From positions 1 through 51,491 of the forward strand of contig JAVRLO010000001.1 in assembly GCA_031961395.1 (NCBI GenBank): a stretch of 51,491 bases of DNA, written 5' to 3'. This DNA comes from Thermoplasmatales archaeon I-plasma. Lineage in GTDB: Archaea; Thermoplasmatota; Thermoplasmata; Thermoplasmatales; GCA-001856825. Made by a program: the position numbers and the translations under genes. Each line of letters starts with the position of its first letter. The first letter of the stretch is position 1. Below the pieces are notes generated by a model. It saw nothing but the letters and a program-made list of their open reading frames with translations. It was not told where the DNA came from and searched no databases. Shown here in pieces: positions 1 through 51,491 of the stretch.

Positions 1-196
1 TCCTTGAGACGTTCCTGGAAAAACACCTGGGGCATATGGGCATCTGGTAGTATAAAAGTATACTATCTCCCCGGAATGTAAAACTTACAGGTTGATCATC
101 CATATGTAACGATGAGGATGGGTGATCACCGGTATAGTCGTCAAGGGATGTCGTTACAACAACTCTCGATATTCCGGGAATACTGTGTATACGCAT
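1..196 (-). CDS. Partial hypothetical ORF running off the left edge (first ~65 codons, contains CPRC)
   Basis: Hand translation of the minus strand from the ATG at 196 gives MRIHSIPGISRVVVTTSLDDYTGDHPSSSLHMDDQPVSFTFRGDSILLYYQMPICPRCFSRNVSR with no stop before position 1. The region is visibly more GC-rich than local intergenic DNA. No family recognised. Confidence 0.3.
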   Translation of the reverse strand, partial: MRIHSIPGISRVVVTTSLDDYTGDHPSSSLHMDDQPVSFTFRGDSILLYYQMPICPRCFSRNVSR

Positions 197-319
197 GGAA
201 AATAATAGCAAGAGAGTATTTCATGTTTTCTATACCAACGATAGAAAATGAATATTTTCAACTAAGATTTGACTGTCTCTATTTGGAAATTTAAAATAGA
301 GATTATTTCTTTAAGCACC

Positions 320-1246
320 TTACGGAGTCTTTACCACGATCCTCGTTAGAGAGGAATGTACTCTTATTTTATCTACTATTGTAAAGGTTGTGTAATTTCC
401 CAAATCATTAAGCAGCTCTTCATTTGGTAAACAGAATACAGAAGTCACGTCTCTCATTCCTACAATAAGCGTAAAGAAATCCTTGTAAAGAGTTTTCCTT
501 GAGTCTGAAAATATTTTGCTACCTCGCCCGTACGGAGGATCTGTTACTATTGAGTTTATGCCTTTAATTGAACTTACCAGCGAAAAATCTCCGTGCTTTA
601 TAGTTCTTTCGAATGAGAAAAATGATAAGTTGTCGTTTCCCCCATTTACCATCTTCCTGTTTTTGTCAGTTCCTACTGCCCTGATGCCCATCCTGTTTGC
701 TTCTATCAATATGGTTCCTGTGCCAGCAAATGGATCAGCAATCAGATCCCCTTCTTTGACCCCTGAAACATTGATCATACCTCTTGCTATAATTGGAGAT
801 ATACTTGAAGGATGATTCATTGGCTTATTCTTAAATTTTGGATCTATCAACTTTTTAATAGATCTTTCGTAGAGTTCCTCTGTAACTAGGAAATAATTCT
901 TATTGTAAATTACAAATTTTCTAGAAGGAAATCTTAAATTTACCTTACCCCCAATCCTTGAAGCAACTTCGCGTAACACGGACTGTTTATCTTGATTTCT
1001 TATTTCCTTAATTGCATAAGTCTCTTCATCCCCCAAATTTATTGGTAAATCATCTGATTTTAATATTCTAACTATTCTCTTTGAAAAAGCGACTCTTTTT
1101 ATGATTTTTTCTGGATTTTCCGTCTCAAAAAATATGAGATCCTCATTAATTCCGCTTATTTGACCGCCATAAGCTCTTAGAAGTCCATTCAATTCTGATT
1201 TGGAAAATGAAAATGAATCTTTAGGAAACTCAGATGCGAACATCAT
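320..1246 (-). CDS. THUMP-domain RNA (guanine-N2) methyltransferase, Trm11/Trm-G10-like
   Basis: 308-aa ORF. SAM motif I is ADPFAGTGTILIEA and motif IV is TDPPYG, preceded by an N-terminal domain of THUMP-like size. Confidence 0.65.
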   Translation of the reverse strand: MMFASEFPKDSFSFSKSELNGLLRAYGGQISGINEDLIFFETENPEKIIKRVAFSKRIVRILKSDDLPINLGDEETYAIKEIRNQDKQSVLREVASRIGGKVNLRFPSRKFVIYNKNYFLVTEELYERSIKKLIDPKFKNKPMNHPSSISPIIARGMINVSGVKEGDLIADPFAGTGTILIEANRMGIRAVGTDKNRKMVNGGNDNLSFFSFERTIKHGDFSLVSSIKGINSIVTDPPYGRGSKIFSDSRKTLYKDFFTLIVGMRDVTSVFCLPNEELLNDLGNYTTFTIVDKIRVHSSLTRIVVKTP

Positions 1247-1332
1247 CTTTAGCTGATAACTTTAAAAGATAATAATTCACACCATCGCTAATTGTATGCA
1301 TGAAATAATTATATTAAAAGAAATACCTATCA

Positions 1333-2337
1333 GTGACTAACTACAGGGGGGCAGGGGTAGATTTCGAATCTATTGGTTCATTCAGAAGAAATCTTATTTC
1401 AGCCATTAGATACAAAGGAGATAAATACATGATGGCATCAGAGATAGGCCATTATGCTGGACTAGTAAAATTCAAGGATGGATTTTTGGCTCTTCACACA
1501 GACGGAGTCGGAACTAAAACCATATATGCTATGAAATTTGATTATTTTGATGAAATAGGATTTGATCTTGTTGGAATGAATGTTAATGATATCGTATCAA
1601 TAGGTGCTGAGCCTATCGCGTTGGTAGATTATGTTGCAAGTTCAGTATTTTCGCCAGAGCTGGGATTGAAAATAGGCAAAAGCATAAACAAAGCATGTGA
1701 AAGGGCCAGAACACCTCTTATTGGCGGTGAAACTGCTTCTATCCCTGATATCATAAAGGGGATAGATATCTCAGCAACAGTTGTTGGATTTTTAGGGGAA
1801 GATAGGATAATTGATGGATCTAGAATAAAGGATGGTGATGCAATAATTGGGCTTGCAAGTTCTGGAATTCACTCTAATGGTTTTTCGCTTATAAGAAAAA
1901 TATATGACAAAAATGAAAAGCTACTTTATGAAGAATTTATGGGCATCCCACTTTGGAAGGTTTTATTGAAAGGAACAACCATTTACTCTAGTGATATATT
2001 GCATATAATAGAGAAATGCGAAATCCATGGGTTGGCTCATATCACTGGTGGTGGCCTAAGAAACTTGAATAGACTCTCAAGGAAAAAATTTTTAATTGAT
2101 AACTTTAAAATTAATCCTCTATTTCTTAAAATAAAAGAAGACGGAAAATTGGATCTGAAAGATATGTTTGAAACGTTCAATATGGGCTATGGTTACATAA
2201 TAATTGCACCAAATGATTGTTATGATTTAATTGCCAATGAATTGAAGACCTATAATCCTGAAATTATAGGAAGAGTAGAGAAGGGAGAAGAGGTGGAACT
2301 TAAACAGTTTGGAATAACCTACAAAGGTTATTATTGA
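1333..2337 (+). CDS. purM: Phosphoribosylformylglycinamidine cyclo-ligase (AIR synthetase)
   Basis: 334 aa with a GTG start. The N-terminus YRGAGVDFES, then HTDGVGTK, GGETA and SSGIHSNGFSL, are PurM hallmarks. Confidence 0.9.
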   Translation: MTNYRGAGVDFESIGSFRRNLISAIRYKGDKYMMASEIGHYAGLVKFKDGFLALHTDGVGTKTIYAMKFDYFDEIGFDLVGMNVNDIVSIGAEPIALVDYVASSVFSPELGLKIGKSINKACERARTPLIGGETASIPDIIKGIDISATVVGFLGEDRIIDGSRIKDGDAIIGLASSGIHSNGFSLIRKIYDKNEKLLYEEFMGIPLWKVLLKGTTIYSSDILHIIEKCEIHGLAHITGGGLRNLNRLSRKKFLIDNFKINPLFLKIKEDGKLDLKDMFETFNMGYGYIIIAPNDCYDLIANELKTYNPEIIGRVEKGEEVELKQFGITYKGYY

Positions 2338-2565
2338 ATTATGTTCTATTTCCATAAAAAATGGGGTAACAATGATTTAACGCCATAACATCTCTAAAAG
2401 CACTACGCTTTACAATAGATATTCCTGATTCTCCAATTTTTGTTAAATTTTATGAGTTAATAAGATTTTTACGATCTAACATTTATTGAAAGAGCAGATT
2501 ATCTATTCTAAACAAAGTTTATATCATTTTAGTTAATACTGCTATAAATAATTAGGAGTGATAAA

Positions 2566-3084
2566 ATGATAGGAAAACAGGCACCGGATTTTAAGGCGAA
2601 CGCATTTGTGGACGGAAAAATAAAAGAGATATCTCTTTCCTCATACAGAGGAAAATGGGTAGTTCTATTTTTCTACCCGGCAGATTTTACATTTGTTTGC
2701 CCGACTGAGGTTGAAGGTTTTGCAGAAAAGTATGAAGATTTTAAGGAAAAGAATGCTGAAATTTTATCTGTTAGCAGGGATACTGTATACGTTCATAAGG
2801 CCTGGGTAGAGAATGATGAGAGAGTCGCGAAGGCAAAATACCCGATGATAGAAGACAGGAAGGGATTGATCTCTGAAGCCTACGGAGTCTTGGATGAAAA
2901 TTCTGGAAACTCACAGAGGGGATTGTTCATAATCAACCCTGAAGGCATAATAAAATATATGGTTGTAACAGATGATAATGTAGGGAGAAGTACTGAAGAA
3001 ACCATGAGGGTTCTTCTTGCTTTACAGTCTGGAGGACTTTGCCCAGTAGACTGGGAACCAGGTAAGCCTACGTTAAAAATTTAA
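2566..3084 (+). CDS. Peroxiredoxin (AhpC/TSA family)
   Basis: 172 aa with the peroxidatic Cys motif FTFVCPTE and WVVLFFYPADF. AGGAGTGA Shine-Dalgarno sequence upstream. Confidence 0.9.
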   Translation: MIGKQAPDFKANAFVDGKIKEISLSSYRGKWVVLFFYPADFTFVCPTEVEGFAEKYEDFKEKNAEILSVSRDTVYVHKAWVENDERVAKAKYPMIEDRKGLISEAYGVLDENSGNSQRGLFIINPEGIIKYMVVTDDNVGRSTEETMRVLLALQSGGLCPVDWEPGKPTLKI

Positions 3085-3113
3085 AATTTTTATTTTTATA
3101 TAATTTTTTCAAT

Positions 3114-3380
3114 TTATCTTATTATTTTGAAATCGTCAAAGTCATCCTCCTCCATATAGTCGATTTTCTTGTCTGATACGATGGCATCAGGTATCTCTGT
3201 TTCGCAGAAATTAATTAGTCTTTCGACTGACTCTGGAGGCCCCTGGAATATAGCTTCGACGCTCCCGTCAGGGTTGTTTTTTATCCAACCCTTTATATTG
3301 AGACTTTTAGCCATTCTTCTTGTCTTTTCCCTAAATCCAACACCCTGAACTATTCCTTTGAATACTATGTGAATTTGCAT
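3114..3380 (-). CDS. acyP: Acylphosphatase
   Basis: 88 aa with the VQGVGFR signature loop and typical length. Confidence 0.85.
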   Translation of the reverse strand: MQIHIVFKGIVQGVGFREKTRRMAKSLNIKGWIKNNPDGSVEAIFQGPPESVERLINFCETEIPDAIVSDKKIDYMEEDDFDDFKIIR

Positions 3381-3464
3381 TGTAGTTAAATATTAATCCA
3401 TTAATAAACATTAGTTCTTATCTATCAAATAAAATTTAAATAATTCAAGTTTATTTGAAAATAT

Positions 3465-4430
3465 ATGACTCAGAATACACAGCCAAAGAATAGAGATAAC
3501 AGATTTGTAAAGTATATAGCAGTAATAATAGTGCTAGTGGTTCTTGCCTCGGGAGCTTTCGTTTATTTTAACAGTTTAAACGGTTCTCCCAAAGCTAACA
3601 AAACTGTAACAGTGACAGATGACCTTGGAAGACGCGTGAACATAACATTGCCAGTAACAAGGGTAGTGTCCATGGATCCGTCTAATACTCAGATGATGTA
3701 CGCAATAGGTGCGGGAAATCTTTTGGTTGCAGATACAAGCTACGATTGGTGGCCTAGCAATTCCACTTCACTACCTAAAGTTGAGATGGATAACGGTACT
3801 GCCTCGGTAGAGGAGGTTGTTTCATTCAAGCCTAATTTAGTATTAGCTACCACCATTCAACCGATGTCAATAGTAGATCAACTTGAAAATTTGAGCATAC
3901 CAGTGCTTGTTCTTGAACCACAGAATATTTCTGGTATTTACAGGGATATGTACGTTCTAGGGAACGTTACCGGTCACGAAAATGGTGCTATAAATGAAAT
4001 CACGAAAATGAAAAATTATATTTCAGGCATTTCACAAAAAGTTGATGAATACAAAAAGATAAGCGTCTTATATATGCTTTGGCCAGATCCCATTTATACA
4101 GTAGGTCCGGGGAGTTTCATAAATGATATAATTAACACTGCGAATGGATTTAACATTGCCTCTAATTTATCAAGTCCTTATCCTATAATTGGAAATGAAA
4201 CCATAGTGGCCGATAATCCTCAGGCAATTATTGTAGATAACGGAACTGGAATCTCAAACATATCTTACTTTACAAGCAATCCAATATGGCAAAATATTTC
4301 AGCTGTAAAAAATGACAAAATATTATTCCTGAATACTACAGAATCAAACGAAATGGATGAACCAGGACCACTGACAGTGTACGCTGTTCAAATTGTCGCA
4401 GAATTCCTATATCCTCAGGCATTTTCATGA
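3465..4430 (+). CDS. ABC transporter substrate-binding protein, Fe-siderophore/cobalamin (FecB/BtuF-like) class
   Basis: 321 aa with an N-terminal TM anchor. It is the first gene of a binding protein-permease-ATPase operon and overlaps the FecCD permease gene by 4 nt. Confidence 0.7.
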   Translation: MTQNTQPKNRDNRFVKYIAVIIVLVVLASGAFVYFNSLNGSPKANKTVTVTDDLGRRVNITLPVTRVVSMDPSNTQMMYAIGAGNLLVADTSYDWWPSNSTSLPKVEMDNGTASVEEVVSFKPNLVLATTIQPMSIVDQLENLSIPVLVLEPQNISGIYRDMYVLGNVTGHENGAINEITKMKNYISGISQKVDEYKKISVLYMLWPDPIYTVGPGSFINDIINTANGFNIASNLSSPYPIIGNETIVADNPQAIIVDNGTGISNISYFTSNPIWQNISAVKNDKILFLNTTESNEMDEPGPLTVYAVQIVAEFLYPQAFS

Positions 4431-5413
4431 AGGGTAGATTTTACCTTATTGCTTTTTTTCTTATTTTAATAACCATATTAGACTTTTTGATATCTGTAGC
4501 TATAGGACCTGTTCACATATCAATTTATTCAATACTGAATGTTTTCTATAATAAGTTATCAGGCCACAGTTATTCCTGGACATATTACACTATAATTTTC
4601 TATATCAGGATGCCAAGAGTAATACTGGCTCTACTTGTTGGATCAATATTGGGACTTTCTGGTCTAATCGCTCAGACAATTTTCAGGAATCCTCTTGGCG
4701 ATCCATATTTAACTGGAGTTTCTAGTGGAGCTGCTCTTGGAGCTGCAATCGGATTCCTTGTATCACCTTTCCTCGTATCTCCTTTGGCATTCATCTTCGC
4801 TATGATGGCTGTAGGAATTACTTTTTTACTGTCGAGGACGGATGGGGAAGTAAAGGCAGAAATTTTGATTCTTTCAGGTATTTCTGTAAGTTTTTTATTT
4901 TCGGCTGCCGCCTCCTACCTGATATATTTAAAGGAATACAATCTCAGAGGGGTTTTATTCTGGATCCTCGGTGGATTATATGGGGCCAACTGGAGTGAGG
5001 ATTTCTGGCTTTTTATTGCGGTCCTGGTTATATTTCCTGTAATAATTTACTTTACTCGGGAACTGGACATACTTCTCCTGGGGGATGAAGAGGCAAAATC
5101 CCTAGGGGTAAATGCTGGCAGGATTAAGACTATAGTCATCATATTTTCTAGTCTAATAACAAGCTTAGCTGTATCTCTTACTGGAATAATTGGATTCATA
5201 GGCCTTGTTTCTCCCCATATCGGCAGAAAAATTTTCGGAGAGTCGCATAAGTTTTTGATATTTACTGCACCGCTTATAGGTGCAAACTTGCTACTAATAA
5301 GTGATACTATTGCTAGAAGCACTCCACAGGGGGAGATTCCGGTTGGGATAATCACATCATTCATAGGTTCTCCTTTGCTTATATACCTCTTATATAGGAG
5401 AAGAAAAGTATGA
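4427..5413 (+). CDS. FecCD-family ABC permease (iron-chelate/B12 type)
   Basis: 328 aa and polytopic. RMPRVILALLVGSILGLSG and the C-terminal PVGIITSFIGSPLLIYLL are typical FecCD/BtuC motifs. Confidence 0.85.
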   Translation: MKGRFYLIAFFLILITILDFLISVAIGPVHISIYSILNVFYNKLSGHSYSWTYYTIIFYIRMPRVILALLVGSILGLSGLIAQTIFRNPLGDPYLTGVSSGAALGAAIGFLVSPFLVSPLAFIFAMMAVGITFLLSRTDGEVKAEILILSGISVSFLFSAAASYLIYLKEYNLRGVLFWILGGLYGANWSEDFWLFIAVLVIFPVIIYFTRELDILLLGDEEAKSLGVNAGRIKTIVIIFSSLITSLAVSLTGIIGFIGLVSPHIGRKIFGESHKFLIFTAPLIGANLLLISDTIARSTPQGEIPVGIITSFIGSPLLIYLLYRRRKV

Positions 5414-6147
5414 TTAAATTGACTAATCTTTCAGTTAGATTCGGGGATTATTACGCTCTAAAAAATATTAACATAAAAATAGATAAAGGTGAAAATTTGG
5501 TTATTATAGGCCCTAACGGTTCAGGTAAAACTACATTGCTTAAGGCAATTCTTGGCATCATAAAATATGAAGGGAAGGTAGAGATTGACGGTAAAGATTT
5601 AAAATCACTTTCAAGGACTGAAATAGCAAGGAATATTTCTTATGTGCCTCAAATATTCTCTACCCCATTTTCCTTTACAGTAAAGGAACTCGTTTCTATG
5701 GGTCTCTATTGGAAGAAAAGGGACTGGTGGGACGAAGAAAATGATGTTGACGAGGCTCTTAAGATTACAAATATATACAGTATCAAGGATAGATACATTA
5801 ACAAGATTTCCGGAGGTGAGCTACAGAAATCACTCATTGCCAGAGCTTTTGTCCAGGATTCAGAATTTATTGCTATGGATGAGCCTATGTCACATCTTGA
5901 TGTAAAGGCAATTCTGGAAATATCCTCAATAATTTCCCAGCTGTCTGAGCGTGGCAAAGGAATCATACTTATTTCCCACGATGTTAATATAATCAAAAAT
6001 ATGAAGTGTAAAATTTTAATGCTTAAAAATGGTGAAGCTATTTTTCTGGGACAAGAAGATGATGATAATTTTATTGCGTCATTAGAGCAGACCTTTGAAG
6101 TGAAAGTACATAAGAATGAAGAAATTTATTACTTTACAAAGTTATAG
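5410..6147 (+). CDS. ABC transporter ATP-binding protein (FepC/BtuD-like)
   Basis: 245 aa. Walker A is GPNGSGKTT, the ABC signature is ISGGELQ, and Walker B is FIAMDEP. Confidence 0.9.
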   Translation: MIKLTNLSVRFGDYYALKNINIKIDKGENLVIIGPNGSGKTTLLKAILGIIKYEGKVEIDGKDLKSLSRTEIARNISYVPQIFSTPFSFTVKELVSMGLYWKKRDWWDEENDVDEALKITNIYSIKDRYINKISGGELQKSLIARAFVQDSEFIAMDEPMSHLDVKAILEISSIISQLSERGKGIILISHDVNIIKNMKCKILMLKNGEAIFLGQEDDDNFIASLEQTFEVKVHKNEEIYYFTKL

Positions 6148-6994
6148 TCAGTCCGTTCAAAGAAATTTTCGATTTTATGGGATTTCCATATTTTCTTAAA
6201 ATATCAAAAGTTTCATGGTCATAAGGAGCGATAATGCTTTCACCTATTAGGGATACTGTTGCTGGTTTACTCTGAAGGTCCTCAAGGATTGACATAGCAC
6301 GAGGAAGAATAAGATTTGATTCGGTAGCAAATTTTCTCCCCTGGATAAATGCGTTTTCCAGCGTTGGCTTCCTGAGAAAATTTTTAAGTGCTTTAGAACC
6401 ATTCTTTCTAATTGTTTCAACGATTCCATCAGAGTTTATAACTTCTCCAGTTGGTATCTTTTTCTTATACGGCAGAAGAACTATCTCCTTCTCTGATACA
6501 AGAATCCTTTCAGTTATAGAGTATGGAAAACTTCCTCCTCTTAACCTTACATGAAATCCTCCATTAATCTGTGACTGCACATCACCCAGACCAGTCCCTC
6601 TACTTATTTCTATTTCGTGTGAGAGATTATAGATATAACCAATTGGTGTATTATTACCCAAAATTGCAGCAGCCGTAGTAAGCGCAGCAGCTGCGCTAAG
6701 ACCAAAACCGCTGGATGGTGGCAGATCAGACGAAGAAATAATCTTTCCATTAAACTTCAACAGGTTAGCTACTTCTTCCTGAATGGAGTTGTCTATTGGG
6801 ATACCATTGAAACGAACTTCTATATTAGGTCCAGGGATAATCCTAGTCTTCATTCCGGACTCTAGGCATATTGCAACACCCCTTGACCCCTTCCTTTTAA
6901 AGTCTTTGAACCTGTTAGGTATAAAGAAGAGGGTGGCACTACCAGGAGAGAATGCCTCAGCATAAGGTTCTGAGAATTTTTCTTGCAACTTCAT
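6134..6994 (-). CDS. GHMP-family kinase, pantoate kinase-like (COG1829-like)
   Basis: GHMP motif PPSSGFGLSAAAALTTAAA, plus N-terminal AFSPGSATLFF and GTGLGDVQSQINGG, which resemble what I recall of archaeal pantoate kinase. The ATG at 6994 follows GGTGA with a 5-nt spacer; the track start at 7003 is a GTG. The start lies inside the coaBC 3' end. Confidence 0.55.
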   Translation of the reverse strand: MKLQEKFSEPYAEAFSPGSATLFFIPNRFKDFKRKGSRGVAICLESGMKTRIIPGPNIEVRFNGIPIDNSIQEEVANLLKFNGKIISSSDLPPSSGFGLSAAAALTTAAAILGNNTPIGYIYNLSHEIEISRGTGLGDVQSQINGGFHVRLRGGSFPYSITERILVSEKEIVLLPYKKKIPTGEVINSDGIVETIRKNGSKALKNFLRKPTLENAFIQGRKFATESNLILPRAMSILEDLQSKPATVSLIGESIIAPYDHETFDILRKYGNPIKSKISLNGLTITL

Positions 6995-8126
6995 CTTTCT
7001 CACCTTCTACCTTGTTATAACTCTCACCCGTAACTATGTATACTCTAGTTCTCCCGGCCTTTACGTAATTAAGATCATTTGCTACGACCGCATAAAGACC
7101 ATATTCCTTTAATCTTCTTCTAGCTCTTTCAATTAATTCTTCCTCTGAAATCCCGATCTCTGCCTTGAAACCTATTAGCTTCCCTTTAAAATCCTGCGCT
7201 AAAACTTTTAAAACTTTCGGGGTTGGTTTTAAATTGAGTTTAATACCCTCGTCAGATGAAATTTTTCCTTCTCTTTTTTCAGGAGTAAAATCGGATAGGG
7301 CTGCGGGAACTATTATTACATCATTTTTGAGAATTCTGTCCTTCATTTTAAGGAGATTTTCAACTGTTGTGAAATCTTTAAATTTAAGAAATCCAGGTCT
7401 TTGCACCCTAGTCATTCCGAAATATAGGTCAACATCCGCGCCCATATAAAAAGCTTCTTTTGCAAGTGATAATGATGTTTCTCCAGATGATGTGTTTGTT
7501 ATTACTCTTACGTCATCTATATATTCTATACTAGAACCACCGATGATACATACCTTCTTACCTTCCAGCTCTTTATTCAGCGTCCTTATTATTATAGACA
7601 CTATTGTATCTGTATCAGAAATTTTTGCCTTACCTTCTTCTTCTTTGGGGTCTACAAAAATAACACCATTTGATTTCAGGTTCTCTATATTTCTTCTTAT
7701 AATTGGATTGGAATACATCCCTTTGTGCATTGCGGGAACTACTACCACTGGGATTTTTCCTAACGCGTTGGTAAAAAAAGATGTTACTGGGGTATCATCG
7801 ATTCCGCAGGCCATTTTTGATATCGTATTTGCTGTTGCAGGAGCCACAATGAATATATCAGACTCTCTTACCATAGACACATGCTCAATTTTGCCTGTAA
7901 TCTCCGTGACTACAACGTTTTCAGAGGCATATTCTAATGCCTGTACGCCTATCAATTTAAGAGCCGAATTTGTTGCAACAACATTCACTTCTCCCCCATG
8001 CCTCCTGAGTTCATGAATCAATTTAACTGATTCAACAGCAGCTATTGACCCGGTAATTCCAAGGATTATTTTCTTACCCTTAAGATAATCTGATTTGATT
8101 TTTAAATCTGAGTTTTCTAATTGCAC
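6957..8126 (-). CDS. coaBC: Bifunctional phosphopantothenoylcysteine decarboxylase / phosphopantothenate-cysteine ligase
   Basis: Flavoprotein domain KKIILGITGSIAAVE...APATANTISKMACGIDD followed by a CoaB domain (ITNTSSGETS, AALSDF). The longest ORF (to 8288) would overlap cysS by 108 nt. The GTG at 8126 gives MQLENSDLKIKSDYLKGKKI and a normal ~389-aa protein. Confidence 0.85.
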   Translation of the reverse strand: MQLENSDLKIKSDYLKGKKIILGITGSIAAVESVKLIHELRRHGGEVNVVATNSALKLIGVQALEYASENVVVTEITGKIEHVSMVRESDIFIVAPATANTISKMACGIDDTPVTSFFTNALGKIPVVVVPAMHKGMYSNPIIRRNIENLKSNGVIFVDPKEEEGKAKISDTDTIVSIIIRTLNKELEGKKVCIIGGSSIEYIDDVRVITNTSSGETSLSLAKEAFYMGADVDLYFGMTRVQRPGFLKFKDFTTVENLLKMKDRILKNDVIIVPAALSDFTPEKREGKISSDEGIKLNLKPTPKVLKVLAQDFKGKLIGFKAEIGISEEELIERARRRLKEYGLYAVVANDLNYVKAGRTRVYIVTGESYNKVEGEKDEVARKILRTLC

Positions 8127-8180
8127 ATTTAGACATTCTCTTTTTAGTAAAAAATTTAATGATGTTTTATATGCATTTAC

Positions 8181-9530
8181 ATGAAACTCTACGATACGCT
8201 TTCCTTGTCCAATAAAGAGGTTATAACAAATGGGACGAAGAAGCTTAAAATGTTCGTCTGCGGACCAACTGTTTATGATGATCCTCATCTAGGACACGCC
8301 AAAACAAATATATTTTTTGATGTGCTGGCCAAGTATCTTCGCTTCAAAGGCTACAAGCTTCTTTACATTATGAACATCACTGATATTGATGATAAGATAA
8401 TAAACAGATCAAATGAAAGCAGGGTTGAATGGCAAAAAATTGTAGAAACTTATTCCTCCTCCTTTTTTGATATGATGAAGAAGCTAAGAGTTGATTCCGT
8501 TAATTATTATGCTTTTGCAACTGATTATATCAATGAAATAATAGACCAAATTTTGAGACTTCAAGAAAAAGGGTTTGCATACGAAACAAGTGATGGCGTT
8601 TATTTCAGCGTTAGAATGTTCAAGGATTACGGGAAGTTATCACATCAGTCAATAGATGATTTACTTTCAGGTGCGAGAGTAACAGTAAACGAAAATAAAA
8701 AAGATCCATTAGATTTTGCTCTCTGGAAGAAGAGAAAGCCAGGAGAACCTTACTGGGACAGCCCGTGGGGTCCTGGTAGACCAGGATGGCATATTGAAGA
8801 CACTGCTATAACAGAATCTATTCTTGGACCTCAGTACGATATACATGGAGGCGGAGCAGACCTTATTTTTCCACATCATGAATCAGAAATTGCCCAAATG
8901 GAGGGTGTTTCTGGCAGAATTCCAATGGTAAATTATTGGGTACATACCGGTCATCTCAATGTAGAAAATGTAAAGATGAGTAAGAGCCTTAAGAATTTTG
9001 TATCACCAAGAGAGGTCCTTTTAAAATACTGGCCAGAGGCTATCAGGATATACCTTCTTTCCATGAAATACCGAAGTACGGCTAACTACAGCGAGAAGGG
9101 GCTTTCTGACAGTCAGGATTTTGCTGAGAAATTGGCCTTGTTATATCATCGTGTTAAAAATTCTACTCCAGTTGATTCTGACAGTTCAAGAGGAGTAATT
9201 GAAAATATTACCAATTCACTTGAAAACGATATGAACACTCAAGAATCTTTAGTAAAGATAAACGATTTTCTTAAGGATTCGCTATCAAAAACAAAAATTT
9301 CCAGTAATGGTAATGGAGAGATTCTCTATGTTCTAAATACAATAGATGAAATATTCAGCATTGTTCATCACCCTCCTATGCCGGAAGGAATAGGTAACTT
9401 AATTTTAAAAACAAGAGATATAGCCAGGAAAAACTCTGATTTCAAAACTGCGGACGAAATAAGGGATGAATTAAATAAAATTGGAATAAAAATAGAGGAT
9501 TCATATGGAGGGAGCTACATATGGTGGTAG
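8181..9530 (+). CDS. cysS: Cysteine--tRNA ligase
   Basis: 449 aa with class I motifs HLGH and KMSKS, and the CysRS-type N-terminus MKLYDTLS...MFVCGPTVYD. Confidence 0.95.
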   Translation: MKLYDTLSLSNKEVITNGTKKLKMFVCGPTVYDDPHLGHAKTNIFFDVLAKYLRFKGYKLLYIMNITDIDDKIINRSNESRVEWQKIVETYSSSFFDMMKKLRVDSVNYYAFATDYINEIIDQILRLQEKGFAYETSDGVYFSVRMFKDYGKLSHQSIDDLLSGARVTVNENKKDPLDFALWKKRKPGEPYWDSPWGPGRPGWHIEDTAITESILGPQYDIHGGGADLIFPHHESEIAQMEGVSGRIPMVNYWVHTGHLNVENVKMSKSLKNFVSPREVLLKYWPEAIRIYLLSMKYRSTANYSEKGLSDSQDFAEKLALLYHRVKNSTPVDSDSSRGVIENITNSLENDMNTQESLVKINDFLKDSLSKTKISSNGNGEILYVLNTIDEIFSIVHHPPMPEGIGNLILKTRDIARKNSDFKTADEIRDELNKIGIKIEDSYGGSYIWW

Positions 9531-10042
9531 ACATAGATGCAATAGTGGTAGTAGATATGATAAATGTTTTTGTGAGCGGGAAAATGGGTTCTCCAAGGTA
9601 TAGGAATATTCCCTCCAATATTAGGGATGTTATCACTAAACTAAAGAAGGAAGTTATACTGGTGCAGGATAGTCACACCCCTGATGACTTTGAAATCAGG
9701 ATATGGGGGCTTCATGCAATGGAGGGAACTTTAGAAGCAGAAACAGTCCCCGAACTTAAAGGATTGGGAACTGTCGTAAAGAAAAGAACGTACGACGCTT
9801 TCTTTGGAACAGACCTCGAAAAGATGCTGAAGAAGATAGGTGCTAAAAACATACTATTCTGTGGCCTGGTGACAGAGATATGCATTCAAAATACTGTTGC
9901 ATCAGCTTTTTACAGAGGCTTTCAACCTATAATCATTAGAGAATGTACTGATTCATCTGACGATTTCACCAAAAATTATGCTCTATCATATATGGAACGT
10001 ATTTACGGGGCAAAAATAATATCCAGAACTGATATCAGCTAA
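9521..10042 (+). CDS. pncA: Isochorismatase-family hydrolase, probable nicotinamidase
   Basis: 173 aa with IVVVDMINVF, the catalytic Cys context GLVTEICIQNT, and a position immediately upstream of NAPRTase. Confidence 0.7.
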   Translation: MVVDIDAIVVVDMINVFVSGKMGSPRYRNIPSNIRDVITKLKKEVILVQDSHTPDDFEIRIWGLHAMEGTLEAETVPELKGLGTVVKKRTYDAFFGTDLEKMLKKIGAKNILFCGLVTEICIQNTVASAFYRGFQPIIIRECTDSSDDFTKNYALSYMERIYGAKIISRTDIS

Positions 10043-10044
10043 AG

Positions 10045-11202
10045 ATGAAGAACATCGCGTCTGAAGAAGATATTAAAAATCTAAAGACCACAGATATTTA
10101 TTTCTGGAGAGTTAATGAGATACTTCGTTCTACTGGCGTTGATCCTAGAGTAGTTATGGAGATCACTTCATCCAGCAGAGATATCCCATGGATAGTCCTG
10201 GCAGGTCTTGATGATCTGGTAGATATATTGAAAGGTAAGAACATTGATGTATACTCATTGCCAGAGGGCACTATATTCCCGCCCAAGGATATCAATGGTA
10301 TTCCTATTCCAGCAGTTAAAATTTCAGGCAGGTATTTAGATTTTGGACCCTATGAAACACCTATTCTTGGCTCATTGTCACAAGCTTCAGGCATAGCTAC
10401 AAAAGCGTCGTATTTTAAAAAATTAATTGGTAATTTACCTCTTCTTTCAATGGGAGCTAGAAGGATGCATCCTGCCCTCTCTCCATTAATTGATAGGAAT
10501 TCATTCCTTGGAGGCTGTGATAAAGTATCAAGCGTTATAGGAGCTGAAAGAATTGGAAAGACAGCAGAAGGGACTATGCCCCACTCTCTTTTGCTCATAC
10601 TTGGTGAGGAGGAAGGATGGAAGATGTACGACAAGATAATAGATCCTAACGTAGGGAGAATAGCGCTCGTGGATACATATTGTGATGAAAGGGATGCTTC
10701 AGTTCGGGCGGCCAAAATAATAAAGGACCTCAGTGCAGTAAGACTAGATACACCTTCGTCCAGGCGAGGTAATTTCCCGGATATAATCAGGGAAGTAAGG
10801 TGGGAGCTTGACAGACATGGTTTTAAAAATGTAGGGATAATAGTATCAGGTGGGATTAAGGAAGAAGATATCAGTGAACTGAAGGAAGCAGGAGCTACTG
10901 CCTTTGGAATAGGAACAGCAATTTCCAGCGCACCTGCAATAGATTTTGCTATGGATATTGTAAGCATAGAAGGGATGCCCAAGACAAAAAGAGGAAAATT
11001 TTCAGGTGAAAAAAATGTTTTCAGATGCCCTCATTGTCATAAATTCCTTGTAAGTACAAGGGAAGAGGAAATTTGTCCTTTTGATAATTCTCCAATGGAA
11101 AGTATGTTTAAGAAGATAATTGAAGGCGGTAACGTAAATTACAAAGAGGACCTTGATAAGGAGAGGAAATATGTAATTGATCAGCTGGGATGGATGCAAT
11201 GA
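10045..11202 (+). CDS. pncB: Nicotinate phosphoribosyltransferase (archaeal/Thermoplasma type with C-terminal Cys/His knuckle)
   Basis: 385 aa with a type II PRTase barrel (GTMPHSLL, VRLDTPSS, IIVSGGI) and a C-terminal CPHCH...CP segment. Confidence 0.8.
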   Translation: MKNIASEEDIKNLKTTDIYFWRVNEILRSTGVDPRVVMEITSSSRDIPWIVLAGLDDLVDILKGKNIDVYSLPEGTIFPPKDINGIPIPAVKISGRYLDFGPYETPILGSLSQASGIATKASYFKKLIGNLPLLSMGARRMHPALSPLIDRNSFLGGCDKVSSVIGAERIGKTAEGTMPHSLLLILGEEEGWKMYDKIIDPNVGRIALVDTYCDERDASVRAAKIIKDLSAVRLDTPSSRRGNFPDIIREVRWELDRHGFKNVGIIVSGGIKEEDISELKEAGATAFGIGTAISSAPAIDFAMDIVSIEGMPKTKRGKFSGEKNVFRCPHCHKFLVSTREEEICPFDNSPMESMFKKIIEGGNVNYKEDLDKERKYVIDQLGWMQ

Positions 11203-11771
11203 TACTTCTAACAGGTTTTAAACCATTTTCTTCATTCAAAAAGAATCCTTCAGGTGAAATAGCAAAATTGCTGGATGGTGCATATTTCAAAGGAGAAGAA
11301 GTAAGAGGAATTGAGTTAGGAGTCACACACAGAGAATTGGATGACTACGTAAAAATGCTAAATGAGAATTATTCACTTATCCTCAATACAGGTCTTGCTG
11401 CGGGTAGATCATATATTTCAGTAGAAGTGATAGCAGTGAACTGGCAAGGTTCAGAAATGGACGAAGAAAAATTTTCTGCTAAAGAAGGTAAAATAATTGA
11501 AAACGGCCCAGATGGGATTTTTGCGAGAATACCGTTTAAAGAAATTGTTCATACATTAAGATCAGACAGGATTCCGTCAAAACTTTCTTTTACAGCAGGC
11601 ACATTCCTCTGTAACAAAATATTTTACCTATCTCTCCTAAACTCATCATCAAAAGCAGGATTCCTGCATTTCCCTGCAACTGATGAAATTTCTATAAATG
11701 GAGAATATCCATCTATGAATATTGAAAAAATGATAAAATCTGTTGAGCTGACTATTGAAAAGACTATATAA
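11199..11771 (+). CDS. pcp: Pyrrolidone-carboxylate peptidase (pyroglutamyl peptidase I)
   Basis: MILLTGFKPF...NPS N-terminus and catalytic Cys in GTFLCN. The ATG at 11199 forms an ATGA overlap with the pncB stop. The track start at 11190 is an alternative. Confidence 0.85.
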   Translation: MILLTGFKPFSSFKKNPSGEIAKLLDGAYFKGEEVRGIELGVTHRELDDYVKMLNENYSLILNTGLAAGRSYISVEVIAVNWQGSEMDEEKFSAKEGKIIENGPDGIFARIPFKEIVHTLRSDRIPSKLSFTAGTFLCNKIFYLSLLNSSSKAGFLHFPATDEISINGEYPSMNIEKMIKSVELTIEKTI

Positions 11772-11921
11772 TTATTGCCCACCCCTCTTTTCCCTAGCCT
11801 TTAGTCTAAGCTCTTTACTTCCGCACTTTCTGCATTTTGTCGCTTTTATAGGGTTGGACGCATAGCAGTTCATACATATTTTCTTATTGAACAACCTATC
11901 CATTGCTTCTTTAAATGGCAT
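11772..11921 (-). CDS. rpl40e: 50S ribosomal protein L40e (eL40), not in the ORF track
   Basis: Hand translation gives [49 protein letters not shown]. It has a CxxC...CxxC zinc ribbon, and its size and basic tail are typical of archaeal L40e. Confidence 0.85.
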
Positions 11922-12081
11922 TTTATCAGTATTAGAAAGCTGTATAAATTTTCTTCTGTTCCAAAGATGGACTTCCTCCTTGTCCTTGTATAATTAATAC
12001 TCTAATTAATTTATATTCCAGATTATATCACCACACACTAAAATTTGTGATTGCAGTTATAAAATATGATTCAAAAAAACT

Positions 12082-12291
12082 ATGTATTTACAGTTAAAAC
12101 TAAATATAGATAATTTATCGCGTATTATGGAAGAGCTTCTGGTACACTTTGATATATTTCTAGATGATAAAAAATATGTGGCAAAAGTAAAAAGTGAAAT
12201 GGGTGGACTTAGAGAGTTTTCAGCAAGAAACATAGAAAAATTAATGGAACTAGTTGTGGTTGATATAAGCGAGGAATTTGAAAATCTCTAA
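12082..12291 (+). CDS. Small hypothetical protein (69 aa), possibly HicB/UPF0150-like fold
   Basis: Its TAA stop (12289-12291) lies 1 nt before the ATG of the next gene. The segment FDIFLDDKKYVAKVKSEMGGLREFSARNIEKLMELV fits the HicB-N-like pattern only loosely. Confidence 0.4.
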   Translation: MYLQLKLNIDNLSRIMEELLVHFDIFLDDKKYVAKVKSEMGGLREFSARNIEKLMELVVVDISEEFENL

Positions 12292-12292
12292 G

Positions 12293-13252
12293 ATGAAAGA
12301 TTATTATTCGGTAAGTGACATAGAACGTTTTGCTTATTGTCCATTAAATTTTTTACTGTATCTTGAAGGTGTTGATGTAAAGTCAGAAAAAGGGGAGAAC
12401 TATCATAAAAAAATTATAGATAGGCTAAGGGGAAATATACTAATAGAGAAGAGAGTTAATATTTTGAACAATGTGTTCTATGTTCTGGCTATCCTTGCAA
12501 TTGCAGCTATTTTATTCTTTTTCTATTATACAATGATCGGTTCATTGGATTACTTATTTTTGCTGTCACTTTCTATTTTTTCCATATATATTGCATCTTG
12601 GTTTTATTTACTTTCAAATTTTTTTAATTTTTCGCTGTTCAAGAAAGCGGATTCAATTATTTTGTATCTTATTTTCTTTTCACTTTTTGTCCTCTTTTTA
12701 GCGTTAATTGTTTTCAAAATAAAATACATAATTTTGCCAATTCTGATTCTAAGTTCTGATATGCTGCTATTAATCGCGGCAATAGCATACTATGCATTGT
12801 TAAAGGATATTAAAATAATAGATAAAATTCCCCAAGAAGAGAGAGATATAAAGTATATAGATAGTTACGGGTCCGAGCTTCTCAGAAGTAAGGAGTGGAG
12901 AATACAGGGCAGACCGGATATTATCGCTGAAATCAACGGAGAAATTGTTCCTATAGAAATTAAAAGCAGTAATATGCCTAAAGTAAAACCCTTTTCTCAC
13001 GTCATGCAACTCACTGCTTACTCCATACTAGTAGAAGAGAAATATGGGAGAAGAGTTTATTATGGCATCTTAAAGTATCCTCAAGGGAATATGGAGATAG
13101 AAATTGATGAAAATTTGAGGGAAACATTGAGATCTTTAATAAAAAAAATGGATATTGTTCTATCGACAATGACAGCGCACAGAAATCACAATAATCCTGG
13201 AAAATGCCAGGGTTGTTATAGGAAGGATTATTGTCCTGAGTCTCTCGTTTAA
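12293..13252 (+). CDS. Cas4-family (DUF83, PD-(D/E)xK, 4-Cys Fe-S) nuclease with an internal four-TM insertion
   Basis: N-terminal SVSDIERFAYCP and GENYH are followed by about 110 aa in four hydrophobic segments. After these come RPDIIAE...VPIEIKSS (D...ExK), QLTAYSILVEE (QxxxY) and C-terminal CQGCYRKDYC (CxxCx5C). The track start at 12278 is a TTG; ATG 12293 is preferred. Confidence 0.7.
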   Translation: MKDYYSVSDIERFAYCPLNFLLYLEGVDVKSEKGENYHKKIIDRLRGNILIEKRVNILNNVFYVLAILAIAAILFFFYYTMIGSLDYLFLLSLSIFSIYIASWFYLLSNFFNFSLFKKADSIILYLIFFSLFVLFLALIVFKIKYIILPILILSSDMLLLIAAIAYYALLKDIKIIDKIPQEERDIKYIDSYGSELLRSKEWRIQGRPDIIAEINGEIVPIEIKSSNMPKVKPFSHVMQLTAYSILVEEKYGRRVYYGILKYPQGNMEIEIDENLRETLRSLIKKMDIVLSTMTAHRNHNNPGKCQGCYRKDYCPESLV

Positions 13253-13299
13253 ATCATAATTATTTTTATTAAGAAAACATAAATAGATTAAGAGTTTTA

Positions 13300-14259
13300 T
13301 TAAAATTTTATTTCAGTATGATTACAAGCCGATTTCTGTGATAAAAGAAGTATCCTTGTAGATACTAGGCCTGAATTACCATCCGCAATGTATTTGCCAG
13401 GTCCTACGAAGTCTTGAACTTCCTGGACGTACATATTATTCTTTCCATTATATTTGGATATCTCTACACCATCTTTGTATAATACTGAAGATACAACAGT
13501 GTCATAGGCATTGGTGAGTCTTAACGTTCCTTTCTTCCCTATAACTATAAGATCGTTGTCCTGCGATGATATTTTCCTTGAGGATAGAGAATTTCCTATA
13601 ACATCGTTTTCAAATTGTAACATTATAGAAAACGTATCTTCAATAACCTTGCATTCTGGGAAATTCTTTGCATAGATATATTTGATTTTAGAACTAACAA
13701 GATTAGTGAAACTGTCTAATACATGAACGCCAGTCCCTACAATTGAGCCCCCGCCTGCCTGATCAGGTATTCCCCACCAAGAGTTCGAAGGGAGAGCATG
13801 TAATGATAGATGCGTCCATTTCCCATACATTGAAACAATATCCCCTAGCTCTCCTGAATTAATTATTTCCTTAGCCTTTTGTATTCCTGGATGAAATCTT
13901 AGATGAAAACCTATACTCAGTCTTAGGTGCTCTCTTTCTGATAACTCCACAAGCTCTTTTGACTCCTCTTCTTTCAGGGTCATGGGTTTTTCTAGAAGAA
14001 CATTTTTACCTGCATTCAGAGCCATCTTAGCATGCTTATAGTGCATGTAATTCGGTGATGATATGTATACAGCATCCATATCGTATTTCATAAATTTTTC
14101 TATGCTGTCAAAATACTCCGCCCCAAGATCCGTCGATACCTTTTCGCCCTTCAACCTATCTGACGAATAAACTGCACTTATCCTGTTACCGCTATCAATT
14201 ATTGCTGGAATCATTCTTGAAAGTGCATGATTCCCTAAAGAAACTATTCCAAATTCCAT
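13300..14259 (-). CDS. Gfo/Idh/MocA-family NAD(P)-dependent oxidoreductase
   Basis: 319 aa with an N-terminal Rossmann fold (FGIVSLGNHA), the EKPM motif and a C-terminal alpha/beta domain. Confidence 0.85.
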   Translation of the reverse strand: MEFGIVSLGNHALSRMIPAIIDSGNRISAVYSSDRLKGEKVSTDLGAEYFDSIEKFMKYDMDAVYISSPNYMHYKHAKMALNAGKNVLLEKPMTLKEEESKELVELSEREHLRLSIGFHLRFHPGIQKAKEIINSGELGDIVSMYGKWTHLSLHALPSNSWWGIPDQAGGGSIVGTGVHVLDSFTNLVSSKIKYIYAKNFPECKVIEDTFSIMLQFENDVIGNSLSSRKISSQDNDLIVIGKKGTLRLTNAYDTVVSSVLYKDGVEISKYNGKNNMYVQEVQDFVGPGKYIADGNSGLVSTRILLLSQKSACNHTEIKF

Positions 14260-14292
14260 AATGCATTAACCTTTTTTTCACTTTAACTTTTT

Positions 14293-15522
14293 CTAAGAAT
14301 TTCTGTTCAGATAGTTATAAATTCTGCCCATCACAAGTGGCTGTATTGTCAGCGATGTAAATATTATTACTATTATTATTGCTTCTATCGTTCTCCCCCA
14401 ATACGTGTAAAGCTGATTCCCTGTTGCCAGTCCAAAAATAAGAACTGTTGGTGCTAGAATAGCCGGAAATACCCCTCTAGTTCCCTCAAATCCCACGAAA
14501 ATCATATCCTTCAATTTTATTTCCCTATCTATAGAGCCTGCCAGTATAGTAGATATTGGCCTTATAACAAACAGTAGAAAAACTGCTATTATTATTCCAT
14601 CCAATATGTACTTCCAGATAAAAGATAAGTCAATAGAGGCTCCGAGAAATACAAATATTAGCACCACGAAGAATTGCGTTATATCATCCATAAATATTTT
14701 GTAATTTTCCATTTCGGCGTCCTTAGGCATTCGATTTCCTGTTAAGATACCAAAAATAGCTATTGACATATATCCCGAACCTCCAAATGCTAGAGTTATT
14801 GAATAAGAGGAAAGTCCAAAGAGGAGTATCATAGCTGTATAATAATTTTTGAAGTCACTCTGAAAATGCAACCTTAAACCCCGCATAAGGTAAAATAGTA
14901 AAACTGAAACCACCACTGGAATCAAAATTTGACTAAACAATACGTAAGAGAAAACATTCTTGATCTGAAATAGGGGTGATTCCAGTGCACTTATTCTCGA
15001 GGGTAAAAAAATTGCCAGTATTACTATTAGAAACATGTAAGAAAACGGGTCATTGAAGACTGATTCCGTAATTAGTATAGTTGACGGAATATCACCTACT
15101 TTATTTTTCCTTAGAGATGGTATTATAGATGCAGGATCAGTCGAAGAAATTATGGCGCCTATTATGAAGCCTACCCAGAGTGGGCTTCTAAGTATCCAGA
15201 TTGCAAAAAGTCCTATTATAATACCGCTTACAAACAGCACAAAAGTAATCATCGTTATAGTTGGTTTAATAACCCTTCTAAGAGTAAGTCGAGAAATTTT
15301 ACTGGATTCATCCAGTATTATGAAAGCTGCACCTATAGGCCCAATATAGTTGTAAAATAAATATGCAGCTTCAGCTGGTTTTATAAGATATAAGATTGGA
15401 CCGAATAATATCCCGAGTAGCAATAGATACGGTATGGAAACAGTACCTGTCACTCTAGCTAAAACTGTTGCAAGATAGCCTAGAATAAGCGCTAACAATA
15501 TCGGGATAAGGATTTCAGTCAT
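14293..15522 (-). CDS. Cation:proton antiporter (Na+/H+ exchanger, CPA1/NhaP-like)
   Basis: 409 aa, polytopic with about 11-12 TM segments. SSTDPASI and ITESVFNDPFS are typical NhaP motifs. Confidence 0.8.
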   Translation of the reverse strand: MTEILIPILLALILGYLATVLARVTGTVSIPYLLLLGILFGPILYLIKPAEAAYLFYNYIGPIGAAFIILDESSKISRLTLRRVIKPTITMITFVLFVSGIIIGLFAIWILRSPLWVGFIIGAIISSTDPASIIPSLRKNKVGDIPSTILITESVFNDPFSYMFLIVILAIFLPSRISALESPLFQIKNVFSYVLFSQILIPVVVSVLLFYLMRGLRLHFQSDFKNYYTAMILLFGLSSYSITLAFGGSGYMSIAIFGILTGNRMPKDAEMENYKIFMDDITQFFVVLIFVFLGASIDLSFIWKYILDGIIIAVFLLFVIRPISTILAGSIDREIKLKDMIFVGFEGTRGVFPAILAPTVLIFGLATGNQLYTYWGRTIEAIIIVIIFTSLTIQPLVMGRIYNYLNRNS

Positions 15523-15740
15523 TTTTACTGTATTGCATTTACAATAAACTTTTTTTCTACATTCATTTCAAGAATTTTGTTAAACTATCGAATATTCCTA
15601 ACACCTTGAAGCTTTTCAATTCAAGAATTATAATAGTATCAAACTTATTAAAAATGCCCTTGTTCTTATTAGTAAAACTTTAGAAGAATTATTTTAATAA
15701 CATTATTATAATAGAGTATAATAATTTAATCTATAAATTC

Positions 15741-15746
15741 AAAAAA
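15741..15746 (-). terminator. Oligo-T tract (T6 on the minus strand), candidate terminator of the r-protein/cbf5 operon
   Basis: The minus strand reads CAGGTTTTTTGAAT about 108 nt downstream of the cbf5 stop. Archaeal terminators are typically oligo-T tracts. Confidence 0.3.
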
Positions 15747-15755
15747 CCTGTAGAC

Positions 15756-15780
15756 CATGAAATATCATGAAATATCAATG
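15756..15780. repeat. Short tandem repeat, about 2.4 copies of CATGAAATAT
   Basis: Read directly: catgaaatat catgaaatat caatg. It lies in the cbf5 3' region / nhaP upstream region. Confidence 0.6.
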
Positions 15781-15853
15781 ATGCTAATCAACACCATAGC
15801 TAGTGATTAAATCTATGCAATATATGCAGGTTTTAGGATTGTGTCACTTAACG

Positions 15854-16744
15854 TCAATGCCCCGATTTCCACGCTTTCGGATAAATTCCTCTATCTATGA
15901 AAACGGCATCCGGTTTAATATAATCTTTCTCCCTTGTGCCCATAGCAAGAAGCTCTCCTTTAGTACTCATTATTCTAACAGTTGAACCTGTCCCATCGTC
16001 TTCTATTATCCCAGATCTATATACGTTTGATCCATGAGCCATGGCATCTATTGCACTATCCTTTATTGTTATTCGAGAGAAATTCATTGTGACGTCCTCT
16101 GGGTCAAGTATAAGCGAGGAAAGTAATTTTTCATCACCATCTTTGTAAAAGGTATATGCATCTTTTAACTTTTGGAGAGTTACCATGTGTGATTCGTCTA
16201 CTGGCCCGCTTCTAATTCTTCTGAGTTCTACCATATTTGCTCCAACCAGCATGGCATCACCCATGTCCCTACAGAGGGTCCTAATATATACCCCTGATTC
16301 CACGTTCGCTTTAAAAAGGATATATCTTTCCTTAACATCCAGTATTTTTAAGGAGTAAATTTTTCTCTTTCTTAGGTTCCTAGCAACGGCCGATCTTACA
16401 GGTGGGAATTGAAATATTTCTGTTGTAAACTCTCTAAAGATATCCTCTATCTTCTCCCTGGATATTTTTTTGTGAACTAACATTAATGCTACGTATTCCT
16501 TTCCTTCTTCATGAAGAAAATCAGCCAATCTTGTAGCTTTTTCAAGACCTATTGGGAGAACGCCTGTAACATTAGGATCGAGAGTTCCAACATGACCAGC
16601 TTTCTTTAAATTCAGAATAGATTTCACCCAGGCAGAAACTTGATGGGAAGTCGGGCCTTTTGGCTTATCTATTACTACAAAACCGAAATTTAGCCTTTCT
16701 TCAATAGTTCTTTCTTTCGGATCTTTTCCAAATATCCAGGCCAT
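15854..16744 (-). CDS. cbf5: tRNA/rRNA pseudouridine synthase Cbf5 (TruB family with PUA domain)
   Basis: VVIDKPKGPTSHQV and GHVGTLDPNVTGVLPI (catalytic Asp), with a C-terminal PUA region. The ATG is at 16744; the track start at 16747 is a TTG. Confidence 0.9.
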   Translation of the reverse strand: MAWIFGKDPKERTIEERLNFGFVVIDKPKGPTSHQVSAWVKSILNLKKAGHVGTLDPNVTGVLPIGLEKATRLADFLHEEGKEYVALMLVHKKISREKIEDIFREFTTEIFQFPPVRSAVARNLRKRKIYSLKILDVKERYILFKANVESGVYIRTLCRDMGDAMLVGANMVELRRIRSGPVDESHMVTLQKLKDAYTFYKDGDEKLLSSLILDPEDVTMNFSRITIKDSAIDAMAHGSNVYRSGIIEDDGTGSTVRIMSTKGELLAMGTREKDYIKPDAVFIDRGIYPKAWKSGH

Positions 16745-17267
16745 CAATTATTACCCCCACCACTTTTGCGGGATCCATATTTGAACTGTCAATTACTAAG
16801 TCATATATTGATAAGTCCTTAAAATCTATATTATAATATTTGATGTATCTTTTCCTTTCACTTTTCTCCCTTTCTAATATTGTTTCTGCTAAATTTTCAC
16901 TCTCCTCTTCTTTTCTTTCGTGTAAAGATAACCTTATTCTATTTAATCTGATTATTTCATCAGCAGTAAGGTAAATTTTGAAGGCATCTATATTATTAAG
17001 ATAACATAGCCAGCCTGATAACCTTGATTCCACAATAACATTGTCTCTAGACTTTAATATGGAAAGCAGATATGAGTCAAGTTCCTTATCAAACTCAGAA
17101 TCAATCTCTGCTCTTTTCCCCATCTCACTGAGGGGGATATTTCTCTCTTTCGCATAATTTCTAAATATAGTGCCTCCTGTAATCAATTCATACCCAAGAT
17201 TTTGAGATAATAATTGTGCTACTGTTGTTTTTCCACTTCCTGGAGGACCTGATATTGTTATTTTCAT
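16701..17267 (-). CDS. cmk: Cytidylate kinase (archaeal type)
   Basis: 188 aa with P-loop ISGPPGSGKTT, in the conserved adk-DUF106-cmk-cbf5 position. Confidence 0.85.
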   Translation of the reverse strand: MKITISGPPGSGKTTVAQLLSQNLGYELITGGTIFRNYAKERNIPLSEMGKRAEIDSEFDKELDSYLLSILKSRDNVIVESRLSGWLCYLNNIDAFKIYLTADEIIRLNRIRLSLHERKEEESENLAETILEREKSERKRYIKYYNIDFKDLSIYDLVIDSSNMDPAKVVGVIIDGLDIWKRSERKNY

Positions 17268-17947
17268 AATTTAGCACTTTCTTTTCTCATATTTCTGCTC
17301 AGATAGACCAATTTTAGGGAATATTGTAGAGGATAAGTGATGATTAAGCTGAATATCGTATAGAATGCAATCCATAAATAGAAACCAAAGTATAAATGCA
17401 TCAAATCTATTGAACCGAAGGGGGATAAAATTATTGCCCTGCCTATATCGTTAACTTTATCCATGAATCCTATCATCCATGCAAATATGAGAACGCTCAA
17501 TATGAGTGTAATAAATGTCGGTTTCATCTGTTGTTGAGTAACTTGCATAGATTCCTGCATGTTTTTATTTTGTTCGGCCCTTACTGCATCTATTTCCTGC
17601 TTATTTCTTGTCCTGATAGCCTCCCTATATCTTGCACTTAATATTTTGTTCTTGAATTGCATTTCGGCCATCTTGAAATAATCCATAAAGAAATGTCTGG
17701 CTACTGTGTTTACTATACCAGTAATAACAGAAGCAAGTAAAATTGTGTATAGAGGATACTGATAATTAAAACCTATTACAGGTTGAAGTATATAAATCAT
17801 GGGGATACTAAATAGATTCCTTAGTAGTGGTGTTGTATAAACAAATAACAAGAGAATCATAATAAAAAAGTAAATCATCTGTGTTTTCAATGATTTCTGC
17901 ATTGCTTCCATCTGTTCCTTGCTTTGTGCTGGCTGTGTCGCAGGCAT
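17264..17947 (-). CDS. DUF106/EMC3-like membrane protein (archaeal YidC/Oxa1-like insertase candidate)
   Basis: 227 aa with TM helices flanking a charged coiled region. It sits at the conserved position between adk and cmk in archaeal operons. Confidence 0.6.
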   Translation of the reverse strand: MPATQPAQSKEQMEAMQKSLKTQMIYFFIMILLLFVYTTPLLRNLFSIPMIYILQPVIGFNYQYPLYTILLASVITGIVNTVARHFFMDYFKMAEMQFKNKILSARYREAIRTRNKQEIDAVRAEQNKNMQESMQVTQQQMKPTFITLILSVLIFAWMIGFMDKVNDIGRAIILSPFGSIDLMHLYFGFYLWIAFYTIFSLIITYPLQYSLKLVYLSRNMRKESAKL

Positions 17948-18498
17948 TATTCCCTTCCTCCTATAGCTTCAACAATCTGTCTTGCTGCTTCTTGTTGTTT
18001 ACCGTTATCATTAATAACAATTGTAAAGAGGGAACCAGTTATTGCAGAATAAGAAATACCATAAACCCTGTTTACTTCCAGATGTCTTCTAATTTTGTCC
18101 AGCGAATCACCATCACGGTTTCTCTGCAAATCATTTTTCCTTCTCTCAAATATTTCTAGCGGGTCTGCTTCAATAGAGATAAAAATGTCTGGCTTCAGTA
18201 TCTCCAGGACATGAGGTGGTAGTCCCGGCAGAAATCCTTTAGGGGTTTGTATAGAAAAATGGGTGTCTATTACCACTTCATCCAGGCTTACTAAATATTC
18301 AGATGCCTTCGTTTGAATTTCCTTCTGGATTTCTATTGGCAATTTTCTAATTTCGTCTCTGGTTTTAACATACCCCATTTTCATAGCCTCTTTAAGCATT
18401 ACGTCACCATAATTCTCAACTCTTATACCCATCTTTGTGAGTTCGCTCAGAACTGTTGTTTTTCCAACACCAGGAATACCGCCTATGATTACTCTCAT
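17947..18498 (-). CDS. adkA: Adenylate kinase (archaeal AdkA type)
   Basis: 183 aa with P-loop GGIPGVGKTT, immediately downstream of secY. Confidence 0.85.
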   Translation of the reverse strand: MRVIIGGIPGVGKTTVLSELTKMGIRVENYGDVMLKEAMKMGYVKTRDEIRKLPIEIQKEIQTKASEYLVSLDEVVIDTHFSIQTPKGFLPGLPPHVLEILKPDIFISIEADPLEIFERRKNDLQRNRDGDSLDKIRRHLEVNRVYGISYSAITGSLFTIVINDNGKQQEAARQIVEAIGGRE

Positions 18499-20250
18499 TT
18501 ACATTCCCCCAAAGAGGTCTCTCATGAACGGATACATCTCTGTCATCTGTTCCTTACCCATCGCTTCATAGAACTGAATCACAATTCCAACAGTTAGTAA
18601 CACTCCTGTTCCAGAGGCGTTTCCTACTGTCCCAATCAAATCCGCACCAGCAGCAAGTGCTCCTACAGCGGCTCCGCTAAAGATAGTAATCGCTGGGATA
18701 TATTTATCAAGAACTCTTTTGAGTACTCTCGGATCTCTCCTGAATCCAGGTATCTGCATCCCTGAACTCTGAATCTGCCTTGCTACACCTTCTGAATTCA
18801 TGTTTGTAGTTTCTATCCAGAATTTTGCAAATAATACAGATGCACCCACCATAAATGCTACATATGCTAGAACGTGAACACCCATTTCCCACGGCGTATG
18901 ATTAAAAAGTTCTGTTTGATAAACTTGCGGACTCAGCATAGGAAATAGCCAGTTGGCTATACCATTTGGATTTGCAAGATACCAAGCAAGACCTCCTATG
19001 GGCGTAGTCTGCTGTATATTAAGCTGTTGAGCGAGAGATGCTGAAGGATACGCACCCAGAAGATAGTCGTGCCCCAAAATAGGGACTTTAGCCAGTGCAG
19101 GATTTGTCCAGAAAAGAAGTGACCACATTGCTAAATTTGCGAGAACTGCGGCTGCAAGTATGACAGGTATGTTTGATGCATACATTAACTGTATGGGGTA
19201 TCTCCCTCTAGCCCCTCTAGCTCTCTCGTGAGCAAGAGGCAACTCTACTTTCGCAGATTGAACCCATACCACCAGGAAAAATATGAATATTGTACCAGCA
19301 AGAGCTATCAATGGATTTGGCGGAGCGAATATAATTCTCTCTAGCCCCCCGGAATATAAATTCCCTGCATTAAATTGCGATAAAAGATAGAAGGTCTTTG
19401 GTAATGCACCACTCGGAGGATTAGTTATAGATAATGCACCGGATCCTGTAGGAACCCAGTTCAATGTTCCTGTTATTAATGCTTGGGAAACACCTGCAGC
19501 AATGAAAAGTGAAACACCTGACCCTATACCCCATTTTGATACGACCTCATCCATTAAGAAAACGAGATATGAACCCATGAAAAGCTGGAATATTATAAAA
19601 ATTCTAGCTATCATGAGACCATAACCAGGTATCGTTCCATTTATCGCAGATATAAATGAAGGGTCTGGCGGAAGATAACCAAAAACCTGAGGTATAGCTT
19701 CTACGAATATCATTATTATGACGAGCAATTTTTGCACACTCTGATATAACGCTTTATCGTCTGACTTAGTGAGATCTATATTAATAATCTTGGCACCTAC
19801 GAATAACTGCATTATGATACTTGCAGTAACTATAGGCCCTATGCCTAGATCCATTATCGAGCCGGCCTGCCCGGCAAAGATTGACCTGAATGAGGCAAAT
19901 ACATCTATGATCTGAGCTCTGTCCAGTCCATAAATGTATATATTGGATAGGACGAAATATATTATCAATATTAAGGCGGTCCAAAGGAATTTCTCCTTAA
20001 ATCTAACGTGTCTCCCAGGCCTTTTTACTGCAGGGAGCCTTTCAACAAGATTCTTCCATCCGTACAGCCTAGATCCTTCCCCGGTATATGATACCAGGAG
20101 ATAGGTAAGGTAATACAATGGAGCCACTGCTAATGTTACAACACCTGTATAAACCTTATTGTAATCAAAAACTCTGTAGAACAGATATACGTTCAAGAGG
20201 AATATTATCAGAATCGGAATTGCCGAGAGTCTATTCCTCTTTATTTCCAT
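18499..20250 (-). CDS. secY: Preprotein translocase subunit SecY (unusually long, 583 aa)
   Basis: The conserved core begins near residue 68 (LPAVKRPGRHVRFKEKFLWT). It is the final large gene after L15. The roughly 65 aa before the core contain two hydrophobic segments. Confidence 0.9.
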   Translation of the reverse strand: MEIKRNRLSAIPILIIFLLNVYLFYRVFDYNKVYTGVVTLAVAPLYYLTYLLVSYTGEGSRLYGWKNLVERLPAVKRPGRHVRFKEKFLWTALILIIYFVLSNIYIYGLDRAQIIDVFASFRSIFAGQAGSIMDLGIGPIVTASIIMQLFVGAKIINIDLTKSDDKALYQSVQKLLVIIMIFVEAIPQVFGYLPPDPSFISAINGTIPGYGLMIARIFIIFQLFMGSYLVFLMDEVVSKWGIGSGVSLFIAAGVSQALITGTLNWVPTGSGALSITNPPSGALPKTFYLLSQFNAGNLYSGGLERIIFAPPNPLIALAGTIFIFFLVVWVQSAKVELPLAHERARGARGRYPIQLMYASNIPVILAAAVLANLAMWSLLFWTNPALAKVPILGHDYLLGAYPSASLAQQLNIQQTTPIGGLAWYLANPNGIANWLFPMLSPQVYQTELFNHTPWEMGVHVLAYVAFMVGASVLFAKFWIETTNMNSEGVARQIQSSGMQIPGFRRDPRVLKRVLDKYIPAITIFSGAAVGALAAGADLIGTVGNASGTGVLLTVGIVIQFYEAMGKEQMTEMYPFMRDLFGGM

Positions 20251-20677
20251 CGAGTTCTACCTCTCCACCTGCGTCTCTAATTTTTTGAATTGCCCTTTCG
20301 GTAGCTCTAACAACTTTGAGATGAAATGGTCTTCCTACTTGGCCAGCACCTAGAAGTAAATCATATCCGAGCTGTTTGAGGTCAAGGGTGATTTTATCTC
20401 CCTCAACTACTGCAACTCCAGAATTGATTAAATGTTCATAATTTCTATCTATCTCACCCACATTCACTGGCTTTGATTCTTTTTTAAATCCGTGATAAAC
20501 AAAACCATGTGATCCGTAATGGTCCGGCATATATTTGACCATCCATATCCATCTATGTTTGCCCAGACCAGCCATTCCGGAGCCTCCCCTCTTACCTTTC
20601 CCTCTACCTGCTTTCTTTCCACGTCCATATAAGCTACCACGATATTTTTTAGTTTTTTGCTTCACCAATTTTACCAC
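20231..20677 (-). CDS. rpl15: 50S ribosomal protein L15 (uL15)
   Basis: The Gly/Lys-rich N-terminus GRGKKAGRGKGKRGGSGMAGLGKH and operon position. GTG start at 20677; a GTG at 20665 is an alternative. Confidence 0.9.
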   Translation of the reverse strand: MVKLVKQKTKKYRGSLYGRGKKAGRGKGKRGGSGMAGLGKHRWIWMVKYMPDHYGSHGFVYHGFKKESKPVNVGEIDRNYEHLINSGVAVVEGDKITLDLKQLGYDLLLGAGQVGRPFHLKVVRATERAIQKIRDAGGEVELDGNKEE

Positions 20678-21131
20678 CCTCTAACATTTTCTCTATTAGA
20701 CTGTTTATGTCTTTTCCTCTATAACCAAGACTTCCTTTGAATTGATATGTTTTCTTCGTGGATTTGTATCCCTTCCTTGGAGGATTCATCCTGAATACTG
20801 GTTTCATATTCGGTATGTCTCTTATTCTAATTTCTTTATTTAAGATTTTTTCTGCCATTTCATCGAAATCCTTAAAACCCAATTCAGAAAGCACTGATTC
20901 GTTCAGATGCTTTTCTCCAAGTAGTCTTCCCTTCTCCTTGAGTAAGAGTACTAGATGTTCCTTGTCTATTTCCCCCCAGGTAACGTAGTCTTTCGCCTTT
21001 TTTATCTGGCCTATTTCCGTCTCAGGTACTAATACCAGATGATTGACCCTGTTTAGTTTAAGTTCATCCAGAGACCTTTTTATTCCTATTTCAGTATGAT
21101 TGCTACCTCTAATCTTTATTACTGCGTACAC
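20649..21131 (-). CDS. rpl30: 50S ribosomal protein L30 (uL30)
   Basis: 160 aa with a GTG start. The N-terminus YAVIKIRGS and its position between S5 and L15. Confidence 0.9.
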
Positions 21132-21783
21132 TCATAACACCTCCTTTATATATAGGAGTGCTTAATACCAGCTTATCATTAATTTTAAATTTTGCAGTCT
21201 CCTTTAATGCATTAAAGGTTGCATATGCGAAATTTACAGTACTCTTAGTATGACCTTCCGAAAAGCCCCATGTATCCTGGATACCTGCCATTGCAAGAAC
21301 CTTTTTTGGAATATCACCTATGGCAAGACCTACTCCCTGCGGTGCTGGTTTAAGATCAACTCTAACAGAACCAGATTTACCAACAACCTCAAATGGAACA
21401 GTGTGACTCCTTCCGCAACCACATTCCCATGAGCCACATCCTCTTTTTATTTCTATAATGTTCAATTTCGCATTTTCTATTGCTTTTTCAATTGCATCCC
21501 CTGTCTCTTTCGCTTTTGCATGTCCGATCCCAACGTATCCGTCCCTGTTTCCGACGACTACCGTTGCTGCAAATTTGACCTTTCTGCCAGAATCTGACAT
21601 TTTTTGAACCATCTTGATTTCTATTACTTCATCCTCAATGTTCGGGAGCAGAGTATCAACTATCTGTGCCTCTCTTATAGGAACGTGCATAGCCAATACT
21701 TCTGAAATAGTCTTAATCTGGCCATTTTTTACCATCTGACCTAGTCTTGTCTTGGGTATCCACTCTAAATTCTCATCAGTCAT
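21109..21783 (-). CDS. rps5: 30S ribosomal protein S5 (uS5)
   Basis: 224 aa with [28 protein letters not shown], and operon order. Confidence 0.93.
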
Positions 21784-22277
21784 AGTAACTCCTCCATAGC
21801 CTTTTTAACGGACGCAACAGATCCTTCAGGAACACTTTCGAGATGTTTCCCTAAAATTCTATCATCCGAAGGAAGAAATTCATCATCCACTGGAACCTCA
21901 ATACCTGAATCTATAAGACCCTTTATGCTTGCCATTAATTTAGAACCTTTTACAATACTCTGCCTTCCGAGATCTACGTAAACTCTCTCTATTCCCTTCC
22001 TCTTAGCCCTAAGACCAGCCAGATAACCTGAGAGATATGCTGCAGGAGTATTACCGCTTGGACCCTTCCATCCGAATTTCTTCAATTCAACTGTACATCC
22101 ATGTGCAAGAACCCTGTCTCCTGATGGCCTATATTCAACTACATCCACTCTCATATTTTTAAGGGACTTTCTAATAACTGCCCTTGGAACGCCTGTTTTT
22201 ATTAGTGCCAGTCTATTCTTATAATCAGTAATGTTCAATCTTCTCCTCTTTAAAGGCATTATGTATCTTGAATGCAT
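21780..22277 (-). CDS. rpl18: 50S ribosomal protein L18 (uL18)
   Basis: 165 aa with [13 protein letters not shown], between L19e and S5. Confidence 0.9.
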
Positions 22278-22733
22278 TTAATCACCTTTTAATAATCCAT
22301 TATCCTTAAGATGCGAAATCAGTGCAGCCTTATTATGAAAAACGCCACCTTTTATTTGCATATACATCTTCCTGTAATCTTTTTTAGAGAGTTTACCTGC
22401 ATCCCTCATCTCCCTGAGAGCTTTCCTCATAGATCTAACATTCCTAATCCATCTATCCTTACTAGGCTCTCTTGCATTTCTTGTTCCTTTCCTGGAACCC
22501 TGACCCTTTCTTCTTCCTTTATCTCTCTGTTTCTTTGCTGCCCTAAATCTGCTTCTGGAATTAGATTTTGCAGTCTTCTTCTGAATTACATTTCTCTTTA
22601 TGAGCTTCCTCACATCCTCTCTTGTGACTGCTTCAGATATATCCTCAGTACTCTTTGGATCCATCCAGACCCTGCTGTAACCCACTTTAAGTATGTCCGA
22701 AGCCATTCTCTTCTGTGGACTTAAAGTTACCAT
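22278..22733 (-). CDS. rpl19e: 50S ribosomal protein L19e (eL19)
   Basis: 151 aa. QKRMASDILKVGYSRVWMDP is the typical L19e N-terminus. Confidence 0.93.
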   Translation of the reverse strand: MVTLSPQKRMASDILKVGYSRVWMDPKSTEDISEAVTREDVRKLIKRNVIQKKTAKSNSRSRFRAAKKQRDKGRRKGQGSRKGTRNAREPSKDRWIRNVRSMRKALREMRDAGKLSKKDYRKMYMQIKGGVFHNKAALISHLKDNGLLKGD

Positions 22734-23137
22734 TATTTCACCTCATTCAAAATTTTAATGCCTATGCTATGAGCTTTATCTTGTATCATTTTTCTCTTCT
22801 TCATTCCTACTTTCGATGAAATTCTTATAGCTTCTGTGGCCGGATTTACATTTTCAATTTCTTTCAGGTTCGTAATATAAACCTCCTTGAATCCTGAGGG
22901 ATGGAGATATCTTACAGCGCTTGGGCCTCTATACCCAACTTCCACATTAGGTGGCCTATAACCTCTGTGCTCTCTTAATTTTGAATGTTTTCCCCTAGGT
23001 TTCCTCCACGCATCTCCTAACCTCTTATATCTGAACCATTCCTGCCTATGGAATTCAGGTCTTCTCCTGTTCAACTCCTTTCTAATTTCAAGAAGCCTCC
23101 TGGATCTTGAACTAAGATTAGCTTTCAATGATATCAC
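22733..23137 (-). CDS. rpl32e: 50S ribosomal protein L32e (eL32)
   Basis: 134 aa with PEFHRQEWFRYKRLGDAWRKPRGKHSK. Confidence 0.93.
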   Translation of the reverse strand: MISLKANLSSRSRRLLEIRKELNRRRPEFHRQEWFRYKRLGDAWRKPRGKHSKLREHRGYRPPNVEVGYRGPSAVRYLHPSGFKEVYITNLKEIENVNPATEAIRISSKVGMKKRKMIQDKAHSIGIKILNEVK

Positions 23138-23660
23138 CTTTCCTCACTATGTATATACCATCCTGAAACACTCTTGGATCAAATCCCTTGATCCTGCTTA
23201 ATTTTTCGATTCTAGCAGCTGCATTTCCTAAGGTGGCAAGATCATTTCCCTCAAGAGTTACCAGGTCTCCTTTAACTGTCACCTTAACATCACTGTTCAG
23301 TAATAGTTTCCTCGGGCTCTTTTCTCCAAGGAAGTTGTCTAATATTATTTCATTTCCTTTAACAGTAACCTTTACAGGAAAATGCGCGTACACTATTTTC
23401 ATTGTATACACGTATCCCTTAGTGACACCTATGAACATGCTGTTAATTATGCTCTTCCAGGTTCCGACTACAGCTATATCACTTTTCTTTTCTCTTGTAG
23501 TATAGATTCTTATCTTCCCCTCAACTAGTTCTATCCTAGTATATTCATAAATGAACTTCTTTGATACTGAGCCTCTTGGCCCTTTTAGCGAAAGCTCGCC
23601 TTCATTTAATGAAACGCTTATCCCCTTTGGTATTTCTATTATTTCTTCCATTTCATTCAC
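23118..23660 (-). CDS. rpl6: 50S ribosomal protein L6 (uL6)
   Basis: 180 aa with IEIPKGISVSLNEGELSLKGPRG and operon position. Confidence 0.92.
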   Translation of the reverse strand: MNEMEEIIEIPKGISVSLNEGELSLKGPRGSVSKKFIYEYTRIELVEGKIRIYTTREKKSDIAVVGTWKSIINSMFIGVTKGYVYTMKIVYAHFPVKVTVKGNEIILDNFLGEKSPRKLLLNSDVKVTVKGDLVTLEGNDLATLGNAAARIEKLSRIKGFDPRVFQDGIYIVRKGDIIES

Positions 23661-23661
23661 C

Positions 23662-24045
23662 TCAATATATGAAGGCTAGAGCCCTCCCTCCTACACCTTT
23701 CTTCTTGGCCTCTGAGTTGCTCATAACTCCATTCGTAGTAGATATTACTATAAGACCTATATCCTGTCCTGGCAGATATCTGGATTCCCATCTCTCCATT
23801 TCATCCCTCTTTATAGAAAATCTAGGTTTTATTACGCCGCAGTTGTTTATGGTTTTAGCTACCTTCACTTTGAATAGACCGCCCCTGCCGTTTTCTAAAT
23901 ATTCAAACTCATCGATATAACCGTATTTCTGAAATACCTTGAGAACCCTTCCTACCAAGTTTGATGCTTTGACTTCTACCTCATCCCTTCCTAGCCGGGA
24001 AGCATTTCTGATCGTGATTAATGCCTCATTTAAAGTATCTCCCAC
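23662..24045 (-). CDS. rps8: 30S ribosomal protein S8 (uS8)
   Basis: The GTG at 24045 follows GAGGTGA plus a 5-nt spacer and gives about 127 aa starting GDTLNEALITIRNA. The longer track ORF (to 24126) overlaps the hidden S14 gene. Confidence 0.9.
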   Translation of the reverse strand: MGDTLNEALITIRNASRLGRDEVEVKASNLVGRVLKVFQKYGYIDEFEYLENGRGGLFKVKVAKTINNCGVIKPRFSIKRDEMERWESRYLPGQDIGLIVISTTNGVMSNSEAKKKGVGGRALAFIY

Positions 24046-24055
24046 TTTTTTCACC

Positions 24056-24217
24056 TCAGGAAAACTTCTTGAATCCCAGTTCAGGCGCAATCTCTCTAAA
24101 ACACTGCCTGCAAAGCCTGAGTCCATACCTTCTAATTAATCCTCTTTTTCTCCCGCACCTTTCGCAACCATGATTTCTACCATAATCTTTCTTCGGCCTT
24201 AATTTCGGCTGTGCCAT
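24056..24217 (-). CDS. rps14: 30S ribosomal protein S14 type Z (uS14), not in the ORF track
   Basis: Hand translation gives [53 protein letters not shown] (53 aa). It has a CxxC...CxxC zinc motif and sits exactly between L5 and S8, as in all archaea. Confidence 0.9.
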
Positions 24218-24736
24218 TTAATCGCCTCCTATAATCTCTAAATTATAGTTTTTCTTCATATATTCCATCATCTCTTCCCTCCTGATCTTAATGTGCTCTG
24301 GTAGCTTCCTTGGCCTGATTCTTCTTTTGGAAATCCTGAAGCCCCCTCTCCTTTTAAAGGTGACCACAATATCCATTCCGAATATACCTATTTCAGGATC
24401 ATATTTCATTCCTTTAAAATCTGTATAATCGGATATTCCAAAACTAAAAGTGCCTTGATTTGAAAATGAATAACTAAACGCTTTATAGTTTTTAACCCAT
24501 AATGCAGCGTCAAGCAGTTTCTTAATATCTTCCTTTCTTACTGTTACTTTTACACCTATTGGTTGATCCTTTCTAATCCCAAATTCTCTGTTTGTTCTCT
24601 TTACCTTTGTAATGGTTGGCTCCTTGCCGGTAATGAGTGTAATTACCTTCTTTGCTTTCTCCAGTTTTTCTCCTGCTTCTCCTACTCCTATGTTCACGGT
24701 AACCTTATCAATTACAACTTCTTCCATTGGATTCAT
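24218..24736 (-). CDS. rpl5: 50S ribosomal protein L5 (uL5)
   Basis: 172 aa with VVIDKVTVNIGVGEAG and operon order. Confidence 0.93.
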   Translation of the reverse strand: MNPMEEVVIDKVTVNIGVGEAGEKLEKAKKVITLITGKEPTITKVKRTNREFGIRKDQPIGVKVTVRKEDIKKLLDAALWVKNYKAFSYSFSNQGTFSFGISDYTDFKGMKYDPEIGIFGMDIVVTFKRRGGFRISKRRIRPRKLPEHIKIRREEMMEYMKKNYNLEIIGGD

Positions 24737-25441
24737 TTACACCACTCCTGGTAATTTGATATCAGAAGATGACTTCCCAAGAACGAAGATGTTAGAGATT
24801 GTAGAAGTGAAGTTATCCTTGCTTTCAACTGTATTTTCCTGGTAGCTTTTTGATACATTTACATCTTTTATTTGAGTTATTGTTCCTATATGTGCTCCTC
24901 CTGTAACATATACCACCGTATCTTTCACCAATGGATATACATCAAGTATTTTTTGATCTGGAAGCGATATTTTAATGGTATCTCCCCTTTTAATTGATGC
25001 CTGATCAGTAAGTATAACCCTTCCGTCGTGGGTTGTCAGCTGAGTCTTTCCGCCTTTAGCAATGAATTTACCAACTACCTTGACTAACTTCCAGTGTGTT
25101 TCCTCTGGTTTTAGGTCACTCATGAATAGAGTACCAGATTTATCCAGGAGAACTCTTTTGAATATTTGGGCCTCATCTATCGAAATTGTATCCATAAATC
25201 CAACAGGTCTTTTGTAATCCTTTACTATTTTTTCGTCTACTTTAACCAATCCTCTTGTTATTATATTCCTGGCCTCTTTGGAAGTATCAGCCAAATGGAG
25301 AACATCCCTTATTATAACCATTAAAGGTATACTGCTGTCAACTGAATGCGGTCCAGAGGATGACTTTACGGACCAGGTGAAACTCTTTCTTGACTGTTTC
25401 CAAGTTGTTGGTGACGCTAATCTCTTGATGTGCTTACTCAT
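24737..25441 (-). CDS. rps4e: 30S ribosomal protein S4e (eS4)
   Basis: MSKHIKRLASPTTW is the typical S4e N-terminus. The ATG at 25441 overlaps the L24 stop. Upstream ATGs at 25450 and 25459 are alternatives. Confidence 0.9.
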   Translation of the reverse strand: MSKHIKRLASPTTWKQSRKSFTWSVKSSSGPHSVDSSIPLMVIIRDVLHLADTSKEARNIITRGLVKVDEKIVKDYKRPVGFMDTISIDEAQIFKRVLLDKSGTLFMSDLKPEETHWKLVKVVGKFIAKGGKTQLTTHDGRVILTDQASIKRGDTIKISLPDQKILDVYPLVKDTVVYVTGGAHIGTITQIKDVNVSKSYQENTVESKDNFTSTISNIFVLGKSSSDIKLPGVV

Positions 25442-25871
25442 CTTCTTCATCCTCCTCATTTTCTAGTTCTTTGCTGCCTTCCTGCCCAGGAGCTTCCTTA
25501 GAACTATCTGTTTTATTTTCTTCCTCAATTTCTTCCTCAACCTTTTTATTTCTCTTCGCTGCAAGCTCTACTAATTTTTGCTTTCTCTTTGCATCTTCAA
25601 GGGCTATTTTAACTATCGTGAGTGAAGAAGGGTCAAGTTTTCTTGGTTTCATCTTGCCGTCCGCTTTAGCAATGTTTATGTTTTCTACAATCACCTTTCT
25701 TTCTCTTTTAAGAACCTTTATAACTTTTGCCTCTTTCCCAACGATATTGAGTTTCTCATCTTTATCGGAATCGCCTTTTACTACCCTGACTATATCTCCC
25801 TTTCTAACTCCAAATCTTTTGATCCCATACTTTTCGATTAGATCTTTAGATAAATGTAAATTAAATCCCAT
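25434..25871 (-). CDS. rpl24: 50S ribosomal protein L24 (uL24) with an acidic C-terminal tail
   Basis: The KOW region VRKGDIVRVVKGD, then a tail of about 35 aa rich in Glu/Asp (EEEIEEE...ENEEDEEDE). Confidence 0.9.
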   Translation of the reverse strand: MGFNLHLSKDLIEKYGIKRFGVRKGDIVRVVKGDSDKDEKLNIVGKEAKVIKVLKRERKVIVENINIAKADGKMKPRKLDPSSLTIVKIALEDAKRKQKLVELAAKRNKKVEEEIEEENKTDSSKEAPGQEGSKELENEEDEEDE

Positions 25872-25880
25872 TTAAACACC

Positions 25881-26279
25881 TCATACAATAGAACTCGCTA
25901 ATGCCGCTACTCTTGGCCATCTTTCCGCAGCTTCCTTTGCTACAGGACCTTTGATTTCAGTGCCTCTTGTTTCTCCATTATCCTGGACCAAAACAGCTGC
26001 ATTGTCCTCAAATTCTACCATCAATCCATCCTGTCTTCTGAATGTCTTCTTTTGACGTATCACTATCGCGTAAACAACTTTCCTTCTCATCTCAGGGGTA
26101 CCTTTCTTTACCGATGCCATGATCATGTCTCCAACTGAGGCCGCCGGAACTCTCCTTTTAGTGTTGTGATATGCTTTAACATTTATCAGCGCTATTATCT
26201 TAGCTCCCGTATTATCAGCACACTCTAATTTTGCACCAAGCGGAAGCCCTCTAATCTGGTTACCTGCTAAACCCTTCAT
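25881..26279 (-). CDS. rpl14: 50S ribosomal protein L14 (uL14)
   Basis: 132 aa with [10 protein letters not shown] and operon order. Confidence 0.95.
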
Positions 26280-26602
26280 CTTCTCTCCTCCTTTTCAACC
26301 ACTACGAAAGAAACTGATTTTGCCAACGGTCTTGAATATGCTATCTTAACTGAGTCGCCAATTTCTACATGTATGCATCCCGGTAGATGAGCGTGATATT
26401 TTTTCTTCCTCTTTTCATAACGTTCATACTTTCTATTCTTCCTGAAGTATTCCCTCAGCACTGTAACAGTACCTTTCATGGATATAGACGTTACTTTCCC
26501 CTCTATAACCGGTGACTTTACAGTTATATCTCCATGAAATGGACACTTGGAGTCCTTGCATTCCTCAGACGGTTCCTTAACATCAATTCCTATATTTCTC
26601 AT
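26276..26602 (-). CDS. rps17: 30S ribosomal protein S17 (uS17)
   Basis: 108 aa with [18 protein letters not shown] and operon order. Confidence 0.92.
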
Positions 26603-26853
26603 ATTTTACCTCTCCTTCTAATTTTCTTAATTTTTTCTTCTGGTCTAAATAATATATCATCCATTTTTACAAGTTTGCCATTTATTTTAATTACTGTATA
26701 TCTTTTCTGGATTATTCTATTAACATTATTTCTAAGCGTTATTGTATTCTTGGTTTCATTTACAACTATGCCTTTGATTCCAACATTCCTCTTATCAGAG
26801 GCATCTTCTATCTCAATGTTTTCTCCTATGATATCAGTAAAATAAGGATTCAT
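26599..26853 (-). CDS. rnp1: RNase P protein component 1 (Rpp29/Pop4)
   Basis: 84 aa with GIKGIVVNETKNTITL, in the conserved archaeal position between SUI1/L29 and S17. Confidence 0.8.
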   Translation of the reverse strand: MNPYFTDIIGENIEIEDASDKRNVGIKGIVVNETKNTITLRNNVNRIIQKRYTVIKINGKLVKMDDILFRPEEKIKKIRRRGKI

Positions 26854-27140
26854 TGCGACACCTCCACCTTAAATCCCATGTCTTCCAAAACCTTCTTGGC
26901 TCTCTCCCTTTGATCCCCCTGTAACTCAATTTTGTCGTCCTTAACTGTTCCTCCAGTAGCAGTTTTTTTCTTTAAAGTTTTAGCAAGCTCTTTTATGTCT
27001 TCAGCCTTGGTATCAAATCCAGAAATTATGGTCACGAATTTACCATACCTTCTTTTATCTATATCAATGGTAATTACCTGACTTTCCCTTGCAATTTCAT
27101 CCAGTGGAGTTAGCTCCTTGATAAATTTATCGTCCCTCAT
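26850..27140 (-). CDS. Translation initiation factor SUI1 (aSUI1/eIF1 homologue)
   Basis: 96 aa with RRYGKFVTIISGF and a TGGTVKD...IELQGDQR pattern. Confidence 0.88.
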   Translation of the reverse strand: MRDDKFIKELTPLDEIARESQVITIDIDKRRYGKFVTIISGFDTKAEDIKELAKTLKKKTATGGTVKDDKIELQGDQRERAKKVLEDMGFKVEVSQ

Positions 27141-27343
27141 TTTCCAGACTCCTTCATTACAGTCTCTATTCTCGCTATTTGCCTCCTTAGAGACTCTATT
27201 TTACCAGGGCTCGGAGGGGCACCTCCCATGGCGGATATACCTCTCTCCCTCATCAGTTCTTCTCGGAGTTCCATGTATTTTTTTTCAATCTCTTCCTTAC
27301 TCATTTTTCTGATCACTGAGGCTTTCATTTCCTCCATGCTCAT
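27137..27343 (-). CDS. rpl29: 50S ribosomal protein L29 (uL29)
   Basis: 68 aa, helical and basic/acidic, between S3 and SUI1. Confidence 0.88.
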   Translation of the reverse strand: MSMEEMKASVIRKMSKEEIEKKYMELREELMRERGISAMGGAPPSPGKIESLRRQIARIETVMKESGK

Positions 27344-27947
27344 TCACCTCCCCTAGCGATATATCTCTAACAACTACATCATCTGGCAATTTAATGTCAT
27401 TTCTAAGTATTTTAACGGAAACTCCTATTATGCCCGGTTTTGTCATTGCAACAGCATAACCTTTATCAATCATTTCAGAAGGATAGCCAGATGAAATTAC
27501 CTTACCGGAAGTATACTTAACACTTCTTGCTCTTTCTCCAGTAAGTTTACCACCCATTCTTACCTGCCCACCTCTTGCTCCCGAGTCCATTATTCTCTTG
27601 AGTATGCTGTGCCCTGCACGTCTGAAATGCCACCCCTTTTCTATGGATCTCGCGAGTTTTTCTGCCATTATCTGAGCGTTCAGACCAGGATCACGGGCCC
27701 CTTCCACCTTGATCAAGGGACTGGTAAGATTGAACTTCTTTTCCAAAGTTTCTTCCATGTTCCTGATCTTAGATCCTCTTCTTCCTATCACAAGACCAGG
27801 ACGCTCAACTTTTAGAATTACTATTGTGTTCTGCGGGGTTCGCTGGATTTCAACTCCTCCAAATCCAGCATCCCCTATCTCGTGGATAAGATATTCTTTG
27901 ATAAGCTGTCTTCTAATATTTTCCTTTAAGAATTTAAGTTCTTTCAT
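27297..27947 (-). CDS. rps3: 30S ribosomal protein S3 (uS3)
   Basis: 216 aa with the KH motif VERPGLVIGRRGSKI. Confidence 0.95.
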   Translation of the reverse strand: MKELKFLKENIRRQLIKEYLIHEIGDAGFGGVEIQRTPQNTIVILKVERPGLVIGRRGSKIRNMEETLEKKFNLTSPLIKVEGARDPGLNAQIMAEKLARSIEKGWHFRRAGHSILKRIMDSGARGGQVRMGGKLTGERARSVKYTSGKVISSGYPSEMIDKGYAVAMTKPGIIGVSVKILRNDIKLPDDVVVRDISLGEVNEHGGNESLSDQKNE

Positions 27948-28387
27948 TCCATCTCCTCCAAAATAATCTGGATGTGAACTCTCTCTCTATAAAATTTACC
28001 ACTCGAACCAAATGCCTTGTAAGTATAATATTTGATAGGAGGTGCTAACTGTGCTACCGCATTTTTGATTATTAATTTGTCTGCGTCCAGCTGCTTGAAA
28101 TCTGCATTATTTTCAGCGTTTCCGATAGTTTCAAGAACATACTTTGCTGCCTTTACCGGATATCTTCCGGGACCTGTTCCTCTCCTATGAGATACTGAAT
28201 CCTTGAATTTCCTGTAAGGTATAGCCCTTTTTTTCTCTATGACATCACTTAAATAATTTTTAGCATCAACAAGTTTCATACCTTTGATTGTTCTAACTAC
28301 TTCCAAAGCATCTCTGGGAGATATAGGTGTATTTATAGACATTGCCCTTGCAGTTTTTTTCTTATCTGTTTCAACTACATATTTCAT
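27944..28387 (-). CDS. rpl22: 50S ribosomal protein L22 (uL22)
   Basis: 147 aa, positioned between S19 and S3, with ISPRDALEVVRTIKGM. Confidence 0.92.
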   Translation of the reverse strand: MKYVVETDKKKTARAMSINTPISPRDALEVVRTIKGMKLVDAKNYLSDVIEKKRAIPYRKFKDSVSHRRGTGPGRYPVKAAKYVLETIGNAENNADFKQLDADKLIIKNAVAQLAPPIKYYTYKAFGSSGKFYRERVHIQIILEEME

Positions 28388-28396
28388 ATATTCACC

Positions 28397-28849
28397 TCAC
28401 TTCAATGGCAGGAATTTAGATCCTCTCGTTGCTCCAACACCTGGGCCAGAGTGCTTAACTTCTTTTCTTGTCTGTACAAATTCACCAACGTAATGCCCAA
28501 TCATTTCTTCCTTGATACTAAATGTTTGATATTGATGCCCGTCATAAACTGAAATAGTTTTACCGACATATTGGGGCAGAATTATAAGATCTCTAACCCT
28601 CGTTTTTACGGAGTCTCTTTCAAGTAATTTATCGTGCAATTTTTGTTGTTCTGAATTGTAACCTCTCTTCAAACTCCGACGAGCCCTTGAAGGAAGAATT
28701 TTGATCAGTTCGTCCATTTCCATAGATAATAATTCTTCTACTGTCTTTCCTTTGTAAAGAAGCTCTTTTCCTCTTTCCGTGAGTGACCTGGAAGTCTTCC
28801 TCTTCGTTCTCCTTATTGCTTTCTGTGATCTTCTCTTATCTTCAGCCAT
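28397..28849 (-). CDS. rps19: 30S ribosomal protein S19 (uS19)
   Basis: 150 aa with GHYVGEFVQTRKEVKHSGPGVGATRGSKF. The N-terminus is more basic and longer than usual. Confidence 0.93.
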   Translation of the reverse strand: MAEDKRRSQKAIRRTKRKTSRSLTERGKELLYKGKTVEELLSMEMDELIKILPSRARRSLKRGYNSEQQKLHDKLLERDSVKTRVRDLIILPQYVGKTISVYDGHQYQTFSIKEEMIGHYVGEFVQTRKEVKHSGPGVGATRGSKFLPLK

Positions 28850-28850
28850 T

Positions 28851-29549
28851 CTATTTCACCTTCCTCTTTGGTGATAATCTTCCAACTTTTCTTCCAGGGG
28901 GTGCATTCCTTCCCACCGTGGACGGTCTGCCAACGTGTTGATGGTTACCTCCTCCGTGAGGATGATTTATTGCATTCATTGCTATACCTCTAACAGAAAA
29001 TGGTCTCTTTGCTCTACTCTGATAAGCGTGAATTTTTTTACCCGCTTTGAGGAATGGCTTTGTATTTCTCCCTCCTCCGCCAGCCACTCCAATAGTAGCA
29101 AAACAAGAAGGCATTATATCTTTCATCTTTCCTGATGGTAGTTTAACAGTTACTTTCTCTCCGTGAGCAACAATCGTGCAGAAACTTCCAGGAGTTCTTG
29201 CTATATTTCCTCCGGATCCGGGTCTTAATTCCACATTGTATATTAAGGTTCCATCAGGTATAAGTCCCAGTGGAAGAGCATTCCCCTCAACCGGTAAAGC
29301 ATCCGCACCTACACTTACCTTTTGACCAACAAACATTCCAGAATGTGCTATAAATAATTCATCCTTCTGATCGTTTGTTCTTATAAGAGCTACCGGAGCG
29401 TAATGTCCCGGATCCCTTACCAGCTTTGTTACTTTTCCTTCTAGTTTCCTAGATTCTGGATATTTAATATCTCCGTAATGTCTGTGACTGGGACTTCTGT
29501 AAACGATGCCTCCACGACCCCTTCTTTGTACCAAAATTCTCTTTCCCAT
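28851..29549 (-). CDS. rpl2: 50S ribosomal protein L2 (uL2)
   Basis: 232 aa with MGKRILVQRRGRGG and HPHGGGNHQHVG. Confidence 0.96.
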   Translation of the reverse strand: MGKRILVQRRGRGGIVYRSPSHRHYGDIKYPESRKLEGKVTKLVRDPGHYAPVALIRTNDQKDELFIAHSGMFVGQKVSVGADALPVEGNALPLGLIPDGTLIYNVELRPGSGGNIARTPGSFCTIVAHGEKVTVKLPSGKMKDIMPSCFATIGVAGGGGRNTKPFLKAGKKIHAYQSRAKRPFSVRGIAMNAINHPHGGGNHQHVGRPSTVGRNAPPGRKVGRLSPKRKVK

Positions 29550-29558
29550 TATTTCACC

Positions 29559-29828
29559 TCAGAATATACCTAATTTAGTTGCCAATTCCTCTGCAGAGGA
29601 TGTTTTGGCCAACTTCACAATCGCCTTCTTCCCTTCCTTGTCTCTAACTATATTGACACTTTCTACCTTCATACTTGATATTTCTTCGACTGCCTTCTTA
29701 ACCTGATCTCTAGTTGCAGATTCATGTACAACAAACCATATCTTATTTTCCCTTTCGATCTGCAGCATGGATTTTTCTGTGACAAATGGTTTCAACAGGA
29801 TATCATAGGGGTTCTTCATTGATCCCAC
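29559..29828 (-). CDS. rpl23: 50S ribosomal protein L23 (uL23)
   Basis: 89 aa with LKPFVTEKSM and operon order. Confidence 0.92.
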   Translation of the reverse strand: MGSMKNPYDILLKPFVTEKSMLQIERENKIWFVVHESATRDQVKKAVEEISSMKVESVNIVRDKEGKKAIVKLAKTSSAEELATKLGIF

Positions 29829-30574
29829 CCCCTGATAACTTCTAACGCAGACTCAGATAGAACTGTCAATCTACCAGGATGACCACCTGGTGCGAGTAAG
29901 TAAGCATTCAAATCGTGAGGAGTTGCTACATCTACACCTGGTAGGTTTTGGACCGCTTTTTTAATATTTTCCTTATTCCTGACAATTATGAGAACACTCT
30001 TCGGGGTTATATATTTCCTACCTCTACTCTTTCCCCTTCCTGCCCTTATCTTCGTGCCTTCCTTTGCTCTTGCAATATCTTCATATATTCCTATCTTTTG
30101 GAATAATTGAACAACCTGTGATGTTTCATTTATTTCTTCAAATCCGTCCTCAATTATCACCGGGAGCGATTCCACGTTAAATATATGCCCCCTTTTCTTT
30201 ACATAATCGAGATCTGCAACTGACGCTAATGCTGATAATTTTACAAATTTTCTTTCCTTTCTATTCATTTTCATATGCCAGTTCCTAGTAACTACTGGAT
30301 GGTGAGCAGACCTTCCTCCCCTGGCATTTGATAACAGAACTCCTCTAGTAGTACCAGAAACTCTTGGATATCTTGAAATGCCATGATTTGGACCTAGGTT
30401 ATGACCTACTCTTCTATTACCAGCAAAATAGTATGAACCGTATGGAACCCTTGAATTTGACATGTATGTGTTGAAGAATTGTACTATCATGTCTTCTCTT
30501 ACAGGGTAATTAAACACCTTGGGAAGTTCAATTTGCTTAAATTTTTCACCTTTAGTAGAATAAATTATTGCCAT
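29816..30574 (-). CDS. rpl4: 50S ribosomal protein L4 (uL4)
   Basis: 252 aa, positioned between L3 and L23, with RGGRSAHHP. Confidence 0.93.
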   Translation of the reverse strand: MAIIYSTKGEKFKQIELPKVFNYPVREDMIVQFFNTYMSNSRVPYGSYYFAGNRRVGHNLGPNHGISRYPRVSGTTRGVLLSNARGGRSAHHPVVTRNWHMKMNRKERKFVKLSALASVADLDYVKKRGHIFNVESLPVIIEDGFEEINETSQVVQLFQKIGIYEDIARAKEGTKIRAGRGKSRGRKYITPKSVLIIVRNKENIKKAVQNLPGVDVATPHDLNAYLLAPGGHPGRLTVLSESALEVIRGWDQ

Positions 30575-30576
30575 TT

Positions 30577-31566
30577 TTACACCCCCTGTTTACTTTCGGT
30601 AGATATATACGTAAGCTTTATCGATTCAACATCAGGAGAAACCTGCCTGATTGGATCCCTTAGCTTAATTATCCTCTTTACTGGGCCTGGTATTGATCCG
30701 TGTATAAGGATGTAATTATTCACGACTTCTCCATAGTTAACAAACCCACCTTTGGGAGTAATCGAATTCTGAGAAGGGCTTCCATAATAAAGTATTCTTT
30801 TATTGAATTCTGTTCTTTGGTGGAATCCTGTTTGACCAGCCTGAGGAACGGTATTTCTTACCCAATCAGGATGCCAAGGACCTAAAGTTCCAATCATCCT
30901 TCTATGTTTTCTATTCTTATATGGTAGGAGCTTAACCCCCCATCTTTTAATATGACCCTGGAATCCTTTTCCTTTTGTTACTGCTATTACATCAACAAAT
31001 TTTCCCGGCTTTGAAAACTCATCAAATGAAACCTCTTTCCCCAATAAACTATGCGCATATTCTATCCTTTCTTTTAGCGTCCCTCCGCCAACTCTTATCT
31101 CAGTTAAATCTGGCGTTTTCTTTGATATTGCCTTCAGCTTTTTATTTTGTATCAAAGCCAGTACATTTATATTGGTAACTTCGTTAAAATTTATTTCTTT
31201 AGGTTTATATTCTTTAGGAATAGGAACTATTTCCTTTAATTCGTTAAAGGAATTCTTGTCTAGGACTTCACCTAAAGAATATTCTCCGTATGCATTACGC
31301 CCGTAATACCTCACACCTACAATTTTTATGGGCGGTACCTCAACTACAGTCACAGCAGAAGATACTTCTGAAGCTGCAGTAGTACTGTATTTCCTGTAGT
31401 CCATAAACAATGCATGTGTAGTTCCAGCCTTAAACCCAATGAATCCTTGGAGCTTAGGCTTACCGTTTAATTCAGGCCAAGACCTGATATGAGGTATAAT
31501 AGACCTTGCCCTTTTCCTGGGATAGTATCCCATAGACCCGTGTCTCGAATGATTTGGCGTTGCCAT
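30577..31566 (-). CDS. rpl3: 50S ribosomal protein L3 (uL3)
   Basis: 329 aa with HSRHGSMGYYPRKRA and KGKGFQGHIKRWG. It is the first gene of the cluster. Confidence 0.95.
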   Translation of the reverse strand: MATPNHSRHGSMGYYPRKRARSIIPHIRSWPELNGKPKLQGFIGFKAGTTHALFMDYRKYSTTAASEVSSAVTVVEVPPIKIVGVRYYGRNAYGEYSLGEVLDKNSFNELKEIVPIPKEYKPKEINFNEVTNINVLALIQNKKLKAISKKTPDLTEIRVGGGTLKERIEYAHSLLGKEVSFDEFSKPGKFVDVIAVTKGKGFQGHIKRWGVKLLPYKNRKHRRMIGTLGPWHPDWVRNTVPQAGQTGFHQRTEFNKRILYYGSPSQNSITPKGGFVNYGEVVNNYILIHGSIPGPVKRIIKLRDPIRQVSPDVESIKLTYISTESKQGV

Positions 31567-31690
31567 ATTTATTCACCGATGCATAGCCGTTGCGTCTTGA
31601 TGTTCTGAGAATTCAAGAACATCATAGGCATTTAGCCTGAGACGTGAAGCTAATGCTTTTCCAAGAACACTTAATCATATTTAAATCGAT
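31567..31690 (-). promoter_or_regulatory. Candidate promoter (TATA-like TTTAAATA) and structured leader of the L3 operon
   Basis: The minus strand reads TTTAAATA at 31685-31678, about 115 nt upstream of the L3 ATG. A 9-bp stem hairpin lies at 31598-31624 (tGATGTTCT...AGAACATCa). A second imperfect hairpin lies at 31628-31656. The segment is more GC-rich than other spacers. Confidence 0.35.
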
Positions 31691-31805
31691 CGCATTAAGA
31701 ATTTTAAGAGAAATAGGAGAAAATTTAGTGATTTAACGATTGGTTTATTCTCGTACTTCTAGTGAAGTTCTAATTCCAAGTTTTACGAGATCTTCTCTCA
31801 TTAGT

Positions 31806-32057
31806 TTATTGAAATTTAATGATCGCCTTATATTCCTCTTCAACACCTTCTATAGAGTTATAAAAATTTTTTATGGAAGAATTCAAATAAGTTCTGTACT
31901 TAACCATTTCTGCAAATTCAAGCGTTCTTTCTTCGCTTATATATGATTCTACTGTTCCTTCCTTGTCGCGCATACTTACGGGGTAATCAGGTATCAGGTT
32001 TCTAATTTGCAATAGGAGCAATTTTCGCCTTTTTAGCACGCTAACACCATCATTCAC
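31806..32057 (-). CDS. Small hypothetical protein (83 aa) overlapping the nrdJ stop by 8 nt
   Basis: Open frame MNDGVSVLKRRKLLLLQIRN... No family recognised. The start overlaps the 3' end of nrdJ, implying co-transcription. Confidence 0.4.
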   Translation of the reverse strand: MNDGVSVLKRRKLLLLQIRNLIPDYPVSMRDKEGTVESYISEERTLEFAEMVKYRTYLNSSIKNFYNSIEGVEEEYKAIIKFQ

Positions 32058-34359
32058 ATTTTGAATAACCGCATGTCATGCAGGTCAAACAGCCATTTTC
32101 AGATACCAGTGTATCATTACCACATTTTGGACAAGTCATGAAAGGAGATTTTTTTGTTTCTGGTTCGGTCTTGAGCTTACTTACTATAAAACCTTCGGTT
32201 AATGTTGATTGAGGTTGCCCCCCTTTCATAGATAGCTCTATTGCTTTTGCAACTCCATCAGGTACTGAGGTAATTTTCATTCCACTGACGAATGTCACGC
32301 TTTTTCCCTTGATTCCACTCATAGCTTTTATTACCTTCGAGATATCGCCTCCTTGCTGAAGGTAAAGTGAAATCAGCCTCCCTATTGCCTCAGAATAAGC
32401 CTTTTCCTCTGTTCCTGACTTTCCGACATTGACAAAGACTTCCATTGGTTTTCCTTCTTCATCGAAATTTATTGTAGTATACAATTTTCCACTTTCTATT
32501 AAAGGAAATACTATCGTTCTGCCTGTAAGTATCATAGGCCTTTCGAAATTTTGCTCTGTCTTCTTATTCATTTCTTTTTCTGTTATCAGTATTCCTTCTC
32601 TAGAACCTTCTCTGTAAACTGTGATTCCCTTGCATCCAGCCTTCCATGCCTCTAAATATATTTTGCCTACTTCATCCGTAGTTGCGTCTGAAGGAAGATT
32701 AACAGTAGAAGATATAGAATGATCTATATATTTCTGTATGGTTGCCTGCATCTTAACTCTAAACATTGGATCAATATTATGAGCTTCAATAAAGTAGTCT
32801 GGTAGATCTTTTTCATCTGTTATACCATATATATTCATATACTCCCTGACCAAAGGATGAAACACCTTAAATGAGCTTTTTGACAAACTTTCACTTCTGC
32901 GGGTATAGGAAAAGGCAAATATGGGTTCAATTCCACTGGATGTACCTGCAAGCACAGACCCACTACCAACAGGTGGGACTGTCAATAGGGCAACATTTCT
33001 CAGACCATACTCTCTGATCTTCTCTAAAACGGATTGGTCCAGTCTTCTTATAAATTGAGACTTAAGATGCTTTTCTAGATCAAAAGCAGGGAATACACCC
33101 TTTTCTTTTGCTATATTGCAGCTTTCGTCATAAACAATATTCGTTATCCTCTTGAAGAGTGAATCTACAAATTCAATAGCTATAGAAGAATCGTACTTTA
33201 TCTTCATTTTAATGAGCATATCCGCCAGTCCGGTAAATCCTACTCCTATTCTTCTTCCCTTCTTGGCCTCCTCGGTCTGCTGTTTAAGGGGATGCTTATA
33301 AAGATTGTAATCAGTTACGTCATCCAGAAACCTTACAGAATAACGAAGAGCTTTTTCAAGGTTATCCCAATCTACCTCTGGATTCTCGAATGGATTCTTC
33401 ACGAATTGTGATAGATTCAAATTGCCAAGATTGCAAGCTCCATAAGGCTCTAAAGGAATTTCAGAGCAAGGATTAGTGGTTAAGATCTCCATACCGTTGT
33501 ATTCGGATGTGCTTTCTTTTTTCATGGTGTCCCAAAATATAAGGCCAGGTTCAGCCCAGTTCCTGGCTGATTCAATAAGTTCGTTCCACAAGTTTCTAGC
33601 TTTTATCTTTCTCTCAATTCTCTTGACCTTGTCACTTTCATATTTCAGAGTGAAATCATCGTCTTCCTCAACTGCCTTCAAGAATTCGTCTGTTATTCTA
33701 ACGGATATGTTGGCATATCTTACGCTTTTCAGATCCCTTTTTATTCGTATAAAATCAAAAATATCTGGATGATCTATCTTCATTGTTATCATAAGTGCTC
33801 CTCTTCTACCTGCCTGACCTATGGTTCCTGTAGTTTCTGACATAATATTCATGAAGGATACAGCACCCGTAGATCTTAAGGCTGCATTATTTACTGGAGC
33901 ACCTTTAGGTCTAAGTATGGTTATATCTGTTCCAACTCCTCCTCCAAGGGAATAAGTTCTTGCTGCTTCCTTTGTCCAATCAAAAATGGCCTCAAGTGAG
34001 TCGTCCTTAATAGGGATAACATAGCAGTTATTCAAGGTAGCTCTTCTTCCATATTTTTCCTGACCCGCTCCGAATAATATTCGTCCTCCGGGGACCATTT
34101 TAAAATCAGAAAGCAGCCAAAAAAATCTATCCTTCCATTCTTTCCTGATATTCTCAGGTTCCACAGAGGCGATTTCAGATGCAACTCTCTCCCACATTTC
34201 CAGTGGAGTACGCTCGACCAGTTTACCCTGACCATCCTTCATTGCATACTTATCAATAAAAACCCTTGCCCGTAACTCGTCGTTACCAAAAAATAATAAC
34301 GTCTCGTCAGGAATAGTTAATAAACCTGAATCTTCATCGTTAAAGTCTTCACCAGTCAT
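32050..34359 (-). CDS. nrdJ: Ribonucleoside-diphosphate/triphosphate reductase, class II (adenosylcobalamin-dependent)
   Basis: 769 aa. TTNPCSEIPLEPYGACNLGNLNL is the active-site Cys/Glu/Asn region, and there is a C-terminal CPKCG...CLTCMTCG zinc ribbon. GGTGA Shine-Dalgarno sequence 4 nt before the ATG. No intein-like insertion. Confidence 0.9.
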   Translation of the reverse strand: MTGEDFNDEDSGLLTIPDETLLFFGNDELRARVFIDKYAMKDGQGKLVERTPLEMWERVASEIASVEPENIRKEWKDRFFWLLSDFKMVPGGRILFGAGQEKYGRRATLNNCYVIPIKDDSLEAIFDWTKEAARTYSLGGGVGTDITILRPKGAPVNNAALRSTGAVSFMNIMSETTGTIGQAGRRGALMITMKIDHPDIFDFIRIKRDLKSVRYANISVRITDEFLKAVEEDDDFTLKYESDKVKRIERKIKARNLWNELIESARNWAEPGLIFWDTMKKESTSEYNGMEILTTNPCSEIPLEPYGACNLGNLNLSQFVKNPFENPEVDWDNLEKALRYSVRFLDDVTDYNLYKHPLKQQTEEAKKGRRIGVGFTGLADMLIKMKIKYDSSIAIEFVDSLFKRITNIVYDESCNIAKEKGVFPAFDLEKHLKSQFIRRLDQSVLEKIREYGLRNVALLTVPPVGSGSVLAGTSSGIEPIFAFSYTRRSESLSKSSFKVFHPLVREYMNIYGITDEKDLPDYFIEAHNIDPMFRVKMQATIQKYIDHSISSTVNLPSDATTDEVGKIYLEAWKAGCKGITVYREGSREGILITEKEMNKKTEQNFERPMILTGRTIVFPLIESGKLYTTINFDEEGKPMEVFVNVGKSGTEEKAYSEAIGRLISLYLQQGGDISKVIKAMSGIKGKSVTFVSGMKITSVPDGVAKAIELSMKGGQPQSTLTEGFIVSKLKTEPETKKSPFMTCPKCGNDTLVSENGCLTCMTCGYSKCE

Positions 34360-34605
34360 ACTTTCACCGTAATTCGAACCTATACTTATTAGATTATAAA
34401 TCGTTCTATTACTATCTTTTTATTAAGTTTATGACTATTTTTTACATATTTTAAAAGGTATATGACTAATCCTTAAAGAGATAAATGATCACTCTTATTA
34501 AAAAATATTACAGTGTTTTCTAATCTAAAAATTATTTAAACTCTTGACAAAAATTCTCTAAATAAATATGATAAAATATAAATATTAATTTTTAATTTAT
34601 GAGGT

Positions 34606-34965
34606 ATGAGTCAGGGATTTTCAAGTGAAGATGATAAATTATCTGCTTTACTGATGCAGATGGGTGTTCCACGAAACGTTGCTAAGGCATTAGTTTATAT
34701 GAAGGGAAAGCCTGAAACAACCTCAGTAGAGATTGAAAAAAATGCCAATTTAAGGCAACCTGAAGTTTCTATTGCGATGAGGATTTTGAAGGAACACGGA
34801 TGGATTGTCAAGAGGGATATAAAAAAGGAAGGTAAAGGGAGGCCTGTCCACGGATATAGACTTTCAAAGCCCTTCATAGATATTATAAAGGAATTAGAAG
34901 AAGAACAGAAAAAGAAGATTCAAGATATGCAGAATGTTTTAGGGCAGATTCAGAATTTAATTTAA
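34606..34965 (+). CDS. Winged-helix DNA-binding protein (ArsR/TrmB-like), divergent from nrdJ
   Basis: 119 aa with an HTH-like TSVEIEKNANLRQPEVSIAMRILKEHGWI followed by a wing, KKEGKGRPVHGYRL. Confidence 0.6.
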   Translation: MSQGFSSEDDKLSALLMQMGVPRNVAKALVYMKGKPETTSVEIEKNANLRQPEVSIAMRILKEHGWIVKRDIKKEGKGRPVHGYRLSKPFIDIIKELEEEQKKKIQDMQNVLGQIQNLI

Positions 34966-35615
34966 TTTTTAATCAATTTTACTTCGACTCCATTGGCAAC
35001 AATAATTGTTTTTTTGAAGTTTATAAATAAACCTGTTTCAACAACTCCATTAATCGCTTTTATTTCTCTTTCAACTTCTTTTAAATTAATGTCTCCAGTT
35101 GGTATACAATCAACAATGTAGTTGCCGTTGTCTGTTATGAAATTTTCTCTAAGTCTGCAGACAAATTTTAGATTTTCTATTGACTCTATAGTTTTCTTCT
35201 TTCCAAATGGTAGTATCTCAATTGGTATCCCCATATGTTCTGGAATTCTTTTTACCAGCTTTTCATCAGATGCAATAATTACGTAATTATTTGATGATAG
35301 AGCTACTTTTTTTTCTCTAGTAAGTGCACCCCCTCCTCCTTTTAAAAGATTCCCATCTTGATCAATTTCGTCAGCCCCATCAACAGTAACATCTATCCTA
35401 TCAATATCGTCTAGGTCGACAATTTTTATGCCAAGCTGTTTTGCCAGATTTTCAGTGTTAATAGAGGTTGCAACACCCACTATGGAATTAATTAAATTAT
35501 TTTTAGATAATAATTTTATGAATTCGTTAGCTGTTGTTCCTGTCCCGAGCCCCACCACATTCCCTGGTGATATAAATTTTAATGCTTCTGACGCTGCTTG
35601 TACCTTTTTATCCAT
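34962..35615 (-). CDS. rpiA: Ribose-5-phosphate isomerase A
   Basis: 217 aa with the motifs GLGTGTTA, DGADEID and LKGGGGALTREK. Confidence 0.92.
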   Translation of the reverse strand: MDKKVQAASEALKFISPGNVVGLGTGTTANEFIKLLSKNNLINSIVGVATSINTENLAKQLGIKIVDLDDIDRIDVTVDGADEIDQDGNLLKGGGGALTREKKVALSSNNYVIIASDEKLVKRIPEHMGIPIEILPFGKKKTIESIENLKFVCRLRENFITDNGNYIVDCIPTGDINLKEVEREIKAINGVVETGLFINFKKTIIVANGVEVKLIKN

Positions 35616-36264
35616 ATGTGATCAAAGTGTATATAGGGTCTCTTGATAAAACTATTGGTATCCCAAAATCTGTTACTACTGATATACTGAAGTTCGATAC
35701 GTTCAATATTTCAAAATTTATTTTTGATAGTTTTAGCCTTCTGAGATAGTTAGCAACAAAAATATTCGCTCTTCCTTTTAATGTATCCTTGAATTTTATA
35801 AAATTTTCTTCTAACAATAAAAATACTTCTTTACCTTTTCTTTCTTCCACTAAAAATCCCAGATTTTCCAGCAATCTGATTTTCTTATTTGCATTTACTC
35901 TATTTAGATTTAAATCCTTTAAATTTATTTCATCTTTATTTAACAAGCGTGACATTATTATTTGTGAGGTACTAAAATTTAATGCATCTAAATATTTTAA
36001 TTCATTCTCCGATATTATTCCTTTTATCCAGTACTTATTTTTTCCACTATTCTGGGATAATATATTTGCGTCAGCCAATTTCCTAGTGTGCCATTCAACT
36101 GTCTTCGGATCAATTCCCAGGGATTTTGCAATATATGCGGAAGTTCTTCCCGGAACGAAACTTATGTTACTAAAAATTTTACAGACTAGTTCGTTGGATA
36201 TAACGCTTTCATCTTTCAGACCGTAATTATTATACAGCTCAATAAGAGGGTGCATATTTTTCAT
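35608..36264 (-). CDS. Hypothetical protein with two winged-helix-like segments
   Basis: 218 aa. RTSAYIAKSLGIDPKTVEWHTRKLADANIL is HTH-like, and a second segment, IRLLENLGFLVEERKGKEVF, follows. It overlaps the xerA stop by 26 nt and the rpiA start by 8 nt. Confidence 0.45.
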   Translation of the reverse strand: MKNMHPLIELYNNYGLKDESVISNELVCKIFSNISFVPGRTSAYIAKSLGIDPKTVEWHTRKLADANILSQNSGKNKYWIKGIISENELKYLDALNFSTSQIIMSRLLNKDEINLKDLNLNRVNANKKIRLLENLGFLVEERKGKEVFLLLEENFIKFKDTLKGRANIFVANYLRRLKLSKINFEILNVSNFSISVVTDFGIPIVLSRDPIYTLITYG

Positions 36265-37102
36265 AACTCCTTCTCAATGATCCATCGTCAACGTGAGTGT
36301 ATATTTGAGTGGTACTTATACTTGCGTGCCCTAATAATATTTGAATGATTCTTATATCGGCTCCATTTCTTAATAAAGTTGTAGCAAAAGTATGCCTTAA
36401 AACGTGTGGAGTGACTTTCTTATTTATTCCTGCCCTTTTTGCAGCATTACGTATAATCCTTTCTACAGTTACTGAAGAGATTCTTCTGCTTTTGTTGGTT
36501 GGAAATAGGAATTCACTTTTTATCTTGTTTTCCTTTCTCTCTAAAAGATATTTTTTAATGTCAGGGATTATTTTCTCACTGAATATTACGAGCCTATCCT
36601 TGTCACCTTTTCCTCCCCTTATTTTAAGAGATTTATTTTCGAGGTCAATGTCATTTATTCTTATTGAACATAATTCGGAAACTCTTACGCCTGTATATGC
36701 TAGAAGTTCAACTATTAATCTTTCTTTGCTGTTCCTGCAGCTCCCTAACATTTTAGATACTTCCTGTTCAACAAGATAATTTGGGACTTTCTGAGCTCTC
36801 TTCGGAGGATTAAGGGGTCCTAAATCTTTAATCTCTAGAAAATCAAATAATGATTGCAAAGCTCTAATATATAGATAAACAGAAGCTTTAGAATAACCTA
36901 GATCAATGCTCAAATATTCCTTAAAATCCTCTATGTTTTTCCTTGAAATCTTAGTTTTGTCATAGTTAATGAATTCGAGATATTTTTGTGCTATGTATCC
37001 ATACATTTTAACTGTATTTTTGCTCTTTCCATTCGCATATAACCTATTTTTAAACTGTTCTGGAATACTACTATCAACTTTATTTTCCAATGTGGATTCC
37101 AT
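36239..37102 (-). CDS. xerA: Tyrosine recombinase XerA (XerC/D family)
   Basis: 287 aa with an N-terminal SAM-like core-binding domain. The catalytic residues are in YTGVRVSEL (R), HVLRHTFAT (HxxR) and LLGHASISTTQIYTHV (H...Y). Confidence 0.85.
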   Translation of the reverse strand: MESTLENKVDSSIPEQFKNRLYANGKSKNTVKMYGYIAQKYLEFINYDKTKISRKNIEDFKEYLSIDLGYSKASVYLYIRALQSLFDFLEIKDLGPLNPPKRAQKVPNYLVEQEVSKMLGSCRNSKERLIVELLAYTGVRVSELCSIRINDIDLENKSLKIRGGKGDKDRLVIFSEKIIPDIKKYLLERKENKIKSEFLFPTNKSRRISSVTVERIIRNAAKRAGINKKVTPHVLRHTFATTLLRNGADIRIIQILLGHASISTTQIYTHVDDGSLRRSYEKYAPSY

Positions 37103-37118
37103 GATAGTATGATTATAA

Positions 37119-37147
37119 ATATGACAAATATAAGACTTTTGTCATAT
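37119..37147. repeat. Perfect 10-bp inverted repeat (ATATGACAAA n9 TTTGTCATAT) just upstream of xerA
   Basis: Read directly. The arms are 37119-37128 and 37138-37147, lying 17-45 bp upstream of the xerA ATG and overlapping a TATA-like TTTATAAT on the minus strand. Confidence 0.6.
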
Positions 37148-37557
37148 ATGATACCCTTTATAATTTTCTGATAACTGTTAAAAAATCATTTCCTATTGAG
37201 GCTCTAGATAATTATTTAAACGCTTATATGTCACAAACAGAAATTATATCTAAATTCGAATTATGTTGCAATATATATACATCCAAATATTTTATCATTT
37301 TAAAAAAAGTTATTCTATTATGTACCATTAGGATGCTATTGAAACCAGAGATGAATTTCATTCAATCTATTCAGATATATCTTATAATTTTGTTATATTA
37401 TTCTTATCAAAGTGTTATAATTTATATGGTTTTAAAAGCTTAAAAAAGAACATTTACGATCGAATAAAAATAACAATCTAATTTCTGAAAAAGTTTCATT
37501 TTCATACTCAAAACTTTACCGAAAAATAATTTTATTATATGTGCTTTGAGTTGATTG

Positions 37558-38688
37558 ATGACTCTAAAGGATGAAGAAAGATTAAAACTCAAAGAAGTTG
37601 AGATTTTTTCCAAAGAAAGAGTAAGACCGCGTGCTTCTTCTATAGATAGAACTGGAATGTTTCCGTCCGATTTAGTGGATGATATGAGGCAGATGGGTCT
37701 TTTTTCTATGTACATACCAAAAAAATATGGAGGTCTTGGTTTTTCATTGAGATCATTGATGGAAGCAGTCAGAATAATTTCTAGAGAATGTGCATCAACC
37801 TCTCTTATTCTTGATGTTACAGTTTCATTATTCGCTGAGCCCATTATTCAGTTTGGAAGTGAATTTCTTAAGGACAATTATCTTAAGAGAGTTGCTTCAG
37901 GAGAGATAGGTGCCTTAGCTATTACAGAACCTGGAACAGGTTCGGATGCTGCCGCTATCAAAACCAGAGCTATAAAAAAAGGAAATAAGTACATTATAGA
38001 TGGTACGAAAACTTTTATCACAAATGGGAAAGAGGCAAGATTTTATCTCGTATCTGCTATGACTGACCCCTCTAAAAGACACCGTGGAATGACCCTTTTT
38101 GTAGTCGATAGAGAATCTCCTGGCTTAAGCATTGGAAATGAGTTTAAAAAAATGGGCATAAGAGGGTCCAGCACAACAGAAGTTATACTCAACGGAGTTG
38201 AAGTCAGTGATGAATACGTCCTTGGAAATGAAGGGGAAGGATTTAAGATAGAGATGGAAACGCTAAATGTGGGAAGAATAGGCATTGCAAGTCAAGCTGT
38301 TGGAATATCCGAGGGGGCGTTTAATGATGTGAGGAACTATGGAATAGAATATAATAAAACTAAAGAGTGGTTCCTTTTCAGAATGGCAGACATAGTTAGC
38401 GAACTCCAATCATCAATTAAAAATCTCGACGAGGCAATAAATTACAGTGAAAGTGGAAAAAATTCCCCGTTATTAAGTTCTATATCCAAACTAACTGCAG
38501 GTGATGCAGCTGTTAGCATCACTTCGAAGTCTATCTCCTTGCTAGGTTTAAGTGCATTTAGCGATAAATATCCTGTAGAGAGAAGATTCAGAGAGGCAAA
38601 GATTACACAAATTTACGAGGGTACCAATGAGATACAGAGACTTATTATAGGAAAAGAAATAGCAAAAGGAGCCAATATTATAGAGTAA
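37558..38688 (+). CDS. Acyl-CoA dehydrogenase
   Basis: About 376 aa with ITEPGTGSDAA, the C-terminal IYEGTNEIQRLIIGKEI signature and YPVERRFREAKITQ. The ATG is at 37558; the track start at 37555 is a TTG. Confidence 0.9.
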   Translation: MTLKDEERLKLKEVEIFSKERVRPRASSIDRTGMFPSDLVDDMRQMGLFSMYIPKKYGGLGFSLRSLMEAVRIISRECASTSLILDVTVSLFAEPIIQFGSEFLKDNYLKRVASGEIGALAITEPGTGSDAAAIKTRAIKKGNKYIIDGTKTFITNGKEARFYLVSAMTDPSKRHRGMTLFVVDRESPGLSIGNEFKKMGIRGSSTTEVILNGVEVSDEYVLGNEGEGFKIEMETLNVGRIGIASQAVGISEGAFNDVRNYGIEYNKTKEWFLFRMADIVSELQSSIKNLDEAINYSESGKNSPLLSSISKLTAGDAAVSITSKSISLLGLSAFSDKYPVERRFREAKITQIYEGTNEIQRLIIGKEIAKGANIIE

Positions 38689-39505
38689 CTTTCTTCAAAG
38701 TGTATTTTTCTATATTATCGATTATTGCCGCCGGGGTTTGTGGATCGTGTTCAAAAATTAATATCCACTTTTCTTCAAAAGCTTTAGCCAGAAATTCCTT
38801 CTTTTGCATGAAAGTGTCCATAGGGTAAAGATCATAGGCCATAATGTAAGCAGGTTTAATGTGTGCAGAAGTTGGAATTAGGTCTCCGAAGTAAACGATT
38901 GTGTTTTGTCCTTCCCTTGCCATAACTATTTGATGCCCCTTTGTATGGCCCCCAGTTTTTATAAGCTCTATTCCAGGCAAAATTTCCTCCCTTCCACTAA
39001 TTGTTATAAACTGATTGTCCAGGCCAACAAAATTAAGGTAATTGTAATTAGGTTTTGTTTTCTCGTTTGGATTTTTAATTTCGTCCAATGTATCGCTTTG
39101 TAAATAGTACTTAGCATTCGGGAAGGTAGGTTTTAATGATCCGTTGAAATTAATTGTCGCCCATCCGGTATGATCAAGGTGTCCATGAGTGAAGATAACG
39201 TCAGTAACTTCATCCCTACTTATTCCATAATTTGACAAATTCTCTATTAAATTTCTTTCTCTTTTAATATCATAAATAGATAGGAGTTTACTGTCAAATT
39301 TATCACCCATTCCTAAATCCACAAGAGCAACCCTATTTTTCCTTCTTATAACAAGGGTATTGGTCCCGAGAGTTATCCTATTTTGTTCATCGGGAATAAA
39401 ATATTTCTGCCATACTGGTTTCGGAACAACACCAAACATTGCTCCACCGTCTAATTTAAAAGTTCCATCATTGACTAAAAAGTATTCGGTATCTCCTACT
39501 TTCAT
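38678..39505 (-). CDS. MBL-fold metallo-hydrolase
   Basis: 275 aa with the HxHxDH motif as FTHGHLDHTGW, plus the downstream GGHTKGH. Confidence 0.8.
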   Translation of the reverse strand: MKVGDTEYFLVNDGTFKLDGGAMFGVVPKPVWQKYFIPDEQNRITLGTNTLVIRRKNRVALVDLGMGDKFDSKLLSIYDIKRERNLIENLSNYGISRDEVTDVIFTHGHLDHTGWATINFNGSLKPTFPNAKYYLQSDTLDEIKNPNEKTKPNYNYLNFVGLDNQFITISGREEILPGIELIKTGGHTKGHQIVMAREGQNTIVYFGDLIPTSAHIKPAYIMAYDLYPMDTFMQKKEFLAKAFEEKWILIFEHDPQTPAAIIDNIEKYTLKKVTL

Positions 39506-39531
39506 AAGAGTGTAGTTTCATATGATATTTA

Positions 39532-40443
39532 TCATTTTTTTAAAATTTCAGATAAAAGATCTTCTTTAATCTCAAGTTTATTATCATCAATCCATAGCCC
39601 TCTGCTAACTTTCTTAATTTTGGCAAATTCATGTTTCATATAGTTTTCAAATTCTTTTTCCTGCCCTTTAGCCAATGATACGATTGCAGCACCGGACGAA
39701 CTCACATAAAAAATATCAGTGCCCAATTCCATTAAATCATCTGGTATTAATTTTGACAGATCTGAGAAAGAGAGTTTAAATCCAGTTTTCAGGTGATAAG
39801 AAATTTCTTTCAATGCTCTGTATAATCCACCTTCAGCCAAATCGTGTACATATTCTATCTTTCCATTGAATCCTTTTAACTTATCTATTAATTCAGAAAT
39901 TGAAAGATCTCTTTCATTTACTTTCCTGTATTTTTCATTGATCTTATGTTCGAAATACTTGTATTCTAATCCTATTTTGCCAATCAGATAAAATGAGGAA
40001 TCAACACTTATTTTTTCTAGACTGAAAATAGGTCTATTGAATGAGATTAGTACCATACTTCCCGTTATCCCATAATTTATGTTACCATAATTTCCAGTAT
40101 GGGCAGAGACTAATTTGATATTATTTTTTCTCATTATTTTGTAAATTTCATTCATATATATTTTATAACGCTCAAATTCCTCCTTGGGTGATTCAAAATC
40201 TATCATTGCGTATTCAGGACTCAAGCCAGAGGTTAAAAAATCGTTTTCAATAAATATAAAAGATAGTAACGCATTTTCCTTTGGAGTTAAGAAATCATAA
40301 TACATCATTGGTTCAATTTTGGCTGTTACACCACCGCATTTATCTATTAATGAAAAATCTGCACCTATTACATTACTTTCTACCATGATGTCTTGATTTT
40401 CCTTGATAATTTTTTCTAAAGACCTGATATCTATTTTACTCAT
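39532..40443 (-). CDS. AIR synthase-related protein (PurM/ThiL/HypE superfamily), function unknown
   Basis: VSAHTGNYG and VHDLAEGGLYRALKEIS resemble the PurM-superfamily N- and C-domain motifs. The ATG at 40443 is preferred: the track start at 40491 is a TTG only 12 bp from the divergent gene. Confidence 0.5.
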   Translation of the reverse strand: MSKIDIRSLEKIIKENQDIMVESNVIGADFSLIDKCGGVTAKIEPMMYYDFLTPKENALLSFIFIENDFLTSGLSPEYAMIDFESPKEEFERYKIYMNEIYKIMRKNNIKLVSAHTGNYGNINYGITGSMVLISFNRPIFSLEKISVDSSFYLIGKIGLEYKYFEHKINEKYRKVNERDLSISELIDKLKGFNGKIEYVHDLAEGGLYRALKEISYHLKTGFKLSFSDLSKLIPDDLMELGTDIFYVSSSGAAIVSLAKGQEKEFENYMKHEFAKIKKVSRGLWIDDNKLEIKEDLLSEILKK

Positions 40444-40503
40444 GAACGATTGTTCAAAATATGATGTTAAATAAAAATTTATGCAAATCAATCATCTGGT
40501 ATT

Positions 40504-41499
40504 ATGTTAATTGATACCGAGGAACTATCAACTGAGGATATCTTGGTCTCGGTTTCACCCCTGACATTTATTGATAATGCAAAATTCATGAATTGGCTAA
40601 GAAATGGCTATGCAGCAGATATGACTTATTTATCAAATGAAGATTCAATTAGAAAAAGAGAAGACCCGTCTTTAATAATGAAAAATTCAAAATCTATAAT
40701 AACCTTCGTAATTAATTATAAAAGACACTACTATTATAATGAAAAATACGGTCGAATCTCAAAGTATGCTCTTGGTTTAGATTACCATATTTATGTGAAA
40801 AAAATTATTGATAGATTCATAGAAAATAACAATCTTTACATTACTAATTATAAAAGCTATGTAGATACAGGCCCGATACTCGAGCGTGAACTAGCATTTA
40901 GATCCGGAAGAGGTTGGATTGGTAGAAATTCTATGTTTATAAATATGAAAATGGGTTCCTTCACTTTTTTGGGAGAAACTTTAACAGATCTTAAAATAAA
41001 TAGCTTCGACGTCCCTTCTCCAGACTTATGTGGAAAATGCAACAAATGCATAGTGAGCTGCCCTACTCAAGCTATAAATCCTGATAGAACTATCGACTCT
41101 AGAAAATGTATTGCTTACAACAACATTGAAAACAGGGACATAATACCACCTTCTATAGCATTAAAGATGTCGGATATGATATTTGGCTGCGATATTTGCA
41201 ACGATGTTTGCCCCTGGAATAACAATTCGAAGATTTCAAAAATTAAAGAGGTCTCGGATTATAATTTTGGAAATATTATGAGCGTAGAGGACATGGCGTT
41301 TATAGATAAATATAATTTTGAAAAATTGTATAAAAATAGCAGTCTCAAGAGAGCAGGCTATCAGGGGTTAGCGAGAAATGCTGTCATTGCACTCTATAAT
41401 AAGGACAAGAATAATCCAGTATTAAAAGAAATTGAAAAAAATTTTAATGATTTAAGAACTAAACAAATAAAAATTTTGAAAACTAAGTATAACCTATAG
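40504..41499 (+). CDS. Epoxyqueuosine reductase (QueG)-like Fe-S protein
   Basis: 331 aa. The QueG-type blocks are ADMTYLSNE...REDP, KYALGLDYH, DTGPILERELAFRSGRGWIGRNSMFI, and two ferredoxin-like clusters, CGKCNKCIVSCP and CDICNDVCPWN. The C-terminal region is helical. Confidence 0.7.
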   Translation: MLIDTEELSTEDILVSVSPLTFIDNAKFMNWLRNGYAADMTYLSNEDSIRKREDPSLIMKNSKSIITFVINYKRHYYYNEKYGRISKYALGLDYHIYVKKIIDRFIENNNLYITNYKSYVDTGPILERELAFRSGRGWIGRNSMFINMKMGSFTFLGETLTDLKINSFDVPSPDLCGKCNKCIVSCPTQAINPDRTIDSRKCIAYNNIENRDIIPPSIALKMSDMIFGCDICNDVCPWNNNSKISKIKEVSDYNFGNIMSVEDMAFIDKYNFEKLYKNSSLKRAGYQGLARNAVIALYNKDKNNPVLKEIEKNFNDLRTKQIKILKTKYNL

Positions 41500-43939
41500 A
41501 GAAAATGTCTGGGTATGAGTTGTCATTGTACAGAGTGCCAGAAGAGTAATAGTAATCTTGTAACGCATTAATGTCTATTGAAGGTGAAGAAGTGTACCCC
41601 CAACTAACGTTTCCTGATATCTGGTATACGTTAAGATAATAGTTCGTGCTTCCATTAAGAATTGTATTTGGAATTGAAATATTGTACCATAATTGATTCT
41701 GCGATACATTTATAGTTACATTTGATAAAACATTAGACCCCCATAAAGATGTTCCAATACTGAATGAGACTTCACCAGATCCACTCAAATATAGTACTAC
41801 GAAATTTATGGTCGCGGATGAGTTGTTTCCAATGGTGAATTCTTCAGCCTCGGGTAATGTATAATTCTGTATGTTTGCTGAGGTGGCATTTACCTCTGAG
41901 TATATTGCTGATGTTGATGATGAGGTAGTAGATTGTGTGAACGTTATTGCTTGATTTACATTCGCTCCATTTACAGTTATCGTTCCTGATGATGGACTGG
42001 CTGTGTATCCACTCACGCTTCCTATACTGTATGAATATGAACCGTCAGGTTCACTGAAACTTATTGTGCTCGTGCTTGATGAACTTGTTGTTCCATTCAA
42101 TGTTACTGACCAGGTTGTTCCTGATGCTAATCCACTCTCTGTGAACGTAACTGTATATGTAGTAGCTGCGGTACCTCCTGATGCCAAAACGAAATTATAG
42201 GCATTAATCGATCCCCATCCAACCACAAGGCTATATCCATCTGCAGAAGTAAATGCTCCATTACTTCCATTATAAATGAAATAAAATGGTGGTGCAGATG
42301 CATAAGATCCGTTAGCTTGCGCCTGTCCAAGTTTATAAACGAGCGGGTTCATGAAACCCTCGTTTGAACCCATGTAATTATCAATTGTGGCAACAACACC
42401 TGCCATTAACGGTGAAGCTACAGATGTACCCCAAAGTTCTTGATATCCGGAACCACTTGAAGTGGTTATAAATATTGACATATTCGCTCCATCTGCAGCT
42501 ATATCTGGTACTCCCCTACCTGATGATACTCCGGTTACGCTTGAATTTGAAGTTATAGCATTATTGGCCATTTGGCTTGATAACTGCCAAGAAGGTTCAG
42601 GGAATATTGAACTTACTCCTCCTTGTGATCCATCTCCCGACTGGGGTGAATTATACCAAACTGCCTGTGATAATATACCCGTGGTACCACTGCCATTCTC
42701 TGATTGACTACCGGATAAAGTCATCTCAGCTCCTCCAACAGCCAACGTACCAAAATTATTGTATGCCATTGTTGCTGGAAAACTTGGAGCTGCTGAGTTG
42801 CTATTCCCGTCATCGCCAGATGAGGCTAGCACAGTTATTCCTCTAGCTGCAGCTTCTTCTTCATATTGCATCCACGTTGTGTCATTTGTGTCTTGCCCGC
42901 CCCAAGAATTACTTATTGCAACCACATTTTTTAGAGGAGCAAATGAAGACCCATTATTTAGAGCAGCAGCGAATGCTTCATCCAGATAATTTTGTGTAGC
43001 AGCAGGACCATATACTTCTACTATTGTTGCACCTGGGGCTGTACTACCCGCCATTTCTAAATCAAGGGTGCTTTCAAAATTTGCCTGAGAAGGATCGTTT
43101 GCTGCTGAAGGACCTGGGCTTGGAGCTCCACCTACAGGGTATCCATATACCACTGGTTTTGGTTCTCCCGCAGGTAACGTATTGTTAAAATATGTTGAAA
43201 TGTCTGATGGTACGAATGGGGCGTACAGATTGCCAGATGAATCATTTCCTGACCAAAGGATGGTAACAATTGTAGAATTTACCGGGTAACCCTTGGAATA
43301 AAGTTGTGTTAATTGATATGCTGTTTGCATATCTGAACCGTATAACATCTGTGTTCCGTTAGAATCGATAAACAATGGTGATATTGTAGCCCTAAATTGA
43401 GTATTCAATCCGACCATGTTTGAAATTTCACTAAAATAGGGACCGCTATAATAAACAGGAGCAACAGGGGCTATAAATTTGTTCTTGCTACCTATTAATC
43501 CAAATTGCGTATTAAATATTTTAGAGAATTGATTATATGTTCCGGTCACCGCTATAGAGACCCTATCATTGAATGAAGTTACCGAAAAACCATTTTCAAC
43601 GAAATAATTAGCTATTGAGAAGTAATCAGTTACGGATGGAGAAAATATTGCTACAAATTGACTCTGGGTCATATATTTATGATAAAGCGGTGACAGGGGG
43701 TCTTGTATTTCAGCAAGGTATTTATCTAAATATTCCTGATTCCTGTATTTTAGCGTTATCAATATTGTTATTTTATTATTACCATTTATATGCATATATT
43801 GACTCGTGTAAGTTACTTGCCCAGAAATTTTAGGGGAAAGTGCATTCATATTATTTGTCGCAGCCGCGTGAACCGATAGACCTGAAAAAAGAAGTATTAG
43901 CACAACACCCAAACTGAGTAATATGATTACTTTCTTCAT
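41483..43939 (-). CDS. Secreted peptidase S53 (sedolisin/kumamolisin family) pre-pro-enzyme with C-terminal beta-rich extension
   Basis: 818 aa with signal peptide MKKVIILLSLGVVLILLFSGLSVHAAA and a pro-domain. The catalytic motifs are ESTLDLEMAG (Glu/Asp), SSGDDG and GTSVASPLMAG (Ser). About 250 aa of Ser/Thr-rich sequence with many N-x-S/T sequons follows, including YTVTFTESGLASGTTWSVTLNG. Confidence 0.85.
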   Translation of the reverse strand: MKKVIILLSLGVVLILLFSGLSVHAAATNNMNALSPKISGQVTYTSQYMHINGNNKITILITLKYRNQEYLDKYLAEIQDPLSPLYHKYMTQSQFVAIFSPSVTDYFSIANYFVENGFSVTSFNDRVSIAVTGTYNQFSKIFNTQFGLIGSKNKFIAPVAPVYYSGPYFSEISNMVGLNTQFRATISPLFIDSNGTQMLYGSDMQTAYQLTQLYSKGYPVNSTIVTILWSGNDSSGNLYAPFVPSDISTYFNNTLPAGEPKPVVYGYPVGGAPSPGPSAANDPSQANFESTLDLEMAGSTAPGATIVEVYGPAATQNYLDEAFAAALNNGSSFAPLKNVVAISNSWGGQDTNDTTWMQYEEEAAARGITVLASSGDDGNSNSAAPSFPATMAYNNFGTLAVGGAEMTLSGSQSENGSGTTGILSQAVWYNSPQSGDGSQGGVSSIFPEPSWQLSSQMANNAITSNSSVTGVSSGRGVPDIAADGANMSIFITTSSGSGYQELWGTSVASPLMAGVVATIDNYMGSNEGFMNPLVYKLGQAQANGSYASAPPFYFIYNGSNGAFTSADGYSLVVGWGSINAYNFVLASGGTAATTYTVTFTESGLASGTTWSVTLNGTTSSSSTSTISFSEPDGSYSYSIGSVSGYTASPSSGTITVNGANVNQAITFTQSTTSSSTSAIYSEVNATSANIQNYTLPEAEEFTIGNNSSATINFVVLYLSGSGEVSFSIGTSLWGSNVLSNVTINVSQNQLWYNISIPNTILNGSTNYYLNVYQISGNVSWGYTSSPSIDINALQDYYYSSGTLYNDNSYPDIFSIGYT

Positions 43940-44965
43940 ATGGTTTTTGTAATGTAATAGCCACTATAATAATTTTTCTCTTAAATATCTGAAATTAATT
44001 CATTTATTGAAATACTATTAATAATTTTCTCTCTTTATTCTTTAAATTTTCAAATCGCATCAAACAAGATTAAATAAAATTGAAAATAAATTTATGTCAT
44101 ACTTTTAATTCCACTTTATACGCTAAATTCTGGGATTTTTTACTCTTCTTGAAAGTCCCTTTGAAAAAGAATTCATCATATGGTGACTAATAGCATTATG
44201 AGTGTAGCTTTATAATATGAGATTTGAACAGTGCTTATTGTTCTTAGAGACATTTAAATTTTCATAAGGTTTAAATTTAAAATTCAGAAAAGGAATTATT
44301 GATCTACGCCTTTTATATCTATCATTATACATACATTTAGAATATCTACAAAAAGTAAATTTTAAACTTACGTATTGTAACATTATAGGTATTCCAGAAT
44401 ATTCTCTTTTCTATTTTTAAGAATCTCTGCAACTGGTCCGGAAATAAATATTATGTATTATTTTCTAACGCGCTTCCTTTTTCCATTTTCATTCCGGATG
44501 TTTGCAAATGATTATGCGCGGATTTGTTAAAAGTTAGTGATACTATTCTTTCAGATTAATGTCATTCTCAAGCAACTCCTTATCTCTTCTACATTTTCTA
44601 ATTTTCAAGGCAGTATATTTTCCCCTCAGGTTTGTGCGTACTCCGTTAACATCATTTTTGCGTTTACGTTTGAAATATTTATATATTTATTGATAGTAAT
44701 GCTATATTTTGTGCCTCTTTATATTCCGATAACGTTGCTTTTTATGATTACATAAATCTATGGTTACCCATGCATTCATATTCTTTACGATTTTTTAAGA
44801 TGGGCCAAGTTCTGTTAATGTTTTGCCGGTGAAATCGGTTAACTTAATTCAGAATATATGGGTTTTAATATTCACCAATACTTATTGCGATCCTATGAGG
44901 TAGAAGTTTATCCATAATAGAAAAACTTAACAAATGTTTAATTAAAGATTTTGTATTACAGCATT

Positions 44966-45292
44966 ATGTTAAGCATAAAAGTGACTGTTACAAATATTTC
45001 CTCGATTTATGACCCTGAAACAAGAATTAGGGGACGGGAAATAACTCTTGAGGAGTATAAAGATCAAAAGATTAGTAACAGTCCCAGTATGGGCTTTTCC
45101 CCAGATTTTATTAATGATTTGATGAAAAATATATCTCAAACATTTGGATTCTCCGCTAAACCTTCTCAGAAAATTATCTTGAAACTTTCTGATGAGGAGT
45201 ATGAGTCACTAGGCATTAAATTTGAAGTCAACGACATATACAATGTTACATTCAATGAAGGAAAAATAGAATTTAGTAGGGACCATTTTTGA
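44966..45292 (+). CDS. Hypothetical protein (~108 aa)
   Basis: Open frame with an ATG at 44966; the track start at 44951 is a TTG. No family recognised. Confidence 0.35.
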   Translation: MLSIKVTVTNISSIYDPETRIRGREITLEEYKDQKISNSPSMGFSPDFINDLMKNISQTFGFSAKPSQKIILKLSDEEYESLGIKFEVNDIYNVTFNEGKIEFSRDHF

Positions 45293-45546
45293 TTTATCCT
45301 GAGTATGAATGGAAACTTTTATAATCATTACAAATTTTCATTTCTCTAAGGTCATATTCTTCTTAAAATTACTATTTATAAAATTGAAATAGAGTTTAAT
45401 CTCAGTTTTAGGCTCAATCACAATGTTTGCATCTGATCCTAAAACACTTAACACTTCGGGGATTTGTTACATTAATAAAACTTGAACTGCTATTTGAATA
45501 TTTTAGCATGCGAAAATATTAATACTGAAATTAACCTATAATTTCA

Positions 45547-46077
45547 ATGAAAGATGATAGCAATTACTCTGATGTCTACGATTTTCTAAATGAATCGGAG
45601 ATTTTATCTATACTTGAGAGGGATAAATGGGAGTTGGAGTTAGAGCGAAGGATAGATTCTATGGTTAAGGGAGGAAACGTAAAAGGCAAAGTTGCAAGAG
45701 ATGAATTTAACCAAATTGCCAAGAAATATTATGAATTCGCTAATGATTTAGTGGAACAGGGGAAATATTATGAAGCTGTTGATCTATACTCTAGATCGAT
45801 ACAAATATCAAGAAGGTATCTACGCAGAAGAGCTCAAGATGCTATTTTTAACAGGGCCATAACTGTGGCAATGATGGGATTTCCCATACTTGCTCTGCAA
45901 GACTTAAGAACAATTCTAAGATGTAAACCAGCGAAAGCGGATCTGTTTTATGTCATGGGGCAAATCTACGAAAGCCTTGATAAAAAGTGGCTTGCTAAGA
46001 GAATGTATGAGAAGTCTCTTTCTATTGATCCCAATTACTGGAGAGCAAAGAACAGTCTAGAGAGGAGAGATTCATAA
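45547..46077 (+). CDS. TPR-repeat protein
   Basis: 176 aa with about three TPR-like units (YYEAVDLYSRSIQI..., LFYVMGQIYESLDKKWLAKRMYEKSLSIDPNYWRA). Confidence 0.6.
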   Translation: MKDDSNYSDVYDFLNESEILSILERDKWELELERRIDSMVKGGNVKGKVARDEFNQIAKKYYEFANDLVEQGKYYEAVDLYSRSIQISRRYLRRRAQDAIFNRAITVAMMGFPILALQDLRTILRCKPAKADLFYVMGQIYESLDKKWLAKRMYEKSLSIDPNYWRAKNSLERRDS

Positions 46078-46143
46078 TTATAAGTTATAGACACTAGATA
46101 ATTTTTATCTAATAAAAAGAAATAATGTAAAAGGTCGATCTAT

Positions 46144-47619
46144 TTGAAGATAGTTAACTATTCCCGCGTTCCAATAAAGAGATATGATCCCAACGAGAGA
46201 TTAAAGGGTTTAAGTCTGCCGGTTCTAGTACCCTACACTTTGGAGGAGGTTGTTGCTGAAAGTTCTAGGTGCCTTGGATGTGGACTGTGCGTACAAGGAT
46301 GCCCGGCAAGAATAGATATACCAGGTTACCAGATAGCTATGGCCAATGGAAGGATTGAGGAAGCACTCAAGATCAATTTTGAGAAATTGCCATTTGTGGC
46401 AGTCTGCGGGAATGTGTGCCCCCATCCTTGTGAAGATGTTTGTGTACTGGATGACAATAAAGGTTCTCTTGCCACAAGACACATAAAGAAATATGTTGCA
46501 GAGAATTCAGGAGATTATAAAGATATATTAAAGGTCAAGAAAAATGACCTCGGCGGGCATCCTAATGTTGCGATCATAGGAGCGGGACCTGCTGGTTTAA
46601 CAGCTGCATTTTACTTGACAATAAATGGAATTAATGTTGATATTTTCGAGGCTACTGACAAAGCTGGAGGGATGATGGTTCATGGAATTCCTGGTTTTAG
46701 ACTTTCTAGAGATCTAATAAAGAAGGAAGTTGATCATATACTGTCCTATGGGGGCAAAATTTTTTACAATAAGAAAGTCGGTAAAGACATAAAATTTGAG
46801 GATATTATGAAAAATTACGATTCAGTTTTCATAGCTATTGGAAACTGGAACCCAACTCGCACAAGAGTAAAAGGAGAGGACCTCAAAAATGTTTATCACG
46901 CAATAGAATTCTTGCAGAGGGTAAATGGAGGCGAGAAAATTGATGTGGGAAAGACTGTTGCGATTATTGGCGGAGGATTTACGGCATTCGATGCTGCAAG
47001 AATGTCTCTAAGACTAGGAGCAGAAAAGGTATTAGTCTTATACAGAAGGGCAAAAGAAGACAGGCCAGGTTATCCTTCAAGTAATGCGGAGGAGGAGCTT
47101 GAAGAGGCGGAGGAGGAAAAAGTTGAATTTGTTTGGGAAGTTAGCCCATTTGAATATGTTGGAGAAGATGGTCGAGTCACTGGCATTAAATACTGGAAGA
47201 ATCAGATGGTTGATTCTGGTAAGGGACGAAGAGAACCTGTTCCGATGAAAGATAAGGAATATCTTCTTGAAGTCGATACTATAATTGAAGCCACCGGTCA
47301 AAAAGGTGATTTCTCGTTTATTCCTCAAGACATTCTTGAGAAAATAAAAATGACGAGTTCTGGTGACTTAATAGTTAATCAGTTCAATATGACAAGTTAT
47401 CCCGGAATTTTTGCAGGGGGAGATATAACAAATAAAAGAAAGGACATTATTAGTGGAGTAGCGGATGCTGGTAGGGCAGCAATGGGTATACTGCTTTATC
47501 TAAAAAGCATAGGCAAAATTGAAAGAGTTCCCCAGAGACTTACGAATTTTGAAAAGGGGCCTTACTCGACTACTTATTATGAAATAAAAGACGAAAGGGC
47601 CTATACACTCATTCAATAA
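46144..47619 (+). CDS. GltD-family NAD(P)H-dependent Fe-S flavoprotein oxidoreductase (glutamate synthase small-subunit-like)
   Basis: 491 aa with a TTG start. N-terminal Cys clusters are CLGCGLCVQGCP and CGNVCPHPCEDVC. Two dinucleotide folds follow, VAIIGAGPAGLTAA and VAIIGGGFTAFD. Confidence 0.8.
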   Translation: MKIVNYSRVPIKRYDPNERLKGLSLPVLVPYTLEEVVAESSRCLGCGLCVQGCPARIDIPGYQIAMANGRIEEALKINFEKLPFVAVCGNVCPHPCEDVCVLDDNKGSLATRHIKKYVAENSGDYKDILKVKKNDLGGHPNVAIIGAGPAGLTAAFYLTINGINVDIFEATDKAGGMMVHGIPGFRLSRDLIKKEVDHILSYGGKIFYNKKVGKDIKFEDIMKNYDSVFIAIGNWNPTRTRVKGEDLKNVYHAIEFLQRVNGGEKIDVGKTVAIIGGGFTAFDAARMSLRLGAEKVLVLYRRAKEDRPGYPSSNAEEELEEAEEEKVEFVWEVSPFEYVGEDGRVTGIKYWKNQMVDSGKGRREPVPMKDKEYLLEVDTIIEATGQKGDFSFIPQDILEKIKMTSSGDLIVNQFNMTSYPGIFAGGDITNKRKDIISGVADAGRAAMGILLYLKSIGKIERVPQRLTNFEKGPYSTTYYEIKDERAYTLIQ

Positions 47620-47738
47620 TTCTGTCAATCTTATTCCTGTCTTTGTGCACTTTGAATTAAATACTCCTGAGTCTTTATGGATTAAATATTTTTTAATAAT
47701 TTTATTAATTTATATAAAGTTTAAAGATAATTGCATGA

Positions 47739-49610
47739 TTATTTCTTGAGATCAGCCATGTTTTCCTTAAACCATCCCAATATCTCTTCTAATCTCTTTA
47801 CTCTGTTTCTTGGCCTTCCATTTCTAGATAAATCATGATTTTCATTTTTGAATACAATCATCCTAACTTTATTTCCATTCAATTTCATGGCAGTGTAAAA
47901 TTCATACGCTTGAGATATAGGGCATCTAAAATCTTCTTCAGAGTGTATTATAAGTAAAGGAGCTTTGGCATTCTTGTAATACTTTATAGGAGATTTATCT
48001 ATATAATGCTCATAATTTTCCACAGGATTACCTCCTATCTGATCTCCATTAAATCTCGGCCCGATATCACTTGTAAAGTAGAACGAAAACTGGTCACTGA
48101 TTGATCTGTCTGTGATTGCTGCCTTGAATCTTTCAGAATGCGTAATTATCCAGTTTACCATAAATCCGCCGTATGAACCTCCATTTACTCCTATCGAATC
48201 AGAATCAATTTTGAATTTTTTTATTGTCTCGTCAACTATTTCATTTATGTCCTTAAAATCCCTTTCTCCATATTCACCTTTTATTTCAAGAGCGAAGTCA
48301 TCACCGTAACTATCGCTTCCCCTTGGATTTGAGTAAAGCACGTTAAATCCCATCTTATTTAAAAGATGAAACTCAAAAATGAACCCCTCTCCATAAGACG
48401 TACGCGGCCCACCATGTATTTCTAATATTGTTGAATTGTTTTTCCCTTTCATAAGCCAGCAATCCAGTTCTTTCCCATCCGAAGCCTGAACTGAAAAATA
48501 TTGAGGCCTAGTGAGCTTAAATGATGAAATTGTTTTGTTAATGTCCGTAACTTTACTGAATTTACTGCTTTCTTTTACCCATATTTCTTGTGGCTTATCT
48601 GAGGCCTGTGATATGAAATATATTGCATTACCAGATACATCAAATCCATCGACTGAAAAATCTCCTGCAACTATTTTTTCGATATTTCCCTTTAAATCTA
48701 TTGTATATATGCCAGCTTTCCCTCGAATGGTAGAAATAAAATAAATTTTATCATCCACAATTTTTACAGTCCTGTTCTTTCCCATTCTAGAGTCGGAATT
48801 AACTGAATTCGATATAGAGATATCATATTCTTGTGAAATCGAAGTAATGCTTCTGTTATAATAAATCCAAAACTTTGGACTTTCAAAAATACTCCTTTTA
48901 TGACTGTTAAATAAAAATAATAGTCTTCCATCCTTTAAGAAATTTAAATTGCTTACCCCCCCTTTTTCTTGAGTTATATAAGTGAAGGTTCTTTCCTTTG
49001 TATTAAAAATTGCAAGTTTAGAATCGTAAACATCCCATCCTTTTTCTCTAACTACAACAGCAATCTCCTCTTTATTAGGAGAAGGTTCTATTTCTAAAAT
49101 ATTATTTTCTCCTCGCCACAATTCTTTCGTTCTTCCACTTAAGTACAATTGTAAAAGAATAAACTCAGAATTATGTATATAACCTTCGCCGTTGAAATAC
49201 ACTGGATAATCATCTATAATTCTATAATCTTCATCTTTTGGCTTATTCTGTAGAATGAGATATATTGACTTTGAGTTCTTATCCCATTTATATGTTTTAA
49301 TTTCTAGGTCGGTGCTATAAATTGACCTCTCATTACCATTTTCTATATCTTTCAAAATAATGTTGTTCTTTTTATCTTCCTTTGAAAAATAAATCATAAG
49401 TTTGTTGTTTGGGGAAATAATCATATCTCTATCTGTTTTACCTCTGCTATATTTCAATGCTTTTTTACCTTTTAGTTCGTAAATAGAAGAATTATAACTG
49501 TTTTCTTTTCTGTCGGGTGTAAAAATTTCGAAGAAAATCTTGTCTTTTACAATATTAATATTAGAAATAAATTTTAAATCATAAAAATTTTCAGGTTTTA
49601 ATTGAGCCAT
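47739..49610 (-). CDS. S9-family serine peptidase (acylaminoacyl-peptidase / prolyl oligopeptidase-like)
   Basis: 623 aa with an N-terminal beta-propeller-like region and a C-terminal alpha/beta hydrolase. The nucleophile elbow is GVNGGSYGG, Asp is in HSEEDFRCP and His is in NENHDLS. Confidence 0.85.
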   Translation of the reverse strand: MAQLKPENFYDLKFISNINIVKDKIFFEIFTPDRKENSYNSSIYELKGKKALKYSRGKTDRDMIISPNNKLMIYFSKEDKKNNIILKDIENGNERSIYSTDLEIKTYKWDKNSKSIYLILQNKPKDEDYRIIDDYPVYFNGEGYIHNSEFILLQLYLSGRTKELWRGENNILEIEPSPNKEEIAVVVREKGWDVYDSKLAIFNTKERTFTYITQEKGGVSNLNFLKDGRLLFLFNSHKRSIFESPKFWIYYNRSITSISQEYDISISNSVNSDSRMGKNRTVKIVDDKIYFISTIRGKAGIYTIDLKGNIEKIVAGDFSVDGFDVSGNAIYFISQASDKPQEIWVKESSKFSKVTDINKTISSFKLTRPQYFSVQASDGKELDCWLMKGKNNSTILEIHGGPRTSYGEGFIFEFHLLNKMGFNVLYSNPRGSDSYGDDFALEIKGEYGERDFKDINEIVDETIKKFKIDSDSIGVNGGSYGGFMVNWIITHSERFKAAITDRSISDQFSFYFTSDIGPRFNGDQIGGNPVENYEHYIDKSPIKYYKNAKAPLLIIHSEEDFRCPISQAYEFYTAMKLNGNKVRMIVFKNENHDLSRNGRPRNRVKRLEEILGWFKENMADLKK

Positions 49611-49748
49611 AGTTAATTATCATTCAATGTTATAAATTTCTTTTCTCTTTATTATATAAAATCACAATTACCTAGGAAAATTAAATCCAGTGACCTTATT
49701 AGAGAATAGTATAATAGAATAAAAGATACGAGAATTTGCAGGCTATTT

Positions 49749-51335
49749 TTATGCACCTCCAATTGACCCTTTCTTTACCTCTTTTCTTACTTCTGCGCTG
49801 AGACGGCCCAGTTCTTCTTTTTCTCTGTTTACAAATCTAAAAAATGGCCTTACCGATGGATTTACCTCGGTTACTTTGTCCATTATTTTCCAGCTTATCT
49901 CTCTTAGATCGAAATGAGCCTGAGGAGTTGATCTGAGCTCAGTCATATATATTATTTCCCGCAGATTGGAAGTAAAAATTACAGGATATTTATATCCAAA
50001 CGGAACCACATATTGCGCTATAAATGGATCTATATCTTTCAATTTATTATACAATCTTTTTGCTTCCTCCATTCTTGACCTGTAAATAGATAATAAATTA
50101 TTTTCATTGAGGATTGTCGGAGGTATTTCGTATCCAAAGTTAGTACTGAGCAATTTTCTTTGCAACGAAAGCAGTCTATGCCTTTGTAATTCCCTAAAAG
50201 CTCCAAAATTTGTTAAGACCTCAAAAGTATAATTCACGTGTTCTAGACTCCTGTCAGGTTTATGCCGCCTATTATTTCTCGTTGATGATATTTCTTCAAT
50301 CATTTTTCTCCTTTCCTCTGCTTTCATTGCTATCACATTTTTTTCTATTTCATTGTATAAACCTTCACTCCTCTCAAAATAGAAGGAAGTAAGTATTGAT
50401 AAAACCGCGTTATCATCGTTCTCATAATTCAATATTTTAACGAGCTCGTTGTTATCATTGCTTATGTCTTTGAAGTAATCCTCCTTCAAATATATTGGTA
50501 AGTTTCTAATCTTTCTCAAGTATTCTATGGTCGAAATTCCATATTGGGATTCGACAGAATCAATTAGCTTAGGGAAAATTCCTTTCATTTCCTTTAGTAG
50601 TTCTTCGTATAGCCAAATAGATTCACTTGAATTTATAGATTTTAATCTTTCCAGTAAGTGGGCAAATGCTCTAGCATTCCCACTTATCCCAATGTTAGTT
50701 AATGTGGACGCCGGAAGAATAAACCTTGCCTCGTCCAAAGCTCTGCTCCTTATTGAAGTTTCATATGATTTTGTTAAAATTTTATCTGTTTCAGAATCCT
50801 TTCCTAGCATCAGTTTTTCACCATTAGGCATCTTAAAATTTGCATTTTCAATAGGATAAATTTCCTTTAGTCTGACTATCAGTTCCTTTCTGATCTTCGA
50901 ATAATCACTGAAAGATTCATCACAGTATTGAATATACTGTTCATATAAATTATTAGGGATTCCTATCCTTTCTGGGTCCGCATAGAGATATTTTGAATTT
51001 ATTTTATTATCGTAATACACGTATCTAGAACTTTTCTCGAGATATGATAACCCTATTCTACCCTCCTCAATAATTTTAGAGAGGATATTGCTAACATTCT
51101 GGATCCCTACCTGAGCAGTGACAAGTTCAGAAATTGATTCGTCTCCATATTCTAAAAAAATTAACTCATAAAAATGTTCACCTTTGTTTTCTTCCCCGGA
51201 AAATTCCCTATCCCACAATTTTCTCAAGTCAACCTCAGCTGTCCTACTGTATCTTGACATCAATGCACCCCTGTCTATCATTTTTGGAAGATTTATTATG
51301 AATACATCCCTGTCTCTATTAGAAAAATATTCCAT
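49749..51335 (-). CDS. ThyX-like (Thy1 domain) protein, double-length form
   Basis: 528 aa. The C-terminal half carries ELQRHRLLSLQR, which resembles the ThyX RHRxxS motif. The N-terminal half has SRYSRT and YGDESISEL blocks, suggesting a degenerate second Thy1-like module. Confidence 0.5.
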   Translation of the reverse strand: MEYFSNRDRDVFIINLPKMIDRGALMSRYSRTAEVDLRKLWDREFSGEENKGEHFYELIFLEYGDESISELVTAQVGIQNVSNILSKIIEEGRIGLSYLEKSSRYVYYDNKINSKYLYADPERIGIPNNLYEQYIQYCDESFSDYSKIRKELIVRLKEIYPIENANFKMPNGEKLMLGKDSETDKILTKSYETSIRSRALDEARFILPASTLTNIGISGNARAFAHLLERLKSINSSESIWLYEELLKEMKGIFPKLIDSVESQYGISTIEYLRKIRNLPIYLKEDYFKDISNDNNELVKILNYENDDNAVLSILTSFYFERSEGLYNEIEKNVIAMKAEERRKMIEEISSTRNNRRHKPDRSLEHVNYTFEVLTNFGAFRELQRHRLLSLQRKLLSTNFGYEIPPTILNENNLLSIYRSRMEEAKRLYNKLKDIDPFIAQYVVPFGYKYPVIFTSNLREIIYMTELRSTPQAHFDLREISWKIMDKVTEVNPSVRPFFRFVNREKEELGRLSAEVRKEVKKGSIGGA

Positions 51336-51491
51336 AATAAAGTAATTTTAGACTCAATTTATTTTTTTCTATCTGAAAGGTATTAGGGAACATCTTTAGG
51401 AAAAGTTCTAGTAATGTCTTGAGATCTATCAGATTGCAATGAATAATGGAAAACAAATACCCTTTCTGAAGGAAAAAATAAAAATCCGTGA

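Follow-up and report, generated by a model that had tools for sequence, protein, structure and literature searches.

Analysis of a 51,491-nt stretch of DNA from Thermoplasmatales archaeon I-plasma (contig JAVRLO010000001.1, positions 1 to 51,491; "the window" below means this whole stretch) revealed a gene, here called Cas4TM, whose product, judged from its sequence, belongs to the Cas4 family of [4Fe-4S] PD-(D/E)xK DNA nucleases and is integral to the membrane, with a predicted cluster and a predicted nuclease activity. The Cas4 domain of this protein is interrupted by a block of four predicted transmembrane (TM) helices. This architecture, the predicted cytoplasmic placement of the nuclease domain and the independence of the gene from CRISPR-cas are together very probable. 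What the protein does is proposed more tentatively below. The features on which the analysis is based are listed in Table 1.

Table 1 Positions in the window of the nuclease gene, its sequence features and the adjoining elements.
Feature	Position	Strand	Basis or remark
Ribosomal protein L40e gene, divergent from the small ORF	11772-11921	-	Bounds the intergenic region 11922..12126
A/T-rich intergenic region, presumed promoter of the small-ORF/nuclease transcript	11922..12126	.	Read from sequence
TATA-like AAATATAG	~12102-12109		Read from sequence
Small acidic protein, 54 aa (MEELLVHF...ENL)	12127..12291	+	Conserved; AF2 model, no family match
Stop codon (TAA) of the small ORF	12289-12291		Followed by one base, then the nuclease ATG
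Cas4TM, membrane-inserted Cas4-family nuclease, complete CDS	12293..13252	+	319 aa plus TAA stop; ORF, translation
N-terminal nuclease piece, residues 1-48	12293..12436	+	Bears Cys16 and His38; pLDDT 88-95
C16 codon	12338-12340		Predicted cluster Cys
H38 codon (GENYH)	12404-12406		Predicted metal-binding His
Inserted four-helix TM block, residues ~58-170	12464..12802	+	Two homologous two-helix hairpins; family-wide hydropathy
TM1	12473-12532	+	Hydropathy, predicted
TM2	12551-12610	+	Hydropathy, predicted
TM3	12656-12715	+	Hydropathy, predicted
TM4	12734-12796	+	Hydropathy, predicted
PD-(D/E)xK core and C-terminal cluster motif, residues 181-319	12833..13249	+	Pfam/NCBIfam matches span residues 196-315; pLDDT mostly 83-98
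D209 codon	12917-12919
E222-x-K224	12956-12964
C305xxC308x5C314	13205-13234
T-rich stretch TTATTTTTATTA, possible archaeal oligo-T terminator	13260..13271	+	Directly 3' of the nuclease stop

The full-length nuclease matched the cas4 profile TIGR00372 with 79.4 bits (cutoff 65), PF01930 with an E value of 5.9e-13 (49.6 bits, cutoff 22.7) and PF12705 above its cutoff (6.9e-13), and the Pfam scan at E <= 1 returned beyond these two families only two weak sub-threshold matches. When the TM block was deleted from the sequence, the TIGR00372 score was 84.8 bits and the alignment covered positions 2-179 of 180. This end-to-end alignment supports the identity as a Cas4-family Fe-S nuclease that an initial annotation of the window had proposed from motifs. 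The Cas4 models of PADLOC matched at 1e-21 to 1e-23, and all PADLOC matches were limited to Cas4/DruK-type nuclease models. In Foldseek searches, the top PDB matches were the Cas4 subunits of type I-C and I-G Cas4-Cas1-Cas2 complexes, MGME1, ACE1 and Pcal_0546.

The motifs claimed earlier for this protein (the N-terminal Cys, GENYH, D...ExK, QxxxY and CxxCx5C) were all found where they had been placed, with QxxxY formed by Q239 and Y243, and ATG 12293 as the start fits the N-termini of the homologues. With the TM block taken out, profile alignments run the full length of the type I-C (8d3l_I) and type I-G Cas4 proteins and bring the four cysteines into register. In the alignment to 8d3l_I, C16 corresponds to the first Cys of Cas4 and H38 to the His of GxxxH; the ExK, QxxxY and GxxxH (His38) residues coincide with those of solved Cas4 proteins, and D209 in the sequence GRPD aligns with the Asp of GRAD in SSO0001 (4IC1). 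The initial annotation had suggested profile searches with both ends of the protein: residues 196-315 match Cas4 families, the N-terminal 60 residues alone had no match in NCBIfam, and the Cas4 assignment of the N-terminal segment comes entirely from the spliced-sequence and profile alignments. C16, C305, C308, C314, K224 and Y243 are invariant in 98 homologues, and the conservation of H38, D209, E222 and Q239 is 90% or higher, which argues for an active, cluster-binding enzyme. An additional motif, H296-R-N-H299 (HRNH), lies N-terminal to the C-terminal cysteines and is specific to the family.

Compact soluble Cas4 proteins have ~160-220 aa, whereas the nuclease has 319 aa with the inserted TM block. 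A 19-residue Kyte-Doolittle scan placed the hydrophobic block at about residues 54-176 and resolved it into four segments that are kept in the 98 homologues, and the AlphaFold2 (AF2) model has helices at 32-80, 86-110, 113-141 and 147-177, with pLDDT values in the helices of just 56-73. Both lines of evidence agree with the four hydrophobic segments noticed previously between the N-terminal Cys/His residues and the core, which thus appear to be genuine. Comparison of hairpin 1 with hairpin 2 by hhalign gave a probability of 98.6% (E 9.7e-16), which shows that the four-helix block consists of one two-helix hairpin duplicated in tandem. The insertion separates the N-terminal helices from the catalytic core, so that both parts would still be able to form one Cas4 domain.

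The distribution of charged residues points to the orientation of the protein in the membrane. The mean number of Lys and Arg residues is 3.35 before TM1, 0.56 in loop 1-2, 2.98 in loop 2-3, 0.27 in loop 3-4 and 5.01 after TM4, and the hairpin tips are only 6-7 residues long and depleted in Lys/Arg. This positive-inside pattern predicts that the nuclease domain is on the cytoplasmic face. Variants within the family have 2, 4 or ~8 helices, and the clearest examples have an even count, which agrees with the earlier suggestion that an even number of helices would keep the two nuclease halves on the same side of the membrane. Mean identity is 40-50% in the TM helices compared with 58% in the core. 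Small-residue and Trp motifs are conserved within the helices of the family, which suggests specific contacts of the bundle, through oligomerisation or a membrane partner, beyond anchoring. The clade of the window has other residues at several of the TM positions conserved in the family (W97 to S, W158 to L and G76 to F), and the bundle in this organism may therefore be little beyond an anchor.

The architecture is widespread. Relatives of the nuclease occur in at least 229 species genomes, 233 clusters (50% identity) score at E <= 1e-30, and the same architecture recurs in protein clusters both close (9) and distant (more than 200). This recurrence led us to reject an assembly or fusion artefact, which the initial annotation had already thought unlikely from the design of the insertion. 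The 80 listed genomes all belong to Thermoplasmatota or bear archaeal labels compatible with Thermoplasmatota, a taxonomic picture that is drawn from pattern-seeded scans and MAG labels. Beyond the archaeal family, the nearest relatives of the core are ~180-aa Cas4-like proteins, which score about 145-156 bits (for example P0267, P0282 and P0265) and on which we found no literature.

The window contains the ribosomal-protein/SecY operon, CysS, NAPRT, RNR and similar core genes, and is core chromosome. The recurrent neighbours of the family loci are GlmS, GlmU-like, MtnA and TPD genes, and in 31 of the 73 loci the gene immediately 5' of the family member, in the same orientation, encodes a TPD/CDIN1-like protein predicted to be a nuclease. 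No TPD gene was found by tblastn in the window, and an Rfam scan of the window matched no family. The gene is conserved in stable chromosomal positions across Thermoplasmatota, which is consistent with vertical inheritance. Defence genes were not found among the neighbours, including by PADLOC, and no relatives were found among the IMG/VR viral contigs; with PADLOC matching only Cas4/DruK-type models, a viral or mobile origin was rejected.

We also note that antiviral genes are not usually conserved throughout a phylum in stable positions of a housekeeping type; this pattern suits a housekeeping role at least equally well. The linkage to TPD points toward chromosome metabolism and not DNA entry.

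As the best overall explanation, we tentatively propose that the protein is a DNA nuclease confined to the membrane, with DNA at the inner membrane face as its substrate. That it acts on DNA at the membrane at all is the likelier part of this proposal, and we consider it probable; that it acts specifically on incoming DNA is a possibility we regard with some doubt. Kept at the inner membrane surface by its tether, a DNA-end nuclease that is otherwise non-specific would meet only the DNA appearing there. The most plausible substrate would be linear DNA entering the cell, whether viral, transferred or taken up, which may be nicked or resected, and the nucleoid would be spared through its distance from the tethered enzyme.

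The strongest alternative, which we consider rather unlikely, is housekeeping genome maintenance, in which the anchored nuclease would trim or resolve chromosomal DNA wherever this touches the membrane, for instance in repair foci or at sites of segregation or division, and in many lineages together with the adjacent TPD/CDIN1-like nuclease. The phylum-wide occurrence of the gene in conserved positions beside core genes would be expected of such a function, as would the missing defence neighbours and viral copies, and the TPD-domain gene immediately upstream in many loci encodes a relative of CDIN1, which is regarded as a Holliday-junction-resolvase-like nuclease and whose archaeal orthologues are restricted to Euryarchaeota. 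Against this, the 51 kb of the window genome lack the TPD gene, and the neighbourhoods vary among clades (GlmS, MtnA or the small ORF), so that no single conserved operon exists. The nuclease also diverges faster than core proteins of the same genomes: within the clade of the window (L001-L005) its identity is 36-73%, compared with 55-83% for CysS and NAPRT. In addition, we know of no archaeal repair pathway that needs a membrane nuclease.

A role in CRISPR adaptation was also considered, in which the protein would act in trans to trim prespacers for Cas1-Cas2 encoded elsewhere and its membrane location would bias capture toward entering DNA. The equivalog cutoff of TIGR00372 is passed, the PADLOC Cas4 models match strongly, the Cas4 subunits of Cas4-Cas1-Cas2 complexes come out best in both structure and sequence comparisons, and the database label of the protein is "CRISPR-associated protein Cas4". 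However, the gene has neither cas1/cas2 nor an array nearby, as an adaptation-module Cas4 would. No tandem repeats or CRISPR-like array were found in the 51-kb window, no CRISPR-like array was found within +/-8 kb at 94 related loci, the Pfam scan of 36 gene products of the window detected no cas genes besides the Cas4-like gene itself, and no cas family was found among the recurrent neighbour clusters of the related loci. These results extend the earlier statement that the gene lacks a CRISPR-cas context from the window to the family. Solo cas4 genes occur widely and as a rule have no tie to adaptation (PMC5704561), and the HRNH motif and the TM bundle are absent from the CRISPR-linked Cas4 proteins aligned here. 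We therefore judge this alternative improbable.

The nuclease gene is preceded by a small ORF, whose stop codon is separated from the nuclease start by the single base that had been reported. The initial annotation had further read this ORF as a 69-aa protein starting at ATG 12082, compared its middle to HicB/UPF0150 and proposed that it forms a module with the nuclease. None of these three points was borne out. The start at 12082 is not conserved, and every orthologue starts at ATG 12127, which gives 54 aa. The small protein matched nothing in Pfam, NCBIfam or PADLOC at permissive thresholds. Its AF2 model is confident (pLDDT 94.9) and has a beta-beta-beta-alpha fold, for which Foldseek found no PDB match below E = 0.039, the weak matches being dsRBD-like and not HicB. 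An identity as HicB/UPF0150 was thus rejected, as no profile match and no significant fold match exist.

The distribution of the small protein argues for a life of its own. The family comprises 55 clusters, of which the organism-named ones are all from Thermoplasmatota, including Aciduliprofundum and Picrophilus. When all six-frame segments of the 80 nuclease loci were searched with an HMM, the small ORF appeared only in L001-L005 and L055, so that the pair occurs in 6 of the 80 genome loci and in L092; L001-L005 form the clade of the window, and L055 and L092 belong to another clade. In DHVE2-type genomes, the small protein is instead coupled to a soluble, unrelated protein of 115 aa and in others to small membrane proteins of 122-147 aa, and it stands alone in Picrophilus; the DHVE2 genomes encode both the small protein and the nuclease, unlinked where seen. 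Two of the small membrane proteins (L085/L089) were compared with the TM hairpins of the nuclease and rejected as homologues, as their actual sequences did not outscore shuffled versions. The small protein is therefore an independent, widely conserved protein and not an obligate subunit or antitoxin, and in the lineage of the window its ORF is predicted to be co-transcribed with the nuclease gene.

These data bear on a further alternative, a two-gene defence or toxin-antitoxin-like module in which a HicB-like small acidic protein would regulate or inhibit the nuclease. The one-base spacing, in which no T-rich stretch like TTATTTTTATTA or other terminator was seen on reading the sequence, is what such a module would look like, the pair recurs in two distant clades whose nucleases are ~33% identical, and the small protein is strongly constrained and is confidently folded in its model. 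Yet the pairing is rare, the partner downstream varies by lineage where a stable pairing with one cognate toxin gene would be expected, other genomes hold the two genes apart or the small gene without a partner, and no HicB, antitoxin or defence profile and no significant fold was matched. The small protein is also more conserved than the nuclease (72-91% in L001-L005, where the nuclease has 36-73%), which is the reverse of a typical antitoxin or immunity partner. Such a module is quite improbable.

Many Thermoplasmatota lack a rigid wall, which makes surface enzymes plausible, and Fe-S clusters can act as redox sensors; a nuclease facing outward to scavenge environmental DNA, or a membrane Fe-S sensor without nuclease function, is nevertheless highly improbable, because Lys/Arg residues are enriched on the side of the nuclease halves and depleted in the short hairpin tips, extracellular assembly of a split Fe-S domain is unlikely and the catalytic residues are all conserved in the 98 sequences.

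Building on the proposed membrane-confined nuclease, a broader and more speculative reading, which we think unlikely as a whole, would unite the hairpin-inserted Cas4 proteins of Thermoplasmatota (2, 4 or ~8 helices) and the single-helix ~180-aa relatives in an unrecognised class of integral-membrane nucleases. Their conserved helical bundles would dock on or help form a route of DNA entry, and the Cas4 domain would cut or resect the entering DNA. This would provide a constitutive, sequence-independent discrimination of foreign from self DNA by position, or a processing of imported DNA, and in archaea it would be conserved phylum-wide.

The Cas4-family nucleases known so far are soluble. Here, one solo-Cas4 lineage appears to have been built into the membrane and kept across an archaeal phylum, in a design that is constrained by the even number of helices, the cluster ligands kept on both sides of the insertion and the conserved helix motifs. 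The proposal offers a testable hypothesis, location-restricted DNA cleavage, for at least one solo-Cas4 role. If true, it would extend to archaea the use of membrane tethering for discriminating self from non-self, which has so far been shown only for SNIPE. The label "CRISPR-associated protein Cas4" given by pipelines misleads those who survey Thermoplasmatota MAGs for CRISPR systems, and the recurrent pairing with a CDIN1/TPD-type nuclease provides a handle on a poorly understood, disease-linked family.

Compared with the known systems, Cas4TM has the fold and all the signature residues of CRISPR Cas4 proteins (TIGR00372/PF01930; SSO0001, 4IC1; Pcal_0546, 4R5Q; type I-C, 8D3L; type I-G, 7MI4). 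It differs from them in that its domain is split by a conserved TM block of ~113 residues, that HRNH precedes the C-terminal cysteines, and that cas1, cas2 and arrays are not nearby in the window and at the 94 loci. ACE1 (Argonaute-associated), the Fe-S nuclease domains of AddB/AdnA/RecB and MGME1 are likewise non-CRISPR uses of the Cas4/RecB-like fold, but these are soluble, parts of helicase-nucleases or partnered with Argonaute, and have no TM insertion. The ~180-aa Cas4-like proteins (P0267, P0282 and P0265 among them) share with Cas4TM an HR.H motif, the C-terminal Cys triad and a membrane anchor, and P0267 also shares the housekeeping context; the context that was examined for one ~180-aa relative is bacterial-looking (YkuD, Rex-like and SSB). 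In contrast to Cas4TM, their anchor is a single N-terminal TM helix and not an internal insertion, and the absence of the N-terminal Cys/His segment leaves them with only three cluster cysteines.

A further known category is solo-Cas4 (Hudaiberdiev et al. 2017, PMC5704561), with which Cas4TM shares being an archaeal Cas4-family gene located outside CRISPR-cas loci and, as found here, outside mobile elements. According to PMC12501428, the solo-Cas4 of M. mazei binds a [4Fe-4S] cluster and cuts dsDNA with Mn2+ or Mg2+, and growth of M. mazei was slowed when the soluble protein was overexpressed. The solo-Cas4 proteins described so far are soluble, whereas Cas4TM is polytopic and its 80 listed genomes are all from one phylum. 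A transmembrane form of Cas4 is not mentioned in the phylogenomic survey of Cas4 (PMC5704561) and was not found by full-text searches of the literature, in line with the initial annotation, which knew of no described system with this architecture.

A membrane-anchored nuclease with a cytoplasmic catalytic domain is known from SNIPE, an anti-phage system of E. coli that consists of one N-terminal TM helix, DUF4041 and a GIY-YIG nuclease; without its TM helix SNIPE is toxic, and in its tethered form it is kept from self-cleavage and cuts only injected DNA (bioRxiv 10.1101/2025.11.03.685801). Neither DUF4041 nor GIY-YIG was found in the nuclease by the Pfam scan at E <= 1, and the two proteins are unrelated: SNIPE serves bacteria in defence and was characterised through its anti-phage activity, whereas Cas4TM is a PD-(D/E)xK Cas4 domain interrupted by four helices, present phylum-wide and in housekeeping contexts. 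What the two may share is the working principle, namely the spatial restriction of a nuclease by its tether, which on the side of Cas4TM would follow from the predicted membrane anchoring.

Two tightly packed plus-strand ORFs were found in the window, a small ORF followed by the 319-codon nuclease ORF. Sequence, motifs and fold place the nuclease in the Cas4 family, and its context makes it a solo-Cas4. The Cas4/DUF83 assignment of the initial annotation was recovered by profile searches, in which the C-terminal 120 residues matched the Pfam families Cas_Cas4 (PF01930, 5.9e-13) and PDDEXK_1 (PF12705, 6.9e-13), all PADLOC Cas4 models matched (best 7.5e-23), and NCBIfam TIGR00372 'cas4' scored 79.4 bits, above its cutoff of 65. 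With the full-length protein, the Cas4 profiles were matched only from position ~53-60 onward, since a hydrophobic block separates the N-terminal third of the Cas4 domain from the rest. When this block was deleted in silico (residues 1-48 fused to 181-319, 187 aa), the match to TIGR00372 covered positions 2-179 of 180 with 84.8 bits. A profile of 18 TM-deleted family members (A5) aligned end-to-end with the Cas4 subunit of type I-C Cas4-Cas1-Cas2 (8D3L chain I, residues 8-202, E = 2.8e-8), and also with the Geobacter Cas4/Cas1 fusion (7MI4). In both, the family motifs 'YCP', 'GExxH' and CxxCx5C occupied the columns of the first cluster cysteine, the metal-binding His and the C-terminal Cys triad, respectively, so the Cas4 hallmarks first listed by eye were correct and lie in homologous columns.

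The protein contains exactly four cysteines (C16, C305, C308 and C314), and these, together with K224 and Y243, were invariant in 98 homologues, while H38, D209, E222 and Q239 were conserved in at least 90%. The HRNH motif (296-299), absent from SSO0001, was also invariant. The AlphaFold2 model (98 sequences; mean pLDDT 82.8, pTM 0.76) gave pLDDT values of 83-98 for both nuclease-domain pieces, and its best PDB matches were I-C and I-G Cas4, then MGME1, ACE1 and Pcal_0546. With the hallmarks present and in register, the nuclease looks like an active, cluster-binding Cas4-type enzyme.

The hydrophobic block was continuous over residues ~54-176 (19-residue hydropathy window). Its four segments, already suspected from the sequence, were reproduced in family-averaged hydropathy (~62-80, 86-104, 122-141 and 145-167) and in four long AlphaFold2 helices (32-80, 86-110, 113-141 and 147-177), for which confidence was only moderate (pLDDT 56-73). 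In the model, the His38 helix is continuous with TM1, and TM4 leads out toward the core. The mean number of K+R was 3.35 before TM1, 0.56 in loop 1-2 (6-7 residues), 2.98 in loop 2-3, 0.27 in loop 3-4 and 5.01 after TM4; under the positive-inside rule, this distribution predicts a cytoplasmic location for the two parts of the nuclease and for the central loop, with only two short acidic hairpin tips outside. The two hairpins were homologous to each other (hhalign probability 98.6%, E 9.7e-16), sharing the motifs 'E..(V/I)L.FA..AT' in the first helix and 'SLIWLLAA.FLY' / 'AL.WLIGAS.FLY' in the second. Mean pairwise identity was 40-50% in the TM helices versus 58% in the core, and this near-equal conservation points to specific contacts, in packing or with a partner, and less to a passive anchor. 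The window clade differed at otherwise near-invariant helix residues (E59->N, G76->F, W97->S, W158->L and G161->I), and constraint on the bundle may be relaxed in this lineage. The TM helices of the window protein are very rich in Phe, Ile, Leu and Tyr, which fits the window's G+C content of 36%.

The same design was found widely among relatives, and the insertion is not an assembly artefact. Nine full-length relatives (319-342 aa, identity down to 30%) came from an indexed protein search, 210 clusters from a profile search, and 233 proteins at E <= 1e-30 from an exhaustive HMMER scan that covered 1.84 billion representatives. In a pattern-seeded scan with each GTDB species represented by one genome, at least 229 genomes encoded a relative; by their MAG labels, the 80 listed of these were all Thermoplasmatota or archaea consistent with that phylum, including Thermoplasmata, Methanomassiliicoccales, DHVE2, haloalkaliphilic 'plasmas' and 'Methanobacteriota archaeon' MAGs. 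Members were labelled in databases as 'CRISPR-associated protein Cas4', 'Dna2/Cas4 domain-containing' or 'PD-(D/E)XK nuclease family protein'.

The TM insertion is modular, with one, two or four hairpin copies giving about 2, 4 or 8 helices. Proteins of ~260-290 aa carried one two-helix hairpin (representatives P0206, P0229, P0225 and P0263, 261-276 aa), and those of ~320-360 aa carried four helices like the window nuclease. Proteins of 407-645 aa (P0071, P0101, P0230 of 499 aa and P0234 of 407 aa; named ones from Thermoplasmata) had roughly six to ten helices when counted crudely, with about eight helices in four hairpin repeats in the 554-560-aa form (P0071, P0101) and ~6 suggested for some intermediate lengths. 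Among the proteins of the 407-aa form is one from a Tara Oceans marine Thermoplasmata MAG. An even helix number, which had been predicted to keep the cysteines of a shared cluster on one side of the membrane, was seen in all insertions inspected by eye, and the longer forms were counted crudely at 6-10. A further large group of ~170-182 aa (P0267, P0282, P0265 and about 35 more representatives in the HMMER scan) had one N-terminal TM helix, the C-terminal triad and an HR.H motif; these proteins have only three cluster cysteines because the N-terminal Cys/His segment is absent. P0267 was located in a bacterial-looking housekeeping context (YkuD, Rex-like, SSB and MoaA), and on this one inspected context membrane-anchored Cas4-like nucleases are not restricted to archaea.

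Coordinates of the features discussed (window positions unless a related locus is named)
Feature	Position	Strand	Remarks
Small ORF	12127-12291	+	54 aa; stop TAA 12289-12291; start set by orthologues
Nuclease ORF	12293-13252	+	ATG 12293; 319 codons, read from sequence
Nuclease TM helices	12473-12796	+	
SecY ORF	18502-20250	-	583 aa as mechanically called; plug domain begins at residue 96
Tyrosine recombinase	36242-37102	-	Phage_integrase 7.4e-49
ThyX ORF	49752-51335	-	528 aa; PF02511 in two stretches, best residues 333-493
TPD gene (example)	L037:7014-7946	+	equivalents e.g. L008, L017, L023, L042, L064
Small-ORF locus	L081:4001-4599		
Small-ORF locus	L087:4001-4515		
Small-ORF locus	L091:3001-3515		
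Small-ORF locus	L085:4001-4539		
Small-ORF locus	L089:3001-3620		
P0267	L093:5001-5543		

All 36 window products scanned were ordinary cellular genes except the nuclease itself: the L3-to-L15 ribosomal-protein operon with SecY, adenylate and cytidylate kinases and Cbf5; CysS, nicotinamidase, NAPRT, pyroglutamyl peptidase and L40e; a GFO/IDH/MocA oxidoreductase and a Na+/H+ exchanger; and RNR, RpiA, a Xer-type recombinase and ThyX. The recombinase, located among metabolic genes, is probably chromosomal Xer-type and not a sign of a mobile element. The ThyX ORF, roughly twice the usual length, may be duplicated or fused, or may have been called from a start too far upstream; likewise SecY (86-95% identical in the window's own clade, L001-L005) either starts further downstream or has an N-terminal extension. 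Scans of the window detected neither tandem nor CRISPR-like arrays and gave no Rfam match, and CRISPR-like arrays were absent from all 94 related loci, in agreement with the lack of CRISPR-cas context noticed initially. No nuclease relatives were found among 2.9 million IMG/VR viral contigs. Therefore, the nuclease behaves as a chromosomal gene in lineage-stable positions, not as a mobile defence or cas gene.

Synteny with the window was limited to the five closest genomes (L001-L005). Across 80 loci, GlmS was convergent to the nuclease in 40, a GlmU-like gene was nearby in 31, and MtnA was upstream in 11, from halophilic clades. Of the 73 loci with at least 1 kb of upstream sequence, 31 had a TPD-domain gene (PF14811, 1.4e-43) as the immediate upstream neighbour in the same orientation; most of these 31 are labelled Methanomassiliicoccales, and no TPD gene was present in the 51-kb window. 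Human CDIN1/C15orf41 carries this domain; it is predicted to be a Holliday-junction-resolvase-like nuclease, and its orthologues in archaea are confined to Euryarchaeota (PMC7092493). The TPD gene and the membrane Cas4 look like a conserved two-nuclease operon.

The small ORF lies 1 nt before the nuclease, as initially described; its length of 69 aa did not hold, since every orthologue begins at the counterpart of ATG 12127, and the 15 extra codons that a start at 12082 would add lack conservation. The two genes are predicted to be co-transcribed in the window lineage, because they are 1 nt apart, no T-tract separates them and a T-run follows 13252. The small protein is acidic (13 D/E versus 7 K/R) and under unusual constraint, being 72-91% identical within L001-L005, compared with 36-73% for the nuclease and 56-75% for CysS. 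Its model is beta-beta-beta-alpha (pLDDT 94.9). The suggested HicB/UPF0150-like pattern found no counterpart: no Pfam, NCBIfam or PADLOC family and no significant PDB neighbour matched (best E = 0.039, weak matches dsRBD-like). A profile search gave 55 clusters, with named organisms all Thermoplasmatota, including Aciduliprofundum AciM339_0164 and a Picrophilus protein.

The gene after the small ORF varied by lineage. The membrane nuclease took this place only in the window clade and in L055/L092, a distant clade. In Aciduliprofundum and relatives the small ORF was followed by an overlapping gene for a 115-127-aa soluble protein, together with a convergent 171-aa gene, and in L085 and L089 by one for a 122-147-aa polytopic membrane protein. 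No coupled gene was found in Picrophilus and L090. In DHVE2-type genomes the end of the small ORF runs into the beginning of the gene for a 115-aa soluble protein, after which the convergent 171-aa gene lies; DHVE2 genomes carry the nuclease with no small ORF next to it. The 115-aa, 171-aa and 122-147-aa neighbours also had no Pfam or PADLOC match, and the 122-147-aa proteins showed no detectable relation to the nuclease hairpins. The small protein is thus an independent conserved gene, not the dedicated nuclease partner first proposed or an antitoxin.

Taken together, the nuclease is an apparently active Cas4-type Fe-S domain in two segments joined via a four-helix membrane bundle, predicted to be on the cytoplasmic face and conserved phylum-wide outside CRISPR loci. 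Tethered SNIPE, a bacterial anti-phage nuclease, cuts phage DNA as it is injected, and its tether prevents self-cleavage, the TM-deleted form being toxic (bioRxiv 10.1101/2025.11.03.685801). In M. mazei, the soluble solo-Cas4 cleaves dsDNA and contains a [4Fe-4S] cluster, and its overexpression is reported to slow growth (PMC12501428). Guided by these precedents, we tentatively favour a role in cleaving or resecting DNA that enters the cell, in which the tether would limit a non-specific DNA-end nuclease to DNA appearing at the inner membrane face. Chromosome maintenance together with the TPD nuclease ranks second and is somewhat doubtful, yet the phylum-wide conservation in stable positions and the TPD linkage are genuine points in its favour. 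CRISPR adaptation in trans would suit a Cas4 fold and is improbable given loci devoid of arrays, and a two-gene toxin-antitoxin-like module, suggested by the tight spacing in the window and the pairing in two clades, is less probable again. An outward-facing or inactive protein is the least credible, set against the charge distribution and the conserved catalytic residues.

This architecture is real, conserved and apparently undescribed: TM forms are not mentioned in the Cas4 phylogenomics paper (PMC5704561), and full-text literature searches found no membrane-inserted Cas4, consistent with the initial statement that no such system was known. Canonical Cas4 is a compact soluble domain associated with cas genes and CRISPR, whereas the nuclease carries a TM insertion and has no such association. 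The clearest precedent for a tethered nuclease is SNIPE, an unrelated bacterial protein built from one TM helix, DUF4041 and GIY-YIG.
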